64,000 nucleotides of DNA from Candidatus Kerfeldbacteria bacterium. GTDB lineage: Bacteria > Patescibacteriota > Patescibacteriia > UBA10025 > JAHIVO01. Below are positions 1 through 64,000 of the stretch, in pieces. The stretch is from positions 536,007 through 600,006 of the forward strand of contig JACROE010000002.1 in the NCBI GenBank assembly GCA_016214565.1, given 5' to 3'. The notes beneath the pieces were generated by a model, which saw only the letters and a program-made list of their open reading frames with translations, was not told where the DNA came from and searched no databases. The translations under genes and the position numbers were made by a program. Numbering within the stretch: the stretch's first letter is position 1; each line of letters begins with the position of its first letter.

Positions 1-43
1 TTACTCACATATCGTGACGGTGACGTGCACGGGCGATTTTTAA
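1..43 (+). CDS. C-terminal fragment of a secreted surface-protein paralog (family A); the gene starts upstream of the window
   Basis: Frame-2 translation gives YSHIVTVTCTGDF followed by TAA. This matches the C-termini of the two downstream paralogs (..YSHIVTWTATANF / ..YSHIVTWTATGNF). Confidence 0.6.
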   Translation, partial: YSHIVTVTCTGDF

Positions 44-51
44 TTAAATCA

Positions 52-80
52 TTGACAAGAGGCGTGAAAAGTGCTAAAAT
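52..80 (+). promoter_or_regulatory. sigma70-like promoter TTGACA-17nt-TAAAAT upstream of paralog 1
   Basis: Consensus -35 at 52-57 and -10 at 75-80 with a 17-nt spacer. It lies about 70 nt upstream of the ATG at 149. Confidence 0.5.
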
Positions 81-148
81 GATAGTAGAATATAGGAAAT
101 TTGTGCGTTTTTGCACACCAATATTCAAAAAACCAACACAAAAATCAT

Positions 149-1207
149 ATGAAACATAAAGTCATAGCTGCGGTTTTTAGTTCCCAAACAACGACCAATC
201 TGAATCGGGTGGCCACACTCGTCACGCTGATTGCCATGCTTGGGGTAATTTTAGTCTATCCGGGCACGCAGGTAAAAGCGGTTGGTATCGATGCGGTGAC
301 CGCTTCGGTACCAGAAGGTTCTGATGCCACCGGCGCTGCTGCTGCGGTGACCGTTACTTTTGAATCTTCTGTGCTCTCAAATGGCGAGGTGTTTACAATA
401 TATTTGGGAGAGGATACGACCGGTGATGAGTGGGGATTAAATGCAGTGGCCACTGGAGATATTTCATGTTCAGATAATGGAACTGGTGAAACATATACCG
501 TTGGTTCAGTAAATGCCGCATCAGCCACTCTGCCGATGCGCACAGCGATCACGGCTACGACTGTCGGTACTGGCGCCACGACTACCACTTGCGTGATTGG
601 TGACGGCACTCCAAATCCAACGAACCCCACAGTAGCGGATGGTTATTCTGTTGCGGTGGTTACCAGCGCTGATTCTGGAGCTGGTATTATTTACATCGGT
701 GACGCAAACGATGTTACGGTATCGGTGAATGTATTGCCCAACTTGACGCTGACGATTGATAATGCGGATGGCACGAATTGTACTACATCATCAGGCGTAA
801 CTTCGTGTAATCTCGGTACCGTGCTGACCACTACCGTTGGTCAAGGGAATTATGATGTTAACGTCGGTACCAACGCTACGAGTGGAGCTACTTTACAGAT
901 CGCCGAGGATGGCAATCTGCGTAATGGCGCAAATGAGATTGCTGATGCTACTGAAAATGATACGATCGTAGCAGGAACGACTGATTACGGCATCGCCGTC
1001 GCATCAGATGGCGGATGGACGGAGCAGGGTAACTTTAATGATGATGATACGCCTATTCCGACCGGGCCGGCCACGGTGGCTACGACAGCAGGGGCAGTCG
1101 CCTATACCAATGATGTGACCGTAACGCACAAGGTCGCGGTGGATTCTACGGTTCCTGCGCTGGTCTATTCACACATTGTGACATGGACGGCGACAGCAAA
1201 TTTCTAG
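149..1207 (+). CDS. secreted/membrane-anchored surface protein, family A paralog 1 (Thr/Gly-rich, possible WxL-like C-terminus)
   Basis: Long ORF. N-terminal hydrophobic signal/anchor (ATLVTLIAMLGVILVY). Near-colinear similarity to 1229..2317 along its whole length (GEDTTGDEW, CSDNG.GETYT, TVADGYSVAV, NADGT.CTT..GVTSCNLGTVLTTTV.QGNYDVNVGTNA, VTHKVA.DSTVPA..YSHIVTWTAT). ATG at 149 chosen over the track start because the signal peptide follows it. Confidence 0.75.
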   Translation: MKHKVIAAVFSSQTTTNLNRVATLVTLIAMLGVILVYPGTQVKAVGIDAVTASVPEGSDATGAAAAVTVTFESSVLSNGEVFTIYLGEDTTGDEWGLNAVATGDISCSDNGTGETYTVGSVNAASATLPMRTAITATTVGTGATTTTCVIGDGTPNPTNPTVADGYSVAVVTSADSGAGIIYIGDANDVTVSVNVLPNLTLTIDNADGTNCTTSSGVTSCNLGTVLTTTVGQGNYDVNVGTNATSGATLQIAEDGNLRNGANEIADATENDTIVAGTTDYGIAVASDGGWTEQGNFNDDDTPIPTGPATVATTAGAVAYTNDVTVTHKVAVDSTVPALVYSHIVTWTATANF

Positions 1208-1228
1208 TGGCCTCAAACAAAAATAAAA

Positions 1229-2317
1229 ATGAAAACCAAAAAAACAACTCATAGCTTTTTTGGCATCCGGCTCCGGGATGAAGCAACTGGCCGGCTCTTT
1301 CGTTTTGAACACGATCTACTGACGCTGGTAATTGTTTTTGCGGTTGTTGCTTTTGGCGTACGTTATTATTTACCACGTTTAGATGCTGCTGGTTTAGATA
1401 GTGTTACGGTGTCATTAAGTAATGAAACAGTTAATACTGATGCGCGTGTCACCGTTTCATTTGAAGTAGGGAATTTATCGAACGGCGAGACGATTGGGAT
1501 TTATTTGGGGGAGGATACGACTGGTGATGAATGGCAGCTCGACGGTATCACGACTAGTCATATTAGCTGTAGTGATAATGGTGCGGGTGAAACGTATACA
1601 GCGACGGCGGTCAATGCGGCGAGTGCCAGCGTGGCCATGAACGTTGCTTTTACTGCTACGACAGTTGGTGCCGGTGCCACGACCGTGACGTGTTTGATCG
1701 GCGATGGCGGCGCTAATAATCCCAACAACCCGACGGTAGCTGATGGTTATTCAGTTGCAGTTGCGACGACTGAGGATGCGGGTGCGGGCATCGCCTACGT
1801 GGGTAATGCAAACGATGTGACGGTGTCAGTTCAACTATTGTCTAATCTAGCATTAACTGTGAATAATGCTGATGGCACCCGCTGCACGACCACCGCTGGT
1901 GTAACGAGTTGTAATTTGGGGACAGTGTTAACAACCACCGTGGCTCAAGGGAATTACGATGTGAATGTTGGCACTAATGCTTCAAGCGGCGCCACGTTGC
2001 AGCTCACCAGCGACGGCCAGCTGCGGAATGGTGCGAATACAATTGCCGCCTATGTTGAGGATTCGGGAGCGATAAGCGCCGGTACGGAGGAATATGGTAT
2101 TGATTTGGCCTCTGATGTCGGGTGGACGGAGCAGGGTAATTTTACGGATGACGCAACTGCCGTACCTACCTCGCCTACTAACGTCGCGACCACTGCCGCT
2201 GAAAATGATATTGCCGGAGCAGATATTACCGTCACGCATAAAGTAGCCATTGATTCGACCGTGCCAGCGTTTCTCTACTCACATATCGTGACCTGGACGG
2301 CCACGGGAAATTTCTAG
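1229..2317 (+). CDS. secreted/membrane-anchored surface protein, family A paralog 2
   Basis: 362-aa ORF with an N-terminal TM segment. Tandem paralog of 149..1207. Confidence 0.75.
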   Translation: MKTKKTTHSFFGIRLRDEATGRLFRFEHDLLTLVIVFAVVAFGVRYYLPRLDAAGLDSVTVSLSNETVNTDARVTVSFEVGNLSNGETIGIYLGEDTTGDEWQLDGITTSHISCSDNGAGETYTATAVNAASASVAMNVAFTATTVGAGATTVTCLIGDGGANNPNNPTVADGYSVAVATTEDAGAGIAYVGNANDVTVSVQLLSNLALTVNNADGTRCTTTAGVTSCNLGTVLTTTVAQGNYDVNVGTNASSGATLQLTSDGQLRNGANTIAAYVEDSGAISAGTEEYGIDLASDVGWTEQGNFTDDATAVPTSPTNVATTAAENDIAGADITVTHKVAIDSTVPAFLYSHIVTWTATGNF

Positions 2318-2402
2318 CTTAATCAACGAATAACCTTCGGCTTTGCCTGCCTGGAGTACAGACCTGGCATGCTTTTTTATTGTCTAAATTATTTTTTTGC
2401 GC

Positions 2403-2408
2403 TATACT
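2403..2408 (+). promoter_or_regulatory. TATACT -10 element 10 nt upstream of the ATG at 2419 (likely leaderless transcript)
   Basis: gcgcTATACTtttcactattATGgag. Same architecture as several other genes in the window. Confidence 0.35.
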
Positions 2409-2418
2409 TTTCACTATT

Positions 2419-3477
2419 ATGGAGGTACCCAGGAGACAGCACACACATTTTCTTTTTTGGCTGACCATCAGCGTTTGTGTCGCGACTGGTTTTTTTCTTT
2501 TTGGACACGTCAGCCAAGCGCAGGCTGTGACCATTTCACAGCTGAACCTCGAGATTAATGCAGATCCCGGCGAAACGATTGAACAGGTTGTTCAGGTGTA
2601 TGACGATTCGAAGAGTGGCGTCACGGTTTTCCCGTGGGTTTACAATTTTACCCAGGATCCAAGTCGCGAGGGGTCGGCTTTAATATTGACCGATCCGAAG
2701 GATCTCAAGCCCGACCGTGCCTGGATACAATATGACCAGGCGCTGGTCGCTCTGCCCGCTGATGGAACATTGGTTGACTTTCCGTATCGCATTGTGGTGC
2801 CTGAGGATGCTGAGCCAGGTACCCATCTCATTTCATTAGTCTTCCGCACGCGTGCGCCTCAAGATGCTGAAGAAGAAGGTACGGAAGTGATCATCGGTGC
2901 TAACGTGGCTTTAGATATTTTTCTCAAAGTGTCAGGCGTGACGATTGATACGATTGATGCCGATTTTCAAGTCGGACATTTTGCCAATACAGATCCGCAG
3001 ACGTCATTAGCCGAGCGAAAAAAAACATTTACGCCAAAAACATTCTTCACGAAACCACCCGTGGATTTCCTGCTGGAGGTGGTCAATCAGGGGAATACCC
3101 ATCAGAAGCCAGACGGTAACATCAAAATCATCAACGACCTGATTGGCGGAGAACCTGAACAATATGCCATCAATCAGGATGGAAAAATTGTTTTGCCAGG
3201 AACTTCACGTCTCTATGAAACGCCACGATTTGGTCAGGGATTCATGTTTGGTAAGTACCGCGCCCAGCTCACGCTCTTGTATGGCAATCCATTGAAGCCA
3301 TTGAATAAGGAAGTCAGTTTTTGGATTGTGCCGGTACTGGAAATTAGCATTGCCCTGGGGATCCTGCTGCTCTTAATTGTTTCGGTTATTTTCTACATAA
3401 TCTGGCGGAGAAAAAAAGACCGGGAGAAAGAACAGCGCATTCGCGAGCAAGTTCGCCAGGAGATGCAGCAGCAATAG
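2419..3477 (+). CDS. cell-surface protein with N-terminal signal peptide and C-terminal TM anchor plus basic tail (DUF916-like architecture)
   Basis: Internal Met start MEVPRRQHTHFLFWLTISVCVATGFFLFGHVSQAQA is a signal peptide. The C-terminus has a hydrophobic helix (ISIALGILLLLIVSVIFYIIW) followed by RRKKDREKEQRIREQVRQEMQQQ. The track start at 2380 was rejected because it lies before the promoter-like TATACT. Confidence 0.6.
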   Translation: MEVPRRQHTHFLFWLTISVCVATGFFLFGHVSQAQAVTISQLNLEINADPGETIEQVVQVYDDSKSGVTVFPWVYNFTQDPSREGSALILTDPKDLKPDRAWIQYDQALVALPADGTLVDFPYRIVVPEDAEPGTHLISLVFRTRAPQDAEEEGTEVIIGANVALDIFLKVSGVTIDTIDADFQVGHFANTDPQTSLAERKKTFTPKTFFTKPPVDFLLEVVNQGNTHQKPDGNIKIINDLIGGEPEQYAINQDGKIVLPGTSRLYETPRFGQGFMFGKYRAQLTLLYGNPLKPLNKEVSFWIVPVLEISIALGILLLLIVSVIFYIIWRRKKDREKEQRIREQVRQEMQQQ

Positions 3478-3487
3478 ACTGTCGATG

Positions 3488-3527
3488 AAAAACCGCCCGT
3501 TGAGTATACTCAGGGGCGGCGGTTTTG
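3488..3527. terminator. intrinsic terminator hairpin (CCGCCC/GGGCGG) flanked by A-run and T-run; likely bidirectional for the convergent genes
   Basis: gaaaaaCCGCCCgttgagtatactcagGGGCGGcggtttt, between the + gene ending 3477 and the - gene ending 3545. Confidence 0.5.
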
Positions 3528-3544
3528 GGTTTGTGCGAGGAAAG

Positions 3545-3766
3545 CTAAGGCAACGGCGTGGCGATACGAAGAATTTTTTTCACAAGAGCTGGTTCGATGA
3601 ATTTCTCCTTGATGGAGAGCAGGCCATTTTCGACGGTGCCAATCATATCTGCTTTGCGGTAGAGGCCTCCGTACATGGTGGTGGGATTCAGTCCCAGGGC
3701 TTGGGAAACTTCAACTTCAGGCATCTTCGGTTTGTGAAGCCTATATACTTTATATGTCATGGACAC
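3545..3766 (-). CDS. small hypothetical protein (73 aa)
   Basis: ORF with GGAG 5 nt upstream of its ATG and a consensus promoter (TTGACG-17-TATACT) on the minus strand at 3802..3830. The overlapping plus-strand ORF 3485..3799 lacks these signals. Confidence 0.5.
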   Translation of the reverse strand: MSMTYKVYRLHKPKMPEVEVSQALGLNPTTMYGGLYRKADMIGTVENGLLSIKEKFIEPALVKKILRIATPLP

Positions 3767-3801
3767 TCCTGTTGTGTTTTTTATTTTTTTGGGAAGTAGT
3801 T

Positions 3802-3830
3802 AGTATAGTGCGGAAACCTGCGCACGTCAA
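3802..3830 (-). promoter_or_regulatory. sigma70-like promoter (TTGACG-17-TATACT) reading leftward into 3545..3766
   Basis: Reverse complement of 3802-3830 gives TTGACGtgcgcaggtttccgcacTATACT. Confidence 0.55.
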
Positions 3831-3852
3831 AGACGCGGATGAGCCAGACTTT

Positions 3853-3881
3853 TTGACGGCAATCCCCGTGGCTGGTAAGAT
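3853..3881 (+). promoter_or_regulatory. sigma70-like promoter TTGACG-17-TAAGAT for the 3959 gene
   Basis: Divergent partner of the promoter above. It lies about 75 nt upstream of a strong RBS (AAGGAGG) and the ATG at 3959. Confidence 0.45.
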
Positions 3882-3958
3882 GGCCTAATATATCAAAAAC
3901 AGCTCGTTTTATCGTAATTCCATACATCAACCATCGGCAAAACCACAAGGAGGTTATC

Positions 3959-4591
3959 ATGCCGAAATCTCTAAAACTAGTTCAGAATACCCTACAAGGC
4001 CTATTTGAGGTTTATGCGGGGGAATTTGATCCAGATGAGTTTTTTGCTGACACCAGTCGGCACGATGTGATGAAGCTTGCGGTCCAGCTGGGCCGTGACG
4101 GCGCGATCACCCTTGATCGCATCATGGAGTACGTACAGGCGTCATATGATGTCAGTATGGATGATGCTCCGGCATTTGCCATGAAGCTCTTCCGGACGCT
4201 GCAGCGGTTGTCAGAGGAAAGCGATTTACCGTTCTCATCTGATACCCCGACCACGCGGCGCCCTCGGAAGACGCGTCAGCCGAAAGGCAAGACGGTGCAA
4301 CCGTCGAAGGATGCGTCGTCTCCTGGCCGTTCTCGCTCGGCGAATTCTCCGCTGTCGAAATTTATCACCGCTTGCGGTGATGAAGCGGCGGCAACTCAGC
4401 TCTTGACTGATGCGATCCGCAAAGCCGGAAAGGAAAAGGCACATGGCGCCATCGGCCGTGCTTTTGAAGAGATTCTGGTGAATAACCCGAAGCAGTTTAA
4501 TTTCCTGAAGAAGCTGAATGCCCCGGGTCGGACATACATCGTCAAGCAGCTCGGAATCGATGCCAAGAAGGTGCTGAAGAGCAAGGAGTAG
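3959..4591 (+). CDS. hypothetical protein (acidic N-terminal half, basic Pro/Ser-rich linker); translationally coupled to the downstream sigma factor
   Basis: Strong SD AAGGAGG 7 nt upstream. Stop TAG at 4589-4591 sits 3 nt before the sigma-factor ATG. No recognisable family. Confidence 0.6.
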   Translation: MPKSLKLVQNTLQGLFEVYAGEFDPDEFFADTSRHDVMKLAVQLGRDGAITLDRIMEYVQASYDVSMDDAPAFAMKLFRTLQRLSEESDLPFSSDTPTTRRPRKTRQPKGKTVQPSKDASSPGRSRSANSPLSKFITACGDEAAATQLLTDAIRKAGKEKAHGAIGRAFEEILVNNPKQFNFLKKLNAPGRTYIVKQLGIDAKKVLKSKE

Positions 4592-4594
4592 CTC

Positions 4595-6145
4595 ATGCGT
4601 AATACCATTATTACCAGTGACGGAATGATTCCGTCTCGAGCTTCACCATTCCCCACTCGTGCGGAGCTGATATTGATTGCTCGGATCGAAGACCACTATG
4701 GTTGTCAGGATCGCATGGACGACCTCTTGCGCGAGTGGCACCACGTCCGCGGACTGTCTTTGTCGGCGATTGCGCTGATTTGGACATCAGTATTGGGCAA
4801 TGACATTGCCCTGTCCTGGCTCGAATACCTGGCGGAACGGTATGGCGTCGCGGTCAGAGCACATGACAATGCGCTGGTTGAGACGACCATAGCGGCCGGG
4901 GCAGCCATTGCCTCGGCAGATTCAGCCGAACCCTTCAGTGGGATCGGCGGCGGCATTATTGCCCAACGCATCGTGAATCTTTGGCAATATAATCGTAGTT
5001 GGTCGCGTGTTTTGAGTCGGCTGTTCCAGCAGGACAATCGCGTCACACTTTCGTGGCTGCAATCGTTCGTGGTTCAGCACGGAGCGGCGTTTGTTAATTT
5101 GGTAAAGGCGAGCGATCTTCGTTTGCTCTTTGCAAATGACGGTTCGGTCGTTATCGAAGCGCTTCCTCAGGAAGTGTCCGAGCCGGCTCAACTAGCCGTC
5201 CGCCAAAAACGCAAACGCACCACGCGCTCATCAGCTCAACTGGCTCGATCGTCTGATCGCCCCAAAAGCGATCGGACACCTGGCCTCAGGGACGAGGATC
5301 GATCGCTTGTTGTATATTTCCGAGAAGTTGGAAAAACGCATTTGATTGATACTGCTGAAGAGGTTCGTCTGGCGCAGCGTATCCGGAAGGGTGACCAGTG
5401 CGCGTATGAAAAATTGGTTAATGCCAATTTGCGCTTTGTTACTTCGGTGGCAAAGCAATACCAAAATCAGGGCGTATCCCTCGGCGATTTGATCAATGAG
5501 GGGAACATCGGCCTGATGAAGGCAGCTAAGCGATTTGACGAAACACGGGGATTTAAGTTTATCTCTTATGCGGTCTGGTGGATCCGCCAAGCAATCCTTC
5601 AGGCTCTGGCAGAGAATTCCCGCATCGTCCGACTGCCCCTGAATCGGTCGGGTAAGCTCTATAAGATACGGAAGACGAGCGATCGTCTCACTCAAGTCTT
5701 AGGACGCGAACCAACCCCTGATGAAATCGCTATTGAACTCGCCTTAAGCGAGGATGAGGTAGACTATACCATGTCGATTGCAGACACTCATCTTTCGCTT
5801 GATATGCCGCTTTCCGATGAACTTGGTAGTGATAATCTGATTGATCGGATCGAGGACACGTCAAGCGTGTCCGCTGATCATTCATTTATGACCAAGTCGT
5901 TGCGTGCCGAAATCGAAAAGGCGCTGGATACCTTAACTGCCCGACAGGCAGACGTGGTGACTCTGTATTTTGGGCTCAATCATGAACATCCGATGACTTT
6001 GGAGGAAATCGGAGCTCAATTTTCCCTGACTCGAGAGCGAGTCAGGCAGATCAAAGAACTGGCGATTCGAAGGCTGCGTCACGCCAGCCGTTCCCGGTCG
6101 CTCCGATCGTATCTCGATACATTTGAACAAGGAGGAAATCATTAA
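4595..6145 (+). CDS. rpoD: RNA polymerase sigma-70 family factor (RpoD/SigA-like) with an atypical ~230-aa non-acidic N-terminal extension
   Basis: Region 2 (DLINEGNIGLMKAAKRFDETRGFKFISYAVWWIRQAI), region 3, and region 4 HTH (MTLEEIGAQFSLTRERVRQIKELAIRRLRH). Region 1.2-like LVVYFREVGKTHLIDTAEEVRLAQRIRKGD. Confidence 0.85.
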   Translation: MRNTIITSDGMIPSRASPFPTRAELILIARIEDHYGCQDRMDDLLREWHHVRGLSLSAIALIWTSVLGNDIALSWLEYLAERYGVAVRAHDNALVETTIAAGAAIASADSAEPFSGIGGGIIAQRIVNLWQYNRSWSRVLSRLFQQDNRVTLSWLQSFVVQHGAAFVNLVKASDLRLLFANDGSVVIEALPQEVSEPAQLAVRQKRKRTTRSSAQLARSSDRPKSDRTPGLRDEDRSLVVYFREVGKTHLIDTAEEVRLAQRIRKGDQCAYEKLVNANLRFVTSVAKQYQNQGVSLGDLINEGNIGLMKAAKRFDETRGFKFISYAVWWIRQAILQALAENSRIVRLPLNRSGKLYKIRKTSDRLTQVLGREPTPDEIAIELALSEDEVDYTMSIADTHLSLDMPLSDELGSDNLIDRIEDTSSVSADHSFMTKSLRAEIEKALDTLTARQADVVTLYFGLNHEHPMTLEEIGAQFSLTRERVRQIKELAIRRLRHASRSRSLRSYLDTFEQGGNH

Positions 6146-6148
6146 GCA

Positions 6149-6190
6149 AGTCGTTATGCACCATCACACGCATGACGACTTTTCTTTTTT
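6149..6190 (+). terminator. intrinsic terminator after the sigma-factor gene
   Basis: 11-bp stem AGTCGTTATGC/GCATGACGACT (one mismatch) followed by TTTTCTTTTTT. Confidence 0.6.
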
Positions 6191-6287
6191 ACAAAAAGAA
6201 AACCCTCATCAACGATCCTCTTACGCTTCAGCGACGTGAATTCCTTATGCGTCCGGACACGTTCCTACTCGCGTTGGACTAGGGAGG

Positions 6288-6482
6288 GTGATTGATGAGG
6301 GGCAAACCGCCAAAGAAAGGCGGGATCGGAACAGGCTGCATCGCTGGGAAGATGCAGATCAGCGCAACGGGCTGAGTCAGGAGAGCGGGACAAAAGAGCC
6401 GGTGAACTATGCCGTTACTCTAACATGTTTGGCCACTGAGGCAATAGTGTGTCTCAGGCAGTTTGGTGCTTACGTTACTTGA
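6288..6482 (+). CDS. possible small basic protein (64 aa), uncertain
   Basis: ORF preceded by GGAGGGTGATTG-ATG (good SD spacing). No recognisable family, so it could be a non-coding leader. Confidence 0.25.
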   Translation: MIDEGQTAKERRDRNRLHRWEDADQRNGLSQESGTKEPVNYAVTLTCLATEAIVCLRQFGAYVT

Positions 6483-6507
6483 CAAAGGCCTAAAAATGCG
6501 CTATAAT
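6479..6507 (+). promoter_or_regulatory. consensus sigma70 promoter TTGACA-17-TATAAT upstream of 6571
   Basis: Perfect -35 and -10 hexamers with a 17-nt spacer. The A-rich leader lacks an SD. Confidence 0.6.
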
Positions 6508-6570
6508 TATGGTGTATTCAATACAAAACCGTATTGAAGCTTTTAAAAAAGCAAAAACAAAAAATAAAAA

Positions 6571-7272
6571 ATGGAGCGGATACAACATTATTTATATCGT
6601 AAAATACGGGTCGCCACAGTCATTGTGGTGGCTGTTTTGGTGATCATGGGCTCAAGCATTGGACTGTATGTTCAAGCGAGTTCCACCTCGAATTTTCAGC
6701 AAACCATAAATGCCGGGACTCTTGCCGTTGATATCGTGAATGGCAGTTATGTTACGGTGGGGAGTCCGTCGGTTGCCATGGGAGCCGTGACGTTTAGTTT
6801 TGGCTGTCAGACTGCGACGGGAACGTTTGGCAGTGCCACCCAACAAATTTACGTTTCGAATCCGGATGCGGCAGATAATGGATGGACCGTGTCATTGGCT
6901 GGATCAGCCGCTACCGCGGTGTGGGATAGCGCGGGTACTGACTATGATTTTAATGATCCCACTACGTCTGGATGCGCTGACGGCGCCGACGCGGACAGTT
7001 TAGCTGGACAATTAACCGTCGATCCAAATGCGGGAACCTTGGCTACCGGTCAGTGCAGCAGCTGTGCCACATCAAATATTACCAAAGGAACATCGACTGG
7101 CTTTAATCAGGGAACAACTGATAGTATTACCATTTTGACCGGTGCCGCCGCCTCGAATGATATTGGCGATTGGACATTGCAAGGGGTTAGCCTCTCACAA
7201 AAAATTCCGGCGGAACAGCCCGCAGCTGCTGATTATGATATCAATACGACCTTATCCATCGTTGCATCATAA
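6571..7272 (+). CDS. secreted protein carrying the family B C-terminal domain (two conserved Trp motifs; WxL-like)
   Basis: N-terminal TM/signal (VATVIVVAVLVIMGSSIGLYV). Residues ~70-233 align with the last ~165 aa of the 8698..11331 protein (TFSF..QT.TG.FG...QQI.V.N......W..SLA.S..TAVWDS.GTDYDFNDPT....DG.DADS..G.LT.DP.... DW/YW ..G..VSQ.IP.EQP...DYDIN..LS.VAS). Confidence 0.7.
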   Translation: MERIQHYLYRKIRVATVIVVAVLVIMGSSIGLYVQASSTSNFQQTINAGTLAVDIVNGSYVTVGSPSVAMGAVTFSFGCQTATGTFGSATQQIYVSNPDAADNGWTVSLAGSAATAVWDSAGTDYDFNDPTTSGCADGADADSLAGQLTVDPNAGTLATGQCSSCATSNITKGTSTGFNQGTTDSITILTGAAASNDIGDWTLQGVSLSQKIPAEQPAAADYDINTTLSIVAS

Positions 7273-7335
7273 TTTATTACGTTTTGATTTTTTCAGGCGG
7301 CGCATTACTGCGCCGCTTTTCTTTTGATTTATTTT

Positions 7336-7344
7336 TGGTATACT
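7336..7344 (+). promoter_or_regulatory. extended -10 TGGTATACT, 9 nt upstream of the ATG at 7354 (leaderless-type)
   Basis: tttTGgTATACTggaagggttATG. Confidence 0.4.
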
Positions 7345-7353
7345 GGAAGGGTT

Positions 7354-8694
7354 ATGAAGAAACAAATCGTTGTGATGGCGATCGCTGTGGGCGTCGGATT
7401 TTTACTGGCATCCCCGATCTCCGTTCATGCCATTGAGTATGGTGGTATTGGTGGCCGACCGGCCAATCCTCGAGCGGATAATCCCCGCACGCAGGATATT
7501 TTTGTATACACGCTCGAATCCGGGTCAAGCTATGATGATGGCATTGTGGTGATCAATAACACGCAGGAAGAGAAAACGATATATCTCTATTCAGCTGATT
7601 CGACGCCGTCTTCTGATGGAGGTTTTGCTTGTAAACAGTATTTAGAGTCGACCAAGAAACTGTCCACCGACAAGAACGGTGTTGGTTCATGGATTACCTT
7701 TGCCGTGGTACCACAAGAGCGTCTCGTCCGAGCCCCTGATGCGCTCGAGGGCGCTGATACCGATGGAGATAGTTTAACCGATGCACAAGAAGTTGAATTT
7801 GGCACCGACCCAACCGAGGCAGATACTGACGGGGATGGTGATGCTGACGCTCTTGAAGTAGCAGAGGGGAACGATCCATTGCAACCGGTAGTGTTGACAC
7901 TCGCTCCGGTGACTAATGCCGTCGTACCATTTACTATTCAGGTGCCGCAGGATGCCGATGTGGGCGAGCTAGATGGGTGCATTCTTATCCAGGAGAAACC
8001 AAAAGCACAAGACGCGACCGCTGAGGGTATTAGCATCGCGACGCGTACGGGGCTGCGCGTATCCGTAACTATCCCTGGTGAGATACGCCGGCAATTGGAG
8101 ATCATAGGATTGACGGTCACTCCACAGACGAATTGGAGCGCAGTGATCCGTCCGACGGTTCGAAACAGCGGTAACGTATCAGTTGATGCACTGGTGCGTG
8201 TTGTGACTAAGAATTTCTTGGGTCAGATGGTGGCGGATCATGGTGGTGAGTATTCTATTTTACGCGAGACGACTTCCTCGTGGAATTATGAGTTGCCCGC
8301 TCAATTTTGGGGAGGGTGGTTCCATACCACCATGATGGTCGATTATGATCGTGACGCGACTCTGGAATTGGGCAAAACTGGCGTGGATCATGTGCAGCTC
8401 TCGGGCCCGACCGTGACCTTTTTCTTGATGCCCTCTCTCTACGCATTGTTGATATATGGCGGTGTCATGTTATTACTAATATTTTTGGCAGGAGTGTGGT
8501 GGTGGACGCGCCGTCGGAAACTTTGGATTGAGAAAACCTGGGTTTCATACAAGATAAAAAAAGGGGATACCGTCAAGAGTATTGTGAAACGATATAATGT
8601 ATCATGGCAGCTACTGGTCAAGGTAAATCGCATGAAAGCGCCGTTTGATCTGACTCCCGGCACCTCGATTAAAGTTCCTCCCCCAACTCCATAA
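7354..8694 (+). CDS. secreted protein with TSP3-like Ca-binding Asp repeats, a C-terminal TM helix and a C-terminal LysM domain
   Basis: Signal peptide MKKQIVVMAIAVGVGFLLASPISVHA. DTDGDSLTDAQEVEFGTDPTEADTDGDGDADALEVAEGNDP resembles thrombospondin type-3 repeats. TM (YALLIYGGVMLLLIFLAGVWWW). LysM-like YKIKKGDTVKSIVKRYNVSWQLLVKVNRMKAPFDLTPGTSIKVP. Confidence 0.65.
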   Translation: MKKQIVVMAIAVGVGFLLASPISVHAIEYGGIGGRPANPRADNPRTQDIFVYTLESGSSYDDGIVVINNTQEEKTIYLYSADSTPSSDGGFACKQYLESTKKLSTDKNGVGSWITFAVVPQERLVRAPDALEGADTDGDSLTDAQEVEFGTDPTEADTDGDGDADALEVAEGNDPLQPVVLTLAPVTNAVVPFTIQVPQDADVGELDGCILIQEKPKAQDATAEGISIATRTGLRVSVTIPGEIRRQLEIIGLTVTPQTNWSAVIRPTVRNSGNVSVDALVRVVTKNFLGQMVADHGGEYSILRETTSSWNYELPAQFWGGWFHTTMMVDYDRDATLELGKTGVDHVQLSGPTVTFFLMPSLYALLIYGGVMLLLIFLAGVWWWTRRRKLWIEKTWVSYKIKKGDTVKSIVKRYNVSWQLLVKVNRMKAPFDLTPGTSIKVPPPTP

Positions 8695-8697
8695 GGT

Positions 8698-11331
8698 ATG
8701 CGTCAGACATTTCGTGTCATTGTTATTTTTTTGCTGGTCACGGGCTGGTTATTCAGCGGGTGGCCGCCACTGTCTGACTCTTTTCCATCGCAACCTGAGT
8801 CAGCCTGGGCGACGGTATCGAATAATGGACGCTTGTATTATGGTGATGGGACAAACACGGTACTGCGCTTCCAGGAAAACGCTTATGATTTTGATTTCTC
8901 CACTGGCGAAGAATCATACACGCATGGCGCCAGTGCTAGTTTAATTAGATTCATCGTGGCAAAGCCCGCGGTTACTCGTGATGAGGTGATGGTGGGCATC
9001 TTGAAAGCAGACGGCCAATTGACGGTTATAAAAGGTGTCAACGGGTATGACGTCAACACTGATTACTCAACGGCCTGGAGTAATACCGGTACAACGCCGG
9101 CCATGACCTGTGAAGGCACTGAAGCCGATTGTTCTCGCGCTTTTGACATTGCATACGAGCGTTTGTCTGGCCGAGCCATGGTTGTCTACGCTGATAATGT
9201 GAATCAAAAACTGTATTATTGTTATTATGACGGCACCAACTGGGGGCCGGTTTCGAATTGCGCCCCGACGAATGGGACTAATGACATTACCCTCTCATCG
9301 AATGGCCGACCGACCTTTGTCTCGTTGAAACCGAAAGGTGGTTCTAATGAGCTGCTGCTCGGGGTAGGCATCGATGTGGCGGGCACCCATGAAGTGGAGG
9401 CGTACCGTTGGACTGGTTCGACGTGGAGTAACCAAGTAGTAGCAACTGATACGACCAATGCGTCATCAAGCGGAAACGAGCAAGGGGCTGTCTTCGATGT
9501 TGAGTGGGAGAGTAATTCGGGCGACGCTCTGGTCATGTATGCCACTACGGCTACGAGTAATGAGATAAAATATAAATTGTTACCCTCCGGCGGCAGTTGG
9601 GGTACTGAGCAGGGTGGATTTGAGACCCTGACGAATGGAGCGGTCACCGTTTGGGTGAATGCGGAGAGCGATCCACAGTCTGATCGGATTGCGATTGCTA
9701 CTAATGATACATCAAATGATTTCAATGGCGCCGTGTGGAAGGGCAACGGTACGAGTGCTGGGTTTACGGCACTGGTGAGTGATGGCACGCTTGAGGGTGG
9801 TAATGGTTCCACGCCCGGACCCGCCTATACCGATGTGCAATGGGAGCAAACCGGGTCTGAGTTTCTATTTGTTTTGATGGATGCTGGCGCTGGGGACACC
9901 GGTGCCTATGTTCGCTATGCCTGTACTGGCAGTGGTTGTAGTGTGTCGACCGCTCAAACGGCAATCACCACGACCGGTTTAACGGATGATGCTCAAATGA
10001 TTCGTACCGCCGCTTCTCGCAATAGCGACGATATCATGGTATTGCTCACTGATATCGACAATAATTTAATTACCCAACACTGGAATGGCACTGCCTGGGA
10101 AACAGGTGATGCGGGAGTGCTTGAGGCGTCATTGTCACTCTGCTCGGCTGATAATATTGCTACGGGTTGCAGTGCCATGCCCGCTGCCTTTACCTATATT
10201 CCCTATTCACCCTGGTCTCGGAATTGGAAATTTTGGCAGGGGACTGATACGACTGATACGCCGACAAATCAATTAGCAAATGAGAATGTGGCGCCTACTA
10301 GTTTTAGCGGAAAATTTCGGCTTCGATTTTCTGTGGCTGAACTCTCCGGCATGGGACAAGATAACTCAAGAAAAAAATTGCAGTATGCAACGGCTGATCC
10401 TGACGCCACATCCACCACCTGGACAGACGTTGATGATCCGGGCGGAACTGGCGCAGCCTGGCGATACTTCGATTGTAATGGTGGCAGCTCGGTCTGCGAT
10501 GACAATGGAGCACTGGGCGGGACCACTCTTTCCGGCTCGCCGACTGTGGGTTGGTGGACATTAGACAAGGACGCTGTTGGTGGTGCAGCCATGGATCATG
10601 CTGCATTGCAACTTCGTGAACTCGAATTTCCAGTCGAAGCATATAATGTCGCTTCCAGCACCACCTACTATTTCCGCATGTATGATGTCGATCAGGGTCG
10701 GCCGGTGCGGCGTGAGCAGGATAATGATGGTTCAAACGATTGCGCGACTGCCACGTGCACGTATCCGAGTTTAACCACGGCAAGCGGAAGCTTGACGGTT
10801 GATATTGTCGACAGCGGAGGTAGCTCGGTGTCCAGCCCGAGTATGGTGATGAACAATGCGACGTTTTCATTTACCTTCCAAACCGTTACCGGGAGTTTCG
10901 GCATATCGTCGCAGCAGATTCGAGTAACGAACACGACGGGTACGGCTACGTGGACACTCTCCTTGGCTGCCTCGGCCACTACGGCAGTGTGGGACAGCGT
11001 GGGTACTGATTATGATTTTAATGATCCGACGGCCGGTGCGGCTGACGGAGGCGACGCTGATTCGGTTGGCGGTCGTTTGACTATTGACCCGTCTGTTTCC
11101 ACGATTACGCCGCAGGGAGGATGTAGTACAACTGGCTTGACTAAGGGGGCTTCGACTGGCTTTTCTGAAGGAGTGACCAATACCATTACTTTGGTAACAG
11201 CAGGAGCTAGTACCGGCACGGGCTGCTATTGGGACGTCACTGGTATTGGCGTATCGCAGACTATCCCCATGGAGCAACCGATTGCTTCGGATTATGATAT
11301 TAATATGGTGCTGTCCGTAGTGGCGAGCTAG
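8698..11331 (+). CDS. large secreted protein (877 aa) with repeated Trp-containing modules and a C-terminal family B domain
   Basis: Signal peptide MRQTFRVIVIFLLVTGWLFSGW. C-terminal 165 aa homologous to 6571..7272. Confidence 0.7.
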   Translation: MRQTFRVIVIFLLVTGWLFSGWPPLSDSFPSQPESAWATVSNNGRLYYGDGTNTVLRFQENAYDFDFSTGEESYTHGASASLIRFIVAKPAVTRDEVMVGILKADGQLTVIKGVNGYDVNTDYSTAWSNTGTTPAMTCEGTEADCSRAFDIAYERLSGRAMVVYADNVNQKLYYCYYDGTNWGPVSNCAPTNGTNDITLSSNGRPTFVSLKPKGGSNELLLGVGIDVAGTHEVEAYRWTGSTWSNQVVATDTTNASSSGNEQGAVFDVEWESNSGDALVMYATTATSNEIKYKLLPSGGSWGTEQGGFETLTNGAVTVWVNAESDPQSDRIAIATNDTSNDFNGAVWKGNGTSAGFTALVSDGTLEGGNGSTPGPAYTDVQWEQTGSEFLFVLMDAGAGDTGAYVRYACTGSGCSVSTAQTAITTTGLTDDAQMIRTAASRNSDDIMVLLTDIDNNLITQHWNGTAWETGDAGVLEASLSLCSADNIATGCSAMPAAFTYIPYSPWSRNWKFWQGTDTTDTPTNQLANENVAPTSFSGKFRLRFSVAELSGMGQDNSRKKLQYATADPDATSTTWTDVDDPGGTGAAWRYFDCNGGSSVCDDNGALGGTTLSGSPTVGWWTLDKDAVGGAAMDHAALQLRELEFPVEAYNVASSTTYYFRMYDVDQGRPVRREQDNDGSNDCATATCTYPSLTTASGSLTVDIVDSGGSSVSSPSMVMNNATFSFTFQTVTGSFGISSQQIRVTNTTGTATWTLSLAASATTAVWDSVGTDYDFNDPTAGAADGGDADSVGGRLTIDPSVSTITPQGGCSTTGLTKGASTGFSEGVTNTITLVTAGASTGTGCYWDVTGIGVSQTIPMEQPIASDYDINMVLSVVAS

Positions 11332-11348
11332 GCAGCCGGGTAGTCGCT

Positions 11349-11357
11349 TGGTATACT
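11349..11357 (+). promoter_or_regulatory. extended -10 TGGTATACT, 9 nt upstream of the ATG at 11367 (leaderless-type)
   Basis: cgctTGgTATACTcaaaaatatATG. Confidence 0.4.
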
Positions 11358-11366
11358 CAAAAATAT

Positions 11367-12548
11367 ATGAAACGAAGCGAACAGCAGAAAACAGCGCATC
11401 GGATTCTCACTATACGGCAGCTGATGGTCGTGACTGTTGTGACGCTTGTATTGGTAACTTCGTTTGTTTTTTCTGTGACGTTGTTTGCTGATTCAGAGCA
11501 AACCGTCACCCTCACCCAGGTCATTGATCCGCACTTACAATTTCAAACTGTGAGTGATCTATCAGTATCGGTTGAGGACAGCACTGTTCCGGATACCCGC
11601 TACATTATTGCGGCACCAGCGTCGAGCGCCGTGCCACCATCGAATGCAGATATCCCTACGACCGGACCAGTAGTTAATTTTCAGGGCACTGTGGCATTCC
11701 CTGACGCACCGGTGATTATTGAGTTATCATCGCTGAAAATTCGCGGGCAAACCGTCAGTGATCATTTTGGTAATTGGAGCTGGTCGAATTATGGCGCACC
11801 GCTCGATGTAGGGGAGCATCATATTCGCGTGCATACGCTGGTCACCACTGATGACGCTACGACTGTATATGTAGAGCAATATACATTTCTCGTAACTGCC
11901 ATGAGTATTGATACAGCAGCCGCACTACTTGATCTGAATGAGGTATTGAGTACTGGGGAGGCGGCTGCGATAGCCGATAGTACGGTCAATTTTTCTGAGT
12001 CGGTTGATGAGGCAATGATATTATTTGATGCAGAACTCATTAATCCGCCATTGCGCTATCAGCCCGAGCAAGAATTGCTGCTTGGCATGACCGTGTCTCC
12101 GGTGCAGTTAAGCCGGGCGCTGCCCATGGAACTGACCTATAGTATCCATGACGCTGCCCAGTCAGCTGATGCAGAACCCCTGTACCGTAATACCGAGGAA
12201 ACCACGCTGCAGGTGTCGGGACAATATTTAGAAAAATCGTTTTGGCTGGGTGAAAATGTAACACCTGGGCGATATGTCCTTTCTATTCAGGCACGCATTG
12301 GGAACGTTATTTATTTGGTCAATAAGCCATTCACCATCGAGCCAAAATTTCTTGCTACCGTGGGCGGTGAACAAGTACCGATTGGTGAAGCAAACCGGAT
12401 TGTCATGCTGAACATGATTATTGTACTTTTATTAGTGTCACTTATTCTCGCCTTAATTGCCAACGAATATCGACGATTTTTTATTCATCAACCTATTGAT
12501 GAATCGTTGCTAGCCAGCCGTGGGTATTTTCGGTATACTCAGAAGTAA
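11367..12548 (+). CDS. membrane-anchored surface protein (N-terminal and C-terminal TM helices), hypothetical
   Basis: N-terminal TM LMVVTVVTLVLVTSFVFSVTLFA. C-terminal TM IVMLNMIIVLLLVSLILALIA followed by NEYRRFF. Confidence 0.6.
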   Translation: MKRSEQQKTAHRILTIRQLMVVTVVTLVLVTSFVFSVTLFADSEQTVTLTQVIDPHLQFQTVSDLSVSVEDSTVPDTRYIIAAPASSAVPPSNADIPTTGPVVNFQGTVAFPDAPVIIELSSLKIRGQTVSDHFGNWSWSNYGAPLDVGEHHIRVHTLVTTDDATTVYVEQYTFLVTAMSIDTAAALLDLNEVLSTGEAAAIADSTVNFSESVDEAMILFDAELINPPLRYQPEQELLLGMTVSPVQLSRALPMELTYSIHDAAQSADAEPLYRNTEETTLQVSGQYLEKSFWLGENVTPGRYVLSIQARIGNVIYLVNKPFTIEPKFLATVGGEQVPIGEANRIVMLNMIIVLLLVSLILALIANEYRRFFIHQPIDESLLASRGYFRYTQK

Positions 12549-12552
12549 TATT

Positions 12553-12852
12553 ATGCCTCTCTTAAGTATCACGATTGATGTTTTGAATCTCGTATTAGCC
12601 ATCGCTGCTACGCTGACGATGTTGATGGTTGTTTTCCGTACCAGCAAACGCCTTGATTTGGCTTTCAAATTCTTCGCGGCAACCGCCATCTCTCTGTTAA
12701 TAGCTGGATTATTACGAATTGATCATTACATCGGTATTTTACCCACTGGACTGATTGATTTGGTATTGCCTATTTCGAGAACGGTTGCGCTTACCTTTTT
12801 TATCTTAGGAAGTATAATCATTCTGCTCATCATCGACAAAGAGTCTCGCTAG
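12553..12852 (+). CDS. small integral membrane protein (3 TM), hypothetical
   Basis: Hydrophobic ORF. Start chosen at the internal Met (MPLLSITID) to avoid overlap with the upstream gene. The start is uncertain. Confidence 0.4.
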   Translation: MPLLSITIDVLNLVLAIAATLTMLMVVFRTSKRLDLAFKFFAATAISLLIAGLLRIDHYIGILPTGLIDLVLPISRTVALTFFILGSIIILLIIDKESR

Positions 12853-12907
12853 ATCAGAGCGTTGGGAGGGTGTGTTTGGGGCCCCTGCGTCAGAGTCTGA
12901 CGGAGGG

Positions 12908-14893
12908 TTATTTATAGTGCTGTTTTTTCTGCGTCGGCTTCTTGAGGAGCTGAACGGCATCCCGTAACTGAGCGGCTTTTTCAAAATCTAAATTTTGCGC
13001 TGCTAATTCCATTTGGGATTCTAAATCGGCGATAATGTGCGGGATTTCTTCTGCGGGGATGTCCTTGAATGACGGATGTTCAGCTTCGGCCTCTTTTCTT
13101 TTGGCGCCAGCTAAACGCGTTTCTTTGATTGCTTTGATAATTGTCTGCGGAGTAATACCGTGTTTTTTGTTATACGCTGCCTGGATGGTGCGCCGGCGGA
13201 TGGTTTCGTCGATGGCGCGTTTCATTGATTTAGTAATGTTGTCAGCGTACATAATGATATGCCCCTGCACGTGTCGGGCGGCACGACCCATAGTTTGAAT
13301 CAGGGCGGTGTCTGACCGTAGGTAGCCTTCTTTGTCAGCATCAAGAATAGCAATTAATGAAACCTCTGGCAGATCGAGGCCTTCACGTAATAAATTGATG
13401 CCAATCAAAACGTCGTATTTTCCTGTACGCAAATCACGCAATATTTCGAGGCGCTCCATCGTGTCTACCTCGGAATGGAGATATTGAACTTTGATATCCA
13501 GGTCAGCGAGGTATTCCGTAAGGTCTTCCGACATTCGTTTCGTCAGTGTTGTTACTAGCACCCGCTGCTTTTTTTCCACGCGGGTTTTGATTTCATCCAA
13601 TAGGTTATCAATTTGGTTTTTGGTTGGCCGTACTTCGACGGTTGGGTCGAGTAATCCGGTTGGCCGAATAAGCTGCTCGACGACTTGCCCTGACATTTCT
13701 ATTTCATATTCACTGGGCGTTGCCGAGACGTAGATGACGCGATTTAATTTTTTGGCAAATTCTTCATATTTTAATGGCCGATTATCCATGGCCGCCGGCA
13801 GACGGAAGCCATAGTTCACCAGCGTTTCTTTCCGTGAGCGATCTCCGAAATACATGCCCCGCACCTGGGGAATACTCATGTGGGATTCATCGATGAAGAG
13901 TAGGAAATCTTTGGGGAAGAAATCAATTAGGGTCGAGGGCGGTTCCCCGGCGGTGCGTAGGTCGAAATAACGTGAATAGTTTTCGATGCCATTGCAATAG
14001 CCGACTTCTTTAATCATTTCAATGTCATAGCGAACTCGCTCTTCGAGGCGTTGCGCTTCGATATATTTGTGGTTCTTTTTGAAGAGTGCCACTTGCCGCT
14101 CCATATCGAGCTGGATTTCCTTCAGTGATTGTTTGACCACTTCATCGGGAGCCAGGTAGTGTCGCGCCGGGTAGATGTCTACCCGTTCATGCGTTTGAAC
14201 GACTGATTGGGTCAGTGAATCAATCTCTTCGATTTTTTCAATTTCATCTCCCCAGAAACGGATGCGGTAAAAATTATTGGCCGAATCAGACGGAAACACC
14301 TCAAGTATTTCCCCGGTCACTCGGAATCGATTGCGCCAAAGATCGGTTTGGTTGCGTTCGTATTGGATGTTGACCAAGGCATGGAGAATAAGGTCGCGTT
14401 TTGTTGTATCCCCACGCTGGAGGTGGATGACATCCCGCTTGTATTCCGTCGGTGAGCCGAGGCCGTAAATGCACGAAACAGAGGCCACAATAATCACATC
14501 ATTTCGGGAAAGTAGGGCGGCCGTTGACGCATGGCGCAAACGATCAATCTCTTCGTTCATCTGCGTTTCTTTCTCGATATATGTATCGCTTCGTGGAATG
14601 TAGGCTTCGGGTTGGTAGTAGTCGTAATATGAAACGAAGTAGTGAACGGAATTTTTTGGAAAAAAATCTTCAAATTCTGAGGCAAGCTGGGCGGCCAATG
14701 TTTTGTTGTGCGATAGAATCAGAGTTGGTTTCTGCACCTGCTGAATAATATTAGCCATGGTAAAGGTTTTCCCTGAGCCCGTGACGCCCAAGAGGGTTTG
14801 GTGTTTGTGTCGCGCTAAACCTGCCACCAGCTTTTTGATAGCCGTCGGTTGGTCGCCAGTTGGTTTGAATGGGGAAGTCAGTTCAAATTTCAT
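12908..14893 (-). CDS. uvrB: excinuclease ABC subunit B
   Basis: N-terminus [26 protein letters not shown], Walker [11 protein letters not shown], helicase motifs, and the C-terminal UVR domain ([20 protein letters not shown]). Confidence 0.95.
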
Positions 14894-16374
14894 GATCCGC
14901 GCTTGGCCGTCGTGGTTAGCTCGGCCAATCGTCGGGACAGTATAGCAGACAATGCCTCTTTTGAAAACCGCCAGCGCCAGTTACCTCGTTTGGTGCCGGG
15001 CTTATTGAGGCGTGCTTCAGCTCCAAGATTGAGCAGGTCTGGTAAGGGGGTAAGGCACAGGTGCGCTCGTGAATGCATGCCATATTCAATTAATTTCCAG
15101 GCAAACGTTTCCGGTGACGCCACGAGTTCTCGAAGCGCGGCGCTGCGTTCATTATCTTTCGCTTCGGTTGTTATCCAACCGCGGCTGGTCGTATTATCAT
15201 GCGTGCCCGTGTAGACCACGATATTGTCAGTGAAGAATTCTGGCCGGTGAAAGTTATTAGGGAAACCATTGAAGGCGAATTGGAGCACGCGCATTGAAGG
15301 AAAATGGTAGCGTTCGCGCAAGACGGTGACTGACTCTGAAATCATGCCGAGGTCTTCGGCAATAATGGAGAGTTGGGGGTATGCTTTGGTCACGATTGCA
15401 AAGAGCGCGTCGCCAGGCACGGGTTGCCAGGATCCATGGCGAGCGGTGCGTGCGCCGTAGGGGATGTGCCAGACAGCGTCGAATCCGCGGAAGTGATCGA
15501 GTCGAATCATATCATAGAGATAGGTAGCGCGACGAAAACGTTCGAGCCACCAGCGGAAATTGTCTCGCTGCATGACTTTCCAATTGTAGTGAGGGTTGTT
15601 CCATATTTGTCCTCGGCGGCTGAAGTAGTCCGGTGGGACTCCGGAAACGGCCTGAGGGCGCTGTCGGCTATCCAGCAAGAATTGATCTTGGTGTGACCAG
15701 ACGTCGACGCTGTCCGTGGTGACAAAGAACGGGATGTCGCCATAGATAGAAATATTTTTTGCTTGAGCGTAGGATTTTAGTTTCCGCCACTGACGGTCGG
15801 CCACCCATTGCTCAAATTGGTAATAGCGGATTTGATTTAGGTGATGTTCCTGCCACTGTTGCATGGTGGCGGTATCCCTGAGTGCTATTTTTTTTGGCCA
15901 ACGGGGCCACGGTTTCCCCCCGTGCGATTCTTTGACTGCCATGAAGAGCGCGTAGGTATCAAGCCACCATTGTTCAATGGTGATGAAATGGTGAAAATCT
16001 TTGATGAGTGCCTCATCGCGGTTTGTTTGGAAATACGTATACGCTTGGCGCAATAATTTCCATTTGACACTATAGGCATGACGGAAGCTAATGGGCTCAA
16101 CAGGTTTGGGGGCGGGCACGTCAGCTTCGTTCAGGAAACCATCTCGGACTAATTCTTGAGGACTGACTAATAGCCAGTTCAGGGCGTGAGCCGAGACCGA
16201 AGCATAGGGCGAGCCGGTTTCATCGGGAATGGTCAGAGGGAGCACCCCCCAGATCCGCTGTTTACTCATATACAAAAAATCAACAAAAGCATACGCTTCT
16301 GGGCCGAAATCGCCGATGCCATAGGGGCTGGGCAGTGAGCTAGGGTGGAGAAATATCCCTGATGATCGAGACAT
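14890..16374 (-). CDS. malQ: 4-alpha-glucanotransferase (amylomaltase, GH77)
   Basis: [34 protein letters not shown] is a typical MalQ N-terminus. Start set at the internal Met, which sits 6 nt downstream of a TGGTACAAT -10 (leaderless-type). Confidence 0.85.
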
Positions 16375-16380
16375 ATATCT

Positions 16381-16389
16381 ATTGTACCA
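16381..16389 (-). promoter_or_regulatory. extended -10 TGGTACAAT immediately upstream of the malQ start
   Basis: Reverse complement: catggTACAATagatatATGtct. Confidence 0.4.
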
Positions 16390-16455
16390 TGAGCGGGTCC
16401 GGCTGGGTTGGAGAGTGTCCATTCTGCACTGATTTTGCTATAGTATAGGGACATT

Positions 16456-17028
16456 ATGATTGCATTACTCACCGGAACAGTCCGCGAAAAAACAGCTAAA
16501 ACACTCACCCTCGTGGCTGGCGCCGTTGGCTATGAGATATACTGTTTAGCTGTTCTTTTGGAGAAGACACGTATTGGCGATGAGATGACATTGTACACGC
16601 ATCAGTACGTGCGCGAGGACGCTTTGGAATTATATGGTTTTGCGACAAGTGCCGAGCGCAGTTTTTTTCGTTTATTGATAAGCGTGACGGGGGTAGGCCC
16701 TAAATCCGCCCTGACCGTTATGTCGTTAACGACGCTTGATGAATTGGAGGCAGCTATCATTCAGGGCGATGCTGCATTACTGACGAAAGTTTCCGGTATC
16801 GGGACGAAAACAGCGTCGCGCATCATTGTTGATCTGAAAGGAAAGATTGCTAGCGGCAGTGACGCGGGCAGTCGATCGAGCGTAGATGGCGACGCGATTG
16901 ACGCACTCGTGGGCTTGGGATATTCCGTGCGTGAAGCACGCGAAGTGCTCAAGCATGTCGCGGATCCAAAGCTATCGAGCGGACAAAAAGTTCAAGCCGC
17001 TCTCAAATTATTAGGCACGAAGCAGTAA
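16456..17028 (+). CDS. ruvA: Holliday junction DNA helicase subunit RuvA
   Basis: MIALLTGTVREKTAKTLTLVAGAVGYEIYC, and a C-terminal domain III after a flexible linker. Confidence 0.9.
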   Translation: MIALLTGTVREKTAKTLTLVAGAVGYEIYCLAVLLEKTRIGDEMTLYTHQYVREDALELYGFATSAERSFFRLLISVTGVGPKSALTVMSLTTLDELEAAIIQGDAALLTKVSGIGTKTASRIIVDLKGKIASGSDAGSRSSVDGDAIDALVGLGYSVREAREVLKHVADPKLSSGQKVQAALKLLGTKQ

Positions 17029-18059
17029 TGGACGTACGCCGCTGCACTGATCAAAAAATATTTGATGCCTGGGTGCGAGCACAGCCCCAGACGCAGTTTA
17101 CGCAATCATGGGATTGGGGTGTATTTCAAGAAAAGACAGGACGGTCAGCGCGTCGCTATGGCGTTTTTGATGGCGGGACTATTCGAGCCGTGGCTCAAGT
17201 CATCATTCATCAGCTGCCTGGGCGCTGGCAGTATTGGTATATACCGCGAGGGCCGGTGGTACGGCACGATCTCAATGATGATGAGGTAGCGCACACCATG
17301 CGAGCATTGCTTGAACATATTATTGATGAAGCTGGTGACGTCGGTGCGCTTTCACTTATTATTGAACCAGCCTGGCGGCGGGAACGCTTGTCATTGCTGC
17401 AATCAATGATGAGCGCTTGGCCGGGCGAGTCAGCTCGTTTTCGCCAGCCTCAGGATACGCAGTTATTAGATCTGGGTGGCACTGAGGAGCAGTTGTTGGA
17501 ACAGATGCACCAGAAGACGCGGTACAATATTCGTTTGGCAGAAAAGCGCGGAGTCACAGTGCGCGTTTCGAGCGCGGTTGCCGATGTTGATCGTTTTTGG
17601 GACATAAATACTGAGACCACTCAGCGCGATCAGTTTCGCTCACATGCAAAGGAATATTACCAGCAGATGATGGAAACGCTTGGGCCGTCAGGCATGGCGC
17701 GAGTATTTATTGCAGAATATGAAGGCATGGCTCTTGCGGCAAATATTGTGTTGCATGCCGGCGATATGGCGACCTATGTTCATGGTGCATCATCGGATCG
17801 GGAGCGATCGGTCATGGCTCCGTATCTGTTGCAGTGGCAGCAAATTTTGGATGCGAAAACGGCGGGATTGAAATGGTATGATTTTGGCGGAGTCGGATCG
17901 GCAGAGGCGGGGACGCAGGATCGCTGGGCGGGCATTACTCGATTTAAACAGGGTTTTGGTGGAACCCCAATGAACTATATAGGAGCCCACACCTTGATTC
18001 TCCGGCCGGGGTGGTATAGAGTGTATAAATTAATTCGTCAACTACGGTCAGTCATATGA
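17028..18059 (+). CDS. FemAB-family peptidoglycan interpeptide-bridge aminoacyltransferase (FemX-like)
   Basis: 343 aa. WDWGVFQEKTGRSARRYGVFDGGTIRAVAQVIIHQLP...WYIPRGPV pattern and overall two-lobed GNAT-like length typical of PF02388. Start overlaps the ruvA stop. Confidence 0.65.
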   Translation: MDVRRCTDQKIFDAWVRAQPQTQFTQSWDWGVFQEKTGRSARRYGVFDGGTIRAVAQVIIHQLPGRWQYWYIPRGPVVRHDLNDDEVAHTMRALLEHIIDEAGDVGALSLIIEPAWRRERLSLLQSMMSAWPGESARFRQPQDTQLLDLGGTEEQLLEQMHQKTRYNIRLAEKRGVTVRVSSAVADVDRFWDINTETTQRDQFRSHAKEYYQQMMETLGPSGMARVFIAEYEGMALAANIVLHAGDMATYVHGASSDRERSVMAPYLLQWQQILDAKTAGLKWYDFGGVGSAEAGTQDRWAGITRFKQGFGGTPMNYIGAHTLILRPGWYRVYKLIRQLRSVI

Positions 18060-18772
18060 TCACTAAAGTTGTGATATCGGCAGCCGGTCGCGGCACCCGG
18101 ATGAAGCATCTCTCACAGCGTCGCCCCAAACACTTAATTGAAGTCGGTGGGAAGCCTTTTTTAAATTATGTACTTGAGAATGTCCGTGCCGCTGGCCTCA
18201 CTGATATTACTATCGTGAGCGGGTATTTCTCTGATCAAATTGAGTCATTTTTGAAAACAGTGCCATACCCGGTTCGAGTCATGAATCAGTTTGAGCTATT
18301 GGGGACCGAAGAATACGGCACCGCCTGTCCGATTAAAGTTGTTCGAGATGTCATTGGCACTGATCAATTTATAGCTTTGGCGGGTGACAATTATTATGAG
18401 GTTTCTGACATCACTAAGATGATTCACGAAGACGAATTTACGTATGTGGGCGCCAAGACAACTGACCATCCTGAAACAAAAGGGGTGCTCGTAACAGATG
18501 CGGATGGGATTCTCGAAAGTATTGTAGAAAAGCCAGCTACCTTTATGGGAAATTTGGTGAATGGCAGTGCGTATAAATTTACGCATGATATTTTCGATGT
18601 GATTGATGATGTGCCGCTTTCCTCGCGTGGCGAGTATGAGATCACCGATGCGATCACTGCATTGGCCGCATTACGGAAAGTAAAAGTAGTGAAGATTGAC
18701 GGGTATTGGATTGACTTTGGTAATCCAGATGATATTCATCAGTTTGAGCAGTATCTCAGTACGCGCCAGTAG
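18056..18772 (+). CDS. sugar-phosphate nucleotidyltransferase (NTP_transferase family)
   Basis: N-terminal motif VVISAAGRGTRMKHLSQRRPKHLIEVGGKPFLNYVLENV (GxGTRx8PK). 4-nt overlap with the upstream gene. Confidence 0.75.
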   Translation: MITKVVISAAGRGTRMKHLSQRRPKHLIEVGGKPFLNYVLENVRAAGLTDITIVSGYFSDQIESFLKTVPYPVRVMNQFELLGTEEYGTACPIKVVRDVIGTDQFIALAGDNYYEVSDITKMIHEDEFTYVGAKTTDHPETKGVLVTDADGILESIVEKPATFMGNLVNGSAYKFTHDIFDVIDDVPLSSRGEYEITDAITALAALRKVKVVKIDGYWIDFGNPDDIHQFEQYLSTRQ

Positions 18773-18806
18773 CTCGCTATGCCCTCATCGTTGATAGCAA
18801 TGACAT

Positions 18807-18878
18807 GCCTCCGTCGTTCAGTGGATAGGACGCAAGATTCCGGATCTTGTAACAGAGGTTCGACTCCTCTCGGGGGCA
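18807..18878 (+). tRNA. tRNA-Arg (anticodon CCG), no encoded CCA
   Basis: Manual fold: acceptor GCCTCCG/CGGGGGC, D-stem GTTC/GGAC, anticodon stem CAAGA/TCTTG with loop TTCCGGA, T-arm AGAGG-TTCGACT-CCTCT, discriminator A. Confidence 0.85.
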
Positions 18879-18920
18879 AATGATTTTTATAGCTAGGCGT
18901 ATGAAAGTAAAAGTGAAATA

Positions 18921-18970
18921 GTAGGACGTCCGCCTTCGGCGGATAATGTAGGTTCGATTCCTACTGAGGT
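18921..18970 (+). other. tRNA-like fragment: GC hairpin (GTCCGCC-TTC-GGCGGAT) plus canonical T-arm (GTAGG-TTCGATT-CCTAC), without a foldable acceptor or D-arm
   Basis: GGTTCGATTCC T-loop consensus, 43 nt downstream of tRNA-Arg. I could not build a complete cloverleaf on either strand. Confidence 0.3.
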
Positions 18971-19008
18971 CAAAAGCCATTTTCAACGAATATTGCTATA
19001 ATGCATCT

Positions 19009-19947
19009 ATGTTAGAAATTATCATCGTTATCATCGGGCTGTGCATTTTTGAAATCATTTCCAGCGTGGACAATGCCATTGTTAACGCGCATGTACTGCG
19101 CACCATGCCGGAGAAGTACCGGAAGATTTTCCTTTTCTGGGGGATTTTATTTGCTGTTTTTGTCGTTCGCGGTGTACTGCCATTTATCATAGTGTGGATA
19201 GCTAATCCTACTTTGGGAATTGGCGAAATCATTTCTTCGGCATTCAATCATTCAGAAGAAATTCAGGGATATCTGGAGGCCTCTAAGCCGTTGTTGCTGA
19301 TTGGTGGTGGCACCTATCTCTTCTTAGTATTTATGGCTTGGTTATTTTTGGAGGAAAAAAAGTATGCTTTTTTTGTGGAACATTTTATTCATCGGCAGGG
19401 ATTCTGGTTTTATGCCCTTTCCTCAATTGGCTTAACGACTATTATATTTCTCTCAATGCGGGTCAACCCGATGATGGCCTTAGCCGCGTCAATTGGCGCT
19501 TCCGCTTTTTTCCTGACGGATGGATTTAAGAAGAATGCGGAAGAAAAAGAAAAACAATTGGCAGATCCATCGCTCGGAGCCTGGAGCAAGATTCTTTACC
19601 TCGAGGCATTGGATGCTTCATTTTCTATTGATGGCGTCATCGGCGCGTTTGCCTTTACTTTATCGGTGCCCATTATTATTTTGGGAAATGGATTGGGCGC
19701 GTTCGTTGTTCGAGAAGTTACCGTGCGGGGTATTAATTGGATCGCGAGGTTTGCTTATCTGAAAAATGGTGCTATGTATGCCATCGGCATGCTGGGTGGC
19801 CTAATGGTATTTGAGAGCTTTGGTCATGAGTATCCTTTCTGGCTCGCTCCGCTCAATACCGTACTCTTGCTCAGCATCTTCATGTATTTGTCCTGGCGGG
19901 AGATAAAGATGGCGAAACAGAATCAAACTCCGATTGTTGAGTCATAG
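19009..19947 (+). CDS. integral membrane protein, TerC/DUF475-like
   Basis: Polytopic. N-terminal IIGLCIFEIISSVDNAIVNAHVL motif (SVDNAIV) and a second half with ALDASFSIDGVIGAF, as in the TerC/DUF475 internal duplication. Confidence 0.5.
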   Translation: MLEIIIVIIGLCIFEIISSVDNAIVNAHVLRTMPEKYRKIFLFWGILFAVFVVRGVLPFIIVWIANPTLGIGEIISSAFNHSEEIQGYLEASKPLLLIGGGTYLFLVFMAWLFLEEKKYAFFVEHFIHRQGFWFYALSSIGLTTIIFLSMRVNPMMALAASIGASAFFLTDGFKKNAEEKEKQLADPSLGAWSKILYLEALDASFSIDGVIGAFAFTLSVPIIILGNGLGAFVVREVTVRGINWIARFAYLKNGAMYAIGMLGGLMVFESFGHEYPFWLAPLNTVLLLSIFMYLSWREIKMAKQNQTPIVES

Positions 19948-19987
19948 AATGGTTGGTGTGTGCCGAGTATAAGATATGGCAGTTTTT

Positions 19988-19996
19988 TGGTATACT
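19988..19996 (+). promoter_or_regulatory. extended -10 TGGTATACT, 9 nt upstream of the ispH start
   Basis: ttttTGgTATACTcctattaccATG. Confidence 0.4.
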
Positions 19997-20005
19997 CCTA
20001 TTACC

Positions 20006-21004
20006 ATGAAGATTATACTTGCCCAACCTCGCGGCTTTTGTGCTGGCGTTGATCGCGCCATCGATATTGTTATATTAGCGCTGCAGGTATATGGCGCGCC
20101 ATTATATGTAAAGCATGCCATCGTGCATAATGCACATGTGGTGAGAGATCTGGAAAAGAAGGGCGCGACATTTGTCGAATCAATTGAGGAGATACCGATC
20201 GGCAGCCGGGTTATTTTTAGCGCCCACGGCAGCCCGCCGTCTGATTATGATGCGGCTCGACATCGCTCAATCGAAATCATTGATGCGACCTGTCCACTGG
20301 TGACCAAAGTACATCTTGAGGTCAAGCGCTATGTGAGGGAAGGGTATACGATTATTTTGGTAGGTCACCGTGGCCATGTGGAAATGCGTGGCACCATGGG
20401 AGAGGCGCCGGAGCATACTTATTTGGTTGAAACAATTGAAGATGTCCATGCCCTTGGTTTTTCTAAGGATACAAAGATTGCCGTCCTGACCCAAACTACA
20501 TTATCCGTGGATGATACGGCGACTCTCTTAGTCGAAATAAAGAAGGTATTTCCCCAGGCAATCCTTCCGCCAGCGGCCGATATCTGTTATGCCACCACCA
20601 ATCGGCAGGCGGCTGCAAAAGCCTTGGCGCGGCAGTGCGATATTGTTTTGGTAATGGGTTCAATCACCAGCTCGAATACCAATCGGTTAGTAGAGGTCGT
20701 CCGTGCAATTGGCACACCAGCCTATCGCATTGATCAGGTATCGGAGATTCAGCCTGAGTGGCTGTCCGCTCCTATGCGGGTAGGCATTACTTCGGGCGCT
20801 TCAGCACCCGAGTCAATCGTGCAGGCAGTGGTTGACCGATTGCGATCAACGTATGGAGCAACGGTTGAGACATTACCTGTTATTGAAGAGCGCGTTTGGT
20901 TTGATATACCGAAAGATTTGAAGGATGTGGCGCATGACCGGGGCATTGACACCGACGTCCTGAGCAAACATACTATTGCACAGGACGCTACGATGAAACG
21001 GTAA
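20006..21004 (+). CDS. ispH: 4-hydroxy-3-methylbut-2-enyl diphosphate reductase
   Basis: MKIILAQPRGFCAGVDRAIDIV, HGSPP, and the conserved Cys positions of IspH/LytB. Confidence 0.9.
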   Translation: MKIILAQPRGFCAGVDRAIDIVILALQVYGAPLYVKHAIVHNAHVVRDLEKKGATFVESIEEIPIGSRVIFSAHGSPPSDYDAARHRSIEIIDATCPLVTKVHLEVKRYVREGYTIILVGHRGHVEMRGTMGEAPEHTYLVETIEDVHALGFSKDTKIAVLTQTTLSVDDTATLLVEIKKVFPQAILPPAADICYATTNRQAAAKALARQCDIVLVMGSITSSNTNRLVEVVRAIGTPAYRIDQVSEIQPEWLSAPMRVGITSGASAPESIVQAVVDRLRSTYGATVETLPVIEERVWFDIPKDLKDVAHDRGIDTDVLSKHTIAQDATMKR

Positions 21005-21023
21005 TTAATAATTTACTAACGCT

Positions 21024-21104
21024 ATGAACAAAAAGCAAAAAGTTGCGCGCAAGAAGCATTCGCGCAAGCAGGGGAAAAAGATTCCTTCCGCCCGCCATCG
21101 CTAG
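21024..21104 (+). CDS. possible 26-aa highly basic peptide (MNKKQKVARKKHSRKQGKKIPSARHR), uncertain
   Basis: Short ORF directly after ispH with no clear SD. It may be a ribosome-associated mini-protein, or noise. Confidence 0.2.
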   Translation: MNKKQKVARKKHSRKQGKKIPSARHR

Positions 21105-21231
21105 TCAAAACCCCTTGATTTTTTAGGTTTTTCGTGCTATAATTGATTATGGTGGTCTACGTACACGCAATAAAAAGTGTGCCAGGACCCAAGTCCTCTA
21201 CTTTGCAAAGGGGGATTCCTCCCGTAAAACG

Positions 21232-21292
21232 AGCCCGCACCGTGCATGGGCAGCAGCGCGAATGTCGCGCATACATGGTGCGGGCTGTTTTT
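21232..21292 (+). terminator. strong intrinsic terminator (long GC-rich nested hairpin plus T-run)
   Basis: AGCCCGCACC...GGTGCGGGCT outer stem, inner GCGCGA-ATG-TCGCGC hairpin, then GTTTTT. Confidence 0.7.
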
Positions 21293-21293
21293 A

Positions 21294-21323
21294 TTGACAA
21301 AGCAGTGCAGTCAATCGTATACT
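21294..21323 (+). promoter_or_regulatory. sigma70 promoter TTGACA-18-TATACT driving the metK leader
   Basis: Immediately follows the terminator. TSS predicted ~21330, about 20 nt before the riboswitch P1. Confidence 0.55.
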
Positions 21324-21348
21324 ACTAATTACATTTACAAATACATAC

Positions 21349-21471
21349 CTTATCAAGAGTGAGCGTAGGGATCTGACCCGATGATGCTCCGGCAACCGCG
21401 AAGCGCCCTGAATGTACTTCAGGGCCATTCAATGGTGCTCCATTCAGACTACAATCGTGTAGGAAGATAAG
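21349..21471 (+). ncRNA. SAM-I (S-box) riboswitch aptamer
   Basis: CTTATCAAGAGtGAGCGTAGGGAtCTGaCCCGATGAtGCTCCGGCAACC ... GGTGCTCCATTCAGAC ... GGAAGATAAG matches the S-box consensus (P1 CUUAUC/GAUAAG, kink-turn, GCAACC, GGUGCUAAUUCC-like). Located upstream of metK. Confidence 0.85.
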
Positions 21472-21487
21472 CATTAGCCTCAAACTT

Positions 21488-21511
21488 TCTCCCTAACGTG
21501 GAGATTTTTTT
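21488..21511 (+). terminator. riboswitch expression-platform terminator
   Basis: TCTCC-ctaacgt-GGAGA followed by TTTTTTT, 25 nt before the metK ATG. Confidence 0.6.
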
Positions 21512-21535
21512 ATTCATTAATGTATAATCATTTCT

Positions 21536-22693
21536 ATGTCCGTACGGAAACTATTTACCTCAGAGTCAGTCACCGAGGGTCATCCCGATAAAGTCTGTGA
21601 TCAAATTTCAGATGCCATTTACGATGCGATGCTGCGCCAAGATCTTGAGACGCACGCTGGCATCGAATGTTTTGCGACCACCGGTCTCGTGATGGTTGGC
21701 GGTGAAGCCCGCACTAGAGCCTACGTGGATATTCAGGATGTGGTTCGTCAGACATTGAAACGGATTGGCTACGATAGTCCTGATTTTGGTTTTTGCTACA
21801 AAGATATTGGCGTTATCAGTACGCTTCATGAACAATCCCCGGATATTGCGCAGGGCGTGGACGAAGGCGCCGGCGAATTCAAAGAGCAGGGCGCGGGTGA
21901 TCAGGGACTCATGTTCGGCTATGCCTGCGATCAGACGCCGGAGCTGATGCCATTGCCGATTTCGCTGGCCCAGCGCTTGGCACGACGGTTGTCAGAAGTG
22001 CGCAAAGACGGCACATTGCCATATTTACGACCTGATGGCAAGTCCCAGGTCAGCGTTGAATATATTGATGGCAAACCTTCTCGGGTAACGGCCGTGGTGA
22101 TTGCCGCACACCATGCGGAAAGTGTAGAAATGGAAACATTGCGTAGAGATATTACCGAGCAGGTGATTAAGCCCGTCCTCGGCGAATGGTACACTGCCGA
22201 AACTCAAATGTTTATTAATTCGACGGGTAAGTTTGTGATTGGTGGTCCTCCGGCAGACACTGGTTTGACTGGTCGTAAAATTATCGTCGATACGTATGGT
22301 GGCTACGCCCCTCATGGCGGTGGTTGTTTCTCGGGGAAATGCATTACCAAGGTTGATCGCAGCGCTGCCTACGCCGCTCGGTACATCGCCAAGCATGTGG
22401 TAGCTGCTGGATTGGCACGTGAATGTTTAGTGCAGCTGGCGTATTCTATCGGTGTAGCCAAACCTGTTTCGATCATGGTTGATACCAAGGGGACCGGCAC
22501 CATACCGGATGCGGAGATTGAGGCGCTGGTTGAGAAGCATTTTCCCGTGAAACCGGCAGATATTATTCGTGAACTCAATCTCAAGCAACCTATCTATGAG
22601 CAAACCGCTGCCTATGGCCATTTTGGCCGAACAGATGTGGAGTTTCCTTGGGAGAAATTAGACAAGCTTGACCTGGTACGCCAGAAAAAATAA
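21536..22693 (+). CDS. metK: S-adenosylmethionine synthetase
   Basis: [46 protein letters not shown]-like GGGCFSGKC. Confidence 0.95.
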
Positions 22694-22709
22694 TCATCGG
22701 CTGCAATGA

Positions 22710-22735
22710 GGGCGCGCCTATGGCGCGCCCTTTTT
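22710..22735 (+). terminator. intrinsic terminator after metK
   Basis: GGGCGCGCC-tat-GGCGCGCCC followed by TTTTT. Confidence 0.8.
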
Positions 22736-22774
22736 GGTTAAATTGTTTTTTTAGGCTGGTGCCAGTATACTGAT

Positions 22775-23191
22775 ATGCGTATGAGCAAGGGGATTATTAT
22801 CGTCATTATTATCATGATTGCCGTTGGCGTGGGCGTGTATTGGGTACTTCAGCGTCCTGAGAGCATTGGGATAAATAACGACAATACATTCAGCGCTGGA
22901 GAGATTGTCACTGGTGCCGCTGACTTGCAGATCAAAGCACAGGCAGATAAGGATTTGGCTATTGTCAAGGCTCAGGAATTGTGGCGGAAAGCTTTGCTCG
23001 AGGGGACTGATTTATCCGCTGGTCCTTGCCTGACAAATCAGGCAATACCGGATTGGGTTGCCGATGTTGCTCATAATCCTCGTCAGGCTATTGATGATGA
23101 TCCGGCAAACCAGTGTAGTGCCTATCGTGACGGAACCGTCAGGCATTTTGTGGAAATTGATCTTGCGGGGAATGTGATTCGGGCTGAGTAA
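22775..23191 (+). CDS. membrane-anchored hypothetical protein (138 aa)
   Basis: N-terminal TM IIIVIIIMIAVGVGVYWVL. No recognisable family. Confidence 0.5.
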   Translation: MRMSKGIIIVIIIMIAVGVGVYWVLQRPESIGINNDNTFSAGEIVTGAADLQIKAQADKDLAIVKAQELWRKALLEGTDLSAGPCLTNQAIPDWVADVAHNPRQAIDDDPANQCSAYRDGTVRHFVEIDLAGNVIRAE

Positions 23192-23192
23192 T

Positions 23193-23513
23193 ATGATTCA
23201 CGTCTACATTCACTATCCGAGCCGTGCCGAGGCACGGCGGATCTCAAAGCTCATCCTCCAGCGGCGACTGGCCGCCTGTATTAATTTTATTAAGCAAGAG
23301 GATCTCTACTGGTGGCGGGGTAAGCTTGTTGCAAGTACCGGCGTGATTACGCTCATCGCCACGCAACCACGGCATTATAAAAAAATTGAGCGGTTGGTGT
23401 TAGCGCACCATTCATATGCCATTCCCTGCATTCTTCGCTTACCCGTGTCGCATGCTTTGCCGGCGTACCATCGCTGGCTATTGGCAGAAACTACATTGAC
23501 TGATTCAAAATGA
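23193..23513 (+). CDS. cutA: divalent-cation tolerance protein CutA
   Basis: 106 aa. RRLAACINFI...YWWRG...VITLIATQ...HSYAIPCILRLPV...YHRWL follows the CutA1 pattern (ERLAAC.N.I..YRW.G....KT...HPYE.P.I.LP...YL.W). Confidence 0.7.
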   Translation: MIHVYIHYPSRAEARRISKLILQRRLAACINFIKQEDLYWWRGKLVASTGVITLIATQPRHYKKIERLVLAHHSYAIPCILRLPVSHALPAYHRWLLAETTLTDSK

Positions 23514-24838
23514 TTCACGCAATAAAAACAATAATTCGTGGTTTGTTGCCCCACTCAATTCTCGATGCGTATCATTTAGCGATGGCGCACCTCGGCGCGT
23601 GGTGGTACCGGCACCCGTCGCGCCAGTTGATCGTTATCGGCGTCACGGGCACTAAGGGGAAATCAACAACCGTTGCGCTGATTACGCGCGTGCTTGAGCA
23701 GGCGGGTTTTGCCGTTGGGGTGATCGCCACCACGCATTTCAAAATCAACGATCGTGAATGGGTGAATGAGACGAAGCAGACAATGCCTGGCCGGATGCGG
23801 CTGCAGCGGCTGCTTCGCGAAATGGTGCGCAGCGGTTGTCGTTACGCGATTATTGAGACGTCGTCTGAGGGTTTGGCGCAACACCGACAGGTGAGTATCG
23901 AATACGACGTAGCAGTTTTTACTAATTTATCACCAGAACACATTGAATCACACGGCAGTTTCGAGCAGTATCGCGATGCTAAATTATTGTTGTTCCGTTC
24001 GCTTGCACAACATAAGAATAAATGGATTGCTGGTGAGCGCATTTCAAAAGTAATCGTGGTCAATGGCGATGACGGTGAAGCAGTACGATTTCTCGAGCCA
24101 AGGGCAGACTTGCATTACGCATTTTCAATGCACGCCGACCAACCAATCGCGGCTCGGGTTGATTCTTTTGTTCTCGCGCACCAGGTTAGATTATTTGATG
24201 ACCATAGCGAATTCATTATTGATCATCAGCTCTTCCGTCCCTGGTTGATTGGCGCTCATAATGTTGCGAATTGCATCGCGGCTACTTCAGTTGGTGTATC
24301 TCAGCACATTCCTATAGGCATCATCAGCGAAGCATTGGGACAGAATGTACAGATACCAGGACGGATGGAGGAAATACCGAACGATCGCGATGTCCGAATT
24401 TTTGTTGACTATGCTCATGAGCCCGCATCATTGGAGGCGATCTATCGTGCGGCGCAATTACTCAAGCCAAAACGGTTGATTGCCGTACTGGGTTCGCAGG
24501 GAGGCGGTCGCGACAAAGCTAAGCGGCCAGTCTTAGGTCGGCTCGCCGGCCAGTATGCTCACTGTGTCATAGTGACCAACGAGGACCCCTATGATGAGAA
24601 TCCACAAGATATCATTGATGAGGTGGCGGCAGGGGCGATGGAAGCAGGCAAGCGGCTCGATATTGATTGTTGGAAAATAATTGATCGGGAGCGTGCGCTC
24701 AAGGCAGCACTCGATCTCGCCACGGCAGGCGATATGATACTGGTAACGGGTAAGGGCAGTGAAACAGTGATGGCGGTGGCTGGAGGGAAGCTAGTCCCCT
24801 GGGATGATCGGACTGCATTAAAAAAGCTTCTGTCGTAA
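23510..24838 (+). CDS. Mur-ligase family protein (MurE/MurT-like) with P-loop near the N-terminus and no separate N-terminal domain
   Basis: VIGVTGTKGKSTT P-loop at residue ~45. FTNLSPEHIESHG and DYAHEP motifs of Mur ligases. 442 aa. Confidence 0.6.
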   Translation: MIHAIKTIIRGLLPHSILDAYHLAMAHLGAWWYRHPSRQLIVIGVTGTKGKSTTVALITRVLEQAGFAVGVIATTHFKINDREWVNETKQTMPGRMRLQRLLREMVRSGCRYAIIETSSEGLAQHRQVSIEYDVAVFTNLSPEHIESHGSFEQYRDAKLLLFRSLAQHKNKWIAGERISKVIVVNGDDGEAVRFLEPRADLHYAFSMHADQPIAARVDSFVLAHQVRLFDDHSEFIIDHQLFRPWLIGAHNVANCIAATSVGVSQHIPIGIISEALGQNVQIPGRMEEIPNDRDVRIFVDYAHEPASLEAIYRAAQLLKPKRLIAVLGSQGGGRDKAKRPVLGRLAGQYAHCVIVTNEDPYDENPQDIIDEVAAGAMEAGKRLDIDCWKIIDRERALKAALDLATAGDMILVTGKGSETVMAVAGGKLVPWDDRTALKKLLS

Positions 24839-25067
24839 GTGAGTAAAAGTTACCAGTCCGGTGTCAAAACCTGTCTTTTTGTTTGCTTTATTTTTGAGGC
24901 AAATGAAGAAGTCGGGAAATTTCTTTGGTTTTGAGGGGTTCAGCATTAGAATTGTGGATAACTTGTGGGTGACTTTATTTAAAAACCCCAATATTTTTAT
25001 TTGTGGCGCTCATCCTTTGGCTAATAGTAGTGTATATTTGACATATTTAGTTCAATCTGCTTGAAAC

Positions 25068-25096
25068 TTGACACGACTTAGGGCATCTGTTACTAT
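25068..25096 (+). promoter_or_regulatory. sigma70 promoter TTGACA-17-TACTAT upstream of rpoB
   Basis: aaacTTGACAcgacttagggcatctgtTACTATccg, with a 120-nt leader carrying small hairpins. Confidence 0.5.
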
Positions 25097-25217
25097 CCGA
25101 TGTACATATCCATACGGAGACGTCAAAATATTCGATGACGTTTAGATACAAATCATAACAATTGAGCCAAAGTTTCAACCTCTTTCACACGTGAAAGGGT
25201 GGGGAGTGTCTATTTTT

Positions 25218-28200
25218 ATGTCTACGCCACAACCAATCGTAGCGCATCTCGAGCGCAAACGCTTTACGAAAATGGCCGCGACGGCCGAATTGCCTAATCT
25301 GATTGAGGCGCAGCGCCGCTCCTATGAATGGTTCCTGAAAGAAGGGTTGAAAGAATTATTTGAAGAAGTTTCCCCGGTGAAAGATTTCATCGGGCGTGAT
25401 TTGGAATTATATTTTTTAGATTACTATCTCGACGAACCGCGCTTTGATGAATGGAAAGCTAAAGATAAAAATGTTACCTTCGAAGCACCATTACGCGTCG
25501 AGACGAAGTTGGTTAATAAGAAAACTGGTGAAATTAAAGAGCAAGAGGTCTATTTGGGCGACTTCCCCTTAATGACTGATCGCGGCACTTTCATTATTAA
25601 TGGCATTGAGCGTGTTGTGGTGAGCCAGCTGATCCGTTCGGCTGGTGTTTTTTTCACTTCAGAAATTATTCGAGGCCGGACGTACTATGGCGCGAAGATT
25701 ATTCCGAATCGTGGCGCATGGCTCGAAATCGAGACTGATGCGAATAATGTAATTTCTGTAAAAATTGATCGCAAACGTAAAGTGCCAATCACCTCGTTGC
25801 TTCGTGCTTTTGGCTATGGCACTGACGAAGAATTGCAACGTTTGTTCGCCGCCGTTCCGGTCGAAGACAATGTTGACTATATCGCCGCGACACTGGCTAA
25901 GGATTCCGCCCGCAATGAAGCAGAGGGTTTACGAGAAGTGTACAAACGCATTCGTCCGGGTGATCTCGCTACGGTGGATAATGCGCGCGAATTAATTTAC
26001 AAAATGTTTTTCTCATTTGATCGCTATGACTTCGGTCGCGTCGGTCGCTACAAATTGAATCAGCGTTTTGGATTCAATTTTCCGAATACAAAAGAATATC
26101 GCGTCTTGCAAAAAGAAGACGTGGTAGCGATTATTTCCGAAATTATCAAATTGAACAATTCACAGAAAGAGGCAGACGACATTGATCATCTGGGCAACCG
26201 TCGGGTTCGTGCTATTGGTGAATTAGTTCAAAATAAATTCCGTATCGGTTTGGCTCGCATGGAGCGCATTGTCAAAGATCGGATGAGCACCATGGATATC
26301 AATACCTTAACGCCGAACCAATTGATTAATGCGCGTCCGATCATCGGCTCAATCAAGGAATTTTTCATGTCATCTCAGCTGTCTCAGTTTATGGATCAAA
26401 CCAATCCCTTAGCTGAATTGGAGCACAAGCGGCGGTTGTCTGCCATGGGTCCTGGCGGTCTCTCTCGGGAGCGCGCCGGATTTGACGTGCGTGATGTGCA
26501 TCGCACCCACTATGGTCGCATTTGTCCCATCGCCACTCCGGAAGGACCAAACATTGGTTTGGTGGGGCACTTATCGTGTTACGCTCGCGTGAATGAATTT
26601 GGGTTTATCGAAACGCCATTCCGCAAAGTAATTCATACAGTTGAAAATAAAGCCGCTCAGACAGAAGGAGAGATTTTACGTGAACCGGTCAAAGCCGCTG
26701 ACGGTTCGGTTGTCGGCAAAGCAGGCGAGACGATTACTAAGTCATTAGCCACCGCGCTTGAGAAAACTGGTGTGGCTACGATTGCCGTCAAACCACACGC
26801 TACCAATGAACTCCTTTACCTGGACGCCTTTGTCGAGGAAAAAGGCGTCACCACTGCTGCGACTACTCCAGTCGATGAGAATGGATATTTCCTGACTGAA
26901 AAAGCCGAGGTACGCCGTCGTGGTGAACCAACCGTTGATTATGTATGGAATATAGATTACATGGATGTGGCGCCCTATCAGATTATCAGTATTACCACCG
27001 CATTGATTCCGTTCCTTGAACATGATGATGCCGTACGCGCCTTAATGGGTTCGAACATGCAACGCCAAGCAGTTCCCTGCGTCATTCCTGATTCGCCATT
27101 GGTTGGAACTGGCGTCGAGTACAAGGCGGCAGTAGATTCTGGCCAAACAATTGTGACTCGCGTCGATGGTACCGTAACCGCGGTCGGTGGCAATGCCGTG
27201 ACCGTCCAGGATCGGAATGGAAAGACGCATAGTTATCGATTGCAGAAATTTGTTCGATCAAATGCCTCCACCTGCATTAACCAGCGTCCCATCGTGAATG
27301 TCGGCCAGGAAGTGAAGGCGGGCGATGTGTTAGCCGATGGCCCAGCCACTGACAAAGGTGAGCTCGCTCTCGGCCAAAATGCTTTAGTTGCATTTATGTC
27401 TTGGGAAGGTGGCAATTACGAAGACGCTATTCTTATCTCTGACCGATTAGTTCAGGCAGATAAATACTCCTCAATTCATATTGAAGATTATACCGTTGAC
27501 GTGCGCGACACCAAGCTCGGGCCTGAAGTAGTTACTCGAGACATCCCGAATATTGGCGAAGAGAAATTGAAGGATTTGGATGATGAGGGTATTGTTCGTA
27601 TCGGGGCGGAGGTTTCCTCAGGTGATATTTTGGTTGGGAAGATAACTCCGAAAGGCGAAACCGAGCTTTCGGCCGAGGAAAAATTACTCCGTGCAATTTT
27701 TGGCGAAAAAGCGAAAGATGTTAAAGACAGCTCACTCTATCTCGAGCATGGAGAACAGGGTAAAGTGGTTGATGTGAAGATTTTTTCCCGTGAGCAGGGT
27801 GATAAATTATCCTCGGGTATCTTGAAATCGATTCAGATTTCTGTGGCTCAGCTCCGCAAGATTCAAGTTGGCGACAAATTAGCCGGACGTCATGGTAACA
27901 AAGGCGTCATCTCACGCATTGTGCCGATCGAAGATATGCCGCACTTGGCCGATGGCACCCCGGTAGATATTATTCTCAATCCGCTCGGCGTTGCTTCGCG
28001 TATGAATATCGGTCAAATTTTGGAAACGCACCTGGGCATGGCCGCACACTATCTAGGTTATAAAGTGGCCACCGCGCCGCTGAATGGTACCGATGAGTCG
28101 ACCATTCGTGAAGAATTAGTCAAAGCAGGCTTCCCCAGCACCGGCAAGATGGAGCTCTATGATGGACGCACGGGAGATAAATTTGATCAGCCGGTGACCG

Positions 28201-28664
28201 TCGGATTTATGTATATATTGAAACTCAACCACATGGTAGAGGACAAGATTCACATGCGGTCAATCGGGCCGTATTCATTAGTTACTCAGCAGCCACTCGG
28301 TGGTAAAGCACAATTTGGTGGCCAACGATTCGGTGAAATGGAAGTTTGGGCGCTGGAAGCATATGGTGCCGCGCATACGCTGCAAGAAATGTTGACGATC
28401 AAATCTGATGATGTGCCCGGCCGTTCGAAAGCTTATGAAGCGATTATTAAAGGTGAACCAATTCGGAAATTGAATATTCCTGAAACATTCAATGTATTAA
28501 TTCGCGAATTAAAGGGCCTGGGCCTCGATGTGGAATTGATTGGTGAAAAACGCGAAGCGGTGGATGATTTCCCTGCTCGCAAACCGATGATGGATGCGGC
28601 GCCTGAAGCACGCAGCGAAGCTGCGCCAGAATCCAAGACCAAAGAAGAGGAGATTAACGAATAA
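25218..28664 (+). CDS. rpoB: DNA-directed RNA polymerase subunit beta
   Basis: Start at MSTPQPI after GGGTGGGGA. Conserved RpoB blocks ([21 protein letters not shown], etc.). Confidence 0.97.
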
Positions 28665-28667
28665 CCT

Positions 28668-31600
28668 ATGATTGGAGAAGTAAGCTCAACCACCGTAGAT
28701 TTTAATGCAATTCGTCTAAAACTGGCGAGCCCTGATGGTATTTTGGGCTGGTCGCATGGCGAGGTTACCAAGCCGGAGACGATTAATTATCGAACTCAAA
28801 AACCGGAAAAAGACGGGTTGTTCTGTGAAAAGATTTTTGGTCCGACCAAAGATTGGGAGTGTTATTGTGGTAAATATAAGAAAGTCCGCTATAAAGGCAT
28901 TGTCTGCGACAAATGCGGCGTTGAAGTGACGCGCAGTATTGTTCGTCGCGAACGGATGGGCCACATCCAATTGGCCGCTCCAGTCTCACATATTTGGTTC
29001 CTTCGTGGCGTTCCCTCGAAGATCGGCTTGATGCTTGATTTATCAGTCCAAGATTTGGAGAAAGTAATCTATTTTGCAAATTTCATTATTACCAGTGTTG
29101 ATCCGGAATTGCGCGACCAAACGGTTGCTCAGATTGATGTCGAATTCGAGGCGAAAAAGAAATCGATTGAAGCAGATACCAGTCGGATTGCTAATGACAT
29201 CAAACAGCGCTTAACCGCCGCCGGCACTGATGCCGCGAAAGACATTATCAAAGAATTGAATGACGAATTGCAGGCAAATCAGCAGCGCAAAGAAAAGAAG
29301 ATGGAGGATTTGGATGAAGCGGTTGAATTAGCCAAGCGAGAATTGAAGAGCCTGAAGCCATTGCAGATTATTTCCGAACAGCAGTACCGTGATTTATCGT
29401 TGAAATACGGTCATGTCTTCGAAGCAGAAATCGGCGCTGAAGCAATTCGCAATTTATTGTTGAAGATTGATTTGGACGTTGAGATTGCTAAGCTCGAGAA
29501 AGAAATTATCGATTTACCAGAAGCAAAACTTCGCCGTGCTGTGCGACGGCTGAAGCTCTTCAAGAGTTTCAAAATTAATAAATTCCGTCCGGAGTGGATG
29601 ATTATGACCGTTGTTCCGGTGATTCCGCCAGACTTGCGGCCTATGGTGCAGCTCGACGGTGGTCGGTTCGCCGCTTCTGACCTGAATGATTTATACCGAC
29701 GTGTTATTAATCGCAATAATCGTTTAAAACGGTTGATCGCCTTGAACTCTCCGGAAGTTATTCGTCGCAATGAGAAACGCATGCTCCAAGAGGCGATTGA
29801 CGCATTGATTGACAATAATGCTCGCCACGGAAAAACCGTGACTGCCTCGACGGGCCAGAAGCGTCAGCTGAAATCAATCGCCGACATCTTGAAAGGCAAG
29901 CAAGGTCGCTTCCGTCAGAATTTGCTGGGTAAACGCGTCGATTATTCAGGTCGTTCCGTTATCGTGGTTGGCCCGCATTTGCGCATGGATCAGTGTGGTT
30001 TGCCGAAACGCATGGCCTTGGAGCTTTTCAAACCCTTTATCATTAGTCAATTGATCAAGCGGGAATTTGTGCATAATGTGCGCAGCGCCAGCCGATTTAT
30101 TGAATCCGGTCGCGCTGAAGTTTGGGATATTTTGGAAGAAGTTTCCAAAGACGCGCACGTTTTACTTAATCGCGCACCGACTCTTCACCGTCTCGGTATC
30201 CAGGCATTTCGTCCTGTCTTAATCGAAGGTAAGGCTATCCAAGTGCACCCGCTCGTTTGTCCGGCTTTCAATGCTGACTTTGATGGTGACCAGATGGCTG
30301 TCCACGTGCCCTTAACTGAGAACGCGAAACGGGAAGCAGCTGAGCTGATTGCTTCTATCAACAATTTGCTCAAACCTTCTACGGGGCAACCAATTGTCAG
30401 TCCGACCCAAGACCTTGTTTTGGGCATGTATTACATTACCGTATTGCGGGAACATCCAGATTCAGAATTGCGGTTATTCGCTTCGACTGATGAAGCATTG
30501 ATGTGTGAAGGATTGGGATTGATGCATATTCAGGATGCCGCGAAGGTGCAGATTAACGGGAAAATTGTGGTGACCAGCCCTGGCCGCATTATTTTCAATC
30601 GTCTGCTGCCCGATGACTACGGTTTCGTCAATGAGACGATGGATAAGAAGAATTTGTCGAAATTGATAAGCACCATATTGCATACGTATGGCAATACCAC
30701 TACTACCGATATTCTTGATAAATTGAAATCGACTTCATTTACCTATTTGACCCGCTCGGGAATCAGCTGGGGTATGGATGATCTGGTGACTCCGCCTGAA
30801 AAGCGCCCGATTTTGAACGAAGCGGAAAAGCAAGTGGAAGAGATCGAACAGCACTTCGAGCAAGGGTTATTGACTGATGACGAGCGTCACATGAAAGTGA
30901 TTGAGATCTGGGCGATGGCTAAGGACCGCATCCAGGAAGTCAGTCGTCGCGCGCTTGATCAAAAAGGTCCTATCTTTAGCATGATTGAGTCCGGCGCCCG
31001 TGGTTCCTGGGCCCAGACTACCCAGATGATGGGCATGAAGGGCTTGGTGACCAATCCGGCTGGTGACACGATTGAATTGCCGGTCAAGGGAAGTTTCAAA
31101 GAAGGATTTGATGTATTGGAATACTTTATTTCTACGCATGGTGCTCGTAAAGGTTTGTCTGATACAGCTCTGCGTACCGCCAATGCCGGGTATTTGACTC
31201 GTCGTCTCGTGGATGTCAGCCAAGACGTGATTGTCAGCGAAGAGGATTGCGGCGACACCGATGGCTTTGTTTTGCTTGATGATAGCTCGGAATTTGGTGA
31301 AACCATGGCCAAACGCCTACTCGGCCGGGTCGTGCTTGAGGATATCAAAGATGCAAAAGGAAAAGTGATTGTAAAAAAGAATGAGCTCGTGACCGAGGCG
31401 CACATGCCGAAAATCGAGAAAGTAAAATTTGATAAAGTGCGAATTCGCTCAGTGCTCGCCTGCAAATCAAGCTGGGGCATTTGTCAGCATTGCTACGGCT
31501 ACGACCTTGGGTTTAACAAAATGGTTGAGCTGGGTGTGGCCGCGGGTATTATCGCCGCTCAGTCAATTGGTGAACCAGGCACGCAGTTGACGATGCGTAC

Positions 31601-32537
31601 GTTCCATACTGGTGGTGTGGCTGGTCGTGATATCACCCAAGGGTTGCCTCGGGTTGAGGAATTATTTGAAGCGCGCCCGATCCGTCGTCCCGCGTTAATC
31701 GCCAATGTGTCGGGCAAGGTTAGCATTAAAGATGGTGAGGATAAACGCACTAAAGTGATTACGATTCGCTATGATGCAGTTGAGGATCATCAATATCCTT
31801 GGAAAGACAAGAAAAAAGTAACACTGAAGGTGAAAGCCGGTCAGGTGGTGAAGGATGACGCAGTACTCTTTGTCGACGGATCAAATGAAGTGAAGGCAAA
31901 ATTTGGCGGCACCGTGAAATTGTCTGATCAAGGTGTCAGCATTGTGGCGGAGCATGAGAAAGAGCGCGAATTTATCGCTACCCCAGGGCAAATCGTCTGG
32001 GTGAAGGAAGGTGATCTCGTGAATGTCGGCGATCAATTGACTGACGGAAGCGTTGATTTACATCAGTTATTCTATCTCAAAGGCCAGGAAGCAGTGCAAC
32101 GCTATGTTATCCGTGAAATTCAGTATATCTACTCATCTCAGGGCCAAAAATTGAATGAGAAACACATTGAAATTGTAGTCCGCCAGATGTTCTCACGTGT
32201 CTATGTGAAAACCCCAGGTGATACTAACCTTTTGTCAGGTGAGATAATTGAACGGACTCGGTACGTCGATGCCAATGCTGAAGTGAAAGCGAAAAAGGGC
32301 GAACTGGCCGATGTTGAACAGCTGTTGTTGGGCATTACGAAGGCCTCGCTCTCCATTGATAGCTTCCTATCGGCGGCGTCATTCCAGGAAACGGCTCGTG
32401 TCTTGATAGATGCGGCTGTCTCCGGTAAGGTTGACACCTTACGTGGTTTGAAGGAAAACGTCATTATCGGTAAGCTCATCCCGGCTGGCAGCGGTTTTGC
32501 CACTCGAAAGAATATCCCACCCGCAAAAGACGCCTAG
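28668..32537 (+). CDS. rpoC: DNA-directed RNA polymerase subunit beta prime
   Basis: Zn-finger CYCGKYKKVRYKGIVCDKCGVEV, NADFDGDQMAVH catalytic motif, 1289 aa. Confidence 0.97.
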   Translation: MIGEVSSTTVDFNAIRLKLASPDGILGWSHGEVTKPETINYRTQKPEKDGLFCEKIFGPTKDWECYCGKYKKVRYKGIVCDKCGVEVTRSIVRRERMGHIQLAAPVSHIWFLRGVPSKIGLMLDLSVQDLEKVIYFANFIITSVDPELRDQTVAQIDVEFEAKKKSIEADTSRIANDIKQRLTAAGTDAAKDIIKELNDELQANQQRKEKKMEDLDEAVELAKRELKSLKPLQIISEQQYRDLSLKYGHVFEAEIGAEAIRNLLLKIDLDVEIAKLEKEIIDLPEAKLRRAVRRLKLFKSFKINKFRPEWMIMTVVPVIPPDLRPMVQLDGGRFAASDLNDLYRRVINRNNRLKRLIALNSPEVIRRNEKRMLQEAIDALIDNNARHGKTVTASTGQKRQLKSIADILKGKQGRFRQNLLGKRVDYSGRSVIVVGPHLRMDQCGLPKRMALELFKPFIISQLIKREFVHNVRSASRFIESGRAEVWDILEEVSKDAHVLLNRAPTLHRLGIQAFRPVLIEGKAIQVHPLVCPAFNADFDGDQMAVHVPLTENAKREAAELIASINNLLKPSTGQPIVSPTQDLVLGMYYITVLREHPDSELRLFASTDEALMCEGLGLMHIQDAAKVQINGKIVVTSPGRIIFNRLLPDDYGFVNETMDKKNLSKLISTILHTYGNTTTTDILDKLKSTSFTYLTRSGISWGMDDLVTPPEKRPILNEAEKQVEEIEQHFEQGLLTDDERHMKVIEIWAMAKDRIQEVSRRALDQKGPIFSMIESGARGSWAQTTQMMGMKGLVTNPAGDTIELPVKGSFKEGFDVLEYFISTHGARKGLSDTALRTANAGYLTRRLVDVSQDVIVSEEDCGDTDGFVLLDDSSEFGETMAKRLLGRVVLEDIKDAKGKVIVKKNELVTEAHMPKIEKVKFDKVRIRSVLACKSSWGICQHCYGYDLGFNKMVELGVAAGIIAAQSIGEPGTQLTMRTFHTGGVAGRDITQGLPRVEELFEARPIRRPALIANVSGKVSIKDGEDKRTKVITIRYDAVEDHQYPWKDKKKVTLKVKAGQVVKDDAVLFVDGSNEVKAKFGGTVKLSDQGVSIVAEHEKEREFIATPGQIVWVKEGDLVNVGDQLTDGSVDLHQLFYLKGQEAVQRYVIREIQYIYSSQGQKLNEKHIEIVVRQMFSRVYVKTPGDTNLLSGEIIERTRYVDANAEVKAKKGELADVEQLLLGITKASLSIDSFLSAASFQETARVLIDAAVSGKVDTLRGLKENVIIGKLIPAGSGFATRKNIPPAKDA

Positions 32538-32560
32538 GCGCTCGTATTCATTTTGAATTC

Positions 32561-32607
32561 AAACCGTCCTGCTTCACTCGTCGAGAGTCGCTGCGGGACG
32601 GTTTTTG
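32561..32607 (+). terminator. intrinsic terminator after rpoC
   Basis: AAACCGTCC...GGGACGGTTTTTGG. Confidence 0.7.
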
Positions 32608-32629
32608 GATTGAAAAAAGGCCTGAATAA

Positions 32630-32638
32630 TGGTATACT
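32630..32638 (+). promoter_or_regulatory. extended -10 TGGTATACT upstream of ftsK
   Basis: aataaTGgTATACTcaagc, 47 nt before the ATG at 32685. Confidence 0.4.
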
Positions 32639-32684
32639 CAAGCAACGCCAGTAGAAGAAGAGTGAGGCGTTTTCATTATTTCGC

Positions 32685-35042
32685 ATGGTACAAAAATCAA
32701 AGCTTGAAAAATACAAAAAAGAGGCTCGACGCGAGCAGCGCGCGGATGGGGAACCCCGGCTACCGGTGGCGTCCCGCCTGAAGCCAGAAACCAAGCACGG
32801 CATTTATGTGGTACTGCTTTTTACGTTAGCCATCGTTACTACCTTTAGCTTGTTTGGTTGGGCTGGGCAATTCGGTGAAGCGGTTCGCACTGTTCTATTA
32901 TACGTCTTTGGTTGGGGGAAAATTGCAGTTCCACTGATACTCTTTATTATTGGCTATTTACTGGTTCGTCCGCAGCAGTATTCATTTCGCCTGGCCAATG
33001 GCATAGGCCTCGGGTTGTTATTTTTGAGCGGCACGGGCTTTCTTCATTTGGTGGGATTGCCGCTGGCTGAGGCGACCTCGGCTATCAGCTCAGGACGCGG
33101 CGGCGGGTACGTCGGACTGCTGCTTTCCTATCCATTGGAAAGCGTGATGGGTCCCTGGGCAACGGGCGTCATATTGTTGGCCGTGTTTTTAATTTCCCTC
33201 ATGGTCATGTTTGATGTGTCGCTTAAGCGTATGTATGAGCAAGGGAATTTTATGGCACGGATCGGCGAACGGTTTCGGGAATTTTTCTATAAATTGCGGT
33301 TGAATATGAATCGTTCCGACGATGTTGACGATGCAGATGGCGCCGCAATTGATGATACTGTTGAGGATATGGCATCCGATGAAACGGCTGCCCCGCCGAG
33401 TTTTCAGGTGTCCTCGGTAGCTGATACTACCGGCGAATCGACACCGGCGACCACTGCGTCGGCCGCTGAATCGCAGGAGCAGATTGCCATGTTTGCCGAA
33501 GAGAAAAAACGTAAGCGGAAGATTGACATACCCATTGATTTACTCGAATCCAGCGCGGAAAAACCAACCAGCGGGGACATCGAAAAGAATAAGGAAACAA
33601 TTTACAATACCTTTAAGAATTTTGGCATCAATGTGGAAATGGGCGAGACCAAGGTAGGTCCGACTGTCACGCAGTTCACCCTTAAGCCAGATGAAGGCGT
33701 TAAGCTTGCCCAGATCACGACCCTGGGCAACGATTTAGCTTTAGCCTTGGCCGCACATCCGATTCGTATCGAGGCGCCGATCCCTGGCAAATCGTTGGTG
33801 GGCATTGAAGTGCCCAACAAAGCCGTGGCTGTGGTGAAGCTCAAGGAGATATTGATGAGCAAGGAATTCAAGAAACGCAAATCAAATTTAGCTATTGGTA
33901 TCGGCAAAGACGTATCTGGTTCGATTTGGATCGAGGATATTGGCCCGATGCCGCACTTATTGATTGCCGGATCGACGGGCTCGGGTAAGTCCGTAATGCT
34001 CAACGCCATTATTTTGAGCTTGCTGTATCAAAATTCTCCCGATGATTTAAAACTTATTTTAGTTGATCCGAAACGCGTGGAACTATCTATTTATAACGGC
34101 ATTCCGCACTTGATAACGCCGGTGGTTAATGAGGTGGACAAGACAATCAATGCCTTGCGCTGGGTGGTCGGAGAGATGGATCGCCGCTATCAACTATTAT
34201 CAAAAACAGGACATCGCAATATTGGCGCGTATAATCGGGATAATGGCAATATGATGCCGTATCTGGTGGTGGCCATTGATGAATTAGCTGACCTGATGTC
34301 CGTGGCAGCCAATGAAGTGGAAGCGGCCATCGTTCGTCTGGCGCAAATGGCGCGGGCAGTTGGCATTCATTTGATTCTGGCTACCCAGCGTCCGTCGGTG
34401 GATATCATTACTGGTTTGATCAAAGCGAATATTACCACCCGAATTGCTTTTGCGGTTGCCTCTCAAATTGACTCACGGACCATTTTAGATACCGGTGGAG
34501 CGGAAAAATTACTCGGGCGCGGGGATATGCTCTACACCTCATCGCAATTATCGAAGCCACGGAGGTTGCAGGGCGCTTTTATTTCCGATGATGAGATAAA
34601 TCGAGTCGTGGCATATCTGAAGAGCAAGGGCCAGCCGGAGTACCAGGAAGAAGTGGTGAAGAAGGTGGTCGATCGCACCTTGATCGGTTCGTTCGACGAT
34701 ATGGGCGATGACGAGCTGGTCGGGCAGGCGAAAGACATTGTAGTCAAAGCTGGAAAAGCCTCAGCTTCATTCCTACAGCGTCGTTTGCGTATTGGGTATG
34801 CACGCGCTGCACGACTCCTTGATATTCTCGAGGAGCAAGGCGTGATTGGGCCTGGTGATGGGGCGAAGCCTCGCGAAATTTTAGTTTCGCGAAGCGGTAT
34901 GACTGATTCTTTTGGCGACGATGAATTCCCCGCTGGCGAAGAAACTGATGCGGATGAGGAGACGGAAACGGATGAAACGGAGGAGGCTGCCGCGGATGAG
35001 GAGACGGATGAAACCGACCAGACCGATGATGAGAGGGCCTAG
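32685..35042 (+). CDS. ftsK: DNA translocase FtsK/SpoIIIE with an acidic C-terminal tail
   Basis: N-terminal TM helices, Walker A GSTGSGKSVMLNAII, Walker B VVAIDELADLM, gamma winged-helix SFLQRRLRIGYARAARLLDILEEQGVIGP, then ~60 aa of Asp/Glu/Thr-rich low complexity. Confidence 0.92.
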   Translation: MVQKSKLEKYKKEARREQRADGEPRLPVASRLKPETKHGIYVVLLFTLAIVTTFSLFGWAGQFGEAVRTVLLYVFGWGKIAVPLILFIIGYLLVRPQQYSFRLANGIGLGLLFLSGTGFLHLVGLPLAEATSAISSGRGGGYVGLLLSYPLESVMGPWATGVILLAVFLISLMVMFDVSLKRMYEQGNFMARIGERFREFFYKLRLNMNRSDDVDDADGAAIDDTVEDMASDETAAPPSFQVSSVADTTGESTPATTASAAESQEQIAMFAEEKKRKRKIDIPIDLLESSAEKPTSGDIEKNKETIYNTFKNFGINVEMGETKVGPTVTQFTLKPDEGVKLAQITTLGNDLALALAAHPIRIEAPIPGKSLVGIEVPNKAVAVVKLKEILMSKEFKKRKSNLAIGIGKDVSGSIWIEDIGPMPHLLIAGSTGSGKSVMLNAIILSLLYQNSPDDLKLILVDPKRVELSIYNGIPHLITPVVNEVDKTINALRWVVGEMDRRYQLLSKTGHRNIGAYNRDNGNMMPYLVVAIDELADLMSVAANEVEAAIVRLAQMARAVGIHLILATQRPSVDIITGLIKANITTRIAFAVASQIDSRTILDTGGAEKLLGRGDMLYTSSQLSKPRRLQGAFISDDEINRVVAYLKSKGQPEYQEEVVKKVVDRTLIGSFDDMGDDELVGQAKDIVVKAGKASASFLQRRLRIGYARAARLLDILEEQGVIGPGDGAKPREILVSRSGMTDSFGDDEFPAGEETDADEETETDETEEAAADEETDETDQTDDERA

Positions 35043-35044
35043 CT

Positions 35045-35728
35045 ATGGCAGTATTCCAACGCCGAACCATCGAACGATTTAAAACACTCGGCGAGCGCTT
35101 GCGCAAAGTCCGAGAAGAGTCGGGCTACTCGCTCGAGGAAGTCGAGCGAGCGATCCAAATTCGTCGAGTTTATCTCGAAGCGCTGGAAACCGGGCAGTAT
35201 ACACAACTGCCAGGGTCTTTGTATATTGAGCAGTACCTGAAACGATATGCGGAATTTTTGAAAGTGGATAGTGCCTATGTCCTGGATCTGTATCGTGAAC
35301 GGGAGAAGCGGGTCGTAGCGCCGATGGAACGGCATCGTTTTGAACCGCAACAGGCATCCATGCCAAAAGAATTTGTCACGCCGCGTATTATCCGACGACT
35401 ATTAATTATTGTGGTAGTGGTCATTGCCTTTGCGTATCTCATATATACCGTGGTTACTGTTTTTTCTCCTCCACCACTCACTATTACCAGTCCCGACACT
35501 AATGTCGTAGTTACCGCGCCGACGATTACGGTTTCGGGCGTGACCGAACCAGAGACCACGGTGACGATTAATGGACGTGAAGTTTTTCTCGATACCGGTG
35601 GTGTGTTCGAAGAAACCATTACGCTGACCGAAGGGATTAACCAGATAAAAATAACCTCAGCAAAAAAACGCAGCAAACCAACTCAGGTCATTCGCATTAT
35701 TAAGCTTGAAGCGGCGTCCCAAGAATAG
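35045..35728 (+). CDS. HTH (XRE-type) plus single TM protein, RodZ-like
   Basis: [61 protein letters not shown], then an extracytoplasmic beta-rich tail. Confidence 0.55.
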
Positions 35729-35766
35729 TATACTGGAGAATACCTCTAATCATTCATAATAACGGT

Positions 35767-36813
35767 ATGCCAAAATCAACCGACAAGAAAGCGACCTCCC
35801 CCCGGGCTCAAGCCGCACTTGAGGCAATTAATCAGATTAAAGAGCGCTTTGGTGAAGGGTCAATCATGAAGCTGGGAGAAGCGCAGCGGGTGGATGTGGA
35901 CGTGGTCCCCACGGGATGCGTCTCACTTGATCTCGCCTTAGGTGTCGGCGGTGTACCGCGTGGCCGCATCATCGAAATCTATGGGCCAGAAGCATCAGGT
36001 AAAACAACTCTTGCCCAGCACATCGTGGCGTCTGTCCAACGCATGGGTGGCACTGCTGCATTCGTTGATGCTGAGCACGCCCTTGATCCTCAGTATGCCC
36101 GCAAGATAGGGGTGAACGTGGATGAACTTTTTATTTCTCAGCCAGACACCGGTGAGCAAGCATTGGAAATTACCGAGACACTGGTTCGGTCAAACGGCGT
36201 GGACGTGGTGGTAGTTGATTCGGTGGCGGCACTCGTGCCCAAGGCTGAAATCGAAGGTGAAATGGGTGACTCGCACATGGGTCTCCAGGCGCGACTCATG
36301 AGTCAGGCATTGCGTAAATTAGCCGGCATTGTCAGCAAGACCAAAACTGTGGTTATTTTCATCAACCAGACTCGCATGAAGATTGGCGTTTTTTTCGGCA
36401 ATCCTGAGACGACCACTGGCGGTATGGCACTGAAGTTCTACGCTTCTGTCCGCGTCGAAGTTCGCCGTTCCGCTCAGATCAAGAAAGGTGAGGAATCTAT
36501 CGGCAATCGGGTGAAGGTTAAAATCGTAAAGAATAAAGTAGCCCCGCCATTCCGCACCACTGAATTTGACATCATGTACAATGAAGGCATCTCCATTGCC
36601 GGCGATTTATTGGACACTGGCATCAAATATAACGTATTACAGAAGTCGGGCAACTCAGTCAGCTTTGGCGACGTGAAATTAGGCGTTGGCCGTGAAGCTG
36701 CTCGTCTCTTCCTCCGTCAGGATGCGAAACTGATGCAGGCGATTCGAGAGAAAATCATTGAGGCAGCCGCTGCCGCCGAAGCCGCTCAGGCACTACCGCA
36801 AAAAGCAGAATAA
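35767..36813 (+). CDS. recA: recombinase RecA
   Basis: [30 protein letters not shown], and full-length colinearity with RecA. Confidence 0.97.
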
Positions 36814-36927
36814 CCCAATCAAATAGCTAAAACCACAATACCCACTGGACAAGTGGGTATTGTGTATGGCATACTAGCAAAAACTGAAATTCACGAATTG
36901 GTTATATACACGTTAAGGAGGCGTGCT

Positions 36928-37281
36928 ATGCTGTATCCGGCTAAAGTTGATTGGCTCTTTTATGAGCAGGTCCTGGTGGTCTTATATCGCCGAGTTCAGG
37001 GATTGCGTCGGGTTCCCCGTGCTGAACTATGCCATGAGCTCATGGCCATGGGTGATCAGTACGCCCATGATGGCGATAAGCCTTTTCCGGGTTGTTTGCC
37101 CGAGTTCGCCCCGTTTGGTGGCCTCTGGTATCCGCACGAAGAATTCTTGCGGAAATACAACTTGCTCAACCTGGCGACCTGGCGGAATCTCATGCGGAGA
37201 TTCCGGAACATAGAGGTGAATGACCCTGAGGTCATCGCATTTACCGACGAACTCTGTGTTCGTCTCAACATCGCTGCTTGA
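36928..37281 (+). CDS. hypothetical protein (117 aa)
   Basis: ORF with a strong SD (AAGGAGG) 6 nt upstream of the ATG at 36928. Not RecX-like by eye. Confidence 0.45.
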   Translation: MLYPAKVDWLFYEQVLVVLYRRVQGLRRVPRAELCHELMAMGDQYAHDGDKPFPGCLPEFAPFGGLWYPHEEFLRKYNLLNLATWRNLMRRFRNIEVNDPEVIAFTDELCVRLNIAA

Positions 37282-37346
37282 GGGAGTTACACCTCCAAAC
37301 CTAAACATCCCCGCTATTCACTATATGAATGGCGGGTGATTTTTTA

Positions 37347-38138
37347 TTAGTGCATGCGATGAAGTTGCGGTTTGACCGGCTCCCAGAGCCACCGCTGTGC
37401 CAGCTCTGCCATGTGCGAAGGAATGTCGCTAAAGTAATATTGGTGATTGGGATTTTTTGGCAATGACTGTTCAAGCTCGGGGTGAGCCGTCAGGTACTGG
37501 CGAAGTGCGGCCACGGTCGGAACAGCTGGGTCGATTAGAAAGACACGCTTGCCGATTTTTTGCTGAATGACATTGCGCAGGATGGGGTAATGCGTGCAGC
37601 CGAGGATGAGCGTGTCAATCTGATGCCGTTTGAGCGGGGTGAGGTAGCGGCGAGCAGTAATCTTCGTAATCTGGTCATTGATCCAACCTTCTTCTGCTAA
37701 TGGCACGAAGAGCGGACAAGCTTTGCTGGTAATTGATGCTTGTGGCCGGTGACTGGCGATAGTTTTCTGGTAGATGTCGCTATTGATTGTGGTACGGGTA
37801 CCGATAACGCCGATATGGCCTGATGTGGAGTGACGAGCGGCAGCCTCAGCCGCCGGGGTAATCACTTCGAAGAACGGGATCTGTGGGTAGGCTGCGCGTA
37901 AGCTTTCGGTGGCAACTGCGGAGGCGGTATTGCAGGCGATCACGATAATCTGGGCGCCCTGGGCAATGAGGAACTCGGTATTTTCTTTGGCGTACTGGAT
38001 GACGGTATCCGTGCTTTTGTTGCCATAGGGCGTGCGGGCGGTATCGCCAAAATACGCCAGCTGGTAATCAGGCAATTGTTTACGTAATTCTTTGACGACC
38101 GTCAGGCCGCCGATACCAGAATCAAAGACACCGATCAT
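37347..38138 (-). CDS. murI: glutamate racemase
   Basis: MIGVFDSGIGGLTVVKELRKQLPDYQLAYFGDTARTPYG, ACNTAS, GCTHYP motifs. Confidence 0.93.
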   Translation of the reverse strand: MIGVFDSGIGGLTVVKELRKQLPDYQLAYFGDTARTPYGNKSTDTVIQYAKENTEFLIAQGAQIIVIACNTASAVATESLRAAYPQIPFFEVITPAAEAAARHSTSGHIGVIGTRTTINSDIYQKTIASHRPQASITSKACPLFVPLAEEGWINDQITKITARRYLTPLKRHQIDTLILGCTHYPILRNVIQQKIGKRVFLIDPAVPTVAALRQYLTAHPELEQSLPKNPNHQYYFSDIPSHMAELAQRWLWEPVKPQLHRMH

Positions 38139-38797
38139 AAGGATTGAATTACAGGGATAGTAATCTGAGTTAATCGTTGTACCATGCGGTCGGCTTTTTG
38201 TAAATCCCGGGCGGAATTATACCGTTGCTTGAGCCCGATGCAGCGCATCCGCGCGCGATGGGCGGCTACGACTCCGCTCAACGTGTCCTCGATCACCAAA
38301 CATCGTTCCGGCGGGGTATGTAATTTCCTGGCAGTGGTGAGGAAAATTTCCGGGCTTGGTTTGCTGTGTCTAAAATCATCACCGGAGACCACCGCTGAGA
38401 AATATTTTTTTAATTGATATCGTTTAAGTACATAGGCGATGACTGGGTGGGGTGATGATGAGGCCAGTGCCAGGGGGAAACGACGAGAAACTTTCGCCAG
38501 TAGACCACGGATTCCAGGAATGAGTTTCAGCTGCTCATCAAAAATGCTCAAGAGGAATTTAACTCGCTCTCGGTAGAGCAGATGGTAGGGATCGGTGATG
38601 CCATAAAACCGTTGCATCATCATGATGGCATGTCGCTGATTTCGCCCGCGATAGTGCGTATTGACGAAACGGCGGTATGAGGCAGAGGTGGGCACTTCCA
38701 GTCCGCGTTTTGCTAACTGTCGACGATAGGCCTCAGCCCAGAGATCCTCGGAGTCAATAACGACCCCGTCCATATCAAAGATAATCGCTTCGATCAT
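38135..38797 (-). CDS. HAD-superfamily hydrolase (beta-phosphoglucomutase/phosphatase-like)
   Basis: IIFDMDGVVIDSE motif I, SSS motif II region, GDDFRHSKP and IEDTLSGVVAA motifs III/IV. Confidence 0.8.
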   Translation of the reverse strand: MIEAIIFDMDGVVIDSEDLWAEAYRRQLAKRGLEVPTSASYRRFVNTHYRGRNQRHAIMMMQRFYGITDPYHLLYRERVKFLLSIFDEQLKLIPGIRGLLAKVSRRFPLALASSSPHPVIAYVLKRYQLKKYFSAVVSGDDFRHSKPSPEIFLTTARKLHTPPERCLVIEDTLSGVVAAHRARMRCIGLKQRYNSARDLQKADRMVQRLTQITIPVIQSL

Positions 38798-40143
38798 GCA
38801 ATAATTGATTTGATGTAGCTAACCACTTCGGTCTTTTTTTCTTCCAGCAGTTCAGGCGTATCAGCTTCAAGCGTGATGCGGAGGAGTGGCTCAGTATTGG
38901 AGGGGCGGACATTAAACCACCAGGTGGGGTATTGCACCGTGAGACCATCCAGCTCGTCTTGGGTACCGTCGGCATATTTCTGCTTCACCTCAGTGATTAC
39001 TTTGAGCGTTTCATCCGTTTCAATGTTGATTTCATCACTTTTTGCGTAGGGGATGAGATCGGCGACTAGGGTAGATAATTTTTTGTTGTGTTGGGAAATG
39101 AGCATCCACAAAATGGCAAACGAAATAAAACCGGAGTCAGCATAGAAATTGTCTTTATAGGCGTAGTGAGCAGATAATTCGCCGCTCATGACACCGTCAC
39201 CCTCTCGCATAGTTTGGGCGACATTGACGAAGCCGACCTTACTGCGCAGCGGTCGCCCGCCCCACTCGGCGATGCGCTCGGGCACTGCCTTGCTGCAAAT
39301 AACGTTGTAGGCGATGCCAGCACCGGGGTACCGCTCCAGGAAGTATTTTGCCAGGATTAATAGGGTAGCATCGGCTCGAATAAACACTCCTGTCTCGGTG
39401 ACAAAAAATAGTCGGTCGGTATCACCGTCAAAGATAACGCCGAAGTCTGCCTTGTGCTTGATTACCGCCTGAGTGATTTCTACTTGTGATTCCGGCATAA
39501 GCGGATTTGAGGGATGGGCGGGGAAGGTACCATCCAGAGTGAAGTTGAGGGGGATGATAGTGCCGGGTAATTGCTTCGTTAATTCAGGAATAACTTTACC
39601 AGCCATGCCATTGCCTGCGTCGACGACAATGGTGAATGGTTTCAGCGCTTTCTGATCGACAAACGAGAGCACGTGCTGAATATATGCATTCATGACATCA
39701 CGTGATTGTACGGTGCCGGGTTGGTCACTGTCAGTAAATTTTTTGTCTTGAATGAAGTCGTATAATTCTTTGCCTCTGACATACTGCAGTTGGTCACCAT
39801 GTTTGACTACCATTTTGATGCCATTGTATTCCCTGGGATTATGCGATGCGGTCACCATCATACCGCCATCATAGTCATAGGTGCCGACGGTAAAATATGT
39901 CATGTCGATGGATACCATGCCAATATCATCTACGATTACGCCCTGGCTGGTGAGACCTTTGATGAGTGCCGCGGCCAGCTCAGGAGACCCGATGCGCATA
40001 TCGCGTCCAATCACCACTTTTTTCGCGCTGGTTAATTGGGCATAGGCTTGTCCGATGAGAAAAGCGGTTTCAACCGTTAAATCGGTCGGGTAAATTCCGC
40101 GGACGTCGTAGCTTTTGAAAACTTTTTGATGGATTGTCTGCAT
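38794..40143 (-). CDS. phosphohexomutase (phosphoglucosamine mutase / phosphomannomutase family)
   Basis: Active-site TASHNP (VMVTASHNPREYNGIK), metal-binding DGDTDR (FDGDTDRLF), sugar-binding GELSAHY (close to GEMSGH). Confidence 0.88.
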   Translation of the reverse strand: MQTIHQKVFKSYDVRGIYPTDLTVETAFLIGQAYAQLTSAKKVVIGRDMRIGSPELAAALIKGLTSQGVIVDDIGMVSIDMTYFTVGTYDYDGGMMVTASHNPREYNGIKMVVKHGDQLQYVRGKELYDFIQDKKFTDSDQPGTVQSRDVMNAYIQHVLSFVDQKALKPFTIVVDAGNGMAGKVIPELTKQLPGTIIPLNFTLDGTFPAHPSNPLMPESQVEITQAVIKHKADFGVIFDGDTDRLFFVTETGVFIRADATLLILAKYFLERYPGAGIAYNVICSKAVPERIAEWGGRPLRSKVGFVNVAQTMREGDGVMSGELSAHYAYKDNFYADSGFISFAILWMLISQHNKKLSTLVADLIPYAKSDEINIETDETLKVITEVKQKYADGTQDELDGLTVQYPTWWFNVRPSNTEPLLRITLEADTPELLEEKKTEVVSYIKSIIA

Positions 40144-40146
40144 ACA

Positions 40147-41298
40147 TTATTTTTTACTCGACGGCGTTCGTTTGGTCAGGATTACCCAGAGTGTACCGAG
40201 AAACCAGATTGAACTAACGAGCGAGACGGTCCAGCCAATCGTCGGAATATTGGCAAGCGCTACAACAATCAGCGTGCCCAGCATCATGCGCCAGATGAAT
40301 GGAGTCGTTTTGCCATTCCGATTGAGGAGCCAGGTGCCCAGCAGGGTTCCCACAAATATTTTTGACAAATATATTGCCAGCAGATAGCAGCCCAGGCTGA
40401 TGAGCCCGAGCGGCAAACCAATGAGCGTCATCATGGCAATCACTGAAAGGATTGGCACGGCGATAAACAGTAAAAGCCCCCAGAGCATAATGATGACAGG
40501 TTCGACTTGCATCCGTTTCATGGTCGACTCAATGCGTTCACTGGCAATGCTGACCACTATAGTGCCCACTAAGAGCAGGCCAAAGAGGCCAATTAATTCA
40601 CTGAGGATCCATGCTCGCGTGAAGAAGTCCTTGTCGAATTCAAGGTTGGCATTGAATTGGCGATGCACCGTATTGCCAGTAATCACCGCCGCCGTTGAGA
40701 CGTTTGCCGCCTGTGTACCGCGATAGGTGAAATCCCCATTGATGACGGCGCTATCACCCAGGGTAATACGTCCCTTTTCTCCCAGCGTAACGTCGACATT
40801 ACTCCCAATAGTATTGGAAATAGATACAGCCTCGCCTGCTAAGGAGACATTCCCACCGATCGGTCCATTCAGTTGCAGCGTCCGCCCGCCCGCAATAATG
40901 CTCCATCCAATCGTGGCTTCATCATCAAGCGTAATGGTTTCACCGGCTACGGTCACATTTTTTCCTACGGGAGCATTGATGCTGATGCGCTGGCCACCGG
41001 CGCGGACATTACCCGCTACGGGACCATTGATCTCCAGCGTGCCTGCGCCGCTGATGACATCACCATTGACCGTGCCATTGATGGTGATCGTGCTGCCAAA
41101 GGCATAGACATCACCATTGACCGTGCCATTGATGGTGATTTGATCGCCTGCCGCGAACAGGTTATCGTCAATGGTTTCATCCTTGGCAATGGTAATCTGC
41201 TCTTCGGTACTGATGGATAATGCCTGGCTAGTCTGAGGGAGTAGCGCGATCCCCATGACTAAAAATCCGAACAGAATGGCGGCGTGGCGTAGTTTCAT
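40147..41298 (-). CDS. membrane protein with N-terminal beta-helix-type repeats (bactofilin/DUF4097-like) and a C-terminal polytopic domain
   Basis: Signal peptide MKLRHAAILFGFLVMGIALLPQTSQA. Repeats INGTVNGDVYAFGSTITINGTVNGDVISGAGTLEINGPVAGNVRAGGQRISINAPVGKNV..., then ~5 TM helices. The track ORF extends N-terminally into the neighbouring gene and was trimmed. Confidence 0.5.
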   Translation of the reverse strand: MKLRHAAILFGFLVMGIALLPQTSQALSISTEEQITIAKDETIDDNLFAAGDQITINGTVNGDVYAFGSTITINGTVNGDVISGAGTLEINGPVAGNVRAGGQRISINAPVGKNVTVAGETITLDDEATIGWSIIAGGRTLQLNGPIGGNVSLAGEAVSISNTIGSNVDVTLGEKGRITLGDSAVINGDFTYRGTQAANVSTAAVITGNTVHRQFNANLEFDKDFFTRAWILSELIGLFGLLLVGTIVVSIASERIESTMKRMQVEPVIIMLWGLLLFIAVPILSVIAMMTLIGLPLGLISLGCYLLAIYLSKIFVGTLLGTWLLNRNGKTTPFIWRMMLGTLIVVALANIPTIGWTVSLVSSIWFLGTLWVILTKRTPSSKK

Positions 41299-41363
41299 AG
41301 GTAAGTATGTGTGCAATACATTAATATTTCTTGCCGTTACGGTACCACGAAATATGTCTTTTT

Positions 41364-42083
41364 TCAATGCTTTTGGGCGACGGTAGTCAGATTGAATCCT
41401 TTGGTTGCTGGCGCGGCAATTCCATTTGCCGTGTACTGGTGATAGATTAGTGAAAGGTTGTTTTGTTTGAGCAGTTTTCCGAGACTGCCTTTTGAAAATA
41501 AATGGAGATATCGTTTTCCCTGCACTACGCCTGATTGGTTTTTCCATGGCTTTTCTACATCTCCCCAATCTAATGAATTCATGCCGAGCATTTTTTTCAA
41601 TGAATAGCGTACGAGGAGTCCCCACCACTGGGCGTGCCAGAGATTCCATTCGGTGAGGCAGAGGTAACCGCCGGGTTTGAGGACGCGGGCTGCTTCTTGG
41701 ATGGCAGCGCGGCGGAGCTCCCGTGACGGAATATGATGCAGTGTGGCGACGCAGCAAACCACGTCGAATTGCTGGTCGGGAAATGGCAATTCAGTTGCCT
41801 CACTGACCAGGAAGGTAGCCGCTGGGTGTGCTTGTTTGGCAATATCAATGAGCGCCATGCTATTATCTACGCCGGTATAATGGATTTCCTTTTTTTCGAG
41901 AAAAGTAGCCAGCCGGCCATTGCCACAGCCTATGTCTAATACGCGATTGCCTGTTTTGACATATGGCTCAAATAGGGTAAACTCCCCCCACGGATGCGAC
42001 CTCGTGCCAGAAAATTGCTGGGCAATCCGGTTGTATACCTGCTTGTTTTCCTTTACAATCCTTTGTGCACGTGCCTGTTTCAT
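41364..42083 (-). CDS. class I SAM-dependent methyltransferase, Trm9/ALKBH8-MT-like (predicted tRNA cm5U34 methyltransferase)
   Basis: Motif I VLDIGCGNG. Post-I VDNSMALIDIA. ATLHHIPSRELRRAAIQEAARVLKPGGYLCLTEWNLWH closely resembles Trm9 (..VIHH..T.ERR..AL.E..R.LKPGG..LIY.WA.EQ). Confidence 0.6.
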   Translation of the reverse strand: MKQARAQRIVKENKQVYNRIAQQFSGTRSHPWGEFTLFEPYVKTGNRVLDIGCGNGRLATFLEKKEIHYTGVDNSMALIDIAKQAHPAATFLVSEATELPFPDQQFDVVCCVATLHHIPSRELRRAAIQEAARVLKPGGYLCLTEWNLWHAQWWGLLVRYSLKKMLGMNSLDWGDVEKPWKNQSGVVQGKRYLHLFSKGSLGKLLKQNNLSLIYHQYTANGIAAPATKGFNLTTVAQKH

Positions 42084-42087
42084 ATAT

Positions 42088-43692
42088 ATGAGTGTATCAC
42101 AATCCTACATAACTGACCTGCAGAAAATTCGTCCTACTGACGAGGAGGCTTTGCGCCAGGCAAAACGCGATTTAGCTACCAAACATGGAAGTACTATTGT
42201 TTCCAATGCAAAGATTCTAAAAGAGTATCGGACGCATGTGGCGACCGATGATCAAGATCAAACATTATTACGCGTTCTCCGCAAGCGGAATGTACGGACG
42301 CTATCGGGTATTGCGCCGGTGACCGTATTGACCAAGCCCTATCCCTGCCCGGGGCGCTGCGCTTACTGTCCGACCGAAGCGCGCATGCCGAAGAGCTACA
42401 TCGCCTCGGAGCCGGCTGCCCAGCGCGCCCTGCAATTGCATTTTGATCCGTACCAGCAGATGAAGCTTCGCATCGAGGCATTTGAGGCAAACGGCCACAA
42501 CGCCGATAAAATTGAATTGATCGTGCTTGGTGGCACCTGGTCATACTATGATGAGCAGTACCAGCAGGAGTTTATCAAAGGATTGTTTGATGGCGCCAAT
42601 GGATTTATTGCTGACTCGTTAGCTATTGCGCAGAAGCATAATGAGACAGCTCAGCACCGTATCATTGGCTTGACCCTCGAGACCCGGCCGGACTATGTCA
42701 CCAAAGAAGAGTTGTGGCGGATGCGGCAGTTTGGTTGTACCCATGTGCAGATTGGCGTGCAGACGCTTGACCAACAAGTGCTTGACCTCATCAAGCGCGA
42801 CGACAATGTGCAAAATATTGCGCGGGCTACGGCTATGCTCCGGGATTTTGGTTTCAAAGTGACATATCATTTGATGCCGGGTTTGCCAGGCGCTACGCCC
42901 GAAGGCGATTATCAAGTGTTCAAACAAGTATTTACCGACCCGCGGTTCCAGCCGGATATGCTGAAGATTTATCCGTGTGTGGTGGTGAAGAGCGCACAGA
43001 TTTACCAGTGGTATAAAGATGGAAAATATAAACCATACGAGGGGAAACAGCTGCTTGATTTGCTCGTCCGCATTAAGAAAGATTTAATACCACCCTACGT
43101 CCGTATCAATCGTTTGATTCGTGATATCCCCGGCGATGATATCGTGGCAGGTAATTTGGTAACCAACCTGCGTCAGTTGATGCATGATCAAGGAGTGGTC
43201 TGTCAATGCATCCGGTGTCGGGAAGTGCGCGATGCGGTGCCGGAGACAGAAGTGCAATTGATGGAGCGTACCTATCGTGCTGGCCAGGGAGCTGAGCATT
43301 TCCTTAGCTTTGAAAATAGTGATCAATCCAAACTGTACGCCTTTACCCGCCTGCGGTTGCCGGATCGTGAGCATCGAATTACCGAAAAGCTCGAAGTGGT
43401 TCGTTTCTTTGATAAGAAGAAAATCACCATGACCGGCAACGAATTAGCGTTTCCCACTGACACAGCCTTGATTCGTGAATTACATACGTATGGCGAACTG
43501 ATTCCCGTCGGGTCAGCACGGTCCGCCACCCAGCATATTGGATTTGGCAAACGCTTGATGGCACGCGCCGAGGAGATAGCTCGGCGTGAGGGGTATAAAA
43601 AGCTAGCTGTCATTTCGGGCATTGGCGTGCGGGGGTATTATGAAAAATTAGGTTTCACGCTCCAGGATACATACATGGTGAAGGAGCTTTAG
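42088..43692 (+). CDS. elp3: Elp3-family radical-SAM/GNAT enzyme (tRNA uridine-34 carboxymethylation, Elongator subunit 3 homolog)
   Basis: CPGRCAYC radical-SAM cluster motif. Colinear with eukaryotic/archaeal Elp3 through the rSAM core (IIGLTLETRPDY, GCTHVQIGVQT, YHLMPGLPG, LKIYPCVV) to the C-terminal GNAT (HIGFGKRLMARAEEIARREGYKKLAVISGIGVRGYYEKLGFTLQDTYMVKEL). Start at the internal Met because the track start overlaps the divergent gene. Confidence 0.85.
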   Translation: MSVSQSYITDLQKIRPTDEEALRQAKRDLATKHGSTIVSNAKILKEYRTHVATDDQDQTLLRVLRKRNVRTLSGIAPVTVLTKPYPCPGRCAYCPTEARMPKSYIASEPAAQRALQLHFDPYQQMKLRIEAFEANGHNADKIELIVLGGTWSYYDEQYQQEFIKGLFDGANGFIADSLAIAQKHNETAQHRIIGLTLETRPDYVTKEELWRMRQFGCTHVQIGVQTLDQQVLDLIKRDDNVQNIARATAMLRDFGFKVTYHLMPGLPGATPEGDYQVFKQVFTDPRFQPDMLKIYPCVVVKSAQIYQWYKDGKYKPYEGKQLLDLLVRIKKDLIPPYVRINRLIRDIPGDDIVAGNLVTNLRQLMHDQGVVCQCIRCREVRDAVPETEVQLMERTYRAGQGAEHFLSFENSDQSKLYAFTRLRLPDREHRITEKLEVVRFFDKKKITMTGNELAFPTDTALIRELHTYGELIPVGSARSATQHIGFGKRLMARAEEIARREGYKKLAVISGIGVRGYYEKLGFTLQDTYMVKEL

Positions 43693-43772
43693 AAATTCAC
43701 GCAAATTACTTGTCATCCTGAACTTGTTTCAGGATCTTTTATTGTTTAGTCACTTTTCTTGACATGAGTATT

Positions 43773-43802
43773 CGCCACTTTTCTGTCCGTCCAGAAAAGT
43801 GG
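43773..43802. promoter_or_regulatory. perfect 12-bp inverted repeat GCCACTTTTCTG-N6-CAGAAAAGTGGC (operator-like or RNA hairpin)
   Basis: Sits just downstream of a TTGACA hexamer (43757-62) in the Elp3 3' intergenic region. Confidence 0.35.
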
Positions 43803-44045
43803 CAGAAAAGAGACGCCGCCATGTCACAGAAATTAACACAAACGGGTTCATCGTCACTTTGCGATGTAACTCGCTTTTCGTCCGCCTTTGGCGGACTCAT
43901 ACGCTCGAACATGACATCGCGATCCGCCATCGGCGGACCGTTCCTCTTCTCGCCGTTTGTGTAACATTTCTGTTCAAATGGCGGTTTTATTAATTTTATA
44001 TCTCGCTACTCCTTGAGGCCGTTAGGGGGTATCTTTCTTAGGGTC

Positions 44046-44074
44046 TTGACAAATTGGGGTAGAGGGTGTATAGT
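44046..44074 (+). promoter_or_regulatory. sigma70 promoter TTGACA-17-TATAGT with ~185-nt structured leader before 44261
   Basis: ggtcTTGACAaattggggtagagggtgTATAGTag. Confidence 0.5.
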
Positions 44075-44260
44075 AGCTGGTTGTAAATTTTTTGGAGCGG
44101 TGTGCTTGCTTGGCTCCTGTCGGATACATTGTGGTATCCATAGAAGCCAGATTGGCACCAATACATTAACAAAACACTGTAGGCTGGGACGGTCAATAAA
44201 CCGCCGATCTGGTAGTCCACAACAGCAACAGTGAAACACTTTTTTTCAAAGGAGGTTTGC

Positions 44261-45505
44261 GTGAAACGCAAGCTGTTCATCATCAGTATTGTGTTGATGG
44301 TTTTTTCCATCAGCGCAACGACGCAGTCCAGGCCTCGGTGGGACTTGCCGAAGTACAATACTCAGGATCGGGCGTATTTGGATACATACGCACCCCTGAA
44401 TATGCAGCAGTCAGTTCGGAAGGCCTGGGTAGATATCTGTGGTCGTAATCAGGCCATCTATCCTGATCTCGACAAGGTCAAACCCGGCGACACAATTTTG
44501 TTGCCGCTTGGGTACGATATCTTTGTCGCCCAGGCTGGTGGGCGCGATTGCATGTGGAGAGCGGCTGAGTACTATGTGAATAACGTAGTCATGCCGTACT
44601 ATGGCCGACCGGCTCCTGCACCGGAAACTATCTCCAAACCGGAAACGGTGAGGGTGGAAGCGCCAGCACCTGTCGTTCCGGCAACTCGCACCCGCGAGAT
44701 GCCGCTTTCGTTTCTGTTGTTAGTTGTGGCATTTATTGTTGCAATCGTCCTACTGTATCAGTATTCGTCGCGACGTGAGCGGGAACGTGAACGGGCGCAA
44801 AAGTTCGTTCCTGATCCGCCACATTTCGAAAATGATGGTGATGCGGTAGTGACGCCGGTTGCGCAGTCAGCACTGCAGCGGGCCTATGGTCGCACTATCA
44901 AGATCGTCGGGCCGATCGAGCGTGGGTATATCACGGGTGACATGATCATGTTCAACAAAGACGGATCAACGAATACCCAATCATTCAACAATGAGCCTGG
45001 GTTCCGCACGCTCATCCAATTCGAGGATGGCAAAATCCGTGAGGTCGTCAGTCGGTGGTCATGTTTTAATCCCGTGTATAGCTACGACGATGCTGATTTT
45101 CGCGGCTTCTTCCGACCTGCTGAATCGTCGGTCGCGACGGAAATCCCCGTGGCCTATGATACGGCGATCAACTGTCTCAAGATGAGCATTCAGGGCAATG
45201 AGGAACCCCTCTATGCCGACGAAATACCCGGTGAAGTTGAACCTGATAATTCAGACAAGACTGAAACGGTGGCAGCTGCAGCGCCGGTTATGACTTCGGC
45301 GCCTGATCCTGAGCACCAGCTGATGAAACTTGGCGGTTGCCAGGTCTCAAAGAGTCGGCTTACGCTCGAATCGTTCGAGGGGACACCGGCGCAGCTCGAC
45401 AAGGTGCTCAATACCTTGACGCGGCACGCGCAGATCATCGGCGACGGCAAACCCGCCACGCCCGAGACTCCGGCGTCCAAGTCGGATGAGGGCACTGCCT
45501 CCTAA
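44261..45505 (+). CDS. membrane protein (signal peptide, extracytoplasmic domain, TM helix, cytoplasmic domain), hypothetical
   Basis: GTG start 7 nt after AAAGGAGG. Signal VKRKLFIISIVLMVFSISA. TM LSFLLLVVAFIVAIVLLYQY followed by SSRRERERERAQ. Confidence 0.6.
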   Translation: MKRKLFIISIVLMVFSISATTQSRPRWDLPKYNTQDRAYLDTYAPLNMQQSVRKAWVDICGRNQAIYPDLDKVKPGDTILLPLGYDIFVAQAGGRDCMWRAAEYYVNNVVMPYYGRPAPAPETISKPETVRVEAPAPVVPATRTREMPLSFLLLVVAFIVAIVLLYQYSSRRERERERAQKFVPDPPHFENDGDAVVTPVAQSALQRAYGRTIKIVGPIERGYITGDMIMFNKDGSTNTQSFNNEPGFRTLIQFEDGKIREVVSRWSCFNPVYSYDDADFRGFFRPAESSVATEIPVAYDTAINCLKMSIQGNEEPLYADEIPGEVEPDNSDKTETVAAAAPVMTSAPDPEHQLMKLGGCQVSKSRLTLESFEGTPAQLDKVLNTLTRHAQIIGDGKPATPETPASKSDEGTAS

Positions 45506-45549
45506 GCACCTTTGTGCCACTAATTAAAATTTAGTGGAAGTGGTATTCA

Positions 45550-45590
45550 AATAACCGCGCCGCCTGTCGAATGATTTTTCATTCCACAGG
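45550..45590 (+). terminator. intrinsic terminator after 44261..45505
   Basis: CCGCCTGT...ACAGGCGG followed by TTTTTT, preceded by a second hairpin CCACTAA-ttaaaat-TTAGTGG. Confidence 0.6.
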
Positions 45591-45689
45591 CGGTTTTTTA
45601 TTGACGTTCTGGTATCGTCGTGTTAAGGTGGTGCGAAAGAAAAATAAACCAAAAAAGCCCTTATACAACCCTAACACAAGGAGTTTCTC

Positions 45690-47459
45690 ATGCGTTATGT
45701 CCAACTCTGGATTGTCCTTATGCTGTGCCTGTTCGTCAGCGCTTGCAGCAAAAAGAGCAGTGGCCCGACTGGTCCCAGTCCTGACACGACACCGCCGAGT
45801 GTAGTGTCGACCGTACCCAGCGAAGGAGCAATTGTTCCGAATAATCAGGTACTATCCCTGACCTTCTCTGAGGAATTGTCATCCGCAACGGTGACAAAAG
45901 AGAATTTTATTGTCGTGACTGGTACTGATACTATTGCCGGAACGGTGAGCTATGCAAATAAGATTGCCACGTTCATTCCGAGTAGTGCTTTGACGTTCGG
46001 CACTTATTATGAGGTATACCTCAAAAATATTACTGACAAAGCCGGCAATGTCATGGCTGAAGCACGTGTTTTGTTTTTTTCTACCGCCGTGCCAACAACA
46101 CCGCCGAAGTTGCTGTGGTCCATACCTGCTCCCGGCGCCATCAACATAGCACAGTACACCAGTATAGTGCTGAAATTCGATCGCCCGATGGATGTGTGGA
46201 GCTCGCATCACCCCGATTACTACACCTTCGACAGTTATCAGGGTGGACATTATATCAAGGATTCAGCCGGATGCCTCGTTGTTTCACTGTATGGCTTACT
46301 TGAAAAAGGTAAGTCACATACGCTGACGATTTCTGGGTACGTGGCTGATACGTGGAAGAATGAGTTGGGTACCCCGGTATCCATTCAGTTTACCACGACG
46401 CAATCATCGCCGTATTGGGCGACACTGCTCCATGCGAGCGAATATTCTCGCGCCTATGACGTAGTTGCGCTGCATGGATCCTATTATGTTCTGGTCGCTT
46501 CGAGCGCTGATATATTCTGCTGTGAGGCAGCTCATATTTATCGGGTATCGCCGAATGGTAATGCTACATTGTTTGCAGAATTCCCCTATCCGATTTTTGA
46601 TAACACTGCCCTCGTGGCATCTGTCGACGAGTATCTGATATTTCAGGGAAGCAGCGAGCTTGGCACTGCCACTGAGCGTCCGTTCTTGGCGCGATATGAT
46701 CAATCCGGCGTCATGACCTGGCTGAAATCGTATGCCGGTTTTCCGGAGTATCGGGCTACTTCGACCATGACTTGTTCAGATAATGGGTATGCAATGACGC
46801 TCGTCGGTAATGCGGGCACGCAATCCTTTTTGGTGAAGACCAACGGGATTGGTGATATCGCCTGGCAGTATAATCTGACAGCGGGAACTGGCATCCTCAA
46901 TGCTGCTGGATGTGTCGAATTAAACAATGAGAGTATTCTTGTTGTTGGCATGGGGTCGAGCGGTAAAATCGCTGTTGTGGTTGATTATTATGGCAACTTC
47001 GTTTCCAAGAAGACATTCGGGAATACAAGCGATGATGTGCATCGGGTCGCCAAAACGTCAGAGGACGGCGCGGTGATCTGTGGCAACTATTATCGGCCGG
47101 ATGGGTTTGAGGATTACTACATTGCCAAACTCGATAATACCGGATCGCTACTCTGGGAGCGCCGTTATCAGCAAGTGTTGCATGGTTCGGCGGGGTACTA
47201 TTTTACCTTGTGCCAGGCGGCCAACGGGGATTATCTCATGACCAGCGATGGTGCATCTGATAATCAGCTCTTGCGCGTGAATGGATCGGGTGGGCATGTC
47301 TCATCTCAAACGGTCAGATTCATGTCTGGGGGCTTTAAGTATCTTGAGGATATGATCCCGACGGCCGATGGGTTCGTTCTGGTTGGAAATTCAGCCTTTA
47401 GCTCTATTAGTGGGCCGCGCGGGTTCATTACGAAGCTAAATAGTCAGGGAACCCTGTAG
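45690..47459 (+). CDS. lipoprotein with N-terminal Ig-like (Big) domain and beta-propeller-like repeats, hypothetical
   Basis: SD AAGGAG. Lipobox LFVSAC. SVVSTVPSEGAIVPNNQVLSLTFSE is typical of a Big_5/SbsA Ig-like domain. Repeated Gly/Tyr-rich strands follow. Confidence 0.65.
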   Translation: MRYVQLWIVLMLCLFVSACSKKSSGPTGPSPDTTPPSVVSTVPSEGAIVPNNQVLSLTFSEELSSATVTKENFIVVTGTDTIAGTVSYANKIATFIPSSALTFGTYYEVYLKNITDKAGNVMAEARVLFFSTAVPTTPPKLLWSIPAPGAINIAQYTSIVLKFDRPMDVWSSHHPDYYTFDSYQGGHYIKDSAGCLVVSLYGLLEKGKSHTLTISGYVADTWKNELGTPVSIQFTTTQSSPYWATLLHASEYSRAYDVVALHGSYYVLVASSADIFCCEAAHIYRVSPNGNATLFAEFPYPIFDNTALVASVDEYLIFQGSSELGTATERPFLARYDQSGVMTWLKSYAGFPEYRATSTMTCSDNGYAMTLVGNAGTQSFLVKTNGIGDIAWQYNLTAGTGILNAAGCVELNNESILVVGMGSSGKIAVVVDYYGNFVSKKTFGNTSDDVHRVAKTSEDGAVICGNYYRPDGFEDYYIAKLDNTGSLLWERRYQQVLHGSAGYYFTLCQAANGDYLMTSDGASDNQLLRVNGSGGHVSSQTVRFMSGGFKYLEDMIPTADGFVLVGNSAFSSISGPRGFITKLNSQGTL

Positions 47460-47481
47460 ATCTATTTTGTTTTTTACCTTT

Positions 47482-47510
47482 AAGAGCGGCGAAAGTCGCT
47501 CTTATTTTTT
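47482..47510 (+). terminator. intrinsic terminator after the lipoprotein gene
   Basis: AAGAGCG-gcgaaagt-CGCTCTT followed by ATTTTTT. Confidence 0.65.
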
Positions 47511-47515
47511 ATAAA

Positions 47516-47548
47516 GAAAAAGCGCAATCTCGGGATGAGACTGCGCTT
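47516..47548 (-). terminator. intrinsic terminator (minus strand) after the Cys-rich mini-protein gene
   Basis: Reverse complement AAGCGCAG...TGCGCTT followed by TTTTCTTTAT. Confidence 0.5.
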
Positions 47549-47574
47549 GGTTAATGTATAAAAGAGAACAAAGA

Positions 47575-47760
47575 CTAAACGGTGCCGGAGCCGTGGCACG
47601 TCGGACATTCGCCCGACCCACCACAATGAGAACAATCAATTTCAGGGGTCAGGGGCTCGACACCCGTACCGCTGCAATTAGAACACTTACCATTGCCAAC
47701 GTCACAACCAGGCAGATGGTCAGCGCAGTCGGAACAACCCTCTTCGAGGTACTCTCCCAT
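47575..47760 (-). CDS. 61-aa cysteine-rich zinc-finger mini-protein with DnaJ-CR-like CxxCxGxG repeats
   Basis: MGEYLEEGCSDCADHLPGCDVGNGKCSNCSGTGVEPLTPEIDCSHCGGSGECPTCHGSGTV. Perfect extended SD AAAGGAGGTGAT 6 nt upstream of the ATG. Confidence 0.7.
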   Translation of the reverse strand: MGEYLEEGCSDCADHLPGCDVGNGKCSNCSGTGVEPLTPEIDCSHCGGSGECPTCHGSGTV

Positions 47761-47818
47761 GTATATCACCTCCTTTCAGGGAATTGACAGATTGATAGGG
47801 AAATACTAGCGTGAGAGA

Positions 47819-47887
47819 GCAGCGCTGGCAGCGGAACCTATTGATCGTGGACTGCAATTCATTGATCAGGTTCCGTTGCCGCGCTGC
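47819..47887. repeat. long inverted repeat (~20-bp arms, 28-nt loop containing GATCAAT direct repeats) between the ligase and mini-protein genes
   Basis: GCAGCGCTGGCAGCGGAACCT ... AGGTTCCGTTGCCGCGCTGC. Confidence 0.6.
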
Positions 47888-47896
47888 TTTTGTATT

Positions 47897-49282
47897 TCAA
47901 CCATGCGGCGGGTGGTTTACCCGAAACACGGGATTGAAATACGCGTTGCGGGCGCCATGCACCACCGGGTGGGTGCGGGCGTGGAATTCCAACCCCCCGA
48001 GCTGGTCACCAAAGATGTAAATGCCATATTTGGTAAAAAGTTTTTGCGGCATCGGCTGTCCGCTGGGATCAGCCACCAGCCGCTCCTCGACATTGGTGTA
48101 GAAGCGCTGGGCTATCCAGCCATTCTGCACGTCATTCCAGAGCGACTGCTTCCATTTCTGGTCAGACATGGTGTAGCCAAGGATCATCCGACGACCCGAG
48201 GAGCTGGTCGGGTCTTTGAGTACCCAGTCGTGTTTGTCCGCGTACTGGAGCGGGACTGATTGATCGGGAAGGACGATCTGGTCGCCCTGGACAAATCCGA
48301 TTTCCGCGAAGTGAGAATCGAGGAGTTGATAGTCTGCCGTGCCGAGCTCTTGGAGAAAGAGCGTGCGATACGGTTCGATGCGGAAGAGGTACATCCAGAC
48401 CTTATTGCCGAGGAAACGGCGATGGAGGGGGGAGAGGATGCACCGTTCGTCAGGATAGCCGGGCAGTAGCAGGTGGTAGGCGGGATCGCCTTCCTTGATC
48501 CTGCCGCGGATGATGGCCGTAGGCGCGCCAGATTGAATCTCGTCAGGGGCGACGATGGTCGAGGGGATGCCCGCTGCGGTCAGGCAGTCGGCGATGGTTT
48601 TGAAATTGCGCCAGTCGCCGTCATCGCTACGGATGACCACCTGCAGGCGGATTGATTCGCCCGGCAGGCGCTGATATGACGACCACTGGTTGATGCAGCG
48701 CTGGACAATGTCCGTGAAGCTGCGCCGGGTCGGGAACGAAAGCAGGTATGATGTGTTGTACTGGTTGAGGAAATCGGTGGCTGTGATGAGGTCGCCGACA
48801 CCAGCGGGGCGGGTGGTATTGATATCCATCACTTTGAATCCATCCGGCGTGCGGATGGCGTCCAGACGGACAAAGGGGTGGATGATCTGGTATCCCGGGT
48901 CAATCAGGGCGCATTCCCATTCGTTCTTGGTGCAGAGCGAGTGGATCTGCTCAGTGTGTTCCGGGGCCAGTTCTCCCTGGCGGGCTCGTCGGACAATCGC
49001 CATCTGGGCATTGAGCCACCGCGGCCAGGCAGCGGCCAGCCGCTTGAGTTGGTAGTATTCGGTGTGCTCGAGAATGATTGGCGAGAGTACTGGCTGGATT
49101 GCCTCTTCGATCATGGGCCCGGTCGGGGTTTCGATCTGGCGCGTGGGAGAGGGATAGGGATGCCCGCCGCCGGTTAAGGCTTCGAACCGGTTTGGTGTGT
49201 AACGGTAGCTGACGCCACCATTCAAGAGTTCTGCCATGAGTTCATCCATCTGGACGCTCAAGCAGGTGTCGATGCGTTGCAT
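47897..49282 (-). CDS. ATP-grasp-like amidoligase (GSP-synthetase / circularly-permuted ATP-grasp-like), tentative
   Basis: 461 aa. Gly-rich nucleotide loop WVLKDPTSSSGRRMILG (compare KPxxGSxGRGV). C-terminal LEFHART (ExN-like metal site). No closer family recognised by eye. Confidence 0.4.
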   Translation of the reverse strand: MQRIDTCLSVQMDELMAELLNGGVSYRYTPNRFEALTGGGHPYPSPTRQIETPTGPMIEEAIQPVLSPIILEHTEYYQLKRLAAAWPRWLNAQMAIVRRARQGELAPEHTEQIHSLCTKNEWECALIDPGYQIIHPFVRLDAIRTPDGFKVMDINTTRPAGVGDLITATDFLNQYNTSYLLSFPTRRSFTDIVQRCINQWSSYQRLPGESIRLQVVIRSDDGDWRNFKTIADCLTAAGIPSTIVAPDEIQSGAPTAIIRGRIKEGDPAYHLLLPGYPDERCILSPLHRRFLGNKVWMYLFRIEPYRTLFLQELGTADYQLLDSHFAEIGFVQGDQIVLPDQSVPLQYADKHDWVLKDPTSSSGRRMILGYTMSDQKWKQSLWNDVQNGWIAQRFYTNVEERLVADPSGQPMPQKLFTKYGIYIFGDQLGGLEFHARTHPVVHGARNAYFNPVFRVNHPPHG

Positions 49283-49353
49283 AATGCAACCTCCTTATGG
49301 GTTGTGGGTTGGAAGAAATATTAAGTTGTGAACATACGGTTTTTATTTTTTTA

Positions 49354-50250
49354 TCAGATGCCAATGCTGGCAATCTTGCTGCCGGTGCGCACGAGGTCAT
49401 TGCCTTTGATGGTCATGACCACGCCCGCGACTGGCGTTTTGATTTGTGTTTCGGTGAAATCAGTGACTGAGGTGACGGTGGCAATGGTTTGCCCCGCAGT
49501 GACGGTATCCAGCAGATTGATGGTGGGAGCGAAGAGCCCGGCAGTATCAGCGTAGAGGTATTGGGCGGTGAGCATCGGCATGGTTGATAGTGTTACGGTT
49601 GTATTCAGAAATCCATTGCCGGTGGTGATAATGCTCTGCGTGATCCGATCAATTAGTGCGGGAGAAATCATTTGGTAATTGGGCATTTCGATGAACACCG
49701 AGGGGATGCCGGCGGCAGTCAGGCTGCCATCGAAACTACCGGCGAATCGTCGGTCTTCGCCTTTCTTTTCATTGACCTTCCAGACCAGGTCCGGCTGGAG
49801 CAGGGCAATTATTTTTTGTACCGCAGGAGTGGGGACGCCTGATGCATCCGCGGCAAATCCGACGAGGAAGGGGGACTGTCGAGAGAACGTGTGCAGGTCT
49901 ATTACGAAATCTTGCTTGAGCGCGATGTTCATGATGACAGTGGCCAGCCGGCTGGTGAAATCCCCAGTTGGTTTTCCTGGAAAAGCTCGATTGAGATTAG
50001 CGCCTTCGATGGGTTCATTTCGTGTACCCTGGATAATGCCAAATGGGTTGGCTACCGGAATGATGGTGATTGTTCCCTGAATTTTTTCCTGTTGGGCAAT
50101 CAGCTGCTTAATTATCCACAGGGGGGAGAGCTCTCCGCCGTGCTGTACCGCAGTGATGAGTACTCGTGGAGTACCGGAGCCGAACTGAAGAATGGGCAGG
50201 TCGACCGGAATTGTTCCGATCGTGCCGATGGGCTGTAACATTTTTTTCAT
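49354..50250 (-). CDS. succinylglutamate desuccinylase/aspartoacylase (AstE/AspA) family zinc deacylase
   Basis: ITAVQHGGELSP (HxxE Zn site), NLNRAFPG signature, VIDLHT (third Zn ligand), and a C-terminal beta domain. Confidence 0.7.
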   Translation of the reverse strand: MKKMLQPIGTIGTIPVDLPILQFGSGTPRVLITAVQHGGELSPLWIIKQLIAQQEKIQGTITIIPVANPFGIIQGTRNEPIEGANLNRAFPGKPTGDFTSRLATVIMNIALKQDFVIDLHTFSRQSPFLVGFAADASGVPTPAVQKIIALLQPDLVWKVNEKKGEDRRFAGSFDGSLTAAGIPSVFIEMPNYQMISPALIDRITQSIITTGNGFLNTTVTLSTMPMLTAQYLYADTAGLFAPTINLLDTVTAGQTIATVTSVTDFTETQIKTPVAGVVMTIKGNDLVRTGSKIASIGI

Positions 50251-50566
50251 AGATGTGTCGTTATGACATATACAAAAACACCTCTTCTGGCAGAAGAGGC
50301 ATCGCGTGTAGCTTAGTTAGTTTGATTGCGTGCTAGGCAATACTTTTGTGCACACGTAAAGATACCTCTTCGCCAGAGAAGAAGTGAAAATGACGGCGAT
50401 ACCAGGTTTGTGTGATAAAAGTATTCATAGCAACGGGTATTGTAGCGCAGGAAATGGTTGGTGTCAAATTATTCTCAGACCTTGCCAGATTATTCAGCTT
50501 GCAGTAGGCTTGAAGAAAGACACAAACAACAACCAATAACCGTTCACCACAATTCATGGAGGGTTT

Positions 50567-51007
50567 ATGCTAAAGCAGAAACCTTTAGTTTTAGTCGTTG
50601 ACGATCACCCAGAGGCTCGTCGCATTCTGAGCCAAATGGTTGACAGCATTACCGGCAAGCCGTATCGGGTACTTGAATCAGAGTACGGCGATCACGCTGT
50701 CAAAGCGTTCGAATTCGCCCTTGCGAAAAGGCCGGCGGTTGTTATCGCTCAGGGCCATGTCTGGTCTTGCGATAAACTGATCGATCGGCTCGGCGGATCT
50801 CAGCTCGAAACGAGGGTACTGACCGTTACGATTCAGTATCGCGGCGAGCAGCCCAGTGACAAGGTTTGGCCAGCGCTGGTGAATGGCGAGCTCGTCGAAG
50901 CATTCGACAAAAGGCAGCTTGCTGCAGCACTGCGCGAAACACTGGCGCCACCCCCGAAATCTACTTCCCGACAGGAAGACCTCCAGCTAGCGCCCGCCAT
51001 GGCCTAA
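50567..51007 (+). CDS. receiver (REC)-like domain protein, possibly a pseudo-receiver
   Basis: LVLVVDDHPEARRIL is the beta1/DD motif of CheY-like domains. By eye the expected phospho-acceptor Asp after beta3 (PAVVIAQGH) is absent. SD GGAGGG. Confidence 0.5.
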   Translation: MLKQKPLVLVVDDHPEARRILSQMVDSITGKPYRVLESEYGDHAVKAFEFALAKRPAVVIAQGHVWSCDKLIDRLGGSQLETRVLTVTIQYRGEQPSDKVWPALVNGELVEAFDKRQLAAALRETLAPPPKSTSRQEDLQLAPAMA

Positions 51008-51046
51008 GTTTGCCCCTATCATCCGGCACCTCCCCGGTGCCTCCGA

Positions 51047-51087
51047 CCCGCCATCTCCCCATGACTTATAGGATGGCGGGTTTTATT
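51047..51087 (+). terminator. intrinsic terminator after the REC-like gene
   Basis: CCCGCCATC...GATGGCGGG followed by TTTTATT, preceded by a second hairpin GGCACC-tcccc-GGTGCC. Confidence 0.65.
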
Positions 51088-51136
51088 ATTGTTGGAAAAA
51101 CTTGCGAGACTATGTGTTTGGGTGTAGCTTGTTCTT

Positions 51137-51514
51137 ATGAACCCCATCATCGCCGCAGGGCCGGTTATTATCGAGAATGACAAGGTGCTCGTGAATAAGC
51201 ACGGAGACACTCCGTTTTGGAAATTCCCGGGTGGACGGCTGGAGACGTTTGATGAATTGGATTTAGCAAAGTGTGCGGCACGGGAAGTGAAAGAGGAAAT
51301 GGGAGTTGAGATTGAAATTATCCGGCCGATGAGCACCTTGATGACGAAGAAAGGTGATGATGTGATTGTGTTGGTGCATTATCTAGCCAAACGGATTGGC
51401 GAAGTGAGGCCAGGCTCAGACATCCGGGAGTGGACGTGGCTGGATATCCATCATCTGCCGGCTGACGTGGCACCCAATGTACAGCAGATTGTGGAGGAGT
51501 ATTTGGGTATGTAG
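51137..51514 (+). CDS. NUDIX hydrolase
   Basis: Nudix box GGRLETFDELDLAKCAAREVKEEMGV (Gx5Ex7REUxEExGU). Confidence 0.85.
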   Translation: MNPIIAAGPVIIENDKVLVNKHGDTPFWKFPGGRLETFDELDLAKCAAREVKEEMGVEIEIIRPMSTLMTKKGDDVIVLVHYLAKRIGEVRPGSDIREWTWLDIHHLPADVAPNVQQIVEEYLGM

Positions 51515-51633
51515 TAGGTAGTGATGAGTAAGTAGTAGGTTGTCAGAATGCATCCCCTGGCCGAAGGCCAGGAGATCCTTCGCTTTGCTCAGGATGACAA
51601 GGCGGGCGTGGTGACAATTCCTCAATAATCCCG

Positions 51634-51639
51634 TACAAT
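51634..51639 (+). promoter_or_regulatory. -10 TACAAT, 6 nt upstream of the glyA ATG (leaderless-type)
   Basis: cccgTACAATaatggtATGaac. Confidence 0.35.
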
Positions 51640-51645
51640 AATGGT

Positions 51646-52929
51646 ATGAACCTGAAAGACACGGATAAAAAAATATTCGATTCAATTCACGACGAATTAG
51701 AGCGCCAGCGGAATGGACTGGAAATGATTCCGTCGGAAAACTTTACCTCCCCGGCAGTGCTGGAGGCCTTGGGTTCAGTATTGACCAATAAATATTCCGA
51801 AGGGTATCCGGGCAAACGCTACTACGGCGGCAATGAATTTATTGATGTGGTGGAAAAGGCCGCTCGGTTCCGTGCAAAAAATTTGTTCGGTGTAGAGTAT
51901 GCCAATGTCCAGCCGTACTCCGGTTCTCCTGCCAATCACGCCGTGTACATGGGCCTCCTCAATCCGGGTGATAAAGTACTGGGCATGAGCCTGACGCACG
52001 GCGGGCATCTGACGCACGGGTGGAAAATCAGTTTTTCCGGGCACTATTATCATGCGGTGGCCTATGGCGTGGATAAGGAAACCCATCGCATTGATTATGA
52101 CCAGGTGCGCGAAATGGCACGGAAAGAACAACCCAAACTCATTATCGTCGGCGCTAGCGCCTATCCGCGGGAAATTGATTTTAAAATTTTTGGAGAAATT
52201 GGAAAAGAAGTAGGCGCGTATGTTTTGGCGGATATTGCCCACATCGCTGGTCTGATCGTGGCAGGAGCGCATCAATCGCCGGTGGATCACGTAGACGTAA
52301 TGACCACCACCACCCATAAGACCCTGCGCGGCCCCCGTGGCGCTATGATTATGTTTCCCCGCGTCGCAGATCGATTGCACGAGAAATACCATGCGGGTGA
52401 TAAGTGGAACCTCGCGGAACGCATTGATCGAGCGGTGTTTCCTGGCCTGCAGGGCGGCCCGCATAACCACCAGACGGCGGCTATTGCCGTGGCGCTGAAG
52501 GAAGCCGGTACCGAAGGATTCAAGAAATACGGCCATCAGGTGGTGAAGAACGCGAAGGCATTGGCCGCTCGATTGCTTGAGCACAATTTTTCCTTAATCA
52601 GCGGCGGTACGGACAACCATTTAATTCTAATTGACCTGACCAATAAAGAAATTTCCGGAGGTGAAGCAGAAACATTGTTGGATAGCATTGGCATCACAGT
52701 CAATAAGAATACGATTCCGTATGATCTGCGCAAACCCATGGATCCCTCTGGCATTCGCTTGGGCACACCGGCACTCACTACCCGCGGTATGCGCGAGGAA
52801 GATATGGTGACTATCGCAGATATTATTGCCGACGTTATTCATAATGCGCAGAAGGAATCGAAGTTGGACGAGGCGAAAGCGCGGGTCAAAGAATTGACTG
52901 CCAAGTACCCGCTGTATCAGTGGATGTAA
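51646..52929 (+). CDS. glyA: serine hydroxymethyltransferase
   Basis: [50 protein letters not shown] (PLP-lysine region). Confidence 0.96.
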
Positions 52930-53013
52930 TATTATGTCATCGCGAGGGAGCATTATGCGACCGTGGCGATCTGATTGGATTGCTACGTTCCACTCGCAAT
53001 GACAGACACCACC

Positions 53014-53853
53014 ATGCCACATATCATTGACGGAAAAAAACTAGCCGGAGAAATACGTGCGCGACTGAAAACAGAGATCGCCGCGCTTTCGGCTGTGCCG
53101 GGTCTGGCGATTATATTGGTCGGTGATGACCCTGCCTCTCATACCTATGTCGGGCTCAAAGAAAAAGCGGCGGAGGACATTGGTATGCATTTTGAGCGGC
53201 ACATGTTTCCGGCAGACACGACGCAGGCCGCCTTGGTTAAACGCATCAACGAATTAAATCAGCGCAGCGATATTCATGGCATCGTGGTGCAATTACCATT
53301 ACCCGGAAAATCATTTGATACCGATGCTATTATACAGACGATAGCGCCGGACAAGGACGTGGACGGATTTCATCCGACGAATATTCAGGCATTATTGGCA
53401 GGCAATCCGCGAATCACTCCTGGCTTGGCCGAGGGGATTTTTCGGTTGATCGCTAGCACGAATGAATCTTTGCCGGGGAAGAAAGCTATGATTTTTGCCA
53501 ATTCGCCAGTTTTTTCCAATCCCCTTGAATATATTTTGAATCAGCATGGCATACAGACGGTCAGTTGCGCGCCGGGCGTGGATGACGCAATCGTCGTTTC
53601 ACGGCAGGCGGATATTATTGTAGCTGTCATCGGCAAGCCAAATTTTGTCACCGGTGAAATGGTGAAGGACGGCGCTATCCTGATTGACGTTGGTTTTACT
53701 AAGCAGAATGGCCAAGTATCCGGCGACATCGCTCCGTCAGCCGTTGCCAAGGCACGCTGGGCCACGCCAGTGCCAGGCGGCGTGGGGCCCATGACCGTCG
53801 CCATGCTCCTCGAAAACGTGCTGCACGCATTTCGTTTACAGCAGGCGCAGTAA
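53014..53853 (+). CDS. folD: bifunctional methylenetetrahydrofolate dehydrogenase/cyclohydrolase
   Basis: IIDGKKLAGEIRARLKTEIAAL, IHGIVVQLPLP, PGGVGPMTVAMLLENV. Start at the internal Met, uncertain by ±13 codons. Confidence 0.9.
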   Translation: MPHIIDGKKLAGEIRARLKTEIAALSAVPGLAIILVGDDPASHTYVGLKEKAAEDIGMHFERHMFPADTTQAALVKRINELNQRSDIHGIVVQLPLPGKSFDTDAIIQTIAPDKDVDGFHPTNIQALLAGNPRITPGLAEGIFRLIASTNESLPGKKAMIFANSPVFSNPLEYILNQHGIQTVSCAPGVDDAIVVSRQADIIVAVIGKPNFVTGEMVKDGAILIDVGFTKQNGQVSGDIAPSAVAKARWATPVPGGVGPMTVAMLLENVLHAFRLQQAQ

Positions 53854-53875
53854 TGTGCTAGTCTGACCACAACAT

Positions 53876-54310
53876 ATGGAAATTCCCTGGTACAATATTC
53901 TCAAATTCGTTCACGTCGGCAGTATCGTCATGGGTATGGGCGCGGCGGTTTTTATGCATCTGCAATTTGTCAGAAAGGAATTAACCTGGGGTCAGCTCAA
54001 GCATTTTTTTCATTTTGGTAACCGAATCATCTGGATTGGATTGATGCTTGCTGGCGTCACAGGGATTACCCTTTGGATTGTCGCCGATACGAGTCGTCCG
54101 CCTGTTTTCTACGGTAAACTAGCCCTCGTGGCTATGGTCATCATTGACGGTTGGATTATCCATCGCATCGGCCGACCGCTTTTGGCTGGGTTGCCGGATG
54201 ACCAATTGATGGCGAAATTACCTGATGCAGTTCGTAAAACATTTATGCGGAGTGGCGTCGTTTCAGTTCTGGGTTGGTGGGGAGCGCTGGCCATTGCCAT
54301 GATTTTTTAG
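53876..54310 (+). CDS. small integral membrane protein (4 TM), hypothetical
   Basis: Hydrophobicity pattern only. Confidence 0.5.
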   Translation: MEIPWYNILKFVHVGSIVMGMGAAVFMHLQFVRKELTWGQLKHFFHFGNRIIWIGLMLAGVTGITLWIVADTSRPPVFYGKLALVAMVIIDGWIIHRIGRPLLAGLPDDQLMAKLPDAVRKTFMRSGVVSVLGWWGALAIAMIF

Positions 54311-54320
54311 AAACGATTGC

Positions 54321-54836
54321 ATGAAAAAAAGTACTGCTTTTTTTAAGTACTGCCCGGTCTGTGGCGCGCCGACGAAATTAAGCACCGGCGTCCATCGGCA
54401 TCCGAAATGCACTCGGTGTGACTTTACTTTTTATCAAAATTCGAAACCAACCGCATCTATTATTCCCATTAATGCTCGGGGCGAAATAATGTTAGTTAAG
54501 CGGGGGATCAATCCGCGTAAAGGGTATTGGGATACTCCGGGCGGGTTTCTCGAAGAATGGGAAACACCAGAGGTCGGCGCGCGGCGGGAGCTCAAAGAGG
54601 AGCTCGGCGTCACGCTCAAAAATGTAAAACTGCTTGGTGTATATCTGGATGCCTATGTTGAGCACTATCGGGCAGCCACCATGAATATTGTTTATGTGGC
54701 TGAAATTGCCAGTGGCCGGATCAAGCCGCAGGATGATGTGGCAGGGTATCGGTGGTTTAGGCCAGTGCAGCTCCCGTGGAAACGATTGGCATTTCCCTGG
54801 ATTCGGCAGGCGCTCAAGGATTATCTCAGGAACTAA
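54321..54836 (+). CDS. NUDIX hydrolase with N-terminal zinc ribbon (NudC-like)
   Basis: CPVCGAPTKLSTGVHRHPKCTRCDF zinc ribbon, then Nudix box GGFLEEWETPEVGARRELKEELGV. Confidence 0.8.
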   Translation: MKKSTAFFKYCPVCGAPTKLSTGVHRHPKCTRCDFTFYQNSKPTASIIPINARGEIMLVKRGINPRKGYWDTPGGFLEEWETPEVGARRELKEELGVTLKNVKLLGVYLDAYVEHYRAATMNIVYVAEIASGRIKPQDDVAGYRWFRPVQLPWKRLAFPWIRQALKDYLRN

Positions 54837-54870
54837 AAAACCGCCAGGCTTCTGCTCGGCGGTTTTTAAT
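54836..54870. terminator. bidirectional intrinsic terminator between convergent genes
   Basis: AAAAACCGCC-aggcttctgctc-GGCGGTTTTTAATTT. Confidence 0.65.
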
Positions 54871-54878
54871 TTACTGAT

Positions 54879-55646
54879 TTAGCGGTTCAATGCGCCCGTG
54901 CCGTTTGGATTGTAGCCGTTCTGCACTTCAGTGCCATCGAGGAATCCATCACCATCGGTGTCGGGGTTCAGGATGTCAGTTCCCCAGACGCCTTCCTGCA
55001 CGTCCGTGAGGCCGTCATTATCCGTGTCCAAAGTTGACGCATTGATGATTTGATTCGTATTGCCATTCGCATTCGCGTTGCTATTGCCGTTTGTGGTTGC
55101 ATTCGTATTGCGGTTAGCATTTGCATTGCTATTACCATTGGTTACCGCATTCGTATTTGAATTCCGATTAGTAACCGTGTTGGTATTGCTATTGAGGTTA
55201 CGATTGAGGTTGGTTACCGCATTCGTATTTGAATTCGTATTTGTCACGGCATTGGTATTGGTCGTCGTATTCGTGTTGTTCGTATTGTCTGCGGTACTGC
55301 TGAAATAGTTCAAGGCGAGCACGACGCCTCCGATCAGGACAATCAGGATAACCAGGATAATAATACCAATCATGGCCATGCGTCGGCGCGGCGCTTGGGG
55401 CGCGGCACCCATGGGCATGCCCGGAACGTTCATCGTCGGCATTCCCGGTGGGGGCGGGGGCACGGTTGGTCCTGGTGTGGCCGCCGTGACTGGCTGACCG
55501 AGCGGGGGAGGCGGAGGAGGGCCAGCGGGCCGGGTGCGCTGCGGTGCAGCATTAGCATTGACTGGTCGCCAGGGTCCCCAATCCTTTTGTGGAGCGGGAG
55601 CGGCTGGTTGTGCGCCTGGCGCTGGACGGTTCACGTTTTCGAACAT
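54879..55646 (-). CDS. membrane protein with Pro-rich cytoplasmic N-terminus, one TM, Asn/Thr-rich repeat region and C-terminal TSP3-like Ca-binding repeats
   Basis: TM MIGIIILVILIVLIGGVVLAL. Repeats NTNAVTN.. then DTDNDGLTDVQE ... DTDGDGFLDGTE. Start is either ATG at 55646 or TTG at 55667. Confidence 0.6.
   Translation of the reverse strand: MFENVNRPAPGAQPAAPAPQKDWGPWRPVNANAAPQRTRPAGPPPPPPLGQPVTAATPGPTVPPPPPGMPTMNVPGMPMGAAPQAPRRRMAMIGIIILVILIVLIGGVVLALNYFSSTADNTNNTNTTTNTNAVTNTNSNTNAVTNLNRNLNSNTNTVTNRNSNTNAVTNGNSNANANRNTNATTNGNSNANANGNTNQIINASTLDTDNDGLTDVQEGVWGTDILNPDTDGDGFLDGTEVQNGYNPNGTGALNR
55040..55300. repeat. imperfect tandem DNA repeats inside 54879..55646 (25-nt core GGTTACCGCATTCGTATTTGAATTC duplicated 72 nt apart, plus degenerate GCATTCG/GTATTG units)
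   Basis: Direct inspection. Encodes the N/T-rich low-complexity segment. Confidence 0.6.
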
Positions 55647-55714
55647 ATAGACGTAGTTAATTACCAATTGATGGTGATTATTGTATCATTTATGCGGATG
55701 AATGACAATTTGCT

Positions 55715-56428
55715 TTAAAGTAGAATACGGCTGACCGCGGCGATAGCTGCCGTTTCTGCCCGCAGGATGCGCGATCCTAAATGGACTGGCTTGGCACCAG
55801 CCTGCACCAGCTGCGTAATTTCCGCAGGCGCAAAACCGCCCTCAGGGCCAATGATTAATCGTATCGGTTCAACCGCTCCATCGATGACTTGGCCGAGTGG
55901 GTGCTGGTTTTCAGCTTCGTAGGCTACCAGTGCCGTCCCACGGAGGGTTGGGAGAGCGCTCATGAGTTCGGCAAGCATCATCGGCTTTTCCAGGGTTGGC
56001 GTTACTGTGCCGCCGCACTGCTCAGTGGCCTCGGTCAATATTTTTTCGTACCGCTCCCGTTTGTGCCCAGAGATTTCCCGGACAATGGTTCGCTCGGTAA
56101 TCAGGGGCACAAATTCCTGTACCCCGAGCTCAGTGCATTTCTGTAGAATGAGTTCAAAATTGTCTTTTTTCAGCAGGGCTTGATACAGCACCAGCGGGCG
56201 CAGCGCCGGTCGGCTGGCTGGTTCGGTTTTGGTTATGCGCAGCTGGAGCGCATCATCGGTGGCCTGGTCGATCGTGACAGTGTACTCAGTCTGAGGGGTA
56301 AATACCACAAACGTTTCACCGACGGTTAGTCGCAGGACATGGATCACCTGTTTGATGACCGCCGGATCCGTGAGAGTCAGTTGGTCGTCATGTGGAGTGA
56401 GCTGTGGCTGGTAAAATCGGTGGAGCAT
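55715..56428 (-). CDS. rsmE: 16S rRNA (uracil1498-N3)-methyltransferase
   Basis: MLHRFYQPQ...N-terminal PUA-like region. C-terminal IIGPEGGFAPAEITQLVQAGAKPVHLGSRILRAETAAIAAVS is the SPOUT knot signature of RsmE. Confidence 0.85.
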   Translation of the reverse strand: MLHRFYQPQLTPHDDQLTLTDPAVIKQVIHVLRLTVGETFVVFTPQTEYTVTIDQATDDALQLRITKTEPASRPALRPLVLYQALLKKDNFELILQKCTELGVQEFVPLITERTIVREISGHKRERYEKILTEATEQCGGTVTPTLEKPMMLAELMSALPTLRGTALVAYEAENQHPLGQVIDGAVEPIRLIIGPEGGFAPAEITQLVQAGAKPVHLGSRILRAETAAIAAVSRILL

Positions 56429-56568
56429 AGGTGTATTATAGCACTTAGCCTTGTCATTGCGAGCCCATTCGACTTCGCTCAGGGCAGGCTCCGCGAAGCA
56501 ATCTAATCAGATCGCCACGGTCGCCCCGCCTTCGGCGGAGACTCCCTCGCGATGACAACATACTATGC

Positions 56569-56574
56569 TATACT
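56569..56574 (+). promoter_or_regulatory. -10 TATACT, 8 nt upstream of the ychF ATG (leaderless-type)
   Basis: tatgcTATACTgacatcatATGagt. Confidence 0.35.
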
Positions 56575-56582
56575 GACATCAT

Positions 56583-57629
56583 ATGAGTTTTTCTATTGGC
56601 ATAGTTGGGCTGCCCAACGTCGGCAAATCAACCCTCTTTACCGCATTAACGAAAAAACAAGTTGATGCGGCGAATTATCCATTCTGTACGATTGATCCCA
56701 ATGTCGGAACCGTGCCCGTGCCGGATGAACGATTGGGCAAATTAGCTGCGGTGTATAATTCCGCTAAAGTGATTCCGACCGTGATTGAATTTGTGGATAT
56801 CGCTGGACTGGTGGCTGGCGCGCACAAGGGCGAGGGATTAGGCAATAAGTTTCTCTCTCATATACGTGAAGTGGACGCTATCTGTCAGGTAGTACGGGAA
56901 TTTTCAGATGCGAATGTGATCCACGTGGGTGGTCGAGTCGATCCTGAGTCTGACAAGCAGATTATTAATACCGAATTGATTTTTGCTGACCTGGCCACGG
57001 TGGAGCAGCGCCTGCATGATGTCCAGCCAAAAGCCCGCAGTGGCGACAAGGAAGCCGTGGCGCAACTCGCGACATTACAAAAAGTGCAGCAGCTGTTAGA
57101 TGGCGGCACGGTATTATCACAGGCAGGCCTGACTGATGATGAGCGCATGGTGCTTCGCGATCTCCATTTATTGACCCTGAAACCCATGCTGTACGTCTTG
57201 AACGTGGCGGAAAACGAAGTAACTAAATCATCACCCGGGCAGCTGGTTATTTCCGCTAAACTAGAATCCGAGCTGGTCGGCATGCCTGAGGTAGAAGCGC
57301 GAGAATATTTGAATAGCGTGGGCATGAAGGAAACCGGCCTTGATCGCCTCATTCGCGCCGCCTATGATTTGCTTGGTTTGATTACGTTTTTTACGGCAGG
57401 ACCGACAGAGACGCGCGCATGGACAATTCCGCGTGGAGCCACCGCTCCCCAGGCAGGCAGCGCCATTCACACTGATTTTGAGGAGAAATTTATTCGTGCC
57501 GAAGTCACCCCTTGGCAGGATATCGTGGAGTGCGGTGGGGAAGTCAAAGCCAAAGAATTGGGGAAAGTTCGCACCGAAGGCAAGGAATATGTGGTGCAAG
57601 ACGGGGATACGATCTACTTCCGCATTTGA
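56583..57629 (+). CDS. ychF: ribosome-binding ATPase YchF (Obg-family GTPase)
   Basis: IGIVGLPNVGKSTLFTALT G1, DIAGLV G3, NxxE variant, and the C-terminal TGS-like domain. Confidence 0.9.
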   Translation: MSFSIGIVGLPNVGKSTLFTALTKKQVDAANYPFCTIDPNVGTVPVPDERLGKLAAVYNSAKVIPTVIEFVDIAGLVAGAHKGEGLGNKFLSHIREVDAICQVVREFSDANVIHVGGRVDPESDKQIINTELIFADLATVEQRLHDVQPKARSGDKEAVAQLATLQKVQQLLDGGTVLSQAGLTDDERMVLRDLHLLTLKPMLYVLNVAENEVTKSSPGQLVISAKLESELVGMPEVEAREYLNSVGMKETGLDRLIRAAYDLLGLITFFTAGPTETRAWTIPRGATAPQAGSAIHTDFEEKFIRAEVTPWQDIVECGGEVKAKELGKVRTEGKEYVVQDGDTIYFRI

Positions 57630-58101
57630 TTTTCCGCTCAGAGGGTCTATACTAAAGACAGAATTGAATAAGGCACGGTCATTAACAAACCAGCCTGTCC
57701 CCTAGAGACAAGGAAGGAGTTTATTATTTTGTGTAAACGAGCAATCGGTGATAATCGCACGAATTACGCGAGATTTCAAACTCGTTTATTACAGCTGCTG
57801 AAGGCCAAATTGGCAGCAGCTTCACGTCACCCCATAACCACGAACGAAAGGAGGAGCAGGTGAAGGGAACTTCATCTTTTGGCATCATGCACACCAATAA
57901 TCGTACGTGAAAGGAGGTGATGGGCGTTTGACCCAAATCAGGGAGTCCGCCGTCATCGGTGCACTTCCGCCTGCGGGGGCCGTAACGGATTCCCCGCCCT
58001 GGAGTATCGGCCAGTAGTGCCGAATCCAATATGCTCCTTGGAATGAATGGAGGTGATTATTTTCTCGGATGTATTTGAGTAGCGACAGAGAAGCCGGAGT
58101 C
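57630..58101 (+). other. 470-bp non-coding-looking region between convergent genes: three tandem SD-like motifs (AAAGGAGGAG, AAAGGAGGTGAT, ATGGAGGTGAT), a cascade of overlapping tiny ORFs, several hairpins; candidate sRNA/leader of unknown function
   Basis: No ORF over 45 codons with coding-like composition on the + strand. Ends in an intrinsic terminator. See findings. Confidence 0.3.
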
Positions 58102-58122
58102 TTATACAGACCTCGGCTTTTT
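58091..58122. terminator. intrinsic terminator (AAGCCGGAG...CTCGGCTT followed by TTTTATATT), overlaps the last codons of the minus-strand methyltransferase gene; probably bidirectional
   Basis: Hairpin followed by T-run on the + strand and by A-run/T-rich on the - strand. Confidence 0.55.
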
Positions 58123-59352
58123 ATATTCAAAGAGAAATAGTTCGCGCTCCACGCGCTGGCCCTCACGATGGTAAATGAGGGAGCCGCGGGCGGTTGGCCC
58201 AACTTTGGTGAAGAGACTGACACGATCCGGGATTGGCGACAGCCGTTCGAAACCCATGGCTTGGAGTGTTTCGAGTATTTTGAGCGAATAAATTCCGTGT
58301 CGCGTCTTGAAGAGCGGGAACACGATGACGATGCGGCCGTGGTATTTCAGGATTTGGGCGAAAGCGCGGAAGGCGGACAGGTAGAGCGATTCTAGTTCCT
58401 GGATAATGGTCAGCATCTCGATGACTTCTGGTTCCTGGCGAATGGGCGGGCCGAGATACGGCTCGGTGACGATGGCATCAATTGAGTCAATCGGCATGTG
58501 CTGGGCGAGCGTCGCTACATCCACGACGCTGAATGACGCCGCGCCTTTGAGTTGGGGGTAGCGCTTGTGCAGCCAGCGAACATTTTCGGTCGAGTCCGCG
58601 ATGGCTTTTTCGCTGATGTCCGACCCGATCACATCTTGCCAGCCGAGCAGGAGACTTTCCTGGATGATGGTGCCTGAGCCGCAGAAGGGGTCGAGCAATT
58701 TTTGGTCAGGATGAGCTCCGCTCACATTCAGCATTATCTTCGCCAGTTTCGGCGGCAGCATGCCCGATCGAGCGTCGCGCTGTGGGCGGTCATAGTCGCG
58801 CTGGGAATAATCCTCGAAATCCTGCACTGCGGCCGTCACGCCAATATAGCAGGCATGGACGCCCATGATGATCAGTATTTCCGCGCCGCGCTCAATCAAA
58901 TAATTTTTAGTTACCTGGACGCTTGAGAGCGGGCCGTCGGTATTCATGACCAACCGTGCTGACACGTTCTCTTTTTGCAAAGATTTTTTCAGGCTTAAGC
59001 CCAGTTTATTCAGGGCGTCTCGGTATTGGTGGGATTGTTGGCCATAGAGCGAAATGCCGAAATTGACTTTGCGTTTGTCCTGGGCGAAGACGTGCTGACG
59101 GAGGAACGTCGGGGTCAACAGGAACATGATTTCGTCCATATTTGACCGCTCCTCAATGACCCGTCCGGACTTGATTAAGCCGCCGCATTGGCGCTGCCAG
59201 TCGGCGTAGTCGATGGGCTTGCCTGTGGTGATGATGGCTTGGCTCGTGATGTCGCGGATGGTCCCCGGCGCCCCTTGGCGCAGCTCAAATTGGCAGTATT
59301 CTGCCAAGGAGAGGATGGGATTATTACCGAAGATAAAGCAATGAGTTGCCAT
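58102..59352 (-). CDS. THUMP-domain RNA (guanine-N2)-methyltransferase (Trm11/TrmN/RlmL-like)
   Basis: N-terminal ferredoxin-like/THUMP region. MTase motif I LLDPFCGSGTIIQES (DPFCGSGT signature of UPF0020 m2G MTases). Motif IV VTEPYLGPP (D/NPPY-like). Confidence 0.75.
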   Translation of the reverse strand: MATHCFIFGNNPILSLAEYCQFELRQGAPGTIRDITSQAIITTGKPIDYADWQRQCGGLIKSGRVIEERSNMDEIMFLLTPTFLRQHVFAQDKRKVNFGISLYGQQSHQYRDALNKLGLSLKKSLQKENVSARLVMNTDGPLSSVQVTKNYLIERGAEILIIMGVHACYIGVTAAVQDFEDYSQRDYDRPQRDARSGMLPPKLAKIMLNVSGAHPDQKLLDPFCGSGTIIQESLLLGWQDVIGSDISEKAIADSTENVRWLHKRYPQLKGAASFSVVDVATLAQHMPIDSIDAIVTEPYLGPPIRQEPEVIEMLTIIQELESLYLSAFRAFAQILKYHGRIVIVFPLFKTRHGIYSLKILETLQAMGFERLSPIPDRVSLFTKVGPTARGSLIYHREGQRVERELFLFEYKKPRSV

Positions 59353-59502
59353 AGTTGTTTCTGTAGTATACCAGGTAATTCCACCCTCTGCCTAACTGGG
59401 CGGGGGATGCCTTGACGGGGCTGGGCAATCCTGGTAAGCTTGACTCTGCTTAATATATTGCACGCGGGCATGAGCCACGGGTGCACATTAAAGACCATAT
59501 AT

Positions 59503-60015
59503 ATGAGCCAATTTTACGACATGTTATATATTATTCCCGCAGGTTTGGGCGATGACGCTCAGGCTGCTTTTATGCAGCGCGTGGCAGACACGCTGACTAA
59601 GGCGGGCGGCCAGATGGTTACCCATCAGGTATGGCAGAGCCGAACTTTTGCCTATCCGATCAAGAAAGCCCGCCAGGGAGTGTATATTGTGGCGGAATTT
59701 GATCTGGAGACGGAAAATCTGAAAACATTTGAACGTGAGATTCGCCTGATGCCTGACGTGATTCGATTCATGATAGTGCGCAAGGTGAAGAAAACGGCTG
59801 AACAGCTCGAGGAAGAGAAGCGCTTCCGCGAGAAGATTAATGAGCGCAAAGTGCACAAGGCCCACGTGGCTGCGGCCGCCGCTCAAGAGAAAGAAAAGAA
59901 GAAGATTGAGGAAACTGCCGCCGCTCAGCCGACCAAAGAAACGCCCAAAGTCAGCCTCGAAGAACTCGACAAAAAGCTCGACGAGCTCTTGAGCGATGAT
60001 AACATTGATACATAA
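59503..60015 (+). CDS. rpsF: 30S ribosomal protein S6 with Lys/Glu-rich C-terminal extension
   Basis: MSQFYDMLYIIPAGL..RTFAYPIKKARQGVYIVAEFD..IRFMIV S6 fold, followed by ~70 aa of KE-rich tail. Conserved rpsF-ssb-rpsR order. Confidence 0.85.
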   Translation: MSQFYDMLYIIPAGLGDDAQAAFMQRVADTLTKAGGQMVTHQVWQSRTFAYPIKKARQGVYIVAEFDLETENLKTFEREIRLMPDVIRFMIVRKVKKTAEQLEEEKRFREKINERKVHKAHVAAAAAQEKEKKKIEETAAAQPTKETPKVSLEELDKKLDELLSDDNIDT

Positions 60016-60027
60016 GGAATTACGATT

Positions 60028-60474
60028 ATGGCAATGAATCTCAATAAAGTCATGCTCATCGGCAATATCACCCGCGACCCTGAAGTGCGGGCAACGCCGA
60101 CCGGCCAATCCGTAGCGTCATTTAGCGTCGCTACCAATCGCCGCTGGAAAGACCAGAGCGGCCAAACCAAAGAGCAAGTCGAATATCATAATATTGTTGC
60201 TTGGCGGAAACTGGCTGACATCGTTGGCCAATATGTGAAGAAGGGTACCAAAGTGTACGTCGAAGGTCGCCTGCAGACTCGTTCCTGGGATGACCAGAGC
60301 GGTACGAAGCGCTATCGCACAGAAATTATCGCCGAGAACCTAATTATGCTTGATCGTGCTGGCGCCAGCGCTGGTGCCTCATCTGCGCCGTCCGATTCCC
60401 CCGCCCCAGAACAGTCTGCCGCTCCGGCACCTGCGCCAGAACCCGAGATCAATGTAGAAGATATCCCATTTTAA
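60028..60474 (+). CDS. ssb: single-stranded DNA-binding protein
   Basis: MNLNKVMLIGNITRDPEVRATPTGQSVASFSVATNRRWKD OB fold. Acidic C-terminal tip DIPF. Confidence 0.93.
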   Translation: MAMNLNKVMLIGNITRDPEVRATPTGQSVASFSVATNRRWKDQSGQTKEQVEYHNIVAWRKLADIVGQYVKKGTKVYVEGRLQTRSWDDQSGTKRYRTEIIAENLIMLDRAGASAGASSAPSDSPAPEQSAAPAPAPEPEINVEDIPF

Positions 60475-60477
60475 TAT

Positions 60478-60711
60478 ATGCATACACCTCAAACACCCAA
60501 AGTTGTCACTCAAAAAGATTGCTACTTCTGTATCAACGGCTTAACTGACGTCGAGTACCGCGATACGGATGTGATGAAGAAATTTCTATCTTCATACGCT
60601 AAGATTTTACCTCGGAAAAAGACCGGTATCTGTGCTAAGCATCAGCGCAAACTGTCCCAAGCAGTGAAGCGCGCTCGCTTCATGGCGCTGGTCCAGTTCA
60701 CCACGCGCTAA
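60478..60711 (+). CDS. rpsR: 30S ribosomal protein S18
   Basis: CYFCINGLTDVEYRDTDVMKKFLSSYAKILPRKKTGICAKHQRKLSQAVKRARFMALV. Confidence 0.93.
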   Translation: MHTPQTPKVVTQKDCYFCINGLTDVEYRDTDVMKKFLSSYAKILPRKKTGICAKHQRKLSQAVKRARFMALVQFTTR

Positions 60712-60712
60712 C

Positions 60713-61273
60713 ATGTTTGCCATCAACGACCTTAAATCCGGCCGCTACATCGTGCTCGACGGGGAACCCTTCGCGATCATTAAACATGAATTCTCGAAGA
60801 TGGGCCGCGGGCAGGGCGTCATGCGCACCACGCTGCGCAATCTGAAAACCGGACAAACCCTGGAGCGGTCATTTAAAGGACAAGAGAAAGTTGACCCGGC
60901 GGACATCAGCCGCAGCAAGGCGAATTTCTTGTACGCCGAGGGCGATCAATATTTTTTCATGGATCAGTCGTCCTATGACCAGTTTTTTATTACCGCGCTG
61001 CAGCTTGGGGATAAGAAGGATTATTTGAAGGAAAATCTGGAGGTTGATGTATTGAATTTTAATAGCAATCCAATCGGCGTGGAAATCCCCACCAAGATTT
61101 CTTACAAAGTGACCCAGGCTGATCCTGGCGTGCGCGGGGACACTGCCCAGGGCGCAGTCATGAAAAAAGCCACCCTGGAGAATGGCCTGGAAGTAAACGT
61201 GCCACTCTTTATTTCGCAGGGCGACACCATCATTCTCAATACCGAATCAGGCGACTACGTGGGTAAGGCGTAG
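60713..61273 (+). CDS. efp: elongation factor P
   Basis: INDLKSGRYIVLDGEPFAIIKHEFSKMGRGQGVMRTTLRNLKTGQ with KPG-loop-like Lys region. 186 aa. Confidence 0.92.
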   Translation: MFAINDLKSGRYIVLDGEPFAIIKHEFSKMGRGQGVMRTTLRNLKTGQTLERSFKGQEKVDPADISRSKANFLYAEGDQYFFMDQSSYDQFFITALQLGDKKDYLKENLEVDVLNFNSNPIGVEIPTKISYKVTQADPGVRGDTAQGAVMKKATLENGLEVNVPLFISQGDTIILNTESGDYVGKA

Positions 61274-61335
61274 GGAGAGAAAATTACTAATTCATTAATT
61301 ACTAATTTCTAATTACGCTCCAATTGAGAAATTAG

Positions 61336-61734
61336 CTATTTGGTGTATGGCAGGATAAAATCCATGACAATCCCGACGAGTAGCGCCATGCCCGACAAGA
61401 CAAAAATAAAAATATAATTCCACCGTTCTTTCGACGAGCGGAGCGTACTGAAAATATATTGCATGGCTTGGCGATCTGCATCGGCGATAGGCAGAGTGTC
61501 GACTTTATTGGCCAAATCGTGCTCGGCAATGACCTTAGCTCGTTTTTCTGATACCTGGAACCGATGGATAAAATAGGCGACAAACCCGATGGTACCGACG
61601 TACCAGGCGATCTGTACCCAGATAGGGCTGTAGTAGTTCAATACCACGATTACCCGATAGGCGAAAGTGGCTATAATCCCAATCCAGAAAAAAAACAGCC
61701 GGATCGATTTTGAATGGGTGGTCAGGGGTTCCAT
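61336..61734 (-). CDS. small integral membrane protein (3-4 TM), hypothetical
   Basis: Start set at MEPLTTH so as not to overlap trpS. Hydrophobic helices. Confidence 0.5.
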   Translation of the reverse strand: MEPLTTHSKSIRLFFFWIGIIATFAYRVIVVLNYYSPIWVQIAWYVGTIGFVAYFIHRFQVSEKRAKVIAEHDLANKVDTLPIADADRQAMQYIFSTLRSSKERWNYIFIFVLSGMALLVGIVMDFILPYTK

Positions 61735-61744
61735 CAACTTTCGT

Positions 61745-62887
61745 TTAAGCAATCCCAATGGCATCCTTGATGGCCAGCAGGTTCTTCTGGGCGCGGCGAC
61801 GAGCCTGAAGGCTGCCATGTTTGAGAATTTCTTCCACTTTTTTCGGAGACTTGATCAGTTCGGCGCGCTTCTTCCGGAAGTCAGCCAGGTCTTGATTGGC
61901 GATGATGCGGTCAATCAGGATGTCTTTGAACACGGAGAATCGGACTTCGCCTGCCTGCATGGCGTCAATGAACTGCTTGCGGTCTTTTTTCTCCCCAAAG
62001 AGGTAGAGCAGCATGTAGATATTGAAATACGCCATGTAGGCCATGAATTTTGTCTCGCCTAGTTCGTTCTGCAGGTCCATCAGATCCTGTTCGCTGCGAA
62101 TAATCATGTCATCGGATTTGATGTCGTTGAATTCAGTATGCACTTCCTTATTGCGTTTGAGGAAGAGCCGCATCATGTCTTTCTCCGTACCGGTGGCGGT
62201 TACGGCCGATTTTATTTTCTTGCGGATGGTATCAGGTTCGTCCGAGAGCGCCAGGTAGGCTTTGGGCCCCAGGCTTTTACTCATTTTATGGGCAGGGTCG
62301 GTCAGGCTCATGATTTTCGGCGTGGGCGTCACTTTTGGCAATGGTTCGGGTAGGAGATTACCGTATCGCTTGTTGAATGCCCGGGCGATTTCGCGTGCCA
62401 GCTCGAGGTGTGCTAATTGATCTTGTCCGACCGGCACCAGCGTGGCGTGATACAGCAGAATGTCGGCGGCCATGAGCACCGGGTAGTCGAGCAAACCCAT
62501 GTTGATATTGTCTTTGAATTGGCTGGCTTTGTCTTTGAACGTCGGCACGCGCTCCAGCCACGAGACCGGCGTGACGCAATTGAGAATCCAGCCAAGCTCA
62601 GTATGCTCAGGCACCAGGGACTGCAGCATGATGGTGCTACGCTTGGGATCCAGGCCGGCGGCGAGGAAGTCCACGGTAGTATCAAAAATCCGCTGCTCGA
62701 GTTCGAGCGCTTTCGGCCCCTCCGTCAGCGCGTGGTAATCCACGATGGCGAAGACGCATTCATTTTGCTTATTATCCTGCAATTCAAGCCAGGAGCGGAT
62801 GGCACCGTAATAATTGCCGATATGTAGCTGGCCCGAGGGCTGGATGCCGGAAAAAACAATGGTTTTCATTGAGCTATCGTAGCACAA
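61745..62887 (-). CDS. trpS: tryptophan--tRNA ligase
   Basis: HIGH motif (GQLHIGNYYGA), KMSKS (HKMSKSLG), SGIQPSG N-terminus typical of TrpS. Confidence 0.9.
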   Translation of the reverse strand: MCYDSSMKTIVFSGIQPSGQLHIGNYYGAIRSWLELQDNKQNECVFAIVDYHALTEGPKALELEQRIFDTTVDFLAAGLDPKRSTIMLQSLVPEHTELGWILNCVTPVSWLERVPTFKDKASQFKDNINMGLLDYPVLMAADILLYHATLVPVGQDQLAHLELAREIARAFNKRYGNLLPEPLPKVTPTPKIMSLTDPAHKMSKSLGPKAYLALSDEPDTIRKKIKSAVTATGTEKDMMRLFLKRNKEVHTEFNDIKSDDMIIRSEQDLMDLQNELGETKFMAYMAYFNIYMLLYLFGEKKDRKQFIDAMQAGEVRFSVFKDILIDRIIANQDLADFRKKRAELIKSPKKVEEILKHGSLQARRRAQKNLLAIKDAIGIA

Positions 62888-62988
62888 ATCAGCGCAAAAT
62901 TCTACTTATTTGGGCGGTGGCGGCGTTGACACTCGGGTGTCGTTCTATTATTATCAAACAACGTTCTTTCGTATCCCAAGGAGGGAGC

Positions 62989-63348
62989 ATGTCAAATCAG
63001 ATGAAGCTGTATATGTTGTCGATTGTATGCGGCCTAGGTGCTTATTGGTGCGTAACGATGGGCGGTTGGTTCATGATACTCGGCATTCTGCTGGGACTTG
63101 CGTGCCTCGTTCTGTACGGGGTGTACATTGCTACAATTTTTGGGAAGATTACCCAGAGTATGGATCCTGCTCAGCGGCGATGCCTGGCGTGTCAGTCGCG
63201 CCATTATCTGGTGTATCCTCGCGGATCCCGATTTGGATTTATGTTTCCCGCTCGATTCGTGAAGCTGTCCATCACGGATTTCCAGTGCCAGGAATGCGGC
63301 ATGAAATGGACCGTCAAAGAAATCGACGAGCACGACGCTCAATCGTAA
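62989..63348 (+). CDS. membrane protein with C-terminal double CxxC zinc ribbon, hypothetical
   Basis: SD AAGGAGGGAG 3 nt before the ATG. Two TM helices. CLACQ...CQECG. Confidence 0.55.
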   Translation: MSNQMKLYMLSIVCGLGAYWCVTMGGWFMILGILLGLACLVLYGVYIATIFGKITQSMDPAQRRCLACQSRHYLVYPRGSRFGFMFPARFVKLSITDFQCQECGMKWTVKEIDEHDAQS

Positions 63349-63385
63349 CAAACGCCCTACGGCACACCACCCGTGCGGCGTTTTA

Positions 63386-63877
63386 TTATTGGAGTACGGG
63401 GTAGCGTTGCACCAGTTTGGTGCCGGTCCACCACTGGCCGAGACCAAGGGGCGCGCCAGCATTTGCATACGCCAGGCCGAGTAGTACGAGTATATATACG
63501 ATATGCTCGTCCATGAACGGGTTATGCTCCGGTGGCAGTGCCACTGACCAAAAGAGCAGCATCATGACGCTGCCGGCGTATCCGGCGATTCGTATACCTA
63601 CGCCGAAAAAGAGCGCCACACCGATCAAGATAAGGCCGAGCATATACAGCCAATCGACGATCGCGTTGCCCGCCAGGCTATGATAGAGCGATTCAAACGG
63701 TCCTGACGCGCCAAACTTCAAAAAACCGAGGGTGGGCGAGACGCCATCGAGCCATGATTTGCCTGCGGCTGTGGCGAACCCAAGGCCGAACAGTTTATCT
63801 AGAAATGCCCAGATGAAGATCCAGCCCATCCCAATGCGCAGCATGCCCCAGATGTATTTTTCTTTTGTGTATTTCAT
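63386..63877 (-). CDS. DoxX-family membrane protein
   Basis: IWGMLRIGMGWIFIWAFLDKLFG...4-TM pattern typical of DoxX/DoxD. Confidence 0.65.
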   Translation of the reverse strand: MKYTKEKYIWGMLRIGMGWIFIWAFLDKLFGLGFATAAGKSWLDGVSPTLGFLKFGASGPFESLYHSLAGNAIVDWLYMLGLILIGVALFFGVGIRIAGYAGSVMMLLFWSVALPPEHNPFMDEHIVYILVLLGLAYANAGAPLGLGQWWTGTKLVQRYPVLQ

Positions 63878-63889
63878 ATTAGCTACCAA

Positions 63890-64000
63890 AAAATTTCAAC
63901 GCCTCGTAGACGAAGAAAACCGGCCAGACGATTGCTTTCAGTACTCCCAGCACCCCCATCCAGAAATTCGGAGCTATGGAGATGTAGTAGATCGCCGCGC
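63890..64000 (-). CDS. C-terminal part of a membrane protein (partial, continues beyond the window end)
   Basis: Open frame to the window edge, ending ...AIVWPVFFVYEALKFFGS then a stop at 63890-63892. Confidence 0.4.

Follow-up and report, generated by a model that had tools for sequence, protein, structure and literature searches.

Does a head-to-head gene pair for an Elp3 homologue and a Trm9-like methyltransferase in a bacterial genome indicate that the tRNA wobble modification mcm5U34 can also be made in Bacteria? The archaeal Trm9 makes mcm5U, and the genes for Elp3 and Trm9 are clustered in Sulfolobus solfataricus (PMC6144793). Reviews have treated bacterial Elp3 as a curiosity of Dehalococcoides and, according to them, bacteria have not been shown to contain any xcm5U derivative (PMC7663514, PMC6367351). 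The pair analyzed here is found in a 64-kb stretch of DNA, in the following called the window, from Candidatus Kerfeldbacteria (Patescibacteria/CPR), an uncultured organism with a genome of approximately 1.1 Mb. Three features define the locus.

41364..42083, minus strand: Trm9-family class I SAM methyltransferase of 239 aa, predicted to convert cm5U34 into mcm5U34 (Pfam, family profile, hhalign, fungal HMM)
42081..42090, no strand: head-to-head junction CAT-ATAT-ATG, with divergent start codons separated by 4 nt (ATAT)
42088..43692, plus strand: Elp3 of 534 aa, predicted radical-SAM and GNAT tRNA uridine-34 carboxymethyl (cm5U) synthase (TIGR01211, Pfam, PDB)

Both open reading frames are exactly as they had been delimited in an earlier sequence-only reading of this DNA, and the start codons that it had placed 4 nt apart are indeed read in the sequence, CAT at 42081-83 for the methyltransferase and ATG at 42088-90 for Elp3. 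Both starts are independently supported, because M1 of the methyltransferase is invariant in 28 homologues, all of which display MKxxxA at the N-terminus, and because a separate gene caller predicted the same 534-aa and 239-aa products in a Logan assembly. Related loci show the same tight spacing; the junction gap is -2, 0 or +4 nt in 24 of 48 cases; in other words, one junction in two brings the starts within 5 nt of each other, as CATG or CATATG.

By its sequence the 534-aa protein can be securely assigned to the Elp3 family. The NCBIfam model TIGR01211 (Elp3) matches over its full length (residues 17-534 against model positions 12-522 of 522) with 530.7 bits (E 3.5e-159), well above the cut-off of 350. 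Pfam recognizes Radical_SAM (PF04055, E 5.7e-17) and Radical_SAM_C (PF16199, E 1.5e-20), both above their gathering scores, as well as the C-terminal GNAT domain Acetyltransf_1 (PF00583) at residues 482-523 (E 3.6e-5, 24.5 bits compared to a cut-off of 20.7). Among solved structures the closest match is Elp3 of D. mccartyi (5l7j, E 8e-119), another top match is Elp3 of M. infernus (6iaz), aligned from query residue 38, and the alignment with the solved Elp3 structures reaches the C-terminus. Hence, the likeness to Elp3 that had been followed by eye through the GNAT block is confirmed over the entire protein. Three motifs are intact.

42346..42369, plus strand: radical-SAM [4Fe-4S] motif C87-x3-C91-x2-C94 (CPGRCAYC), read in the sequence
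43201..43218, plus strand: Zn-binding Cys triad C372/C374/C377 (CQCIRC), invariant in alignment A2
43531..43548, plus strand: acetyl-CoA-binding motif Q482-H-I-G-F-G487 of the GNAT/KAT domain, with Q482, H483, G485 and G487 invariant in alignment A2

The cluster cysteines C87, C91 and C94 are likewise invariant among the 19 diverse Elp3 homologues of alignment A2, and the Zn-binding triad is typical of bacterial and archaeal but not of eukaryotic Elp3 (PMC6367351).

The methyltransferase is less easily classified. Pfam and NCBIfam contain no curated Trm9-specific model and call the protein only generically (Pfam Methyltransf_11, E 2.1e-25), hence, the family assignment rests on profiles built in this analysis. 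The AF2 model (pLDDT 96.2) displays a Rossmann-type fold. When the profile of the methyltransferase family was compared with all PDB sequences, Trm9 (5cm2_Z) ranked first with 96.4 bits (E 1.5e-26) in an alignment that spans TR..W, GCGNG, HH, W, PW and RY.H, while the runner-up, 3sm3, followed at 85.7 bits, a margin of approximately 11 bits. The segment on which the earlier Trm9-like call was based aligns with Trm9 as well (SIAVIHHFSTPERRREAV...LRPDGRALIYVWA in Yarrowia Trm9). A comparison by hhalign with 16 fungal Trm9 proteins covered the full length (207 columns, probability 100%, E 1.3e-41). The Yarrowia Trm9 reciprocal search, in which the best 120 matches listed were all fungal, was used solely as the source of a fungal Trm9 profile; this fungal-only HMM gave 95.1 bits to the methyltransferase ORF over its full length, the sole match within the window. 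The 56 family members all scored between 57 and 118 bits, whereas other methyltransferases in related loci stayed below 19 bits. The similarity persisted when the SAM core was masked (18.9 bits, E 3.8e-5, shuffled maximum -0.9), and the C-terminal part alone matched fungal Trm9 weakly (6.9 bits). A few of these methyltransferases are independently labelled TRM9 by JGI. Collectively, the sequence comparisons argue that Trm9 is the nearest of the characterised methyltransferase families. The matches of both window proteins lie far outside what chance could produce.

The pair probably forms a self-contained two-step module for U34 of tRNA, in which Elp3 would produce cm5U34 and the methyltransferase would convert it to mcm5U34, most likely without Trm112. 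From its family membership we infer that Elp3 would carboxymethylate U34 at C5 with the help of its radical-SAM cluster and acetyl-CoA, yielding cm5U34. Homology, active-site residues and gene linkage suggest that the methyltransferase would then methylate the carboxylate of cm5U with SAM as donor, yielding mcm5U34, with R28, H117 and R191 predicted to orient the carboxylate and W146 and N231 to grip the uracil ring. The tRNA substrates are likewise predicted ones, and the only tRNA gene in the 64-kb window encodes tRNA-Arg(CCG). Two of the motifs concerned are located as follows.

42000..42014, minus strand: FSGTR motif F24-R28, in which R28 is equivalent to ScTrm9 R29 and invariant in alignment A1
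41733..41738, minus strand: HH motif H116 and H117, equivalent to ScTrm9 H115 and H116 (atgatg, reverse complement CATCAT), invariant in alignment A1

The activity of ScTrm9 requires R29, H116, W145, W168, R241, Y243 and N271; R29 has been proposed to bind the cm5U carboxylate, the H116A variant is inactive, and Y243 matters in tRNA binding and catalysis (PMC4678810). Six of these seven residues are kept in the window protein (R28, H117, W146, W180, R191, N231), all of them highly conserved in the family, and the full-length alignment with fungal Trm9 retains the equivalents of D72 and H115 in addition. Among the 55 Elp3-linked relatives, R28 is present in all, the SAM-ribose-binding D73 (equivalent of D72/D83 by hhalign) is Asp in 52 and Glu in three, the equivalents of H115 and H116 are found in 47 and 51, W146 in 54, an aromatic residue at the W168 position in 53, and the R241 equivalent in 49, while the N271 equivalent occurs in 39 of the 42 sequences ungapped there. 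The exception is Y243, whose equivalent is L193 in the window protein and Tyr in 26 of the 55 relatives. This variable position, together with the weak similarity of the C-terminal substrate-binding region to fungal Trm9 and the fact that xcm5U derivatives have not been demonstrated in any bacterium (PMC7663514), might point to a methyltransferase that is functionally coupled to Elp3 and works on tRNA but has a target other than that of Trm9, namely some other atom in the xm5U34 side chain, a different Elp3-derived intermediate or another position of the anticodon loop. We regard such a different target as unlikely, because the residues predicted to contact carboxylate and uracil ring (equivalents of R29, H116, R241, W145 and N271) are nearly invariant, which is hard to explain for a different substrate.

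The reading as a cm5U34 methyltransferase gains from the linkage of the two genes. Among 75 informative Elp3 loci, the methyltransferase is the adjacent, divergent upstream neighbour in 47 and lies non-adjacent within the flank in a further eight, while no such methyltransferase was found within 6-8 kb in the other 20; de-replication at 70% identity left 39 of 62 clusters with the divergent adjacent pair. Conversely, all seven loci selected by the methyltransferase have Elp3 adjoining, each in a different genomic context. The pairing is strongly linked in both directions and is no accident. A third conserved gene, such as one for Trm112 or a thiolase, was looked for near the pair and not found. 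Recurrent small ORFs near the pair turned out to be antisense shadows of Elp3. Moreover, a 498-aa ORF in locus L038, considered as an ALKBH8-type fusion, reads through from the methyltransferase into a WecG/TagA glycosyltransferase; in L092 and L094 this glycosyltransferase is encoded by a gene of its own downstream. Conservation of the neighbourhood is partly due to shared ancestry.

Inherited gene order in compact genomes could in principle also have left a generic class I methyltransferase for small molecules or other substrates, of the UbiE, BioC or another type, beside Elp3. Pfam and NCBIfam matches are generic only, several uncharacterised or small-molecule methyltransferases rank at or above Trm9 in fold searches, and PGM/PMM, SHMT, FolD and a membrane protein are recurrent neighbours of Elp3, too. 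However, every NCBIfam model stays at or below 76 bits, far under its own cut-off, and matches the SAM core only; this holds for UbiE/MenG (TIGR01934, 64.2 bits, cut-off 158), BioC (TIGR02072, 52.3 bits, cut-off 185) and UbiG (49.2 bits, cut-off 103). In addition, Trm9-specific residues outside this core are conserved, the pair is retained in different genomic contexts, and the methyltransferase occurs near Elp3 in 56 loci compared to at most 26 for every other neighbour, i.e. at least twice as often as the next. A generic enzyme is therefore quite improbable, and the Trm9-like call, which had been made by eye from one motif and had set the protein apart from generic UbiE-type enzymes, is borne out by the family profile, hhalign, the fungal HMM, core masking, the functional residues and the Elp3 linkage.

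If the pair acts in this Trm9-like way, it shares with eukaryotic Elongator and Trm9-Trm112 (ALKBH8-TRMT112 in humans) the same two catalytic families and the same predicted chemistry from cm5U to mcm5U. The window Elp3 has the domain order and motifs of eukaryotic Elp3, but also the Zn-binding Cys triad that is missing in eukaryotes. No trace of Elp1, Elp2 or Elp4-6 was seen, the methyltransferase is without the AlkB and RRM domains of ALKBH8, and the bacterial genes, unlike those of the eukaryotic pathway, are physically paired head to head. The archaeal system, represented by Elp3 and Trm9-Trm112 of Haloferax volcanii (HVO_1032), likewise includes an Elp3 without other Elongator subunits and a Trm9 orthologue. 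It differs in its non-bacterial host and in the Trm112 interface, which is not conserved here as judged by comparison with fungal Trm9.

This difference bears on the question whether the bacterial enzyme needs a partner, since Haloferax Trm9 requires Trm112 in vivo (PMC6144793). The Trm112-binding surface of Yarrowia Trm9 (Yl V59, F78, V102, A110, P112, F116) is retained only in the generic F116/D117 motif. The V59 position is hydrophobic in 100% of the fungal Trm9 proteins but in 4% of the methyltransferase family, the F78 position in 94% versus 12%, and the V102/V103 positions in 100% versus 61% and 54%; Lys/Arg and Asp/Glu replace the hydrophobic patch under Trm112 in the bacterial family. 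Because the contact patch is now charged, the bacterial Trm9-like enzyme probably works alone, without Trm112, and the lost surface is the reason why we do not class the protein as a Trm9-Trm112-type holoenzyme. In accordance with this view, no small gene that could accompany the pair, e.g. for Trm112, is conserved near it in the 87 loci. A motif scan of the 64-kb window found no Trm112 (PF03966) candidate.

Among the bacterial enzymes, Elp3 of Dehalococcoides mccartyi (DmcElp3, PDB 5L7J) is also stand-alone and is the best solved-structure match of the window protein, however, it lacks the approximately 65-aa N-terminal extension found here and is weakly active (PMC7663514). A long N-terminus is shared with M. 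infernus Elp3. For the Dehalococcoides enzyme no Trm9 partner is described in the literature. A role of Elp3 other than U34 carboxymethylation, e.g. in protein acetylation, with the methyltransferase serving that role, is very improbable, since despite the very weak in vitro activity of DmcElp3, the sole bacterial Elp3 studied (PMC7663514), every catalytic motif is intact in the window enzyme, its long N-terminus is linked to tRNA binding, and acetyl-CoA hydrolysis is triggered only by tRNA in bacterial, archaeal and eukaryotic Elp3 (PMC6367351).

The predicted mcm5U34 module can also be compared with the known bacterial routes to modified U34. MnmE-MnmG, with MnmC, likewise target C5 of U34 and have the same presumed decoding role (PMC7663514), but they are unrelated enzymes that depend on other cofactors, namely GTP, FAD, methylene-THF and glycine, and lead to other products, namely cmnm5U and mnm5U. 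Neither mnmE nor mnmG or mnmC was found within the 64-kb window, and the GTPase at 56583-57629 is YchF. The class I methyltransferase CmoM (SmtA) of E. coli methyl-esterifies cmo5U34 to mcmo5U34, its substrate being an oxyacetic acid side chain that CmoA/CmoB provide. CmoM is thus bacterial like the window enzyme and methylates the carboxyl group of a U34 side chain to an ester, but on a different substrate. Structures named SmtA or CmoM were absent from the top 60 PDB sequence matches of both the protein and the family profile, and Trm9 came first with the profile.

The head-to-head pair is shared by hundreds of related bacteria and is kept in many and varied Patescibacteria as well as in some other uncultured bacteria. 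According to the sequence-only reading, standalone Elp3 is known in very few bacterial lineages, which is correct for the literature but not for the databases, where more than 7,600 homologues were found at E <= 1e-20; the best-scoring among the matches listed are mostly from Patescibacteria, and many homologues are already named Elp3 by NCBI. Hence, Elp3 is widespread in Patescibacteria and far commoner in bacteria than reviews state. At 50% identity, the methyltransferase family splits into some 1,800 clusters. In the literature searched, whose coverage is incomplete, nothing relevant was found on Elp3 or Trm9 in CPR, Patescibacteria or Parcubacteria or together with MnmE/G, and the Elp3-methyltransferase pair appears undescribed there, which is absence of evidence only.

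The head-to-head junction with its often overlapping starts implies that the promoter and 5' leader of each gene would lie inside the partner gene. This deduction, which the earlier reading had already made for the promoters, is sound, but the tight co-regulation that it derived from the arrangement does not follow, because a 4-nt gap is compatible with co-regulation as well as with interference. Two candidate signals were noticed.

41956..41983, plus strand: candidate sigma-70-like promoter TTGACA-16-TAAACT inside the methyltransferase coding region, approximately 105 nt upstream of the Elp3 ATG
43715..43735, plus strand: candidate terminator-like hairpin with a T-rich tail behind it, 22 nt past the Elp3 stop codon

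The number of promoter-like matches in the region does not exceed the shuffled expectation, hence, the candidate promoter is weak evidence, and counts of terminator-like hairpins are not above the shuffled expectation either. Leaderless transcription from a -10 box directly in front of each ATG was also considered; positions -12 to -7 before the Elp3 ATG read TGTTTC, which is not -10-like.

Most of the surveyed Elp3 loci come with a dedicated Trm9-family methyltransferase. It is conceivable, albeit still somewhat doubtful, that in Patescibacteria/CPR and scattered uncultured lineages the route from Elp3 to a Trm112-free Trm9 is the main or only way to xm5U34 and that the pair is expressed bidirectionally. 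If so, mcm5U would exist in Bacteria, the bacterial Trm9 would represent an ancestral or a streamlined stand-alone form, and the CATG start overlap would imply an unusual bidirectional expression with promoters and leaders in the coding sequence of the partner. The proteins may also become practical tools, namely a Trm9 that may stay soluble and functional in the absence of Trm112, and a bacterial Elp3 that, having the complete N-terminus for tRNA binding, may outperform DmcElp3 in vitro. Finally, if the two-step module holds, the mcm5U pathway would not be an archaeal/eukaryotic hallmark, which would have a bearing on the evolution of wobble decoding and on the many traits in which CPR translation systems resemble those of archaea.

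The two genes proposed as an mcm5U34 tRNA modification module in the sequence-only reading were recovered with the same coordinates, strands and lengths:

41364..42083, minus strand, methyltransferase, ORF of 239 aa
42088..43692, plus strand, Elp3, ORF of 534 aa
42081-42090, divergent start junction: CAT at 42081-83, ATAT, ATG at 42088-90, with four bases between the starts

Judged from its sequence, the 534-aa product is securely identified as Elp3, as had been proposed by eye. Pfam detected Radical_SAM, Radical_SAM_C and a C-terminal GNAT domain, and the curated NCBIfam model TIGR01211 matched the protein end to end with 530.7 bits (cut-off 350). The nearest solved structures are Elp3 of Dehalococcoides mccartyi (DmcElp3; E 8e-119) and of Methanocaldococcus infernus, followed by the yeast, mouse and human proteins. 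The Fe-S cysteines C87, C91 and C94, the cysteine triad C372/C374/C377 and the acetyl-CoA motif Q482-H-x-G-x-G are invariant among 19 aligned Elp3 homologues. The window protein has about 65 residues N-terminal of the DmcElp3 start, and its alignment with the M. infernus enzyme begins at residue 38. The N-terminal extension of Elp3 has been tied to tRNA binding, and the weak activity of DmcElp3 was ascribed to its absence (PMC6367351, PMC7663514). At two MAG loci (L005:7815-9977, residues 496-597, and L006 at the same position) Elp3 is enlarged by about 180 aa between its radical-SAM-C and GNAT parts, and about 100 aa of this extra sequence form an in-frame DUF559 (Vsr-like endonuclease) domain; this could represent a mobile insertion of the endonuclease type. 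Both loci retain the methyltransferase as a neighbour of Elp3.

Lin et al. 2019 described DmcElp3 as "a rare example of bacterial Elp3s", and a 2026 paper places Elp3 in "numerous bacteria". The view that bacterial Elp3 is known from few lineages reflects the older published statements but not the databases, where more than 7,600 proteins match the window Elp3 at E <= 1e-20. Among the matches listed, the top-scoring relatives are mostly Patescibacteria; many already carry the Elp3 name from the NCBI pipeline, and further relatives come from MAGs with the labels Planctomycetales, Omnitrophica and Gammaproteobacteria.

The methyltransferase required a closer look at its family. An identical sequence is present at NCBI as a protein of a Candidatus Kerfeldbacteria MAG, which assigns the window to the Patescibacteria (Parcubacteria group). 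The curated libraries (Pfam, NCBIfam) return generic class I matches and nothing more specific. An assignment to the UbiE/BioC type is not supported by the NCBIfam scores (76 bits for the DVU_1556 family, 64 for MenG/UbiE, 52 for BioC), which all lie far under the cut-offs, every match being restricted to the SAM-binding core. The proposed likeness to Trm9 gained support from several comparisons. A single-sequence PDB search placed Trm9 (5cm2_Z, Yarrowia Trm9-Trm112) third, yet with the longest alignment, and a profile of 28 aligned homologues ranked Trm9 first among all PDB sequences (E 1.5e-26, 96 bits; runner-up 86 bits). Invariant columns in that alignment are Y17, F24, R28, W32, the GCGNGR motif, D73, H116, H117, W146, D175, R191 and N231. 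Compared with an alignment of 16 named fungal Trm9 proteins, the same profile matched with a probability of 100% (E 1.3e-41) over 207 columns, nearly the entire length of both families. An HMM built only from the fungal proteins gave 95.1 bits for the window ORF, its single match in 64 kb, 57-118 bits for all 56 family members at related loci, and less than 19 bits for other methyltransferases at the same loci. With the SAM core masked, the fungal profile still scored 18.9 bits (E 3.8e-5) on the window protein, with a family median of 15 bits and a shuffled-control maximum of -0.9; this signal comes mainly from the N-terminal VYxxIAxxFSxTRxxxW segment, the C-terminal part alone being weak. Independently, the JGI pipeline labels some members "tRNA (uracil-5-)-methyltransferase TRM9". 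The family is large, since an exhaustive profile search limited to E <= 1e-30 returned 1,835 clusters formed at 50% identity.

The yeast enzyme (ScTrm9) requires R29, D72, H116, W145, W168, R241, Y243 and N271 for activity, with supporting roles of H115 and Y18, as Létoquart et al. have shown; the cm5U carboxylate was proposed to be held by R29, H116 and R241 and the uracil by W145 and N271 (PMC4678810). Equivalents were mapped from the profile-to-PDB and profile-profile alignments, and conservation was counted in 55 Elp3-linked relatives.

Residues of the window methyltransferase, ScTrm9 equivalents and conservation
R28, ScTrm9 R29, 55/55
D73, ScTrm9 D72, 52 D and 3 E
H117, ScTrm9 H116, 51/55
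W146, ScTrm9 W145, 54/55
W180, ScTrm9 W168, aromatic in 53/55
R191, ScTrm9 R241, 49/55
N231, ScTrm9 N271, 39/42 ungapped sequences
L193, ScTrm9 Y243, Tyr in 26/55, Leu in the window protein

Among the residues required in yeast, the window protein departs only at Y243; its H116 and Y17 correspond to the supporting H115 and Y18.

Trm9 of eukaryotes and Haloferax requires the small activator Trm112 (PMC4678810, PMC6144793). In the Yarrowia (Yl) structure Trm112 shields a hydrophobic patch of Trm9 (V59, F78, V102, A110, P112, F116), and Trm9 is insoluble alone because this patch is then exposed. Several of the contact positions differ in the bacterial family.

Hydrophobic residues at Trm112-contacting positions, fungal Trm9 versus window methyltransferase family
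Yl V59, 100% versus 4%, Lys/Arg commonest
Yl F78, 94% versus 12%, Asp/Glu/Asn commonest
Yl V102 (beta-3 zipper strand), 100% versus 61%, mixed
Yl V103 (beta-3 zipper strand), 100% versus 54%, mixed

The neighbourhood survey of 87 loci found no conserved small gene alongside the pair, and a motif scan revealed no Trm112-like ORF in the 64-kb window. A 64-aa Cys-rich ORF at 47575-47769 (minus strand) has repeated CxxCxGxG-like motifs resembling a DnaJ-type zinc finger and is not Trm112-like. The altered patch, together with the lack of a conserved small gene and of a Trm112-like ORF in the window, suggests that the bacterial methyltransferase would be a stand-alone enzyme working without Trm112. 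As we infer this independence from sequence comparison, the protein is filed in the Trm9 sequence family and not as a Trm9-Trm112-type holoenzyme.

The association of the two genes was analyzed at 86 Elp3 loci (6 from species genomes and 80 from metagenomes; median pairwise Elp3 identity 47%), using a family HMM that gives 135-334 bits to members and <35 bits to unrelated methyltransferases. Among the 75 loci with enough upstream sequence, the methyltransferase is directly upstream and divergent in 47, elsewhere within 6-8 kb in 8, and absent from the 6-8 kb flank in 20. After clustering of Elp3 the adjacent, divergent arrangement was found in 39/62 clusters at 70% and 20/28 at 60% identity. 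The methyltransferase is present at 56 of 87 loci, far above any other neighbour (membrane protein 26, SHMT 23, FolD 20, NUDIX protein 20, PGM/PMM 18). Conversely, all seven homologues picked by methyltransferase similarity alone (37-42% identity) have a divergent Elp3 neighbour, and the flanking context differs in each. A WecG/TagA-family glycosyltransferase gene lies directly downstream of the methyltransferase at several loci, including L092:4741-5505 and L094:4663-5469, and at L038:4446-5939 the two read as one continuous ORF, perhaps because they have fused or a stop codon was lost.

Both start codons are supported by the agreement of homologue starts, as all 28 methyltransferase homologues open with MKxxxA and M1 is invariant; an independent gene caller predicted the identical two products on another assembly. 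The start codons are <=5 nt apart in 24/48 loci. Ten share two bases in CATG (L008, L009, L023, L028, L029, L040, L044, L054, L072, L084), six have abutting starts in CATATG (L007, L049, L051, L060, L070, L071), and five, including the window, have a 4-nt gap. Such junctions leave no space for promoters, leaders or ribosome-binding sites except within the partner gene. Hence, the earlier suggestion of promoters inside the partner coding sequence is sound and general across loci, while the tight co-regulation deduced from it does not follow. The sole promoter-like match is the following:

41956-41983, TTGACA-16-TAAACT, inside the methyltransferase gene

Shuffled sequence gives matches of this kind at least as often as the gene pair does, and no -10 box resemblance was found directly 5' of the Elp3 ATG. 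At one locus (L088:2932-3993) the divergent partners are separated by a pair of small genes, of which one faintly matches a Y1 transposase; this suggests that a mobile element inserted into the junction.

The flanking genes are housekeeping ones (FtsK, RecA, glutamate racemase, HAD hydrolase, PGM/PMM, bactofilin-like membrane protein), and MnmE, MnmG and MnmA were not found within the 64-kb window. Surrounding features are:

18806-18879, plus strand, tRNA-Arg(CCG), the sole tRNA gene in the window, without U34
40147-41298, minus strand, membrane protein whose repeats are weakly bactofilin-like, co-oriented with the methyltransferase and starting 65 nt beyond its stop codon
51646-52929, plus strand, SHMT, about 8 kb from Elp3, recurring in Elp3 flanks at 23/87 loci
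52975-53853, plus strand, FolD, about 8 kb from Elp3, recurring in Elp3 flanks at 20/87 loci

Relatives of the membrane protein (DUF8173 in L088) occur near Elp3 in 26/87 loci, and its position may reflect either a shared operon or simply gene order kept by descent. SHMT and FolD produce methylene-THF, the one-carbon donor of the MnmE/MnmG pathway and not of Elp3. Their recurrence near Elp3 is curious because methylene-THF feeds this rival route; the proximity is probably conserved synteny. Elsewhere in the window, the SAM synthetase gene metK (21536-22693, plus strand) is immediately preceded by a SAM-I riboswitch (21347-21473, plus strand; 51 bits against a gathering score of 44), which is an ordinary arrangement. 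Two adjacent genes at 101-1207 and 1229-2317 encode proteins of about 365 aa that have 61% identity to each other and resemble tandem paralogues. A domain of about 190 aa is common to two further proteins (50-53% identity): the one of 233 aa at 6571-7272 and, at its C-terminus, the one of 877 aa at 8698-11331. Pfam gave no match for any of the four at E 1e-8.

Among the closest known systems are the eukaryotic Elongator/Trm9-Trm112 pathway and the archaeal stand-alone Elp3 with Trm9-Trm112, for which mcm5U has been demonstrated and whose genes cluster in Sulfolobus (PMC6144793); D. mccartyi Elp3 is the sole bacterial Elp3 studied. In both enzyme families and in predicted chemistry the window pair agrees with the eukaryotic and archaeal systems; it differs in its bacterial host, a methyltransferase without the Trm112 surface, and the conserved head-to-head gene pair. 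In the incomplete library searched we found no literature on bacterial Trm9 or on Elp3 in CPR/Patescibacteria. The names Elp3 and TRM9 are already carried by annotation pipelines. The finding extends a known pathway and reveals no new one; it corrects a textbook-level statement, and bacterial mcm5U becomes directly testable.

Follow-up and report, generated by a model that had tools for sequence, protein, structure and literature searches.

The main finding of this analysis was a two-gene operon specific to Patescibacteria, in which a zinc deacylase of the AstE/AspA family is encoded directly upstream of an ATP-grasp-type ligase. Taken as a whole, the reading that we favour, and hold to be somewhat probable, is that of a conserved deacylase and ligase operon working on a small amide metabolite, with a leader attenuator in front of it and an antisense sRNA behind it.

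The window, meaning the whole stretch of 64,000 nucleotides that was analysed, has its source genome in Candidatus Kerfeldbacteria (Patescibacteria). The three minus-strand ORFs, the protein motifs and the inverted repeat described in an earlier note on this DNA were all present where it had placed them. The ORFs were the following:

49354..50250, minus strand: AstE/AspA-family zinc amidohydrolase (deacylase), 298 aa
47897..49282, minus strand: ligase of a divergent, circularly permuted ATP-grasp carboxylate-amine type, 461 aa, from a family without a name
47575..47760, minus strand: orphan zinc-ribbon mini-protein, 61 aa counted from the ATG, flanked by the sRNA −35 box and the operon terminator

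To begin with, the grouping of the hydrolase with the ligase was borne out, the two being a tight co-inherited pair: in every related locus with ligase-upstream sequence, the hydrolase was located directly 5′ of the ligase and in the same orientation. Moreover, the percentage identities of both proteins among relatives dropped in parallel from 75% to 33%, apparently as in vertical inheritance, and the operon was single-copy and syntenic in small streamlined genomes, with no mobile-element context at the locus. The hydrolases formed a discrete clade of about 37 proteins, co-extensive with the ligase family and of about equal size. One locus (L037) harboured a member of this clade without any ligase, and in another (L038) the clade hydrolase was followed by a short divergent ligase variant, not by the canonical ligase. 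No conserved biosynthetic neighbour genes were found across the family. Furthermore, the theme of a deacylase next to a ligase recurs, as a sister ligase family adjoins a GT2 glycosyltransferase and an M20 deacylase, the latter being non-homologous to the hydrolase considered here.

The identification of the hydrolase as an AstE/AspA-type zinc deacylase, previously made from its motifs (VQHGGE, NLNRAFPG and DLHT), was confirmed by a profile search above threshold and by alignment of those motifs. In particular, residues 27–205 matched the Pfam model AstE_AspA_cat (PF24827; 83.8 bits, cutoff of 25, E = 1.5e−23), while the zinc-binding HxxE with its second His and the Arg contacting the substrate carboxylate (NxxR) were all present. 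The motifs HGGE, NLNRAFPG and DLHT aligned with the same motifs of the structures 2qj8 and 3cdx, and they were kept in relatives. The nearest models and structures were those of DoeB/EutE N-acetyl-L-2,4-diaminobutyrate deacetylases, with which the hydrolase shares the Pfam domain above threshold and the aligned HxxE, NLNR and DLH elements. Unlike them, it has no ectoine-degradation context, belongs to a separate clade of Patescibacteria and scores far under the equivalog cutoff (74.2 bits vs. 402.7 for TIGR02994, DoeB, its best NCBIfam model). None of the characterised equivalogs (DoeB, AstE, AspA or MpaA) includes the hydrolase, all the NCBIfam scores being far below their cutoffs.

The 461-aa protein, in which an ATP-grasp-like loop had been noticed (KDPTSSSGRRM, residues 356–366), is predicted to be an ATP-grasp-type amide ligase and not a housekeeping enzyme, a prediction that came from its structure and that sequence alone could not provide. 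It had no match in Pfam and NCBIfam even at E ≤ 1, including the models GSP_synth, CP_ATPgrasp_1/2 and GSH_synth, and no match in the PDB by sequence or profile, while its hhalign comparison with YgiC was not significant. The structure model (pLDDT of 92.3, with dips at loops) adopted the fold of the circularly permuted ATP-grasp clade, of the GSS/GspS/YgiC/Cp1B structural type and not of the RimK/TTL type. The characterised members of this clade join small carboxylates to small amines. Additionally, a profile of the ligase family found three distant relatives (P0061, P0067 and P0069) at E-values from 1e−14 to 1e−17, which themselves matched GSP_synth, CP_ATPgrasp_1 and CP_ATPgrasp_2, the last with up to 32.0 bits, exactly its cutoff; through them, the ligase is tied transitively by sequence to these named families. 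As to candidates for the catalytic motifs of the clade (an N-terminal [E/D]xN Mg site, an ATP-binding Lys and a flexible Gly/Ser-rich loop), within the ligase family D153-I-N155, K356 together with SSSGRR, K418, E432 and R436 were invariant or nearly so, and the family had further invariant motifs of its own (RLD, DINxTRPAGxG, RIKEG, SPLxRRxxGxK and VHGAR).

Among the closest known systems are the glutathionylspermidine synthetase/amidase of E. coli (Gss) and the trypanothione synthetase-amidase. However, the Gss amidase is a fused CHAP cysteine hydrolase, whereas here a separate AstE/AspA zinc enzyme is encoded upstream, and no similarity of the ligase to Gss-type sequences was detected in the Pfam and PDB searches. 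The eukaryotic-type glutathione/homoglutathione synthetases, the YgiC/YjfC peptide-spermidine ligases and the fungal Cp1B of the E-64 pathway showed 10–15% identity to the ligase, whose family in Patescibacteria differs from all of them in having its own invariant motifs and an obligate deacylase partner.

Pairs of an ATP-grasp ligase and an M14/AstE-like hydrolase have also been predicted to carry out protein tagging and de-tagging. In such a case, the two enzymes would act like RimK or TTL/CCP on the C-terminus of a conserved cellular protein encoded elsewhere, which would agree with the fact that small-molecule pathway genes are not linked to the locus. We consider this unlikely, as the ligase falls in the GSS/GspS/YgiC/Cp1B fold clade and not with RimK/TTL, and the nearest characterised relatives of the hydrolase are small-molecule deacetylases. 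RimK/LysX-type systems would combine a classical RimK-like fold, without permutation, with a small carrier that is conserved, acidic at its tail and encoded nearby, and this combination was not found at this locus.

The earlier note had proposed the 61-aa mini-protein as the carrier or precursor on which the ligase would add, and the hydrolase remove, amino-acid tags. This resembled the LysW/LysX/LysK system, in which LysW, a small zinc-ribbon protein, is the carrier of a pathway with an ATP-grasp ligase and a metallo-deacylase. The three genes are indeed co-oriented and share one downstream terminator, and the mini-protein has both zinc-ribbon motifs and the strong SD that had been reported (AAAGGAGGTGAT). 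Its nine Cys residues include four CxxC pairs, three of them as CxxCxGxG (CSNCSGTG, CSHCGGSG and CPTCHGSG) and one as a bare CxxC. Thus, the described likeness to the DnaJ cysteine-rich region holds as a resemblance of motifs (the three CxxCxGxG), but not as membership by score, since the match to DnaJ_CXXCXGXG (PF00684) was below threshold (22.3 bits vs. a cutoff of 32.7). However, no homologue of the mini-protein was found in any of more than 30 related loci, nor any relative except itself among 5.8 billion protein clusters, and one related locus (L008) had an unrelated 32-aa ORF in its slot. The three genes are therefore not conserved together, the finding by which the earlier note had said that its proposal should fall. 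With the mini-protein absent from all relatives, the carrier or tag idea fails, and we regard it as extremely improbable. The mini-protein ORF is an insertion into the 3′ UTR that is specific to this lineage, not a conserved partner.

Upstream of the hydrolase, a set of regulatory elements was found in the 5′ leader of the operon:

50439..50467, minus strand: operon promoter TTGACA-N17-TACAAT, 11/12 consensus positions
50333..50428, minus strand: nearly leaderless, conserved small leader ORF, 31 aa, MNTFITQTWYRRHFHFFSGEEVSLRVHKSIA
50360..50372, minus strand: antiterminator segment, leader codons 19–23, complementary to the 5′ terminator arm of the attenuator
50268..50303, minus strand: intrinsic terminator (attenuator) from the terminator scan, 12-bp stem and T-run, located after the leader ORF and before the hydrolase start

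The conserved small ORF and the terminator in this region (50277..50467) had been missed in the earlier note. The operon promoter was one of only nine exact TTGACA-N16–18-TAnnnT sites in the 64 kb, where about 1.5 were expected, and 14 related loci had it in the same position. The ATG of the leader ORF lies 10 nt after the −10 hexamer, with no SD, and an equivalent leader ORF of 22–36 aa was present in 17 loci (the window and 16 further ones). Each leader peptide had an 8-residue block made almost entirely of R, H, W, Y and F, with a nearly invariant His; the leader ORF was the best-scoring ORF with such a block in the window, and its Arg codons varied synonymously between loci. A hairpin with a T-run was also found at the attenuator position in related loci, and the full set of promoter, leader ORF and terminator was recorded in 17 loci, the window included. 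Furthermore, an alternative pairing between the leader ORF and the terminator was detected. In the window, this antiterminator duplex had −18.9 kcal/mol and a z of −4.3 against dinucleotide shuffles, and the equivalent pairing, always involving codons ~19–29, was matched by ≤5% of shuffles in 13 of 15 loci (z from −1.7 to −4.8), while it was no better than shuffled sequences in the other two. The mean z over all 15 loci was −2.9, and the pairing also appeared in whole-leader MFE folds.

An ORF after the promoter, a terminator before the first structural gene and a pairing that overlaps the ORF are thus all in place, and we read these elements as a putative leader-peptide attenuator. To our knowledge, no such element has been described in Patescibacteria. 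It resembles the trp, his and phe leader-peptide attenuators in its short promoter-proximal ORF, followed by an intrinsic terminator with a mutually exclusive pairing that involves the ORF. In contrast to them, the ORF is nearly leaderless and no run of identical regulatory codons was found in the leader ORFs, which have the mixed R/H/W/Y/F block instead. The likeness to SpeFL is only compositional: YRRHFHFF in the window and YRRHRIH in L025 stand against the HIRRXXH sensor and the Phe-rich effector of SpeFL, and the exact HIRRXXH motif was absent from the leader peptides. Moreover, SpeFL acts through Rho and stalls at the stop codon, whereas the leader described here precedes an intrinsic terminator.

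The conservation of the small ORF at the peptide level in 17 loci would also fit a RiPP-like arrangement. The substrate would then be the upstream 22–36-aa aromatic and basic peptide, which the ATP-grasp enzyme would modify or ligate and the metallohydrolase would trim, and the hairpin behind its gene would only determine how much precursor is made relative to the enzymes. RiPP clusters typically show this order, with a precursor gene, then a partial terminator and then the enzymes, and ATP-grasp ligases with M14-like peptidases were reportedly proposed by Iyer et al. in 2009 as peptide-modifying pairs. We see this arrangement as improbable here, and retain the attenuator as the preferred reading of the leader.

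The 3′ end of the operon presented a second group of elements:

47819..47887, both strands folded: inverted repeat, a long ~69-nt hairpin far beyond chance
47784..47812, plus strand (opposite to the operon): sRNA promoter TTGACA-N17-TAGCGT
47813..47897, plus strand: candidate ~80-nt antisense sRNA, the hairpin followed by TTTTGTATTT, abutting the ligase stop codon
47520..47548, minus strand: sense-strand intrinsic terminator from the terminator scan, 12-bp stem and T-run, which ends the operon transcript

The inverted repeat proved to be real: as a minus-strand RNA it folded with −41.6 kcal/mol (z of −5.85, with none of 200 shuffles as good), and as a plus-strand RNA with −50 kcal/mol (z of −7.5). 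Its link to the mini-protein did not hold, as it is kept in relatives without the mini-protein and its opposite strand has a promoter and a T-run, both conserved. Both of these signals had escaped the first reading of the sequence. Of the 19 pairs in the consensus hairpin, 11 showed compensatory double changes, and its covariance model detected the hairpin once, and only once, in each locus and in all cases at the operon 3′ end, while Rfam at E ≤ 1 gave only two chance-level matches elsewhere in the region and none to the hairpin. In relatives, an equivalent sense terminator was found directly after the sRNA promoter. The T-run after the hairpin was present in about 9–11 of 14 loci and poor or absent in about 3–5 of them.

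Hairpins are common at operon 3′ ends, and this one might be only an operon terminator or an mRNA-stabilising stem-loop, with no function for the opposite-strand hexamers. The −10 box of the window (TAGCGT) is weak, the site was not reported by a generic promoter scan, and 4 of the 17 hairpins were more stable on the sense strand. On the other hand, no T-run follows the hairpin on the sense strand, which has its real terminator further downstream. Moreover, the opposite-strand signals, a TTGACA-like −35, a 16–18-nt spacer (N17 at a fixed distance from the hairpin) and a TAnnnT −10 located ~7 nt before it, were kept in at least 12 distinct loci with diverged spacers, the window's copy being another of the nine exact sites in 64 kb. 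The strand bias of G-U pairs (32 on the plus, or sRNA, strand vs. 12 on the other), the greater stability of 13 of the 17 hairpins on the sRNA strand and the T-runs also favour the opposite strand, so that a simple terminator or stabiliser seems unlikely. We therefore read the inverted repeat as a putative convergent antisense sRNA gene of ~80 nt, a predicted transcript that has a promoter and a terminator to itself, a structure kept among loci and signals specific to its strand. It would resemble the convergent cis-antisense sRNAs of RatA/txpA and SR4/bsrG, which are short, highly structured and complementary over their full length to the 3′ UTR of the mRNA they are paired with. Unlike in those pairs, the partner mRNA encodes two enzymes and not a small toxic peptide, and the sRNA is essentially a single hairpin of ~69 nt.

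Convergent, 3′-overlapping antisense RNAs are found in some type I toxin-antitoxin loci, and the one predicted here has that arrangement. A toxin-antitoxin-like or defence module could be imagined, in which the enzyme pair would be harmful (e.g. through a futile ATP cycle, as ligase and hydrolase could cycle ATP) and the antisense RNA its antidote, with the operon under double negative control. We judge this very unlikely: a PADLOC search gave no match, and the single-copy, syntenic locus, free of mobile-element context, shows the parallel identities of vertical inheritance.

Within the favoured reading, the gene pair, the fold of the ligase, the conservation of all the RNA elements, the alternative pairing and the covariation are shown, whereas the nature of the substrate, the sequence of the two reactions, the signal sensed by the leader and the expression of the sRNA are inferred. 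Both enzymes would act on one small amide-linked metabolite. Preferably, the deacylase would first strip an N-acyl group, exposing an amine or carboxylate, and the ligase would then form a new amide bond at the expense of ATP. A close alternative would be that the two enzymes form and break one and the same bond in a cycle, the way glutathionylspermidine synthetase/amidase does; a point against it is that ATP could be wasted where a ligase and a hydrolase with one bond in common are transcribed together. Regarding expression, the strong promoter would drive the nearly leaderless ORF of 22–36 codons with its His-centred Arg/Trp/Tyr/Phe block. A ribosome pausing at this block would keep the 3′ part of the ORF available for pairing with the 5′ terminator arm, and this antiterminator pairing would let transcription read into the enzymes; the leader peptide may sense a ligand in the manner of SpeFL. 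From the convergent promoter, a hairpin RNA of ~80 nt, fully complementary to the operon 3′ UTR, would be expected to reduce mRNA stability or to interfere with transcription. A more ambitious version, which we hold to be possible but doubtful, would join these parts into one new regulatory and metabolic unit of Patescibacteria. In it, the nearly leaderless nascent peptide, through its His-centred Arg/aromatic block, would sense a small metabolite or an amino-acid shortage within the ribosome and switch the attenuator, the sRNA would counter-regulate this mRNA from the 3′ end, and the enzymes would build or remodel a small amide by deacylation and then ligation, much like the deacetylase and ligase steps by which mycothiol and bacillithiol are made.

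The genomes of Patescibacteria are tiny, their capacity for biosynthesis is small and hardly any of their regulation has been characterised. The present analysis corrects an attractive carrier-protein hypothesis, defines a family without a database model as a predicted glutathione-synthetase-like amide ligase, and adds a candidate antisense sRNA that is clean, occurs in single copy and has a consensus promoter, together with a putative leader-peptide attenuator that may be the first clear one from Patescibacteria and that has a short conserved peptide motif. Finally, a ligase locked to a specific deacylase points to a small metabolite that these episymbionts make or salvage.

The three minus-strand open reading frames (ORFs) described in the earlier note within 47575..50250 were all found as stated, with the motifs quoted for them:

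49354..50250, minus strand: hydrolase ORF, 298 aa, with HGGE, NLNRAFPG and DLHT
47897..49282, minus strand: ligase ORF, 461 aa, with KDPTSSSGRRM
47575..47760, minus strand: mini-protein ORF, 61 aa, with nine cysteines, three CxxCxGxG motifs and the Shine-Dalgarno sequence (SD) AAAGGAGGTGAT

Related loci came from look-ups of the exact proteins and from scanning GTDB genomes and JGI metagenomes for patterns. The pairing of ligase and hydrolase was borne out, as, wherever DNA upstream of the ligase was available, the hydrolase gene lay immediately 5′ of the ligase gene and in the same orientation. These loci include L021, a related locus in which a recognisable hydrolase C-terminus, overlooked by BLAST, was present. 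The identities of both proteins fell in step, from 75% to ~33%. The deacylase is the fixed partner of the ligase, and the pairing is obligate. The cassette family was rare, with 8 loci in 185,579 species genomes, and appears to be limited to Patescibacteria-type genomes.

The assignment of the hydrolase to the AstE/AspA family of zinc hydrolases was clearly supported by a match to Pfam PF24827 (83.8 bits), while the protein fell below every equivalog threshold of the NCBIfam models. The nearest models and solved structures were DoeB/EutE N-acetyl-diaminobutyrate deacetylases and uncharacterised family members, with whose motifs the HxxE, NLNR and DLH of the hydrolase aligned, and DoeB-type deacylases are among the closest known systems. 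Moreover, its clade was discrete, comprising ~37 proteins followed by a gap in similarity, and many of these shared contigs with ligase-family members. Two exceptions to the pairing were found within this clade. In L037 (3501-4430), a clade hydrolase (34% identity) stood alone, without a ligase and with a convergent NUDIX gene directly downstream; the window, too, has a NUDIX gene (51137-51514), at ~0.9 kb from the cassette. In L038 (4480-5370), a clade hydrolase with 52% identity preceded a 296-aa protein in which, of the ligase, just the RLD...ExE-RPAGxG core was kept (hhalign E 5.5e-5); this protein is perhaps a ligase in minimal or degenerate form.

Regarding the 461-aa protein, its reading as an ATP-grasp ligase was upheld by the fold search only, every sequence route being without result. 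In particular, no match was found in Pfam, NCBIfam or PDB with phmmer and profile searches, even when a 25-member profile was used, nor was a significant match to E. coli YgiC obtained by hhalign. The AlphaFold model, built from the family alignment, was of high confidence, with a pLDDT of 92.3 and a pTM of 0.92. An exhaustive profile search retrieved ~35 representatives of the family proper and hundreds of distant relatives; among these, some matched CP_ATPgrasp_1/2 and GSP_synth and others were fusions, either of ligases in tandem or with a PKS. The family is previously undescribed. Its invariant residues (including RLD, D153-I-N155-x-T-R-P-A-G, K356 with a Ser/Gly-rich loop, K418, E432, R436 and VHGAR) form a candidate ATP-grasp active site, consistent with an active enzyme. 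Characterised members of the same fold clade couple small carboxylates with small amines, such as gamma-Glu-Cys with Gly or beta-Ala, peptide with spermidine, and epoxysuccinate with amino acid. The GSS/YgiC/Cp1B ligases are among the closest known systems, and the GspS synthetase/amidase shares the ligase fold, although its hydrolase partner is of another kind. Furthermore, a sister ligase family (profile E ~1e-18) occurred in a conserved array of M20 peptidase/deacylase, GT2 glycosyltransferase and ligase in two loci (L039, 36-2916; L040, 1494-5428), and in the latter a zinc-ribbon protein of 53 aa (CPKC...CPYC, with a basic C-terminus) was encoded just upstream.

Upstream of the hydrolase gene, a short leader was delimited by the following features:

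50467..50439, minus strand: operon promoter TTGACA-N17-TACAAT, from the promoter scan
50428..50333, minus strand: leader peptide of the window, MNTFITQTWYRRHFHFFSGEEVSLRVHKSIA
50303..50277, minus strand: hairpin resembling a terminator, with a T-run, immediately upstream of the hydrolase ATG

The leader was compared between the window and the 14 main-clade loci with enough upstream DNA, L036 and L038 being added later; in L038, the leader ORF and terminator were retained upstream of the hydrolase. In the window and the 14 main-clade loci, an ATG without an SD was located 6-18 nt after the −10 hexamer, starting an ORF of 22-36 codons that closed before the terminator. Every leader peptide carried an eight-residue block made almost wholly of R, H, W, Y and F around a nearly invariant His (e.g. 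WYRRHFHF, HRWYFRRF, FWRHYHY or YRRHYWR), and the peptides were enriched in His (2.7-fold), Asn (2.6-fold) and Arg (1.6-fold). Since the Arg codons varied synonymously between loci, selection is considered to act on the leader peptide. Moreover, leader codons ~19-29 could pair with the 5′ arm of the terminator, with at most 5% of shuffles as good in 13 of the 15 loci (mean z −2.9), and folds of the whole leader gave the same alternative structure. Judged from its sequence, the leader is built like a translation-coupled transcription attenuator, in which a ribosome pause at the His/Arg/aromatic block, perhaps triggered by a shortage of charged tRNA or by a ligand, would probably turn the operon on. 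The closest known systems include classical and SpeFL-type leader peptides. Unlike classical attenuators, the leader has no homo-codon run. In its Arg/His-plus-aromatic composition it resembles, without being a member of that group, SpeFL, an ornithine-sensing arrest peptide with an HIRRXXH sensor and a Phe-rich effector. In one distant sub-clade, an SD-led small ORF replaced the aromatic/basic leader upstream of the hydrolase (L022, ~1440-1500; L023, ~210-300), both ORFs sharing SLGG[QM]GPH and each having a terminator before it. A 146-aa ORF (50567-51007, plus strand), divergent from the operon promoter, had only a weak N-terminal receiver-domain match (E 0.009) and, in other loci, did not adjoin the cassette.

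The inverted repeat at 47819..47887, between the ligase and mini-protein genes, proved real, as it folded far better than shuffles on both the minus strand (z −5.85) and the plus strand (z −7.5). The RNA processing or attenuation role proposed for it was not upheld, the repeat being read instead as a conserved convergent RNA gene, with these features in the window:

47784..47812, plus strand (opposite to the operon): sRNA promoter, an exact TTGACA-N16-18-TAnnnT site
47813..47897, plus strand: candidate sRNA of ~80 nt, with promoter, T-run, covariation and G-U bias
47520..47548: sense terminator

A long hairpin was present 3′ of the operon in nearly all loci. In L001, an additional 129-aa ORF separates it from the ligase, and the hairpin is therefore a marker of the operon 3′ end. 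An alignment of nine sequences gave a 19-bp consensus stem with compensatory double changes in 11 pairs. The covariance model found exactly one copy per locus, always at the operon 3′ end, also recovering distant loci left out of model building; a dispersed repeat was rejected, since no further copy appeared in the 64-kb window or in any locus. In at least 12 distinct loci, the opposite strand bore TTGACA or a one-off variant of it, separated by 16-18 nt of diverged sequence from a TAnnnT that stood ~7 nt ahead of the stem. A T-run followed most hairpins on the opposite strand but not on the operon strand, whose true terminator lay beyond the opposite-strand promoter. Furthermore, G-U pairs numbered 32 on the opposite strand vs. 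12 on the sense strand, and 13 of 17 hairpins were more stable on the former. Together, the covariation, single copy per locus, opposite-strand promoter, T-run, G-U bias and stability indicate a candidate sRNA of ~80 nt, with full complementarity to the operon 3′ UTR, which may destabilise the mRNA or interfere with transcription. Its closest known systems include 3′-overlapping cis-antisense RNAs, and no Rfam family matched the hairpin (E ≤ 1). Action in trans on the operon's leader was discarded, as complementarity did not exceed that of shuffles (z about 0).

The sRNA promoter was one of nine exact consensus sites in the 64 kb (~1.5 expected), so the genome is considered to use near-consensus sigma-70 promoters, making promoter prediction unusually reliable here. 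Seven further sites were located at 52, 6479, 21294, 25068, 41956, 44046 and 62926 (+). Two other long inverted repeats, at 21225-21293 (27-nt arms), stopping immediately before the promoter at 21294, and at 54826-54877 (20-nt arms), are probably terminators.

The earlier note had proposed a tag ligation/removal system with the mini-protein as carrier or precursor. However, motif and tblastn scans of all related loci found no homologue of the mini-protein, and only the protein itself was recovered among 5.8 billion protein clusters, which rules it out as a conserved partner. Since only the hydrolase-ligase pair is kept in relatives, the three-gene carrier model, which the earlier note had made dependent on the three genes being conserved together, fails. 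In relatives, the ligase was followed by a 129-aa ORF, an M29 peptidase, a 116-aa ORF or nothing, these genes being unrelated to the mini-protein and to one another. The mini-protein ORF is flanked by the sRNA −35 box and the sense terminator and is therefore regarded as an insertion into the operon 3′ UTR. In L008, a relative with a 75%-identical ligase, a 32-aa ORF (2191-2289, plus strand) unrelated to the mini-protein, with its own SD (MFDKPTEPTALSPATVPEQETRRPIIIIGPCC), occupied exactly this slot, with the same two elements on either side. Small ORFs seem to use the operon 3′ UTR as a landing pad.

Other neighbours occurred in a single sub-clade or a few lineages only and were missing from the window; they were thus discarded as functional partners. 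In one sub-clade (L001, L004, L007 and L010), argS and then a GT4 glycosyltransferase gene lay directly 3′ of the cassette; leader peptides are Arg-rich, yet the argS linkage was missing from the window and other clades. TrpR-like HTH genes (PF01371, YerC/YecD-type) occurred 0.3-2.5 kb from the cassette in four lineages:

L001, 1513-1866: TrpR-like HTH gene
L004, 1653-1991: TrpR-like HTH gene
L022, 966-1283: TrpR-like HTH gene
L033, 524-811: TrpR-like HTH gene

A defence system was also rejected, as PADLOC gave no match. The locus is neither of the LysW/LysX type nor of the RimK type, and no paper was found joining AstE with a circularly permuted ATP-grasp or RimK.

The anatomy of the locus is very probably as described here, while the chemistry of the enzyme pair is proposed tentatively. 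Both enzymes would act on one small amide metabolite, deacylation coming first and ATP-dependent re-ligation second. This order is favoured because the gene order is fixed, the nearest hydrolase relatives are N-acetyl-amine deacetylases and the sister ligase family lies in an M20 deacylase - GT2 - ligase array. Such an array recalls the logic of glycosyltransferase, deacetylase and ligase by which mycothiol and bacillithiol are made. Alternatively, a Gss-like cycle would make and break the same bond, which would account for the unusually tight double control. To our knowledge, dual RNA-level control of this sort has not been reported in Patescibacteria. The overall explanation, an obligate deacylase-ligase pair acting on a small amide under a putative attenuator and a candidate antisense sRNA, is considered somewhat probable.

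Follow-up and report, generated by a model that had tools for sequence, protein, structure and literature searches.

The window analysed here is a 64,000-nucleotide stretch of Candidatus Kerfeldbacteria bacterium DNA, taken from a genome of 1.13 Mb in 3 contigs (G000; relatives carry handles of the same form). Within it, an interval of 472 nt (57630-58101) lies between ychF (56583..57629, plus strand; PF06071 and PF01926), the conserved upstream neighbour, and a convergent gene for an RMKL-like (THUMP-type) methyltransferase (58102..59352, minus strand; PF01170). The initial annotation had described this interval as unusually long, which agrees with an ORF-based census of the genome's gaps (472 nt at about the 95th percentile, median 66 nt), a crude count in which spurious minus-strand ORFs inside the 472-nt gap were wrongly accepted. 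The Shine-Dalgarno (SD) motifs, mini-ORFs, hairpin and terminator that had been reported in the interval are all present, within one base of their original placement. A minus-strand ORF of 101 aa (57724..58029) was rejected as a candidate gene, its counterpart being absent in G002 and its product giving no Pfam match.

Both ends of the interval carry putative transcription signals. A promoter-like site matching the consensus (TTGATT, 16 nt, TATACT; 57626..57653, plus strand) overlaps the ychF stop codon with its first hexamer; its -10 hexamer is retained in G002 and G016, and promoter-like sites occur at the equivalent position in G017 and G007. No terminator was seen between the ychF stop and the element, so ychF transcripts probably continue into it, and the interval may double as the ychF 3′ UTR. 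At the other end, an intrinsic terminator hairpin with a U-run (58091..58122, plus strand) overlaps the stop of the convergent methyltransferase gene. Its stem shows compensatory changes in G002 and G016, and the terminators of G017 and G007 occupy the same place.

Three SD motifs on the plus strand are complementary to the 3′ tail of this genome's 16S rRNA (16 nt). SD1 (GAAAGGAGGAG, 57846..57854) is a 9-nt complement situated inside the end of the first small ORF (ORF1). SD2 (GAAAGGAGGTGAT, 57909..57921) is a perfect complement of 13 nt that forms the modelled 5′ strand of a helix, P0, and SD3 (58049..58057) is a further 9-nt complement that lies 5′ of, and overlaps, the 3′ strand of P0. The perfect complementarity of SD2 and its start at 57909 had been recognised before, its length being 13 nt rather than the 12 nt then given; the third motif likewise exists, with ATGGAGGTGAT starting at 58047, one base later than the 58046 first recorded. 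When perfect complements of the 16S tail anchored on GGAGG were counted on both strands of the 1.13-Mb genome, 32 of at least 9 nt were found, one of them the rDNA itself, and three of the 31 non-rDNA sites fall in 57846-58057 (within 215 nt). The entire G000 genome holds 16 perfect complements of at least 10 nt including the rDNA, and only 3 sites reach 13 nt.

SD2 is the most conserved block of the unit. In the window it begins 180 nt downstream of the ORF1 start. Perfect complementarity of at least 10 nt is seen in 17 of the 22 loci compared, the length across relatives being 10-15 nt, and an SD-like site of at least 7 nt, corresponding to SD1, is found 84-139 nt after the ORF1 start in 18/22. 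The 16S tail of G347 is a variant one, which SD2, retaining the usual letters there, matches with a single mismatch and a single wobble. Predicted energies for pairing between SD2 and the 16S tail range from -17.7 to -30.3 kcal/mol; the best intramolecular partners reach -9.6 to -21.1 kcal/mol downstream and -9.2 to -17.8 kcal/mol upstream, and within the same genome the duplex with 16S is always predicted to be the stronger. Upstream mimics of the anti-SD were not enriched (mean longest copy 5.90 vs 5.12 in shuffles). A possible pairing of the helix-45 strand of 16S with the bases following SD2 was also tried and rejected, being inconsistent between families.

The first of the small ORFs, ORF1 (57729..57863, plus strand; TTG start, TGA stop), comprises 44 codons for a 44-aa basic protein that is unannotated, and is preceded at a distance of 9 nt by a further motif, SD0 (GGAAGGAG, 57712..57719). 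A small ORF led by an SD is found at this position in 16/17 genomes of the family, and every one of the 16 family loci with ORF1 has a GGAGG-type SD ahead of the presumed start. The encoded peptides share a block, G-D-x-R-x-N-H-L-L-x-R ... K-x-K, that aligns in 12 family loci and is also fitted by two genomes of the second family; Tyr replaces the block His in the window's own copy, and G001 and G005 have the common variant H-K-L-Q-R. Variation is concentrated at third codon positions, the mean entropy over 24 columns being 1.23/1.15/1.53 for positions 1/2/3, and this is most evident at the conserved residues H20 (0.37/0/0.86), R24 (0.59/0.37/1.49) and K33 (0.37/0.37/1.26), where the third position reaches 0.86-1.49 vs 0-0.59 at the first two. 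In all four pairs that yielded both values dN was below dS (0.29/2.09, 0.43/0.99, 0.38/1.05 and 0.19/0.24); the ratios of the closest pairs, 0.44 and 0.8, are not low. The C-terminal half is unconserved, and the frame relative to SD1 varies among lineages. Start codons in the 22 loci are TTG (12), ATC (4), GTG (2), ATG (2), ATT (1) and ACG (1), and in the loci with ATC, ATT or ACG no in-frame canonical start was seen between the upstream stop and the motif.

This conservation pattern identifies ORF1 as a conserved, unannotated small-protein gene, one that gene callers have missed: searches of public proteins returned four ORF1-family members among 1.84 billion representatives. These four proteins all belong to this lineage, and a wrong start was called in at least three. 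The earlier statement that the interval holds no credible CDS therefore fails on the N-H...R motif, the third-position variation and dN < dS. A purely non-coding RNA, or a translational decoy without a real gene, would account for the lack of Pfam and NCBIfam matches, the scarcity of database homologues and the odd start codons, yet the protein-level conservation and an SD at the right spacing in every family locus with ORF1 make such an explanation very improbable. Since ORF1 carries this protein-level signal, the interval is better described as a small-protein transcript with a structured tail; the original proposal of an ncRNA candidate holds for the conserved structured RNA from SD2 onwards and not for the interval as a purely non-coding element.

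The proteins encoded by ORF1 are strongly basic as well as hydrophilic (median GRAVY -1.06, pI 10.9, net charge +8). AlphaFold2, run with a 14-row alignment, models the product as a single helix (residues 9-33, mean pLDDT 72.6). Twelve homologues scanned against Pfam-A matched no family (best E-value 0.099), the same number scanned against NCBIfam reached an E-value of 0.032 at best (13.2 bits vs a cut-off of 454), and the best score in the ESM Atlas, 0.77, was below the level of a lead. A suspected likeness to the ribosomal protein bTHX was discarded after the Pfam and NCBIfam scans gave no match. Within the 3′ half of ORF1, an inverted repeat forms a hairpin (GCUGCUG / CAGCAGC, 57793..57821, plus strand) whose helix (columns 161-187) is maintained in G016 despite changes on both sides; hairpins of different sequence were seen by eye at this position in other genomes.

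A small ORF with weak starts and many SD/anti-SD-like pairings invites comparison with type I toxin-antitoxin modules, whose toxin mRNAs adopt metastable folds that sequester the SD (PMC6733600), and in which ORF1 would encode a toxic peptide, its SDs hidden in metastable helices, opposed by an antisense RNA from the ORF1 interior. On the minus strand, 57779..57751 does resemble a promoter and 57712..57694 can form a hairpin, and G007 has a promoter-like site at the same ORF1 codons. However, scans for promoters and terminators (2 found vs 0.8 and 1.3 expected) do not exceed shuffles, and no site of this kind was flagged in G017; the antisense RNA that characterises such modules is at most putative here. 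The peptides, moreover, are hydrophilic and basic, with a membrane-like 15-aa window (hydropathy > 1.6) in none of 20 homologues, and the unit keeps one conserved place after ychF across families instead of being scattered like a mobile module. We consider a toxin-antitoxin-like system highly improbable.

Downstream of ORF1, the short ORFs form a chain of stops, SDs and starts. ORF2 (57860..57910, plus strand), of 16 codons, begins with a GTG that shares bases with the ORF1 stop (GTGA) and ends with a TGA that extends into the first two bases of SD2. A 3-codon ORF read from the sequence, ATG-GGC-GTT-TGA (57920..57931, plus strand), follows. All three ORFs had been reported at the outset (44-codon TTG, 16-codon GTG and 3-codon ATG), as had their chaining, and the latter proves to be conserved in relatives: an ORF of the ORF2 type (12-24 codons, start 5-11 nt past SD1) was identified by script in 16/22 loci, and in those 16 the first base of its stop codon falls -9 to +9 nt from where SD2 begins. 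Visual inspection extended the rule to G011, G005, G017, G347, G234, G019 and G021. In nine loci ORF1 and ORF2 meet, the ORF2 start overlapping or directly adjoining the ORF1 stop (GTGA here, ATGA or abutting in the eight others), and in six loci ORF1 itself ends on SD2. Two exceptions were recorded, namely G006, in which ORF2 reads through SD2, and G020, which has ORF1 and a 7-codon ORF2 without SD2 or the RNA domain. Given where ORF2 or ORF1 ends across loci, a translating ribosome would therefore terminate on SD2 in nearly every copy. The ORF2 peptides themselves are unrelated among loci, with no conserved product. After SD2, a conserved third ORF was considered and rejected, as the frames of G000 and G002 differ relative to the conserved RNA and their peptides are unrelated. 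Several genomes have an open frame from SD2 to SD3, which by our estimate is within expectation for GC-rich sequence.

From SD2 onwards, the plus strand folds into a modelled RNA domain of about 155 nt (57912..58065) with six helices: the closing helix P0 (57912-57921/58056-58065), P1 (57922-24/57932-34), P2 (57941-52/57957-68), P3 (57973-82/57986-97), P4 (58001-07/58031-37) and P4b (58008-11/58019-22). The helices were derived with RNAalifold from three copies, and a covariance model (R1) built from them matches at full length in 9 genomes of the family, its matches staying within the family. In the alignment of the domain, which was fitted to the covariance model itself, 95.4% of cells are paired vs 45.5-56.3% when partners are slid, and changes on both sides affect 29/45 pairs vs 5-9 with slid partners; none of 500 shuffles reached any of five pairing measures. 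Most double changes lie in P2, P3 and P4. Covariation with orthologous regions, suggested in the initial annotation as a check, is thus borne out for the inner helices. As a single sequence, the window's domain folds no better than shuffles (z = -0.61), and the minimum free energy structure pairs SD2 with 58033-58038 and not with its P0 partner. Overall, with covariation shown for P1-P4, the region from SD2 onwards behaves as a conserved structured RNA.

The closing helix differs in character from the inner ones. P0 is 92.5% paired and rich in G.U, with 6/10 pairs varying on one side only: its SD2 strand does not change, and the opposite strand alternates between forming G-C and G.U pairs. Because the SD2 strand is fixed, P0 is unable to show covariation, and the combination of an invariant SD2 with a drifting partner fits a second, invariant partner of SD2, as read from the aligned copies. 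By duplex energy alone, the strand following SD3 is the best downstream partner of SD2 in only about 7/20 genomes.

The domain corresponds to no Rfam family. Rfam 15 detected only a tRNA and a SAM riboswitch in the whole window, both outside the interval; at 57550-58200, with E up to 10, two chance-level matches appeared (18.4 and 17 bits vs cut-offs of 40 and 45), and in 20 homologous loci the only match was a tRNA elsewhere in its locus. The suggested Rfam check accordingly leaves the interval and its homologues without a known family. ARAGORN found no tmRNA in the window, and the RNase P RNA and 16S genes are located elsewhere in the genome. One could still regard the domain as a cis-regulator that senses a ligand or protein, either riboswitch-like or serving as a site for the ORF1 protein, and whose closing helix would mask SD2 or free SD3 when the signal is sensed. 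Translational riboswitches do indeed have this architecture, a junction of several helices with an SD in the closing one, and ORF1 would supply an Arg/Lys-rich helix of the kind that binds RNA hairpins. This reading nonetheless appears quite unlikely, given that no conserved ORF to be regulated lies downstream of SD2 or SD3, that no Rfam aptamer matches and that the junction sequences vary much between genera.

The succession of short ORFs, hairpins and intrinsic terminator, together with the conserved convergent partner, also recalls leader-peptide attenuation, here of terminator read-through into the convergent methyltransferase gene as regulated antisense transcription. A transcription attenuator, however, needs an antiterminator helix and a downstream gene, whereas here P0 stops, with its 3′ strand, 25 nt short of the terminator stem, no alternative helix overlaps that stem and the next gene is convergent. 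In G101 and G347, furthermore, the methyltransferase gene is much further away, and attenuation is scarcely credible as the function of the unit.

The unit is a recurrent feature of its lineage. BLAST recovered the interval in only 2/40 relatives, and it was therefore extracted from all 17 genomes of the family through its conserved neighbours; a three-copy profile matches 11/17 of these at E < 0.01, and by eye all but G008 (16/17) share one layout, in the order promoter-like site, SD0 with ORF1, SD1 with ORF2, SD2, GC-rich hairpins, SD3 and terminator. The gene order ychF-(element)-methyltransferase is preserved within the family. The unit is present in 4/4 genomes of the order's second family and absent from the single genome of the third, in which ychF abuts the methyltransferase gene. 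Since G008 and G018 lack it, the unit is dispensable.

Beyond the order, a six-frame ORF1 profile matched 20 genomes of a 401-genome class sample at E <= 0.01, of which four outside the order (G147, G101, G234 and G347) have the same layout, the unit directly following ychF in the first three. Eight other out-of-order matches of the profile are unrelated sequence and attributed to chance. A strict two-SD pattern was found in 14/401 genomes vs 2 matches of a reversed control, and it adds six loci directly after ychF (G221, G397, G379, G231, G187 and G152) that span five families, three of them without an earlier instance. Across the phylum, a sample of 400 genomes yielded two matches, both attributed to chance, and no ORF1 match was found in 76 usable ychF loci from mostly distant taxa; this distribution rests on samples, in which not being found in the genomes searched is not equivalent to absence. 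A metagenome scan with a 4-sequence ORF1 alignment returned one locus, which by eye seems to be the element of G014.

Taken together, these features suggest a small transcription unit after ychF in which the ORF1 protein, the coupled ORF2 and an RNA tail closed by SD2 act as a ribosome switch or holding site, a reading that we put at an even balance of being right or wrong. We infer transcription, translation, 30S capture and regulatory output of the unit from sequence and its comparison. In this scheme, ORF1 would be translated from a strong SD and a weak start (TTG here; ATC, ATT and ACG in relatives), and the start of ORF2 would be coupled to the ORF1 stop, its peptide being free to vary. 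SD2 would pair with the G.U-rich pseudo-anti-SD strand just after SD3, closing the domain, until ribosomes translating ORF1 and ORF2 melt P0 and terminate on SD2. A 30S subunit could then capture the freed SD2 with its anti-SD tail, in a binding that would be non-productive because no conserved ORF follows. SD2 may act in ribosome sequestration or as a decoy, as the initial annotation proposed. The tail would accordingly serve as a translation-dependent switch or a ribosome holding site, coupling the fate of the mRNA (probably its life or reuse), and hence ORF1 output, to the status of ribosomes and initiation, including free 30S subunits. By analogy with infC, a dependence on IF3 would be a further consequence of the weak start codons. 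We read the unit as a chain delivering a ribosome to SD2 because the only conserved property of ORF2 is its end point, and because the sequence at that end combines two roles, closing the fold as one of its strands and providing a maximal anti-16S complement.

A full-text literature search, judged by titles and abstract openings, found no description of such a unit. It shares single features with STAB-SD mRNAs, coupled operons and pairings between 3′ UTRs and SDs, and corresponds in full to the definition of none of them. STAB-SD-type mRNA stabilisers were reportedly described by Agaisse and Lereclus in 1996, and hbs encodes a small basic protein. In B. subtilis, hbs mRNA is protected by ribosomes, with stability tied to initiation and a 5′/3′-UTR pairing involved, as outlined in PMC5737220. 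The likeness is that an SD-like sequence or strong SD there binds the 30S subunit or ribosome and protects the RNA, and SD2, being complementary to the 16S 3′ end without being the ribosome-binding site of a conserved ORF, resembles STAB-SD elements in this respect. Those elements, however, are located in the 5′ UTR of the gene they protect or at its start codon, whereas SD2 lies after the small ORFs, closes a covarying multi-helix domain and is predicted to be reached by terminating ribosomes. Translational coupling and re-initiation through overlapping stop and start codons, and through stops placed in an SD, are described for operons (PMC2268962). The overlap of the ORF1 stop with the ORF2 start and the ORF2 stop on the next SD resemble this arrangement, which differs in that here the last SD has no conserved ORF and the middle ORF no conserved product.

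In the case of S. aureus icaR, the 3′ UTR pairs with the mRNA's own 5′ SD and blocks translation (PMC3868564). In both cases a 3′ part of the mRNA would pair with an SD of the same molecule, but the pairing modelled here is local to the tail, between SD2 and the strand after SD3. The infC gene is autoregulated by IF3 on the basis of its start codon. Autoregulation through a strong SD has been described for rpsU of Flavobacteria (PMC13000453). The unit is comparable to both in that initiation signals, whether a weak start or a strong SD, would tie output to the state of the initiation machinery; in contrast to both, the ORF1 product is neither IF3 nor bS21, whose genes lie elsewhere in the window's genome.

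If 30S capture is true, the unit would represent a simple, testable mRNA that reads ribosome and initiation status directly, as well as a handle on the poorly understood role of YchF, which in E. coli cross-links to IF3 and 30S proteins and alters initiation (PMC8138138). The inferred design, in which a throw-away ORF steers a ribosome onto a maximal anti-16S sequence closing a folded RNA, is unusual, and the domain is a covarying RNA without Rfam match in a very-small-genome lineage with little known regulatory RNA. If 30S capture is false, the annotation is still corrected, and a new small-protein family and RNA motif are defined.

A further lead comes from copies that lack P1 and P2. In these, a hairpin situated 13-17 nt after SD2 has a stem of 6-8 bp and a loop of 7 nt; three genomes have the loop sequence CUAAUCC, and five others a close variant of it. 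The 16S rRNA of this genome contains a single complement of CUAAUCC, located in the 790 loop of helix 24, a loop whose numbering and place at the subunit interface follow PMC4613259. For the eight loops together, the 790-loop site scores best of all 16S windows (47.5/56 vs 40.5 for the runner-up), the eight loops being kin and the match post hoc. A random 7-mer has about a 9% chance of a perfect complement somewhere in the 1490-nt 16S, and the sequence match is regarded as a lead and not as a finding. No consistent intramolecular partner for the P3 loop was found, perfect 7-nt complements being present in 2/8 genomes at unrelated places.

This lead bears on the alternative that the tail, from SD2 to the terminator, is itself the product: a stable RNA, free-standing or cleaved from the mRNA, that would bind free 30S subunits in trans and influence initiation or subunit joining, with ORF1 and ORF2 as no more than a leader for its delivery or regulation. 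The conservation of SD2 above all other blocks, the covarying inner helices, the lack of a conserved ORF after SD2 and a hairpin loop perfectly (three genomes) or nearly complementary to the 790-loop segment would all suit such an RNA. It remains unlikely, however, as no internal promoter was seen before SD2, one 30S subunit per RNA would require high abundance and the window's own P3 has a mini-hairpin in place of the complementary 7-nt loop. A related and fairly unlikely extension views the tail as an RNA docking on the 30S platform at two anchors, SD2 and the 790-loop hairpin, which together with ORF1 and YchF would tune initiation. A G.U-rich helix, weak by design, would then display SD2 for loading by terminating ribosomes, and the 790-loop hairpin would be the likely ancestral form, retained in at least five families. 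The whole would constitute a lineage-specific device that senses or parks free 30S subunits in organisms with very small genomes, in which the basic mini-protein, with its IF3-sensitive start codons, and the constant neighbour YchF, an ATPase that in E. coli binds IF3 and the 30S subunit, would take part.

Elsewhere in the window, the extended SD that had been noted before a Cys-rich mini-protein is likewise present, with a length of 13 nt on the minus strand at about 47765-47777.

Perfect complements of 13 nt to the 16S rRNA tail occur only three times in the whole genome, and one of them (window ~47765-47777, minus strand) forms the Shine-Dalgarno (SD) sequence of a gene (47575..47769, minus strand) encoding a Cys-rich mini-protein of 61-64 aa with repeated C-x-x-C-x-G-x-G motifs. 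Because a complement of this length precedes the mini-protein gene, maximal SDs do serve as genuine ribosome-binding sites in this organism.

In the G234 homologue of ORF1, the 44-codon small-protein gene (locus L068), an in-frame TGA occupies the position at which the G-D-x-R-x-N-H block has its conserved Arg. The sequence could be in error here, the copy could have decayed, or the codon could be recoded. At two positions the 16S 3′ tail of G347 (L103) departs from the one common to the 18 other genomes read, and despite this variant tail its SD2, the complement on which the short ORF2 ends, retains the standard letters. In G215, the 3-kb locus L193 contains the SD1-ORF2-SD2 module in short form, together with a promoter-like site and a terminator of its own; neither ychF nor a recognisable ORF1 was found there.

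On the minus strand opposite ORF1, a promoter-like site (57779..57751) lies antisense to the G-D codons, and one occurs at the same ORF1 codons in G007 (L046, 2401-2428, plus strand). A hairpin before SD0, the SD upstream of ORF1, forms on the minus strand only, with G.U pairs (57712..57694). Neither minus-strand signal exceeded shuffle expectation.

Ten Bacillales loci (L124, L166, L167, L170, L173, L176, L177, L182, L188 and L190) contain a stretch of 10-11 nt complementary to the 16S tail, located 125-372 nt downstream of ychF. This stretch probably serves as the ribosome-binding site for whichever gene comes next; in Bacillus, ychF is followed by rpsF.

Among the translation genes of the Kerfeldbacteria genome, infC (L106, G000:C1:787600-787860 region) has TTG or ATC as candidate IF3 starts, with no ATG upstream of the conserved N-terminal region in its stop-to-stop frame and no clear SD visible. 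Ribosomal protein bS21 gave two separate matches above the Pfam cut-off in the 1.13-Mb genome (G000:C1:811411-811563, minus strand; G000:C1:743170-743325, plus strand).

Across the whole window, Rfam and ARAGORN returned nothing besides a SAM riboswitch (21347-21473, plus strand, 51.1 bits) and a tRNA-Arg(CCG) (18806-18879, plus strand). An ORF at 54879..55667 (minus strand) encodes a protein of 262 aa whose N-terminal part is rich in proline; the protein also has a single hydrophobic stretch and a long low-complexity run rich in Asn and Thr.
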